A DNA stretch of 64,000 bases from NCBI GenBank assembly GCA_002269645.1, contig NIVC01000536.1, positions 1 to 64,000 of the forward strand, given 5' to 3'. Below are positions 1 to 64,000 of this stretch, in pieces; position 1 is the stretch's first letter; the number at the start of each line of letters is the position of its first letter. The notes under the pieces were generated by a model that was given only the letters and a program-made list of their open reading frames with translations, was not told where the DNA came from and made no database searches. The DNA comes from Macrostomum lignano (lineage: Eukaryota). Both the position numbers and the translations under genes were made by a program.

Positions 1-888
1 CGCTCTTACACAACATCCTCAAAAATATCCCATCGAGATACTTCGTCCCATTTTCTTCCCAATATAAAATCCCCCCGAGCCGCCAGGCGTGGACAAGTGT
101 CAAGCTGGGGGAGGTGACAAAACACCCTATGGGGCCTTGGAAACATTTCACCACAGCCTCCACATCCTCTCTTCTTTTCTTCTCTGATCCCATCCAAAAA
201 AAGGATTTTTGCAGCCTCCATCGAGGCCTCAAGCAGTCTGAGCACATACTGGCGACTGGAACTGAGTGCTCAAGGCAAGGACGCTGCTCAAACAAAAGAA
301 GTAAAGAGATTGATCGTGACTCAGTCGTTTGGAAGGGAGAAAGGAGAGCTTTTCATTCCCAGCAAGCCGAAACCAACCAGTCCCGCGGCTCGTTGCAGTT
401 TTAGCAAAAGCAGCTGTCTTCTTGAAAGCGAAAAGGGGAGACAATTTTCCTGTATCCACTTCGCGCATTGTGAATAGCATGACAAACACGGCCCACCTAT
501 TATTCACCTGAAGCTAAACAGGTGGAGAAACATGATGCTGCGTCCGCAGACTAGAGCTGAAAGGAACTCTTTCTTTCGCGTTGGAAATTTTTTATTATCG
601 GGTGGAGTTGGAGCGGATGCTTGAGCTTTTCTAGCGCCAAAAATGACACCTGTGATTGCGCAACTGCCGTTATAGAAAACGCATCTCCTGTGTTTAGCTG
701 TTCTTAATCATCCTATTTCAACGCCTCAGCCTCTCAATCCTTCTTCAGTTTGGCACCTTGTCGGTGTTCACTTATCCTTTCGTTTTTTCCGTACTCTAAG
801 TCTGACGTCACAATTTCCAGTATGGGGCCCTGTTTATCGTCATTATTTATCAACCGCCTATAACAAATTCTTCTCGTTTCTTCTCCAG

Positions 889-32753
<31,865 letters not shown>

Positions 32754-33464
32754 ACCGCCCCCCCCTTTCAGCCCAGCCCTCCCCTGTCTTTCAGTGTACA
32801 TTGCTGCAATTTCTCAGGCCTATCTCAGCCTATGAGCCACCAGTAATCTTAGCCAGTCCATAACGCCTAATTGAAGTCGAACCTGGGTTTTGACCATAGA
32901 CTGTCTCGCCTCTTGGCTTAGCTAAGAGTTAAAATTACCTGGCTGAGATTACCTGAGAAATCCGAATACTATCTGCTCGATTTTATATAATAACAATAAT
33001 TAAATCAGTAACTCAGTTTATAAAGATGAAAATTAAAACGCTGCCTTTAATTCGCATACTCTTAACTTATATTGTGCATTATTCGAACTTCTGATAGCTT
33101 TAAACTGTGTATTATTTAGTGTTTTTGAAGCACGAACTTGCTTGTCATCATTGATCTAATTTTTATTCCATTGCTCTAAGTCTGATGCCGCTCTAACCTG
33201 ATTCCGCTTCTGTCTTCGGTGTGTCAATGCATATTTTGTCTGTCTGTCAATGCAATTCAGTGGTCGTTTGCTTAAATTAATTAATTCGCAATTATTAATC
33301 AAAAGTTCTTGCAAAGCCCTGACCTTTTCAAGAAGCTGTTTCCTTCACATAACAATAAAGCTTTGATAATTCATGTATGAGAGATGCATTATGCGTGTAG
33401 CAACTATGCTGTTAAACTAACTGTAGTTTCAAGTCTTTGTCTGCAAATATTTTTTGATAGAGAG

Positions 33465-34255
33465 GAGGAAGGGTAGAAGAGAGGAGGGAGGGTAGAAGAG
33501 AGGAGGGAGGGTAGAAGAGAGGGAGGAGGGTAGAAGAGAGGAGGGAGGGCAGAAGAGAGGGAGGGTAGAAGAGAGGGAGGTAGAAGAGAGGAGGGAGGGT
33601 AGAAGAGAGGAGGAGGGTAGAAGAGAGGAGGGAGGGTAGAAGAGAGGAGGAGGGTAGAAGATAGGGCGGAGGGTAGAAGAGAGGAGGAGGGTAGAAGAGA
33701 GGAGGAGGGTAGAAGAGAGGGCGGAGGGTAGAAGAGAGGAGGAGGGTAGAAGAGAGGGCGGAGGGTAGAAGAGAGGAGGAGGGTAGAAGAGAGGAGGAGG
33801 GTAGAAGAGAGGAGGAGGGTAGAAGAGAGGAGGAGGGTAGAAGAGAGGAGGGAGGGCAGAAGAGGGAGGGTAGAAGAGAGGAGGAGGGTAGAAGAGAGGA
33901 GGAGGGTAGAAGAGAGGAGGGAGGGCAGAAGAGGGAGGGTAGAAGAGAGGGAGGTAGAAGAGAGGAGGGAGGGTAGAAGAGAGGAGGGAGGGTAGAAGAG
34001 AGGAGGAGGGTAGAAGAGAGGAGGAGGGTAGAAGAGAGGAGGGAGGGCAGAAGAGGGAGGGTAGAAGAGAGGGAGGTAGAAGAGAGGAGGGAGGGTAGAA
34101 GAGAGGGAGGTAGAAGAGAGGAGGGAGGTTAGAAGAGAGGGAGGTAGAAGAGAGGAGGGAGGGTAGAAGAGAGGGAGGTACCTGGTAGAAGAGAGGAGGG
34201 AGGGTAGAAGAGAGGGAGGGTAGAAGAGAGGGAGGGTAGAAGAGAGGGGAGAGTA
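33465..34255. repeat. Purine-rich ~20-bp minisatellite
   Basis: gggtagaagagaggagga units. Confidence 0.9.
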
Positions 34256-34859
34256 GGAGGGGCAGGGCAGAACATAAGATAGGGTAGAAGATAGATAGAA
34301 GAAGAAGATAGAAGGTAGCTAAAGTTGAACTTAAGCACAGCACTAAAAATAACGTGCAGAAAAGTCTTAGGCCGCTAAATATGAATTGCTCACATTGTAG
34401 CTGAAAGCAAAGCCATACAGGAATTACCCCATGCCGACTTTATAGTAGGCTTCCAGACTTCCAGTGGACATTGCGAATGGAATTTGTCATCCTGTCTTTG
34501 CCGGGGGCTTGGGGGAGGGGGGGGGTAACGATCCGCAGGGGAAGAATGAGGCGCTGTGCGAGAGGGGATTTCAATCAACTGTCAGCTTGGCTGTCGATTT
34601 CGGCAATTGATGAAGCGCAAAGATCTGGCGGGAAGCTGGGAGTGTAGTGGGAGAAACTGTAGTAGCCAATTGATCTGTGCGACAGAAATGAGATACTTAT
34701 AGCATGACTTGTTTTCTGTATTGCAGAATAATTTATAGTGTCTAATTGATTTACAGGATATCAGGATGTGTATTTCAATAAATAAACTTCAAATTTCTGT
34801 AAGATAGAGCAATGTAGTGGATGATTGAAAAAAACACTTGAGAGGAGGAATTTAGGTAG

Positions 34860-35455
34860 AATGAGGTAAATGTAGAGTAGTCGGGTAGAAGGAAGTAGAG
34901 TAGCCTCGGTAGAAGAGGGTAGAGTAGACTGGGAAAAAGGGAGTAGAGTAGGGGTAGGAGAGACAGTCGAGTAGTCTGGGAAAAAGGGAGTAGAGTAGTT
35001 TGGGTAGAAGGGAGTAGAGTAGTCTGGGTAGAAGGGAGTAGAGTAGTCTGGGTAGAAGGGAGTAGAGTAGTCTGGGTAGAAGGGAGTAGAGTAGTCTGGG
35101 TAGAAGGGAGTAGAGTAGTCTGGGTAGAAGGGAGTAGAGTAGTCTGGGTAGAAGGGAGCAGAGTAGTCTGGGTAGAAGGAAGCAGAGTAGTCTGGGTAGA
35201 AGGGAGCAGAGTAGTCTGGGTAGAAGGGAGTAGAGTAGTCTGGGTAGAAGGGAGTAGAGTAGTCTGGGTAGAAGGGAGTAGAGTAGTCTGGGTAGAAGGG
35301 AGCAGAGTAGTCTGGGTAGAAGGAAGCAGAGTAGTCTGGGTAGAAGGGAGCAGAGTAGTCTGGGTAGAAGGGAGTAGAGTAGTCTGGGTAGAAGGGAGCA
35401 GAGTAGTCTGGGTAGAAGGGAGTAGAGTAGTCTGGGTAGAAGGGAGTAGAGTAGT
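34860..35455. repeat. 24-bp minisatellite
   Basis: gagtagtctgggtagaagggagta units. Confidence 0.92.
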
Positions 35456-36639
35456 GACATTTGTTTTCAGCCACCCCCTTGTATTTCTGCTGCTGAATCA
35501 GAATAAAAAAGAATCTCCAGAAGCCACAAATGCAGACTATGCAGTTTGAATGATTAAAAGCAGAAATGGAACTGCGAATGGGCCAACGAGGTCGAGGCCG
35601 AATTTTGATGAATCGAATTCTAGAATGGGGATATGGGGATCTATTGGGGATCGGGGATTGGGAAGCGGATAGAGTCGCAGCTGAGGATGGATTGTGGGGG
35701 GAATACTATTCCAAGAAATCTTCCGTGCTCAGGAACACCCCTTCGACGATTCTCTCTCGCACGCATCTCCCCTTCTGGATTGAAAGATAGGAGGACTCGC
35801 AAGTATAGAACACAAGCCAACTGAGATTTCTATCTCTCACGCAAGCCCAGCAACCAACTTGATTCGTGGTATCGTGGCTGCTGCTGTAAGGTTGAAACTC
35901 GTTTGGGCCAGACGTTGGCATTCGTAGTTGCAAAAGTACAGGAAGCTGTGAATATTGCATTCATTTAGGCGAAATGGCCGGCACTTTTGTGGCGTAAATG
36001 ATGCATTTCTTGGAACGAATGCAGCTAATGAAAGGAGTCTGGGGGCTCTGCTGGGGCTGTGCGGGGGCTGTGCGGGGGCTGTGCTGGGGGCTGGGCTGGG
36101 GCTGTGCTGGAGTTGTGCTGGGGCTGTGTTGGAGCTGTGCGGAGGCTGTGCGGGGGCTGTGCTGGGGTCGCCTCTTAAGGGTAATTCCTTTTTTCTATTA
36201 GCATCAGAAATGAAAACGCCCACAAGTCCACATTTCTCAATGGATTTTAAACAAAACTGACTGACTGAATATTTTAGAAATTCGATCTCATACTGTATCG
36301 CATGGTTGGATCAGCAGATGCTTATCGGCAGGTTAATTTTTTTCAAAGCAGCTGGGAACCGCAACGCAAGACCGCCAGAAAGTCCTTCTGTGTGAGCCGT
36401 AAGCACGATTTCTACCTGCACATTCTGCATTTTCCCAGATTTTAGGCTGATGATGCCGTTCGGAAGCTGGTGAAAATAGCAAAGGAATCTTAATCCCAGA
36501 GCAACGGCTTTTGAGACAAGAAATTTGAGTCAGTTTGCGTGAATGCTCAGAAGAGGAATGGAAGCAGCTTTGTAACATCCTTTCTCATTTTACGCAGCAA
36601 CTTTCTGCGTACTTTATAGTGTTTGCGAGATTCTACCTG

Positions 36640-36943
36640 AGACTCTAACTGGGACTCTAACTGGGATTCTAGCTGGGATTCTAACTGGGATTCTAACTGG
36701 GATTCTAACTGGGATTCTAACTGGGATTCTAACTGGGATTCTAACTGGGATTCTAACTGGGATTCTAACTGGGATTCTAACTGGGATTCTAACTGGGATT
36801 CTAACTGGGATTCTAACTGGGATTCTAACTGGGATTCTAACTGGGATTCTAACTGGGATTCTAACTGGGATTCTAACTGGGATTCTACCTGAGACTCTAA
36901 CTGGGATTCTAACTGGGATTCTAACTGGGATTCTAACTGGGAT
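36640..36943. repeat. 12-bp minisatellite
   Basis: ctaactgggatt units. Confidence 0.95.
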
Positions 36944-37853
36944 ATGAAGGTTTCTTCAGGAATAAATATTACTCACTGAGTTGCATTGAATGCATACAAA
37001 TTTGCTCTGGCCTCTGAGCCAGTGCTGGATGACTGAGAAGGACTCAGAACTGCAGGGGGTGAGGGGGGGGGGAATTACGCAACCACAGAGGCCATGCGAG
37101 CCTCACGGGAATTCCTGCAGCGCTCAATCACTGCGAGAGTTCGGAAGGCCCATTGCTTTGCAGGGACCGGCCGGGAATGCAGTGCAGTTTTTGTTTATTC
37201 TCGGGCTGTCAACCCCCTGCTAGTCGCCTTTCCGCTTCGAATCGATCGAGTCCCCGGCTTGACAACCGAGTCGCGCAGGCATAATTCCAGGATGCCTGCA
37301 TTTTAGAAAATATGATGACAAAATTTTAACCGCGGATTGCACCAATTTTGGGCAATCTTTTCGTTTCCAATTCAAGATTTGATCCCTTGGGTAGAATCCG
37401 AAAGGGAGAGAATATCGGGCATTGTGCAATCAGTTAAATCGGCAAGTTCTGCAGTTTAAAAATGCTCCTCAATTTGATGGCAAGGGGCATAACACATGCC
37501 AAGAGTTTTGTCGAGCCAAAGGCTTCAGAAAATAAACTACTTTTTTCACTAACTGCGCTACTAGCAGTAGAAACATGGAAATTAGGCAACTGTTTTATAT
37601 TTGACATATATTAACGTTTCTGAATAAATATCAATGTTTCGCACAATGAAGAAGCCAAAATCTTATTTAAATCTGTGTTTACTGGACTATATATAATTGC
37701 GATATCGTCACATTTATTTGTTACTACGAGTAATATGTCATATGGCAATTTATAAAACCGAATAAAACTTCGCGACAGTCGAGCAAAAAGGGAAGGAAAA
37801 TTCAATGAAAATGCTCAAATGAAGCCAAAGTACGCTCTCGCAAGAAATCAGTG

Positions 37854-37859
37854 TTTATT
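37854..37859 (-). terminator. Polyadenylation signal AATAAA of the secreted-protein gene
   Basis: Canonical hexamer ~38 nt past the stop codon. Confidence 0.65.
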
Positions 37860-37896
37860 CATTTTTATCAAGTGAGCAGACTCATTCAGCTTCTCA

Positions 37897-38964
37897 TTAG
37901 ACTTCGATTGACTTCTGGTGAGGCGTTTCCGACGTCTGGTCAGGCTTGTCCGGCTTCTGGTCGGGCTTGTCCGGCTTCTGGTCGGGCTTGTCCGGCTTCT
38001 GGTCGGGCTTGTCCGGCTTCTGGTCGGGCCTGTCCGGCTTCTGGTCGGGCTTGTCCGGCTTCTGGTCGGGTTTGTCCGGCTTCTGGTCGGGCTTGTCCGG
38101 CTTCTGGTCGGGCTTGTCCGGCTTCTGGTCGGGCTTGTCCGGCTTCTGGTCGGGCTTGTCCGGCTTCTGGTCGGGTTTGTCCGGCTTCTGGTCGGGCTTG
38201 TCCGGCTTCTGGTCAGGCTTCTTAGTTTTCTTAGTCTTGTCATCAAGTTTGCCGATCTTCTTGTTAGCTCGCCTCTTATTAGTGTGATGTTTTCTAAATT
38301 TTCCATACTTTTGATACTTGTTCTGCCTGTACTTTCTGTACTTTCTGTACTTGTCTTGCCTGTACTTTCTGTACTTGTCTTGCCTGTACTTTCTGTACTT
38401 GTCTTGTCTGTACTTTCTGTACTTGTCTTGCCTGTACTTTCTATACTTGTCTTGTCTGTACTTTCTGTACTTGTCTTGTCTGTACTTTCTATACTTGTCT
38501 TGTCTGTACTTTCTGTACTTGTCTTGTCTGTACTTTCTATACTTGTCTTGCCTGTACTTTCTATACTTGTCTTGTCTGTACTTTCTGTATTTGTCTTGTC
38601 TGTACTTTCTGTACTTGTCTTGCCTGTACTTTCTATACTTGTCTTGTCTGTACTTTCTGTACTTGTCTTGTCTGTACTTTCTGTACGGACGGTACCGATT
38701 GTACTTGGTCTTGTTCTGCTTGTCGTGTTCTACAGCCTTTTTGGCGTAATAGCCACGCTCGTCTTTGTGGGCATGCTTGTCGTACTTATAGTAGCGAGCA
38801 TACTCTCGGCCTGCGACGCCACGCCTGCCGCCGTAGTTGTAATTGAAACGCTGGACATCTTTGTTGCGCTCCTTTCCTTGTTGGTCGCCACCGCCGTAGG
38901 CAGCAGCAAACAGAGCCGCTGCGACAAAGAAAATGCACAAACAGTACAGACTGAATCGGGACAT
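37897..38964 (-). CDS. Intronless secreted repetitive protein, 355 aa: signal peptide, ~14x YRQDKYRK, ~13x KPDQKPD
   Basis: ATG start, hydrophobic leader MSRFSLYCLCIFFVAAALFAAAYG; differences between repeat units are almost all synonymous (AGA/AGG, TAC/TAT, AAG/AAA, CCC/CCT); TATA-like box upstream and AATAAA just after the stop. Confidence 0.88.
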   Translation of the reverse strand: MSRFSLYCLCIFFVAAALFAAAYGGGDQQGKERNKDVQRFNYNYGGRRGVAGREYARYYKYDKHAHKDERGYYAKKAVEHDKQNKTKYNRYRPYRKYRQDKYRKYRQDKYRKYRQDKYRKYRQDKYRKYRQDKYRKYRQDKYRKYRQDKYRKYRQDKYRKYRQDKYRKYRQDKYRKYRQDKYRKYRQDKYRKYRQDKYRKYRQDKYRKYRKYRQNKYQKYGKFRKHHTNKRRANKKIGKLDDKTKKTKKPDQKPDKPDQKPDKPDQKPDKPDQKPDKPDQKPDKPDQKPDKPDQKPDKPDQKPDKPDQKPDRPDQKPDKPDQKPDKPDQKPDKPDQKPDKPDQTSETPHQKSIEV

Positions 38965-39013
38965 GGCTGATTAGTTTACTTTATATTTTACAGCTGTTTA
39001 AATTGCGGGCTTA

Positions 39014-39019
39014 CTTATA
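39014..39019 (-). promoter_or_regulatory. Candidate TATA box (caTATAAG) of the secreted-protein gene
   Basis: TATAAG ~50 nt upstream of the ATG at 38964. Confidence 0.4.
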
Positions 39020-39358
39020 TGTGTCGGACGGAATGGGTGAAGGAAAACGACGATTGGTTTTAATCGTAAGCTTGGTCAATTTCTTGTTTGTGAGCGCATA
39101 TATCTGCCAGCCAATCAAATGCGTTCTAGACAACTGGTTTACTTAGATGAGTCATAAACTTCCAAACCCTGAATTTAGGCTTATTGGATGGTTTAACTTG
39201 TGCACGCTTGTTCTGCCCCAACTGAGAGGGGGTGCCATGGGGTGGTGGGTGCGGGCCCAACCCCACCCCAACCTCGGGGGGGTTACTTTTATTACCCTGT
39301 CTATAGTTGGTTTTTTAATCTAATTGATATTCACACGTCAATTCCCACTGCACAGCTC

Positions 39359-39710
39359 AGGGGCCGTGCTATAAAGCTAGGGTGGAGCAAGAATATAAAT
39401 AAGGACCTCAAGTCTGTCCTAAGACGCCTATGAAATAACAATAGCTACTTTTTAACAAATTGTATCACTAATATTATAAAGCTATACCAATGACAAACAA
39501 GTACTGTTACTTAGGCCCATATTGTTTAAATAAGTCTATGTACTTTTAAAAAAAGTATATATTACTCATCAACATTGAAGAGGATGAGGAAGCGGCATTC
39601 AGATTAGATAAAAAACTGGTCACCCAGATCAGAAATTAAAAAAATCAACTTTTGATTGATTTAGGAGTGTCAATCGGTCCTTGAACTCCTAGTTTTATAG
39701 CACGGGCCCC
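39359..39710. mobile_element. Decayed ~350-bp MITE-like element (possibly PIF/Harbinger-type ends)
   Basis: Terminal inverted repeats AGGGGCCGTGCTATAAAGCTAGG versus reverse complement GGGGCCCGTGCTATAAAACTAGG (20/23 match); AT-rich non-coding interior; no clear TSD. Confidence 0.55.
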
Positions 39711-40339
39711 AAGAGAGTAATGTTCGATAGGCTCGTGGATTAGGCCATTATGAGCGCGTGTTCCACTCAGTTCTTCAAATATTTAAGCTTCCCTTTCCTA
39801 GAATGGAATTCCTACATTCTGCTTTGAAAGAGAGAAGAGAGCTTGTGCGCTTCGGAAAGAAGTTTGTTTTTGGTCCAATAATACAGGCCCTTGCTTTCCC
39901 ATTGGTCCAGAACTGGCCCGAGTCCGTGTACTGCACTTTCTATCCGATACAAAATACGATGCCGAGCATCATAAGCGTGGCAGCAAAAGCAGTTGGAAGA
40001 AGAAGCCCAAAGCCCATTGAACCGCAAAATCAAATCAGAGATACAGTGAAGACTGCCTCTATTTATTCCTGTAGATTAAGTGAGCCTCTGTAGTCATGGA
40101 ACTGGGCTAAAATGCATTTTGCTGCTTAATTCAAGCATGCCAGAGTAAAGTAAGGAAATCAGCCATCCACTTTATACTTTATCTGCACGGTAAGCAATTT
40201 AAAGTGTGTTTATACTGGCTAAAAATTTAGAATAATTTTACCAGGTTTATGCAGATCAAGGATATTCTTTATGAGTGGCATGTTGCAGCGTGACCTACTT
40301 TCTACTGAAGTATTGTGGGGTTAGCGCCAGTGCGACGAA

Positions 40340-41677
40340 GCCACTGAAGGATCGGATGGGATCTCTCCAACCCACTGACGGATCGGAGGGGATCTCTCCA
40401 ACCCACTGACGGATCGGAGGGGATCTCTCCAGTCCACTGACGGATGGGAGGGGATCTCTCCAACCCACTGACGGATCGGAGGGGATCTCTCCAGTCCACT
40501 GACGGATCGGAGGGGATCTCTCCAGTCCACTGACGGATCGGAGGGGATCTCTCCAGTCCACTGACGGATCGGAGGGGATCTCTCCAGTCCACTGACGGAT
40601 CGGAGGGGATCTCTCCAGTCCAACTGAAGAATCGGATGGGATCTCTCCAACCCACTGACGGATCGGAGGGGATCTCTCCAACCCACTGACGGATCGGAGG
40701 GGATCTCTCCAGTCCACTGACGGATCGGAGGGGATCTCTCCAGTCAACTGAAGGATCGGAGGGGATCTCTCCAGTCAACTGAAGGATCGGAGGGGATCTC
40801 TCCAGTCCACTGACGGATCAGAGGGGATCTCTCCAGTCCACTGACGGATCGGAGGGGATCTCTCCAGTCCACTGACGGATCGGAGGGGATCTCTCCAGTC
40901 CACTGACGGATCGGAGGGGATCTCTCCAGTCCACTGACGGATCGGAGGGGATCTCTCCAGTCCAACTGAAGAATCTGAGGGGATCTCTCCAGTCCACTGA
41001 CGGATCGGAGGGGATCTCTCCAACCCACTGACGGATCGGAGGGGATCTCTCCAACCCACTGACGGATTGGAGGGGATCTCTCCAACCCACTGACGGATCG
41101 GAGGGGATCTCTCCAACCCACTGACGGATCGGAGGGGATCTCTCCAGTCCAACTGAAGAATCTGAGGGGATCTCTCCAGTCCACTGACGGATCGGAGGGG
41201 ATCTCTCCAACCCACTGACGGATCGGAGGGGATCTCTCCAACCCACTGACGGATCGGAGGGGATCTCTCCAACCAACTGACGGATCGGAGGGGATCTCTC
41301 CAACCCACTGACGGACCGGAGGGGATCTCTCCAACCCACTGACGGATTGGAGGGGATCTCTCCAACCCACTGACGGATCGGAGGGGATCTCTCCAACCCA
41401 CTGACGGATCGGAGGGGATCTCTCCAACCCACTGACGGATTGGAGGGGATCTCTCCAACCCACTGACGGATCGGAGGGGATCTCTCCAACCCACTGACGG
41501 ATCGGAGGGGATCTCTCCAGTCAACTGACGGATCGGAGGGGATCTCTCCAACCCACTGACGCATCGGAGGGGATCTCTCCAACCCACTGACGGATCGGAG
41601 GGGATCTCTCCAACCCACTGACGCATCGGAGGGGATCTCTCCAACCCACTGACGGATCGGAGGGGATCTCTCCAGTC
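40340..41677. repeat. 31-bp minisatellite
   Basis: ggaggggatctctccaacccactgacggatc units, no spacers. Confidence 0.95.
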
Positions 41678-42159
41678 GTAATAGTTAGAGAATTTCCGAC
41701 AGACAACAACAAAGTTTCAAGCGGCATGATCCACTGCCCGCCAGTTTTATGGTGGAGTTCGGTGGTGAAATAAAAAATGGCACAGCACATTTTGCAACAA
41801 AAAGCCTTTGGGAGAACGCCCCCTCTGCGGAATAGAGGCGATGGGAGTTCAGGCATGGGATTAATGCTTCCCCTAGATACGTGGACGCTGGTTCTATTGC
41901 GCCCCTAAACTGGAATGCGGAATAGCCCCTGGCCAGTCAGTGACAGATGTTTTTAAAGTCCGGTGGGTCGAATACAGAATTCGAAACTGATATATTAGAT
42001 TTCGTGGAAACGCTGATCCGCTGCTTTGATCTACTGGGCTTTGTTTATAGGAAACTTTTGCGCATTTTTTGCAAATTTAAATTCTGTTTCTTTTCATAGA
42101 ATTAGTAAAAAAATTTCATTGGATAAAATAGTCTTGGAGAGTTTGAGTTTGGCGCCTAA

Positions 42160-42678
42160 GTAGTAGATTTAGAGATGCCTGAGCAGTAGATTTAGAGAGG
42201 CCTGAGCAGTAGATTTAGAGAGGCCTGAGCAGTAGATTTAGAGAGGCCTGAGCAGTAGATTTAGAGAGGCCTGAGCAGTAGATTTAGAGAGGCCTTAGCA
42301 GTAGATTTAGAGAGGCCTGAGCAGTAGATTTAGAGAGGCCTGAGCAGTAGATTTAGAGAAGCCTGAGCAGTAGATTTAGAGAGGCCTGAGCAGTAGATTT
42401 AGAGATGCCTGAGCAGTAGATTTAGAGAGGCCTGGGCAGTAGATTTAGAGATGCCTGAGCAGTAGATTTAGAGAGGCCTGAGCAGTAGATTTAGAGAGGC
42501 CTGAGCAGTAGATTTAGAGAGTCCTTAGCAGTAGATTTAGAGAGGCCTGAGCAGTAGATTTAGAGAGGCCTGAGCAGTAGATTTAGAGAGTCCTTAGCAG
42601 TAGATTTAGAGAGGCCTGAGCAGTAGATTTAAAGAGGCCTGAGCAGTAGATTTAGAGAGGCCTGAGCAGTAGATTTAA
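42160..42678. repeat. 23-bp minisatellite
   Basis: cctgagcagtagatttagagagg units. Confidence 0.95.
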
Positions 42679-43099
42679 AAGCCCGAGCTGTTAAGTTTTT
42701 TAACACCTGAAAATCAAGCATCTACAAACCAATAACTGTGTTTACAGTATGCACAGGAATAGGTATGGTTCAATTGTGTGTACAGGAGTCAAGTGTTCAG
42801 TATGATGGATTAATAAGATCAGCTAATCTGTCAAATAAAAGTTCATACTATAGGACAGGCGGACCAATATTGCAGATTATATGCGGTGCTGCAATAATTT
42901 GGATACAAATGCCTCCCAGCAGTTTGCGGCATAACTGACAAACAGATTTCTGTCATGTGTTACTATTCTATCCTAGTCGCCTATGGGATCGAGAATTAGC
43001 AGTAAACTATAAAACCTACGCTCCCTTCCTCTCGCTTCCCCACCGCAGGAGTGCCTGTCTGTCTGCCCCTCTCTGCACTCCCCTCTAACCGGGGCCGTC

Positions 43100-53729
<10,630 letters not shown>

Positions 53730-54329
53730 TGATGGTTGAAATAGTTATCAATATTCCATATTTATGAAAATGATTAAGCATGAACAGTAAAGACATATAC
53801 TAAAGCAAATAGAATTATATATGGCATCGCATACTCTTTCGTATGTGTATAATTTCGCTAGCTAAAAGTGCATTTTCTCTATTTGTCACAAATGTTGCTT
53901 CATCATCAGATAAATACAGGCTTCTCCATGCGTTAGGCTGATTTAGATTGCTTTAATTAGAGAGCAAAGAACGCATTTAAACTGTTTTTTTCCTTGATAT
54001 CACCGAATAATCGGAATGTCCGTCCTCGCTACTGAAAGTAGCGTTTATACAATAAGCTTAGACATGCGCTATTGCACTAAAACTGTCTGTCAGAGACAAA
54101 ATATTTCGCTGCTATTCGCAATAGCACAAAAGTACATTTATTAGGTCGCAGGTAATGGGAATTAAATAGATTTCTGGCGAAAGTAAAAGAGAGTTGGTGA
54201 GCATATCATCTAAATTATTGTGTTATCCTCTGTCATCAGAAGTTTATCATATAGTCATGGCAATGGCTATCGTATTGGGGGGAGTTTATTGACAAAATAG
54301 GGCATTCAATAATCTATATTTTTATTGTG

Positions 54330-55668
54330 TAGTCTAGACAGGGTAGTTTATTATCTAGACAGGGTAGTTTATTATCTAGATTGGGTAGTTTATTATCTAT
54401 ATTGGGTAGTTTATTATCTAGATTGGATAGTTTATGATCTAGATAGGGTAGTTTATGATCTAGATTGGATAGTTTATGATCTAGATTGGATAGTTTATGA
54501 TCTAGATTGGATAGTTTATGATCTAGATTGGATAGTTTATGATCTAGATTGGATAGTTTATGGTCTAGATTGGGCAGTTTATGATCTAGATTGGGTAGTT
54601 TATGATCTAGATAGGGTAGTTTATTATCTAGATTGGATAGTTTATTATCTAGATTGGATAGTTTATGATCTAGATTGGATAGTTTATGATCTAGATTGGA
54701 TAGTTTATGATCTAGATTGGATAGTTTATGATCTAGATTGGATAGTTTATGATCTAGATTGGATAGTTTATGATCTAGATTGGATAGTTTATGATCTAGA
54801 TTGGGCAGTTTATGATCTAGATTGGGTAGTTTATGATCTAGATAGGGTAGTTTATTATCTAGATTGGATAGTTTATGATCTAGATTGGATAGTTTATGAT
54901 CTAGATTTGATAGTTTATGATCTAGATTGGATAGTTTATGATCTAGATTGGATAGTTTATGATCTAGACAGGGTAGTTTATGATCTAGTTTGGGTAGTTT
55001 ATGATCTAGATTGGGAAGTTTATGATCTAGATTGGGTAGTTTATGATCTAGATTGGATAGTTTATGATCTAGATTGGATAGTTTATGATCTAGATTGGAT
55101 AGTTTATGATCTAGATTGGATAGTTTATGATCTAGATTGGATATTTTATGATCTAGATTGGGCAGTTTATGATCTAGATTGGGTAGTTTATGATCTAGAC
55201 AGGTTAGTTTATTATCTAGATTCAATAGTTTATTATCTAGATTGGGTAGTTTATGATCTAGATTAGGTAGTTTATGATCTAGATTGGGTAGTTTATTATC
55301 TATATTGGGTAGTTTATGATCTAGATAGGGTAGTTTATTATCTAGATTGGGTAGTTTATTATCTATATTGGGTAGTTTATGATCTAGATAGGGTAGTTTA
55401 TTATCTAGATTGGATAGTTTATGATCTAGATTGGATAGTTTATGATCTAGATTGGATAGTTTATTATCTATATTGGATAGTTTATGATCTAGATTGGATA
55501 GTTTATGATCTAGACAGGGTAGTTTATGATCTAGTTTGGGTAGTTTATGATCTAGATTGGGTAGTTTATGATCTAGATTGGTTAGTTTATGATCTAGATT
55601 GGGTAGTTTATGATCTAGATTGGGTAGTTTATGATCTAGATTGGGTAGTTTATGATCTAGATTGGGTG
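54330..55668. repeat. 21-bp intergenic minisatellite
   Basis: tttatgatctagattggatag units. Confidence 0.95.
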
Positions 55669-55693
55669 GTTCGTGATAATTTTCATTCATAAA

Positions 55694-55699
55694 TTTATT
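55694..55699 (-). terminator. Polyadenylation signal AATAAA of PLC-beta
   Basis: ~75 nt past the stop at 55775. Confidence 0.55.
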
Positions 55700-55774
55700 A
55701 AGTTTACTAAAATTTCTACTAAAAATGTTCCACTCAAGCCCGACTTCATGCGGCGCAGCTTCTCTTCAGCTTCA

Positions 55775-58700
55775 TCAAGGACTTTTTGAGCAGCTGGGAC
55801 CTGGGCCGCCAGTTCCGCCGCAGCCGCCGCAACCGCTTCCTCCGGAAGCCACCGTCTTGCCGAGTTCCGAGAGCTTCTGCTGCAGTTCCGCTTCGATCAG
55901 CCGGGTCTCCTGATGATGCAGATTGTTTGCGGAAATCGCTACTGGATTTCAGATAAAAACTTTTGGATATTCTTCAACTCCCAAGTACTGAATCCCAAAT
56001 ATAAAAATCCCGAAATCTGGATTCCGAATCCCCAAATCCCAAATCTTGGATTCCAACTCCCCAAATCCCAAAATCTGGATCCCAAATCCCCAAATCCCAA
56101 ATTTTGGATCCCAAATCCCCAAATCCCAAATTTTGGATCCCAAATCCCCAAATCCTAAATTTTGGATCCCAAATCCCCAAATCCCAAAATCTGGTTCCCA
56201 AATCACCAAATCCCAAAACCTTGATCCTGAATCCGCAAGCCCCAAAATCTGAATCTCAACTCCCTAAATCTCAAAAATCTTGATCCCCAATCTCCAAATC
56301 CCAAATCCCAAATTTAGGATCACAAATCCCCAAATTCAAAATTCTAGATCCGAAATCCCGAAATCTGGATCCCAACTCCTCCAATCCTAAAATCTGGATC
56401 CCGAATCCCAAATCCCCAAACGCTAAATGCCCCATCCATATACCCGACCTCGAATCCAAGCCGCCATCAACGAACCTCAGCGTAGGCCGCCTCGATCTCA
56501 AGGCCCAGCCGGTCCCGCTGCTCCTTTAGCGCCTTCAGCTGCCTGGAGTGCTGGGAGTCCAGGGCCTGCAGCTCAGTCACCGCGGCCACAATCTGCCGCT
56601 GCTGAAAGTCCCGCCTGGCCTCGCGCAGCTCCTCGGCGCGGTCCTGCAATCGGTGTGCCAACTGGCGCGCCTCGGCGCTTCTCTGGCGCTCGCGAGTTCG
56701 CTTGAGCTGCGCCCGCTCGGCCGAGTGGCCGGCCTCCAGCCTCTGCCGGGCCGCCGACTCCGCCGAAGCCAGCGCTGCGGCCAGGGCGTCCCGGCGCTGG
56801 GCGGAGAATTTCAAGCGCATTGCGGACTCGGCGCAAGCTTGGGCGTCCAGCTGACTGCGGACCTCCGCCTCCTGGCTGGCCGACAGCTGGCAGGCCTGGG
56901 GTTCGGTTCGAGTTTGGGGTTGGCGTGTTTGGGGTTGGTGCGTTTCGGGTTGGCGTGTTTGGGGTTGGCGTGTTTGGGGTTGGCGTGTTTGGGGTTGGCG
57001 TGTTTGGGGTTGGCGTGTTTGGGGTTGGCGTGTTTGGGGTTGGTGTGTTTGGGGTTGGCGTGTTTGGGGTTGGTGTGTTTGGGGTTGGTGCGTTTGAGGT
57101 TGGCGTATTTGGGGATGGCGTGTTTGGGATTGGCGTGTTTGAGGTTGGCGTGTTTGGGGTTGGCGTGTTTGGGGATGGCGTGTTTGGGGTTGGTGCGTTT
57201 GGAGTTGGTGTGTTTGGGGTTGGTGTGTTTGGGGTTGGTTGGCGTGTTTGGGGTCGGCGTGTTTGGGGTTGGTGTGTTTGTGGTTGGCGTTTTTGGGGTT
57301 GGTTGGCGTGTTTGGGGTTGGTGTGTTTGGGGTTGGTGTGTTTGGGGTTGGTGTGTTTGGGGTTGGTTGGCGTGTTTGAGGTTGGCGTGTTTGGGGGTTG
57401 GCGTGTTTGGGGTTGACACACAGCGATCCCAGCAAACCGGGAAAGCTTGAATTCCTCACTTTGCGCCCGAAGTCCCTCTCGGACGCGCAGCGCACAGCTT
57501 CCGGCTGCTCTGGCTCGCTCGGCTCGTCTCGACGCCGCAGCGACCAGGTGGCCAGCTTCTTCTTAGCCGAGGTCCCGGACTCGAGTCGGGCCAGGGCAAC
57601 CCGGTGTTTGGTGCGCAGGCTGATCAGAGCCTTGAAGAAATTCATATTCGGGCTAATAGCGCTGCACTACTTGTAGTGGTCAGTAAAGCAAATTGCAACA
57701 AAACTTTATGCGCTTACCTTCTGATTCTGTTTAAGCATTGATTGCGTCTCTTTTTCCTCTTTCTGCAACAATTTCTGGTACTTCTTGTCTCTCCTGAGCT
57801 CATCCAGAGGCATCAGCTGCGTGGCGGGATCTGCTTGCGGGTGGAAGCAGACCGGGTCAGGATTTTTGGCTCGTACTTGATGGGAGAGGTAGCCGTGCGG
57901 AGGGGCTCAAGGTCCCGGGTTCGAATTAAGTCAAGCCCATGACACCCATGAGGGTGTCGGCAAACGTTTTACCTCAGAGCCAGATAAAGAATGTAAAGAG
58001 CATTACTGCGGGCCAGATGAGAGAAGAGGGAATAGAGGAGAGAGAGAAGAGACGAAAGGTGAGAGATGCAAGGAGAGAAGAGGAGAGGAGAGATGCGAGA
58101 AGGGAGGAGAGGCGCGGGGAGGGGAGTAGATAGAGGAGAGGAGAGGAAGAGAGAGATGAGAGAGAGGAGAGATAAGAGGAGAGAAAAGAGAGAAAAGGGG
58201 GAAAGAGAACTGAGAAGAGACAAACCTTGAGCGGGCCGGATTGCTATTGTGAAATTTCAAAGGACCCGAGGGCCGGATAGAGAGGCTTCGCGAGCCTGAG
58301 TCTGCCGTCCCCCTATTTAGAGGAATATGGCTATTCTGTACACAGATGAAACACTCGCAACGCCTGTAAACTATATTGAAAGTATCAATTACACGTACAT
58401 CCTACTGATGAGTAGCATGTTCAATTTAAAACCTGCTCACCTAAGTTGCTCGATGTTGCAGAGGTTGCAGTCGCAGCAGAGGCAGCTGAAGCGGTTGGAG
58501 GTTCAACAGGTGCAGTGCCAGCTGGTGACACCTCAGTGTGGTTCCTGCTAGCGTTTGATTTTATTGAGCTAGATAGACTGGGCTGTTGCAGACTCTGCTG
58601 CTGCTGCTGTTGTTGTTGAACAGGTCGATTTGCTTTAGCAGCCGCAGCTGCCTGGCTGGATGGAACACCTGAAGTCTGAGCTCCATTTTCGCTGGCTGAG

Positions 58701-61154
58701 ATCTTCTCCTAGAGGCAGAGCGAGAGTCACACGTAAATCCTATCATTTTAGCAGTTGTTGGTTGGGCATTCACTGATGCCTCAGATACCCATCACTGATG
58801 CCTCAGATACCCATCACTGATGCCTCAGATACCCGTCACTGATTCCTCAGATACCCGTCACTGATGCCTCAGATACCCGTCACTGATGCCTCAGATACCC
58901 GTCACTGATGCCTCAGATACCCATCACTGATGCCTCAGATAGCCATCACTGATGCCTCAGATACCCGTCACTGATTCCTCAGATACCCGTCACTGATGCC
59001 TCAGATACCCGTCACTGATGCCTCAGATACCCGTCACTGATGCCTCAGATACCCGTCACTGATGCCTCAGATACCCGTCACTGATGCCTCAGATACCCGT
59101 CACTGATGCCTCAGATACCCGTCACTGATGCCTCAGATACCCGTCACTGATGCCTCAGATACCCGTCACTGATGCCTCAGATACCCGTCACTGATGCCTC
59201 AGATACCCGTCACTGATGCCTCAGATACCCGTCACTGATTCTTCAGATACCCGTCACTGATTCCTCAGATACCCGTCACTGATGCCTCAGATACCCGTCA
59301 CTGATTCTTCAGATACCCGTCACTGATTCCTCAGCTACCCGTCACGGATTCTCCGGGCTCCTCAAAGCAGGCTGGAGGTTTTACTCCTAGTAAAAACTAC
59401 AAAAGCCCACTCGTGAGCTCGCCAGTTTCACCTCTTTGTCGAAGTCGTCAGTCAGCACCAACATCTGCTGCTGGTGCTTTTCCTTCTGGCTCAGGTACTG
59501 GATTGGATTGGAGAGAGCCGCGGCCAGCTCTGGATTGAGGATGGATTGATTGGACGGCAGCTACTATAAGTAGAGTGATTCGAATAGTGTTTGAAAAGAA
59601 TCAGTTTAATTTCGAAAAATATTGCTTTAATTAATAAATACTAAAGTCAATAAGGAGCCTCACTCAGTTTCGCTCCGATTTTCACTCTCAGTGTCACTCT
59701 CCATTTGAATTCACTCTCTGTGTCACTCTCCCTTTGAATTCACTCTCTGTGTCATTCTCACTCTGAGTTCACTCTCAGTGTCACTCTCCCTCTGACTTCA
59801 CTCCCAGTGCCACTCTCCCTCTGACTTCACTCCCAGTGTCACTCTCCCTCTGACTTCACTCTCAGTGTCACTCTCCCTCTGACTTCACTCACAGTGTCAC
59901 TCTCCCTCTGACTTCACTGCCAGTGTCACTCTCCCTCTGACTTCACTCTCAGTGTCACTCTCCCTCTTACTTCACTCCCAGTGTCACTCTCCCTCTGACT
60001 TCACTCTCAGTGTCACTCTCCTCTAGAAGCAGCAAGATTCTCACCGGCAAAGGCGTCAGACACGTAGTCGCTGACGGAGATGCAGACAAACAGAGCGGCC
60101 AACGGCAGCGGCTGGCCCAGCTCAGTAAACAGCGGCAGGTAGCGGAACCCCGGCCGCAGTGCGTCCACCGGCAGAAATCGCTGGCCGATGAGGCGGCCAG
60201 ACTCCTCGCTGACTGAGACTCTTAGAGTGGCCAACTGGGGCAGGACCACCTGCAGGGGGGTCCGAGGTGGGTTGGACACAAGCCCAATGTTGGTTAGACA
60301 CTGGTTCGAGATTAGTTAGACACTGGTTCGAGATTGGTTAGACACTGGTTCGAGATTGGTTAGACACTGGTTCGAGATTGGTTAGACACTGGTTCGAGAT
60401 TAGTTAGACACTGATTCGAGATTGGTTAGACACTGGTTCGAGATTGGTTAGACACTGGTTCGAGATTGGTTAGACACTGGTTCGAGATTGGTTAGACACT
60501 GGTTCGAGATTGGTTAGACACTGGTTCGAGATTGGTTAGACACTGGTTCGAGATTGGTTAGACACTGGTTCGAGATTGGTTAGACACTGGTTCGAGATTG
60601 GTTAGACACTGGTTCGAGATTAGTTGGACACTGGTTCGAGATTGGTTAGACACAGGTTAGACACTGGTTAGACACTGGTTAGACACTGGTTAGACATTGG
60701 TTAGACATTGGTTAGACACTGGTTAGACACCAATCAAGACAAATCAACCAACCTTTTTAAACACGAACGGTTCGTGATTGAACTGCGGATCCAGTCCGTT
60801 GCCGGGCACCGTTCGGGTTCGGAATCGCTTTCGAACCGTGTCCGCTGGCAGGCCGTACATCTCCACCTCGACGTAGACACCTGCAATTAGTAACAAAGTA
60901 GGTCACGTGTGCTCCCCTAAGCGCTCCGTTTTAAAACTGATCAACACGGTAAAAGTACAAACCGACTCGCCGCTCCGACAGGCAGTGTCCGGAGATGACT
61001 CGAACCGAGAGGCTGTTGGCCACGATGCCGTCCACAGTGGATTCGGAGAAGGGGTCGAACCGGCGGTCTGGTCGGCGCATGAAGTCCGGCTTGAGCAGAT
61101 AGCCACAGTGGCGCTGGTAGTGGAATATCCCCAGGTTGAGCTGCAGGCCCAGGT
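55775..61154 (-). CDS. PLCB: Phospholipase C-beta (PLC21C/PLCB1-3-like), 3' half: end of Y box, C2 domain, coiled-coil CTD
   Basis: Exons 61154-60963, 60880-60753, 60249-60045, 59529-59432, 59396-59339 (tentative), 58668-58441, 57830-57718, ~57630-57460, ~56895-56476, 55909-55775. [77 protein letters not shown]. Confidence 0.93.
55985..56430. repeat. Degenerate AATCCC repeat in PLC-beta intron
   Basis: aatccccaaatcccaaattttggatccc units. Confidence 0.8.
56476..56895 (-). CDS. PLCB: PLC-beta exon, distal CTD coiled coil
   Basis: Coiled-coil stretch [26 protein letters not shown]; preceded by exon ~57630-57460. Confidence 0.78.
56905..57412. repeat. 15-bp TTGGCGTGTTTGGGG repeat in PLC-beta intron
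   Basis: Tandem periodicity. Confidence 0.9.
57718..57830 (-). CDS. PLCB: PLC-beta exon, distal CTD start
   Basis: [28 protein letters not shown]; AAG|GTAAGC donor. Confidence 0.8.
58441..58668 (-). CDS. PLCB: PLC-beta exon, low-complexity CTD linker
   Basis: Open Gln/Ala/Ser-rich frame between cttcAG and GTGAGC, phase-compatible. Confidence 0.6.
58775..59345. repeat. 22-bp minisatellite
   Basis: cactgatgcctcagatacccgt units. Confidence 0.95.
59432..59529 (-). CDS. PLCB: PLC-beta exon, proximal CTD
   Basis: [33 protein letters not shown]. Confidence 0.88.
59685..60020. repeat. 29-bp minisatellite
   Basis: cactctccctctgacttcactctcagtgt units. Confidence 0.88.
60045..60249 (-). CDS. PLCB: PLC-beta exon, C2 domain
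   Basis: [41 protein letters not shown]. Confidence 0.93.
60290..60730. repeat. 22-bp minisatellite
   Basis: ggttagacactggttcgagatt units. Confidence 0.93.
60753..60880 (-). CDS. PLCB: PLC-beta exon, C2 domain
   Basis: [43 protein letters not shown]. Confidence 0.93.
60963..61154 (-). CDS. PLCB: PLC-beta exon, Y-box end/C2 start (not in ORF track)
   Basis: [56 protein letters not shown]. Confidence 0.93.
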
Positions 61155-61214
61155 CTGCGGGATAGTGGTTTGGGATTTGGGATTTCAGAATCTGAGATCA
61201 TAGTATTGTTAGAT

Positions 61215-61937
61215 CTTGGGATCTTGGGATCTTGGGATCTTGGGATCTGGGATCTTGGGATCTGGGATCTTGGGATCTGGGATCTTGGGATCTAGGATCT
61301 TGGCATCTGGGATCTTGGGATCTGGGATCTTGGGATCTGGGATCTTGGGATCTGGGATCTTGGGATCTGGGATCTTGGGATCTGGGATCTTGGGATATGG
61401 GATCTTGGGATATGGGATCTTGGGATATGGGATCTTGGGATATGGGATCTTGGGATATGGGATCTTGGGATATGGGATCTTGGGATATGGGATCTTGGGA
61501 TATGGGATCTTGGGATATGGGATCTTGGGATATGGGATCTTGGGATATGGGATCTTGGGATATGGGATCTTGGGATATGGGATCTTGGGATATGGGATCT
61601 TGGGATATGGGATCTTGGGATATGGGATCTTGGGATATGGGATCTTGGGATATGGGATCTTGGGATATGGGATCTTGGGATATGGGATCTTGGGATATGG
61701 GATCTTGGGATATGGGATCTTGGGATCTGGGATCTTGGGATATGGGATCTTGGGATATGGGATCTTGGGATATGGGATCTTGGGATATGGGATCTTGGGA
61801 TATGGGATCTTGGGATATGGGATCTTGGGATATGGGATCTTGGGATATGGGATCTTGGGATATGGGATCTTGGGATCTGGGATCTTGGGATCTGGGATCT
61901 TGGGATCTGGGATCTTGGGATCTGGGATCTTGGGATC
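61215..61937. repeat. 15-bp minisatellite
   Basis: gggatcttgggatat / gggatcttgggatct units. Confidence 0.95.
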
Positions 61938-62481
61938 TTTGGTGGAATTTTAGGCTCCACTATTGCTTTCCTTTTTCAATAAAATCATGACTCAACTGCC
62001 TCAGGCATAAACTTATTAGTCTGATGCGCTCTCTGGGCACTCTGGCTATAATGCTTCAAATCCTCAGATCAAACAAGAATCCCACTTCAAAACCAGGCGG
62101 GGAGGCTCAATAGTGGAGGTTTTAATTGTTTGCTCAAATCATTTCGCTACGGGAGGGTCAGGCGGGGCAGAGCGGAGATCTGCTTTTGACACCTTTCGTT
62201 CACCTCTCTCAGCGTGAGGGCACTGGCGCCAAGTAGGAGGTGAGAAGGTGAGGGCTCGGGAGAGAGTGATTAGTAGATCTCAGCCTCCATCAAATCACGA
62301 GCTGCCTCTTACAGCCTCCTTGGAAAATTGACGCGCGCTCTCAAGAACACTCTCCACCCCGGGTGAGCAAATTTTTACTGAAAACGAATATTTAAAGCCA
62401 AGACTTCCGACAGCTCAGCTCTGCTTCTGTCTGTGAGACTCAAAAGCGCTCGGCTGTTTGTAACGGATTTTCTTCATCAAG

Positions 62482-63424
62482 ATGTCGGACGCTGAGGAAC
62501 AGGTGCTGCTTGCTGGGCTTGTCGAGGGATCAGCATCTGCTCTGGGAGACTGCAGCGGCGGCGGCAGCGGCTGCTTCATAATGGCGGGATTCAACTCAAG
62601 CAGCTCCACTGTGGATGGTGAGTCCCGTGAAACTGGTGTGGTCACTCTCATCCCATCCCGGTTCTCTTGTTCCGTCACTCTCACCCGTCACTCTTACTCG
62701 TCACTCTCACCTGTCACTTTCACCCGTCACCCTCGCTCGTCACTCTCACCCGTCACTCTCACCCGTCACTCTCACTCGTCACTCTCACTCCGTCACTCTC
62801 ACTCCGTCACTCTCACTCCGTCACTTTCACTCGTCACTCTCATCCGTCACTCTCACTCGTCACTCCCACCCGTCACTCCCACCCATCACTCTCACTCGTC
62901 ACTCCCACCCGTAACTCCCACCCGTCACTCTCACCCGTCACTCTCACCCGTCACTCTCACTCGTCACTCCCACCCGTCACTCCCACCCGTCACTCTCACC
63001 CGTCACTCCCACCCGTCACTCTCACTCGTCACACGCCCCCACAGAGTCGAACCCGCTGGAGGAGGTGCCCAAAGAGCGGGCCAGTTTCCGCGAGCGCAAG
63101 CGAATGTTTAGCATCAACTCGGCATTCGAGGAGCTGCGCAGCCACATCCCGACATTTCCGTACGAGAGGCGACTGTCGAAAATCGACACCCTCCGACTGG
63201 CCATCGGCTACATCGCCTTCCTCCGCGATGTGCTGGACTCTGAGTTCTCTAGCCCAGACGAATTCATCCGACACGCCCTTGCACCCAGCCAGCAGTGCCG
63301 CAACTACAGGCAGGCGGAGTGGTTCACCAGCGACCTGCTGGCCCGGCTGGGCTGGCTGCGCTGCCGCAACCTCGGCTGCTGCCCCGACTTTGCCGATATC
63401 GCCACCCTGACTAAGATTGCCTAG
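62482..63424 (+). CDS. Fer2: bHLH transcription factor, Fer2 (48-related-2)/PTFb class; exons 62482-62617 and 63045-63424, 171 aa
   Basis: [49 protein letters not shown] plus C-terminal [12 protein letters not shown], resembling the Fer2-type WxTSDLxARLSW; GTGAGT donor and cacAG acceptor in phase 1. Confidence 0.88.
62660..63032. repeat. ~13-bp degenerate repeat in the bHLH intron
   Basis: cactctcacccgt units. Confidence 0.85.
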
Positions 63425-63439
63425 TTGGTGTGCTGCCGC

Positions 63440-63765
63440 TGGTGTTTGGGAGTGGGGTGGGTGTTGGGAGTTAGGAGGGTGTTGGGTTGGGAGTGAGGTG
63501 GGTGTTGGGAGTGAGGTTGGTGTTGGGAGTGAGGAGGGTGTTGGGTTGGGAGTGAGGTGGGTGTTGGGAGTGAGGTGGGTGATGTGAGTGATGTGAGTGA
63601 GGTGGGTGTTAGGAGTGAGGTGGGTGTTGGGAGTGAGGAGGGTGTTGGGTTGGGAGTGAGGTGGGTGTTGGGAGTGAGGTGGGTGATGTGAGTGATGTGA
63701 GTGAGGTGGGTGTTGGGAGTGAGGTGGGTGTTGGGAGTGAGGTGGGCGTTGGAAATGGGGTGGGT
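63440..63765. repeat. ~18-bp GT-rich repeat after the bHLH stop
   Basis: gggtgttgggagtgaggt units. Confidence 0.85.
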
Positions 63766-64000
63766 GTTGTGCTATCAGTGCTAGTTAGCCTCTAAAATTA
63801 GTAAAGTTTTATCGCGGTAAAACTCAACCTGCTGGCCCATGGAATTGTTAATTTTATAAAAATACAATCTTGATCGTTATTAAAACTTAAAATTTACTTA
63901 CCAGTACTTTCGATGTGTTAACTTTAACTTTCTTCTTGTTTCGATTTATTTGCTTAAACTATACTAGCTTTTACAGACTGGCATTGATCGCTGAGGTTTA

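What the first reader, a model, noticed from the sequence alone, without database searches (positions are those of the whole stretch)
37854..39019. Orphan secreted block-copolymer protein: Tyr/Lys/Arg octapeptide block plus Lys-Pro-Asp-Gln block (candidate adhesive, cement or eggshell protein)
Seen: a compact intronless gene with TATA-like box, signal peptide and AATAAA. After a short Y/K/R-rich leader come ~14 YRQDKYRK units (25% Tyr, 50% Lys+Arg, each Tyr next to a cation) and ~13 charge-neutral KPDQKPD units. Unlike the other tandem arrays examined here, unit variation is nearly all synonymous (AGA/AGG, TAC/TAT, AAG/AAA, CCC/CCT; one K>R), which points to selection on the peptide. Established: Tyr(DOPA)-cation adjacency is the design of mussel foot proteins Mfp-3/Mfp-5, and Tyr-rich precursors form quinone-tanned flatworm eggshells. 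Inference: an undescribed biomaterial protein (glue, eggshell, rhabdite or seminal-fluid secretion). The RK pairs and an N-terminal GGRR also allow a propeptide reading.
Basis: partly seen in the sequence, partly recalled or inferred. Interest (0 to 1): 0.82.

Follow-up and report, generated by a model that had tools for sequence, protein, structure and literature searches.

The report
Orphan secreted Tyr/Lys/Arg repeat protein gene
A small, stand-alone animal gene very probably encodes a secreted, strongly positively charged protein made of two near-perfect peptide repeats. It looks like a glue, coating or eggshell component, but nothing here shows that it is expressed or what it does.

Summary
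On the minus strand, 38964..37897 is an uninterrupted 355-codon ORF. It encodes a signal-peptide-like N-terminus, a Tyr/Gly/Lys/His/Asp-rich leader, 14 perfect YRQDKYRK units, a basic linker, 13 KPDQKPD units and a short tail. TATAAG lies 55 nt before the ATG and AATAAA 37 nt after the stop.

ORF length is no evidence, because both arrays are open in all six frames and 38% of the window is minisatellite. Three other lines support a real gene:
- Codon usage of the non-repeat N-terminus matches neighbouring exons only in this frame (+24 bits, top 0.7% of windows).
- It is the only one of 131 ATG-ORFs with a signal-peptide-like start.
- The promoter and polyA motifs sit where a gene would need them.

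The "synonymous-only variation" is real but rests on 5-7 variable columns (p about 0.02-0.05), and non-coding arrays nearby can mimic it.

No homologue of the non-repeat part was found, and there is no Pfam family, including the trematode eggshell domain. All database hits are periodic low-complexity artefacts.

The function is inferred from composition only. The mature protein carries net +69, has no Cys and is 13% Tyr, nearly always beside Lys/Arg. My best guess is a cohesive, possibly cross-linkable component of an extracellular secretion. Expression, tissue, species and DOPA modification could not be tested.

The parts
39053..39057 (-). CCAAT motif, about 90 nt upstream of the ATG
   Evidence: Read directly from the minus strand. 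Motif only; function not tested.
39014..39019 (-). TATA-like box TATAAG, 55 nt upstream of the ATG. No ATG lies between it and the start codon.
   Evidence: Read directly from the sequence. Placement fits a short (about 25 nt) 5' UTR. Inferred, not shown.
38899..38964 (-). Start codon in GCCATG context, plus the signal-peptide-like segment aa 1-22 (MSRFSLYCLCIFFVAAALFAAA; A-A-A before Tyr23)
   Evidence: Hydropathy profile and small residues at -3/-1. It is the only 1 of 131 ATG-ORFs >=60 aa in the window to pass a simple rule-based signal-peptide test. AF2 models aa 3-23 as a helix. SignalP was not available.
38686..38898 (-). Non-repetitive mature leader, aa 23-93: Tyr 15.5%, K+R 27%, with Gly/His/Asp, the GGRR motif and one N-K-T sequon
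   Evidence: Codon-usage log-odds for aa 1-92 is +24.1 bits in this frame, against -2.5 or lower in the other five; the leader taken without the signal peptide scores +19.4 against at most +6.2. The full region is in the top 0.7% of all window positions and frames. Arg is encoded here by CGN codons, against AGA/AGG in the array. No homologue found.
38317..38685 (-). Block A, aa 94-216: 14 identical YRQDKYRK units (38676..38341) flanked by decayed units. Net +48, 25% Tyr, 50% Lys+Arg.
   Evidence: TRF period 24, 14.7 copies, 94%. Unit table. Charge and composition. AF2 single-sequence model puts aa 70-237 in one helix with pLDDT >90, which is weak evidence.
38221..38316 (-). Basic linker, aa 217-248 (YQKYGKFRKHHTNKRRANKKIGKLDDKTKKTK), net +12
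   Evidence: Its codon score is uninformative.
37936..38220 (-). Block B, aa 249-343: 13 KPDQKPD units (one RPDQKPD) plus a partial unit. Net charge 0, with Pro every 3-4 residues.
   Evidence: TRF period 21, 14.7 copies, 95%. Unit table. Charge. AF2 gives coil with pLDDT about 57. PDB hits are only to the RNA polymerase II CTD heptads, a periodicity artefact.
37897..37935 (-). Decayed last unit and C-terminal tail (TSETPHQKSIEV), plus the TAA stop
37854..37859 (-). AATAAA polyadenylation-signal motif, 37 nt after the stop codon
   Evidence: Read directly from the sequence. Use as a polyA signal is not shown.

Best explanation
This is a stand-alone, intronless gene on the minus strand (about 39000 to about 37835). 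It lies in a minisatellite-filled gap between a teneurin gene and a RasGEF-type gene.

Shown from sequence: it encodes a 355-aa precursor. Cleavage after the AAA at residue 22 would leave a 333-aa, 42-kDa mature protein that is Cys-free, extremely hydrophilic, has pI about 10 and net charge +69. It has two blocks:
- Block A is a polycationic Tyr block: 14 x YRQDKYRK, +3 per unit, with every Tyr carrying Lys/Arg at i+-1 and i+-4.
- Block B is a charge-neutral, Pro-rich block: 13 x KPDQKPD.

Inferred:
- The protein is exported and acts as a component of an extracellular secretion, such as an adhesive or cement, an egg covering, mucus or rhabdite-type granules, or reproductive fluid.
- Block A would provide cohesion. 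It could bind polyanionic partners (acidic glycans or proteins) electrostatically, and use Tyr-cation (cation-pi) contacts that allow condensation or coacervation at high salt.
- Block A could be hardened further if a tyrosinase oxidises its Tyr next to Lys.
- Block B would be a hydrated, extended, non-sticky spacer.
For: Evidence that the gene is real:
- Frame-specific codon usage in the non-repeat part: +24 bits, with the other five frames at -2.5 or lower. This is in the top 0.7% of the window.
- GC3 is 0.63-0.70 against GC2 0.31-0.38, like the neighbouring exons.
- It is the only signal-peptide-like ORF of 131.
- TATAAG at -55, GCCATG start context, an in-frame upstream stop and AATAAA at +37.

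Evidence that the composition is a property of the protein and not only of the arrays:
- The non-repeat leader is also Tyr/Lys/Arg/Asp-rich, but uses different codons: CGN for Arg against AGA/AGG.
- Variable columns in the arrays are 5 synonymous to 1-2 non-synonymous.

Physical chemistry: net +69, no Cys, Tyr 13.2%, 38/44 Tyr next to K/R, block B neutral.

Precedents:
- Cationic Lys/Arg repeat regions of Mlig-ap1 give cohesion in flatworm glue and are blocked by heparin (PMC6410801).
- Cationic Tyr/Lys repeat protein Rmfp-1 coacervates through cation-pi contacts at seawater salt (PMC12721214).
- Flatworm eggshell precursors are Cys-free with 12-15% Tyr, cross-linked through DOPA-quinone to Lys (PMC11727788; PMC2758302).
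Against: - No transcript, protein or tissue evidence of any kind.
- The species is unknown, so the flatworm precedents may not apply.
- There is no homology to any adhesive or eggshell family, and the TES domain is absent.
- Tyr is followed by Gly in only 3 of 44 cases. Trematode precursors typically have Tyr-Gly (PMC2758302).
- The repeats may be young, neutral minisatellite expansions in a genome where 38% of this window is tandem array.
- The hydrophobic segment is long (about 19 residues) and could be a signal anchor rather than a cleaved signal peptide.
- The AF2 helix comes from a single sequence and is unreliable.
Confidence: 0.45

Rival explanations
1. This is a real small secreted-protein gene, but its block architecture is a by-product. 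Two in-frame minisatellites (24 bp and 21 bp) expanded recently inside it, as they do everywhere in this genome. They are tolerated because they encode harmless hydrophilic sequence. On this view the repeats carry no designed function, and the repeat number is probably polymorphic.
For: - 42 arrays cover 37.6% of the window.
- The coding arrays are as homogeneous (94-95%) as the non-coding ones.
- Both arrays are open in all six frames.
- The synonymous excess is only p about 0.02-0.05, and non-coding arrays can mimic it in their best frame.
- The last unit of block B has decayed by non-synonymous changes.
- Another ORF in the window (56467..57645, -) also carries an in-frame array.
Against: - The non-repeat leader already has the same Tyr/basic/Asp composition, encoded with different codons. 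The expansions therefore amplified a pre-existing protein character.
- All 3 variable columns of block A are third-position synonymous.
- Both neighbouring arrays have periods divisible by 3 and are in phase with the signal peptide.
Confidence: 0.2
2. It is not a functional gene. The ORF is a chance or very young one, created by two period-3n minisatellites next to a short open stretch. It would be untranscribed or untranslated.
For: - ORF length is uninformative here: the arrays are open in six frames, and an antisense 350-aa ORF is also open.
- No homologue anywhere.
- No transcript evidence could be obtained.
- The linker has no codon-usage signal.
Against: Four independent features coincide:
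- A signal-peptide-like start (1/131).
- Frame-specific codon usage (top 0.7%).
- TATAAG at -55 and AATAAA at +37.
- A good start-codon context with an upstream in-frame stop.
By rough motif frequencies, the promoter and polyA placement alone would arise by chance at well under 1% (my estimate, not a tool result).
Confidence: 0.15
3. It is a multi-copy peptide precursor. Convertases cut at the dibasic R-K of each unit, releasing about 14 copies of YRQDKY. Cleavage at GGRR (aa 45-48) would release an amidated N-terminal peptide. Block B would be a spacer.
For: Signal peptide, one G-R-R site, and 24 overlapping dibasic pairs in the mature chain (13 of them the R-K between the 14 units). Multi-copy precursors of identical short peptides are a known design (general knowledge).
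Against: - The repeat sites are R-K, not the preferred K-R or R-R, and lack a Gly for amidation.
- The released peptide would itself contain K and R.
- A 95-residue Pro-rich neutral block and net +69 are unlike known prohormones.
- No similarity to any peptide family.
Confidence: 0.07
4. It is a rapidly evolving reproductive secretion (seminal fluid or a female-tract protein). It would act on the partner or on gametes through its polycationic block, rather than as a structural material.
For: In Macrostomum, 38 of 65 prostate-limited proteins have signal peptides, and 31 of 76 transcripts have no BLAST hit (PMC5977470). Orphan status and repetitiveness fit fast-evolving reproductive genes.
Against: The species is unverified. 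No sequence match in the supplements of the seminal-fluid and positional RNA-seq papers. Composition alone cannot separate this reading from the material one.
Confidence: 0.13

Closest known systems
Mussel foot proteins (Mfp-1 decapeptide repeats; Mfp-3/Mfp-5 Tyr/DOPA-Lys adjacency)
   Same: Secreted, cationic, Tyr-rich, with cation and aromatic residues side by side. Mfp-1 is likewise a long tandem array of a short Tyr/Lys/Pro peptide. Cation-pi-driven coacervation of recombinant Mfp-1 at seawater salt is documented (PMC12721214).
   Different: No sequence homology. Here Arg equals Lys, and Asp/Gln are built into the unit. Tyr and Pro are segregated into two separate blocks instead of being mixed. 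There is no Gly-rich context. DOPA and Hyp modification are unknown.
Trematode eggshell (vitelline) precursor proteins: vpB/TES-domain family, p14, p48
   Same: Secreted, Cys-free in the mature chain, 12-15% Tyr with abundant Lys/Asp/His (PMC11727788). This is the chemistry needed for quinone tanning of Tyr to Lys (PMC2758302). The leader motif YYKYDKHAHKDERGYY has the same flavour.
   Different: No TES domain: Pfam empty at E<=1. Tyr is rarely followed by Gly (3/44). Net charge is far higher. It has long perfect tandem arrays and a Pro-rich neutral block.
Mlig-ap1 KR-regions (cohesive protein of Macrostomum lignano temporary glue)
   Same: Secreted, with an extremely Lys/Arg-rich repetitive region and no homologues outside the lineage. 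Cohesion is by charge and is inhibited by polyanions (PMC6410801).
   Different: Mlig-ap1 has more than 3,600 residues of KR-regions plus C-type lectin, vWD/C8/TIL and EGF domains, and its KR-regions have pI >14. The paper does not mention tyrosine at all (0 occurrences). The protein here has 355 aa, no domains, and Tyr as every fourth residue of its cationic block.
Charged single alpha-helix (ER/K) domains and Pro-rich heptad spacers such as the RNA polymerase II CTD
   Same: AF2 models block A as one ~170-residue helix, and D-to-K i+4 pairs exist. Block B shares the xPxxxPx heptad spacing with the CTD, which is why it aligns with it.
   Different: Block A has no Glu and a 4:1 excess of cations, unlike the balanced ER/K helices. 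The CTD match is periodicity only, not homology.

Membership tests
Trematode eggshell synthesis (TES, vitelline protein B) family | TES domain (IPR012615 / Pfam TES) | tested here: not met
   hmmscan against Pfam-A at E<=1 returned no family. The domain is named as the family's defining feature in PMC11727788.
Trematode eggshell synthesis (TES, vitelline protein B) family | About 12-15% Tyr and no Cys in the mature protein | tested here: met
   Mature chain has 13.2% Tyr and 0 Cys. Reference values from PMC11727788. This is composition only and not specific.
Trematode eggshell precursors (p14/p19/p48) | Tyr frequently flanked by Gly on the carboxy side | tested here: not met
   Only 3 of 44 mature Tyr are followed by Gly, read from the sequence. 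Criterion from PMC2758302.
Trematode eggshell precursors | Expression in vitelline cells or oocyte shell granules, and Tyr to DOPA conversion | not testable with these tools
   No transcriptome or proteome of the source animal is available.
Mussel foot protein-like adhesive proteins | Tyr/DOPA adjacent to Lys/Arg in a cationic secreted protein | tested here: met
   38/44 Tyr have K/R at +-1, net charge is +69, and the start is signal-peptide-like. This is a functional analogy, not homology.
Mussel foot protein-like adhesive proteins | Sequence homology to an Mfp family, and DOPA modification | tested here: inconclusive
   No hit outside repeat-periodicity matches in 1.84 billion representatives. 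The coverage of molluscan proteins in that library is unknown. DOPA is not testable.
Mlig-ap1-type flatworm cohesive protein | Large multidomain protein (C-type lectin, vWD/C8/TIL, EGF) flanked by KR-regions | tested here: not met
   355 aa, no Pfam domain. Architecture from PMC6410801.
Neuropeptide / prohormone precursor | Signal peptide plus repeated peptides bounded by K-R or R-R sites, usually with Gly for amidation | tested here: not met
   Unit boundaries are R-K without Gly. Only one G-R-R site, at aa 46-48.
ER/K single alpha-helix domain | Alternating Glu and Lys/Arg with near-zero net charge | tested here: not met
   Block A has no Glu, 12% Asp, 50% K+R and net +48. The predicted helix is from single-sequence AF2 only.

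The most novel reading that the evidence does not exclude
This could be an undescribed type of invertebrate biomaterial protein: a natural diblock polyelectrolyte. A rigid (possibly helical) brush of Tyr surrounded by Lys/Arg on all sides would drive DOPA-independent cation-pi and electrostatic condensation or adhesion. A neutral Lys-Pro-Asp-Gln polyproline-type block would control spacing or hydration. It would have evolved de novo by in-frame minisatellite expansion in a minisatellite-prone genome.
Probability: 0.15. Interest if true: 0.7.

Novelty: new member of a known kind. Interest (0 to 1): 0.4.

Why it matters
If it is expressed in an adhesive, cement, shell or mucus gland, it would be a very small and simple natural example of a Tyr-cation cohesive block fused to a neutral spacer. 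It would be easy to make recombinantly and to copy in synthetic underwater adhesives or coatings.

It would also show how a minisatellite-prone genome builds new secreted material proteins from in-frame repeat expansion.

If it is not expressed, it is a caution. In such genomes long, clean, 'designed-looking' repeat ORFs arise readily.

Tried and rejected
- **Homology searches.** The full protein against 5.8 billion clusters gave only bacterial KPD-type low-complexity hits. Exhaustive HMMER against 1.84 billion representatives gave 790 hits. All 150 listed hits match one repeat block or span block boundaries; none starts before residue 58 of the query. The ones I inspected were unrelated periodic sequences, many of them minisatellite translations. 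The N-terminal 96 aa alone gave nothing. An exact-product look-up found nothing on record.
- **Metagenome scans.** Neither the peptide patterns nor the 32-nt repeat DNA found anything.
- **PDB.** Only the RNA polymerase II CTD heptads matched, rejected as a periodicity artefact.
- **Rfam on the window.** Nothing.
- **Species identification.** A teneurin exon hit only distant (27% identity or less) unnamed or bacterial NHL-repeat proteins, so that collection does not identify the source animal or show a close relative; its metazoan coverage is unknown. The PDB comparison places the animal nearest Drosophila Ten-m, but distantly. A spliced-leader sequence that I recalled from memory for Macrostomum was not in the window, which is uninformative.
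- **Literature.** No paper contains the peptide strings. The supplements of two Macrostomum expression screens contain neither the peptide nor the DNA repeats.
- **Possible head-to-head paralogue.** A 21-nt inverted match of the 5' leader at 40146-40166 has no ATG and no ORF, so I rejected it as chance. tblastn found no paralogue in the window.
- **Structure search.** I did not search the AF2 model against structure libraries, because a single long helix plus coil gives meaningless matches.
Full report
**What is there.** The finding's coordinates (37854-39019) delimit a compact unit on the minus strand. Reading that strand gives, in order:
- CCAAT at 39057..39053 and TATAAG at 39019..39014.
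- No ATG until GCC-ATG at 38964, which is preceded by an in-frame TAA 9 nt upstream.
- An uninterrupted ORF of 355 codons, ending in TAA at 37899..37897.
- AATAAA at 37859..37854, 37 nt after the stop.

Tandem Repeats Finder reports two arrays inside the ORF. One has period 24 at 38335-38686 (14.7 copies, 94% matches). The other has period 21 at 37912-38220 (14.7 copies, 95%).

In codon register the protein reads:
- A signal-peptide-like segment (aa 1-22).
- A non-repetitive leader rich in Tyr, Gly, Lys, Arg, His and Asp (aa 23-93).
- 14 identical YRQDKYRK units (aa 97-208) with decayed units on both sides.
- A basic linker (aa 217-248).
- 13 KPDQKPD units, one of them RPDQKPD (aa 249-339).
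- A decayed unit and a short tail.

**Is it more than chance?** This needed care, because the window is extraordinary. TRF finds 42 separate arrays covering 37.6% of the 64 kb. Many of them generate ORFs of several hundred codons in several frames. Both arrays of the candidate are open in all six frames, and an antisense ORF of 350 codons is also open. ORF length is therefore worthless as evidence here.

I used four tests that do not depend on the repeats.
1. **Codon usage.** I trained a codon-usage log-odds model on the neighbouring exons that Pfam confirms as teneurin and RasGEF. It scores the non-repeat N-terminal 276 nt at +24.1 bits in the proposed frame, against -2.5 or lower in the other five. 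That value is in the top 0.7% of all positions and frames outside known exons, a background that still contains unannotated exons. GC3 (0.63-0.70) exceeds GC2 (0.31-0.38), as in the neighbours (GC3 0.73-0.86).
2. **Signal peptide.** A simple rule-based test asked for a basic n-region, an uncharged hydrophobic run of at least 10 residues starting within 8 residues, and small residues at -3/-1. Exactly one of 131 ATG-initiated ORFs of 60 aa or more in the window passes, and it is this one.
3. **Promoter and polyA motifs.** TATAAG and AATAAA sit where a promoter and a polyA signal should.
4. **Composition beyond the arrays.** The leader outside the arrays has the same unusual composition (Tyr 15.5%, K+R 27%). 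It encodes Arg with CGN codons, whereas the array uses AGA/AGG. The Tyr/basic character is therefore a property of the protein, not just of one expanded 24-mer.

Together these make a real gene likely; I put it near 0.8. No transcript evidence could be obtained.

**The 'synonymous variation' argument.** The fact is correct, but its weight is limited.
- Block A has only three variable columns, all third-position transitions (11 unit-level differences).
- Block B has two synonymous columns, one K>R, and a K>T at the decaying edge.
- One third of possible transitions in these consensus units are synonymous. Five of six or seven columns being synonymous in a frame fixed beforehand by the ATG therefore gives p of about 0.02-0.05.
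- As a control I scored every array in the window with a period divisible by three. Non-coding arrays can look just as 'synonymous' in their best of six frames: 61217-61936 gives 17:1 and 34872-35455 gives 11:2.
- The long ATG-ORF made by the 21-bp array at 54333-55671 shows the opposite pattern, 8 synonymous to 69 non-synonymous.
- The coding arrays are no more homogeneous than their non-coding neighbours.

Recent expansion or concerted evolution therefore explains the perfect units as well as purifying selection does.

**What the protein is like.**

| Segment | Properties |
|---|---|
| Mature chain | 333 aa, 42.4 kDa, pI 10.1, net +69, GRAVY -2.8, no Cys, 13.2% Tyr, one N-K-T sequon |
| Block A | net +48; 25% Tyr, 50% Lys+Arg |
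| Block B | net charge exactly zero; Pro every 3-4 residues |

In block A the 8-residue spacing puts a cation at i+-1 and i+-4 of every Tyr. Overall, 38 of 44 Tyr have K/R next to them.

AlphaFold2 on the single sequence models aa 70-237 as one continuous helix (pLDDT >90) and block B as coil (pLDDT about 57). Single-sequence predictions of charged low-complexity sequence over-predict helices, so I treat this as weak evidence.

**Relatives.** None were found.
- Pfam is empty at E<=1. That excludes the trematode eggshell synthesis domain that defines vitelline protein B-type precursors (PMC11727788).
- The 5.8-billion-cluster search gave only bacterial KPD-type low-complexity hits.
- The exhaustive search of 1.84 billion representatives gave 790 hits. 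Every listed hit is confined to the repeat blocks or the linker between them; none starts before residue 58 of the query. The examples I read were unrelated periodic sequences.
- The N-terminal 96 residues alone hit nothing. Metagenome scans hit nothing.
- PDB matches are the RNA polymerase II CTD heptads, which share only proline spacing.
- A caveat applies. A teneurin exon from the window found nothing closer than 27% identity in the same collection. So neither the source animal's own proteins nor those of any close relative were found there. 'Orphan' is established only against what was searchable.

**Context and organism.**
- On the plus strand, teneurin exons run from about 5514 to 31743: EGF, TTR, FN-plug, NHL and YD-shell.
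- A RasGEF-domain gene starts after 45504.
- The candidate sits alone, on the opposite strand, in the minisatellite-filled gap between them.
- The teneurin NHL exon is closest to Drosophila Ten-m (8e-57) and next to vertebrate teneurins (about 1e-44). The animal is therefore a metazoan that is neither a vertebrate nor close to insects.
- I could not confirm a flatworm. The published Macrostomum lignano genome has 15% simple and tandem repeats (PMC5730564), which is compatible but not diagnostic.

**How it most likely works.** This is inference. The protein is a secreted, Cys-free polycation whose aromatic residues are all flanked by cations, joined to a neutral proline-rich block. It looks like a component of an extracellular secretion in which block A supplies cohesion and block B supplies a hydrated spacer. 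Three documented systems work this way:
- The Lys/Arg-rich regions of Mlig-ap1 hold flatworm glue together by charge and are blocked by heparin (PMC6410801).
- Cationic Tyr/Lys repeat protein Rmfp-1 coacervates by cation-pi contacts once seawater salt screens the charge (PMC12721214).
- Flatworm egg coverings harden by oxidation of Tyr to DOPA-quinone, which reacts with Lys (PMC2758302; PMC5544531).

The protein fails the membership tests for each family: no TES domain, Tyr-Gly rare, and none of the Mlig-ap1 domains. These are analogies of mechanism, not classifications.

Rivals remain open:
- The repeats may be neutral expansions in a small secreted protein.
- The ORF may be unexpressed.
- It may be a fast-evolving reproductive secretion.
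- Least likely, it may be a multi-copy peptide precursor. Its R-K sites lack Gly, and there is only one GRR site.

**Verdict.** The gene is probable, secretion is probable, and function is unknown beyond its physical chemistry.

It is a reasonable candidate for an in situ or proteomic check in the source animal. It is less remarkable than first scored, for three reasons:
- The selection argument is weak.
- This genome manufactures clean repeat ORFs in abundance.
- Orphan, repetitive, secreted proteins are common in invertebrate gland transcriptomes.

Interest 0.4.

Noticed in passing
window 1-64000: Extreme minisatellite density. TRF finds 42 separate arrays (periods 2-33 bp) covering 37.6% of the window, mostly inside introns and intergenic DNA. 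16 of the 42 have periods divisible by 3. Many create ORFs of several hundred codons in several frames.
   Followed up: partly
window 5514-6014, 14355-15125, 17099-18937, 29243-30127, 30349-31743 (+): Exons of a teneurin gene with EGF, TTR-like, FN-plug, NHL and YD-shell domains by Pfam. The NHL exon is closest to Drosophila Ten-m among solved structures (8e-57). The introns are packed with minisatellites.
   Followed up: partly
window 45504-47871 and 51898-52488 (+): Exons of a RasGEF-domain gene (Pfam RasGEF, 3e-13, in the last piece). It has acidic and poly-Ala/poly-Gly tracts. A 16-bp array (46240-46546) interrupts the long ORF.
   Followed up: no
window 56467-57645 (-): A 392-aa ATG-ORF with a coiled-coil-like Arg/Glu/Gln/Ala-rich C-terminal part and moderately high codon-usage scores. 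It runs straight through a 15-bp minisatellite (56912-57415, encoding PQTRQ-type units). This is possibly a second case of an in-frame array in a coding exon. No Pfam hit.
   Followed up: no
window 54314-55690 (-): A 458-aa ATG-ORF made almost entirely of a 21-bp array (HKLPNLD units). Unit variation is overwhelmingly non-synonymous (8 synonymous to 69 non-synonymous) and it has no signal peptide. I used it as a non-coding control. It shows how easily long ORFs arise here.
   Followed up: yes
window 49981-51036 (+): A 351-aa ATG-ORF produced by an AGAGG pentanucleotide array, translated as (ERRGE)n. Probably non-coding.
   Followed up: no
window 39225-39290 and 39360-39381 / 39688-39709: A G-run/C-run segment of palindromic character lies about 270 nt upstream of the candidate's ATG. 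Further upstream is a 22-nt inverted repeat (91% complementary, arms 306 nt apart), possibly a small foldback or MITE-like element.
   Followed up: no
window 40146-40166 (+): A 21-nt, 86% reverse-complement match to the candidate's 5' leader plus ATG suggested a head-to-head paralogue. The site has no ATG and no ORF, so it is a chance match.
   Followed up: yes
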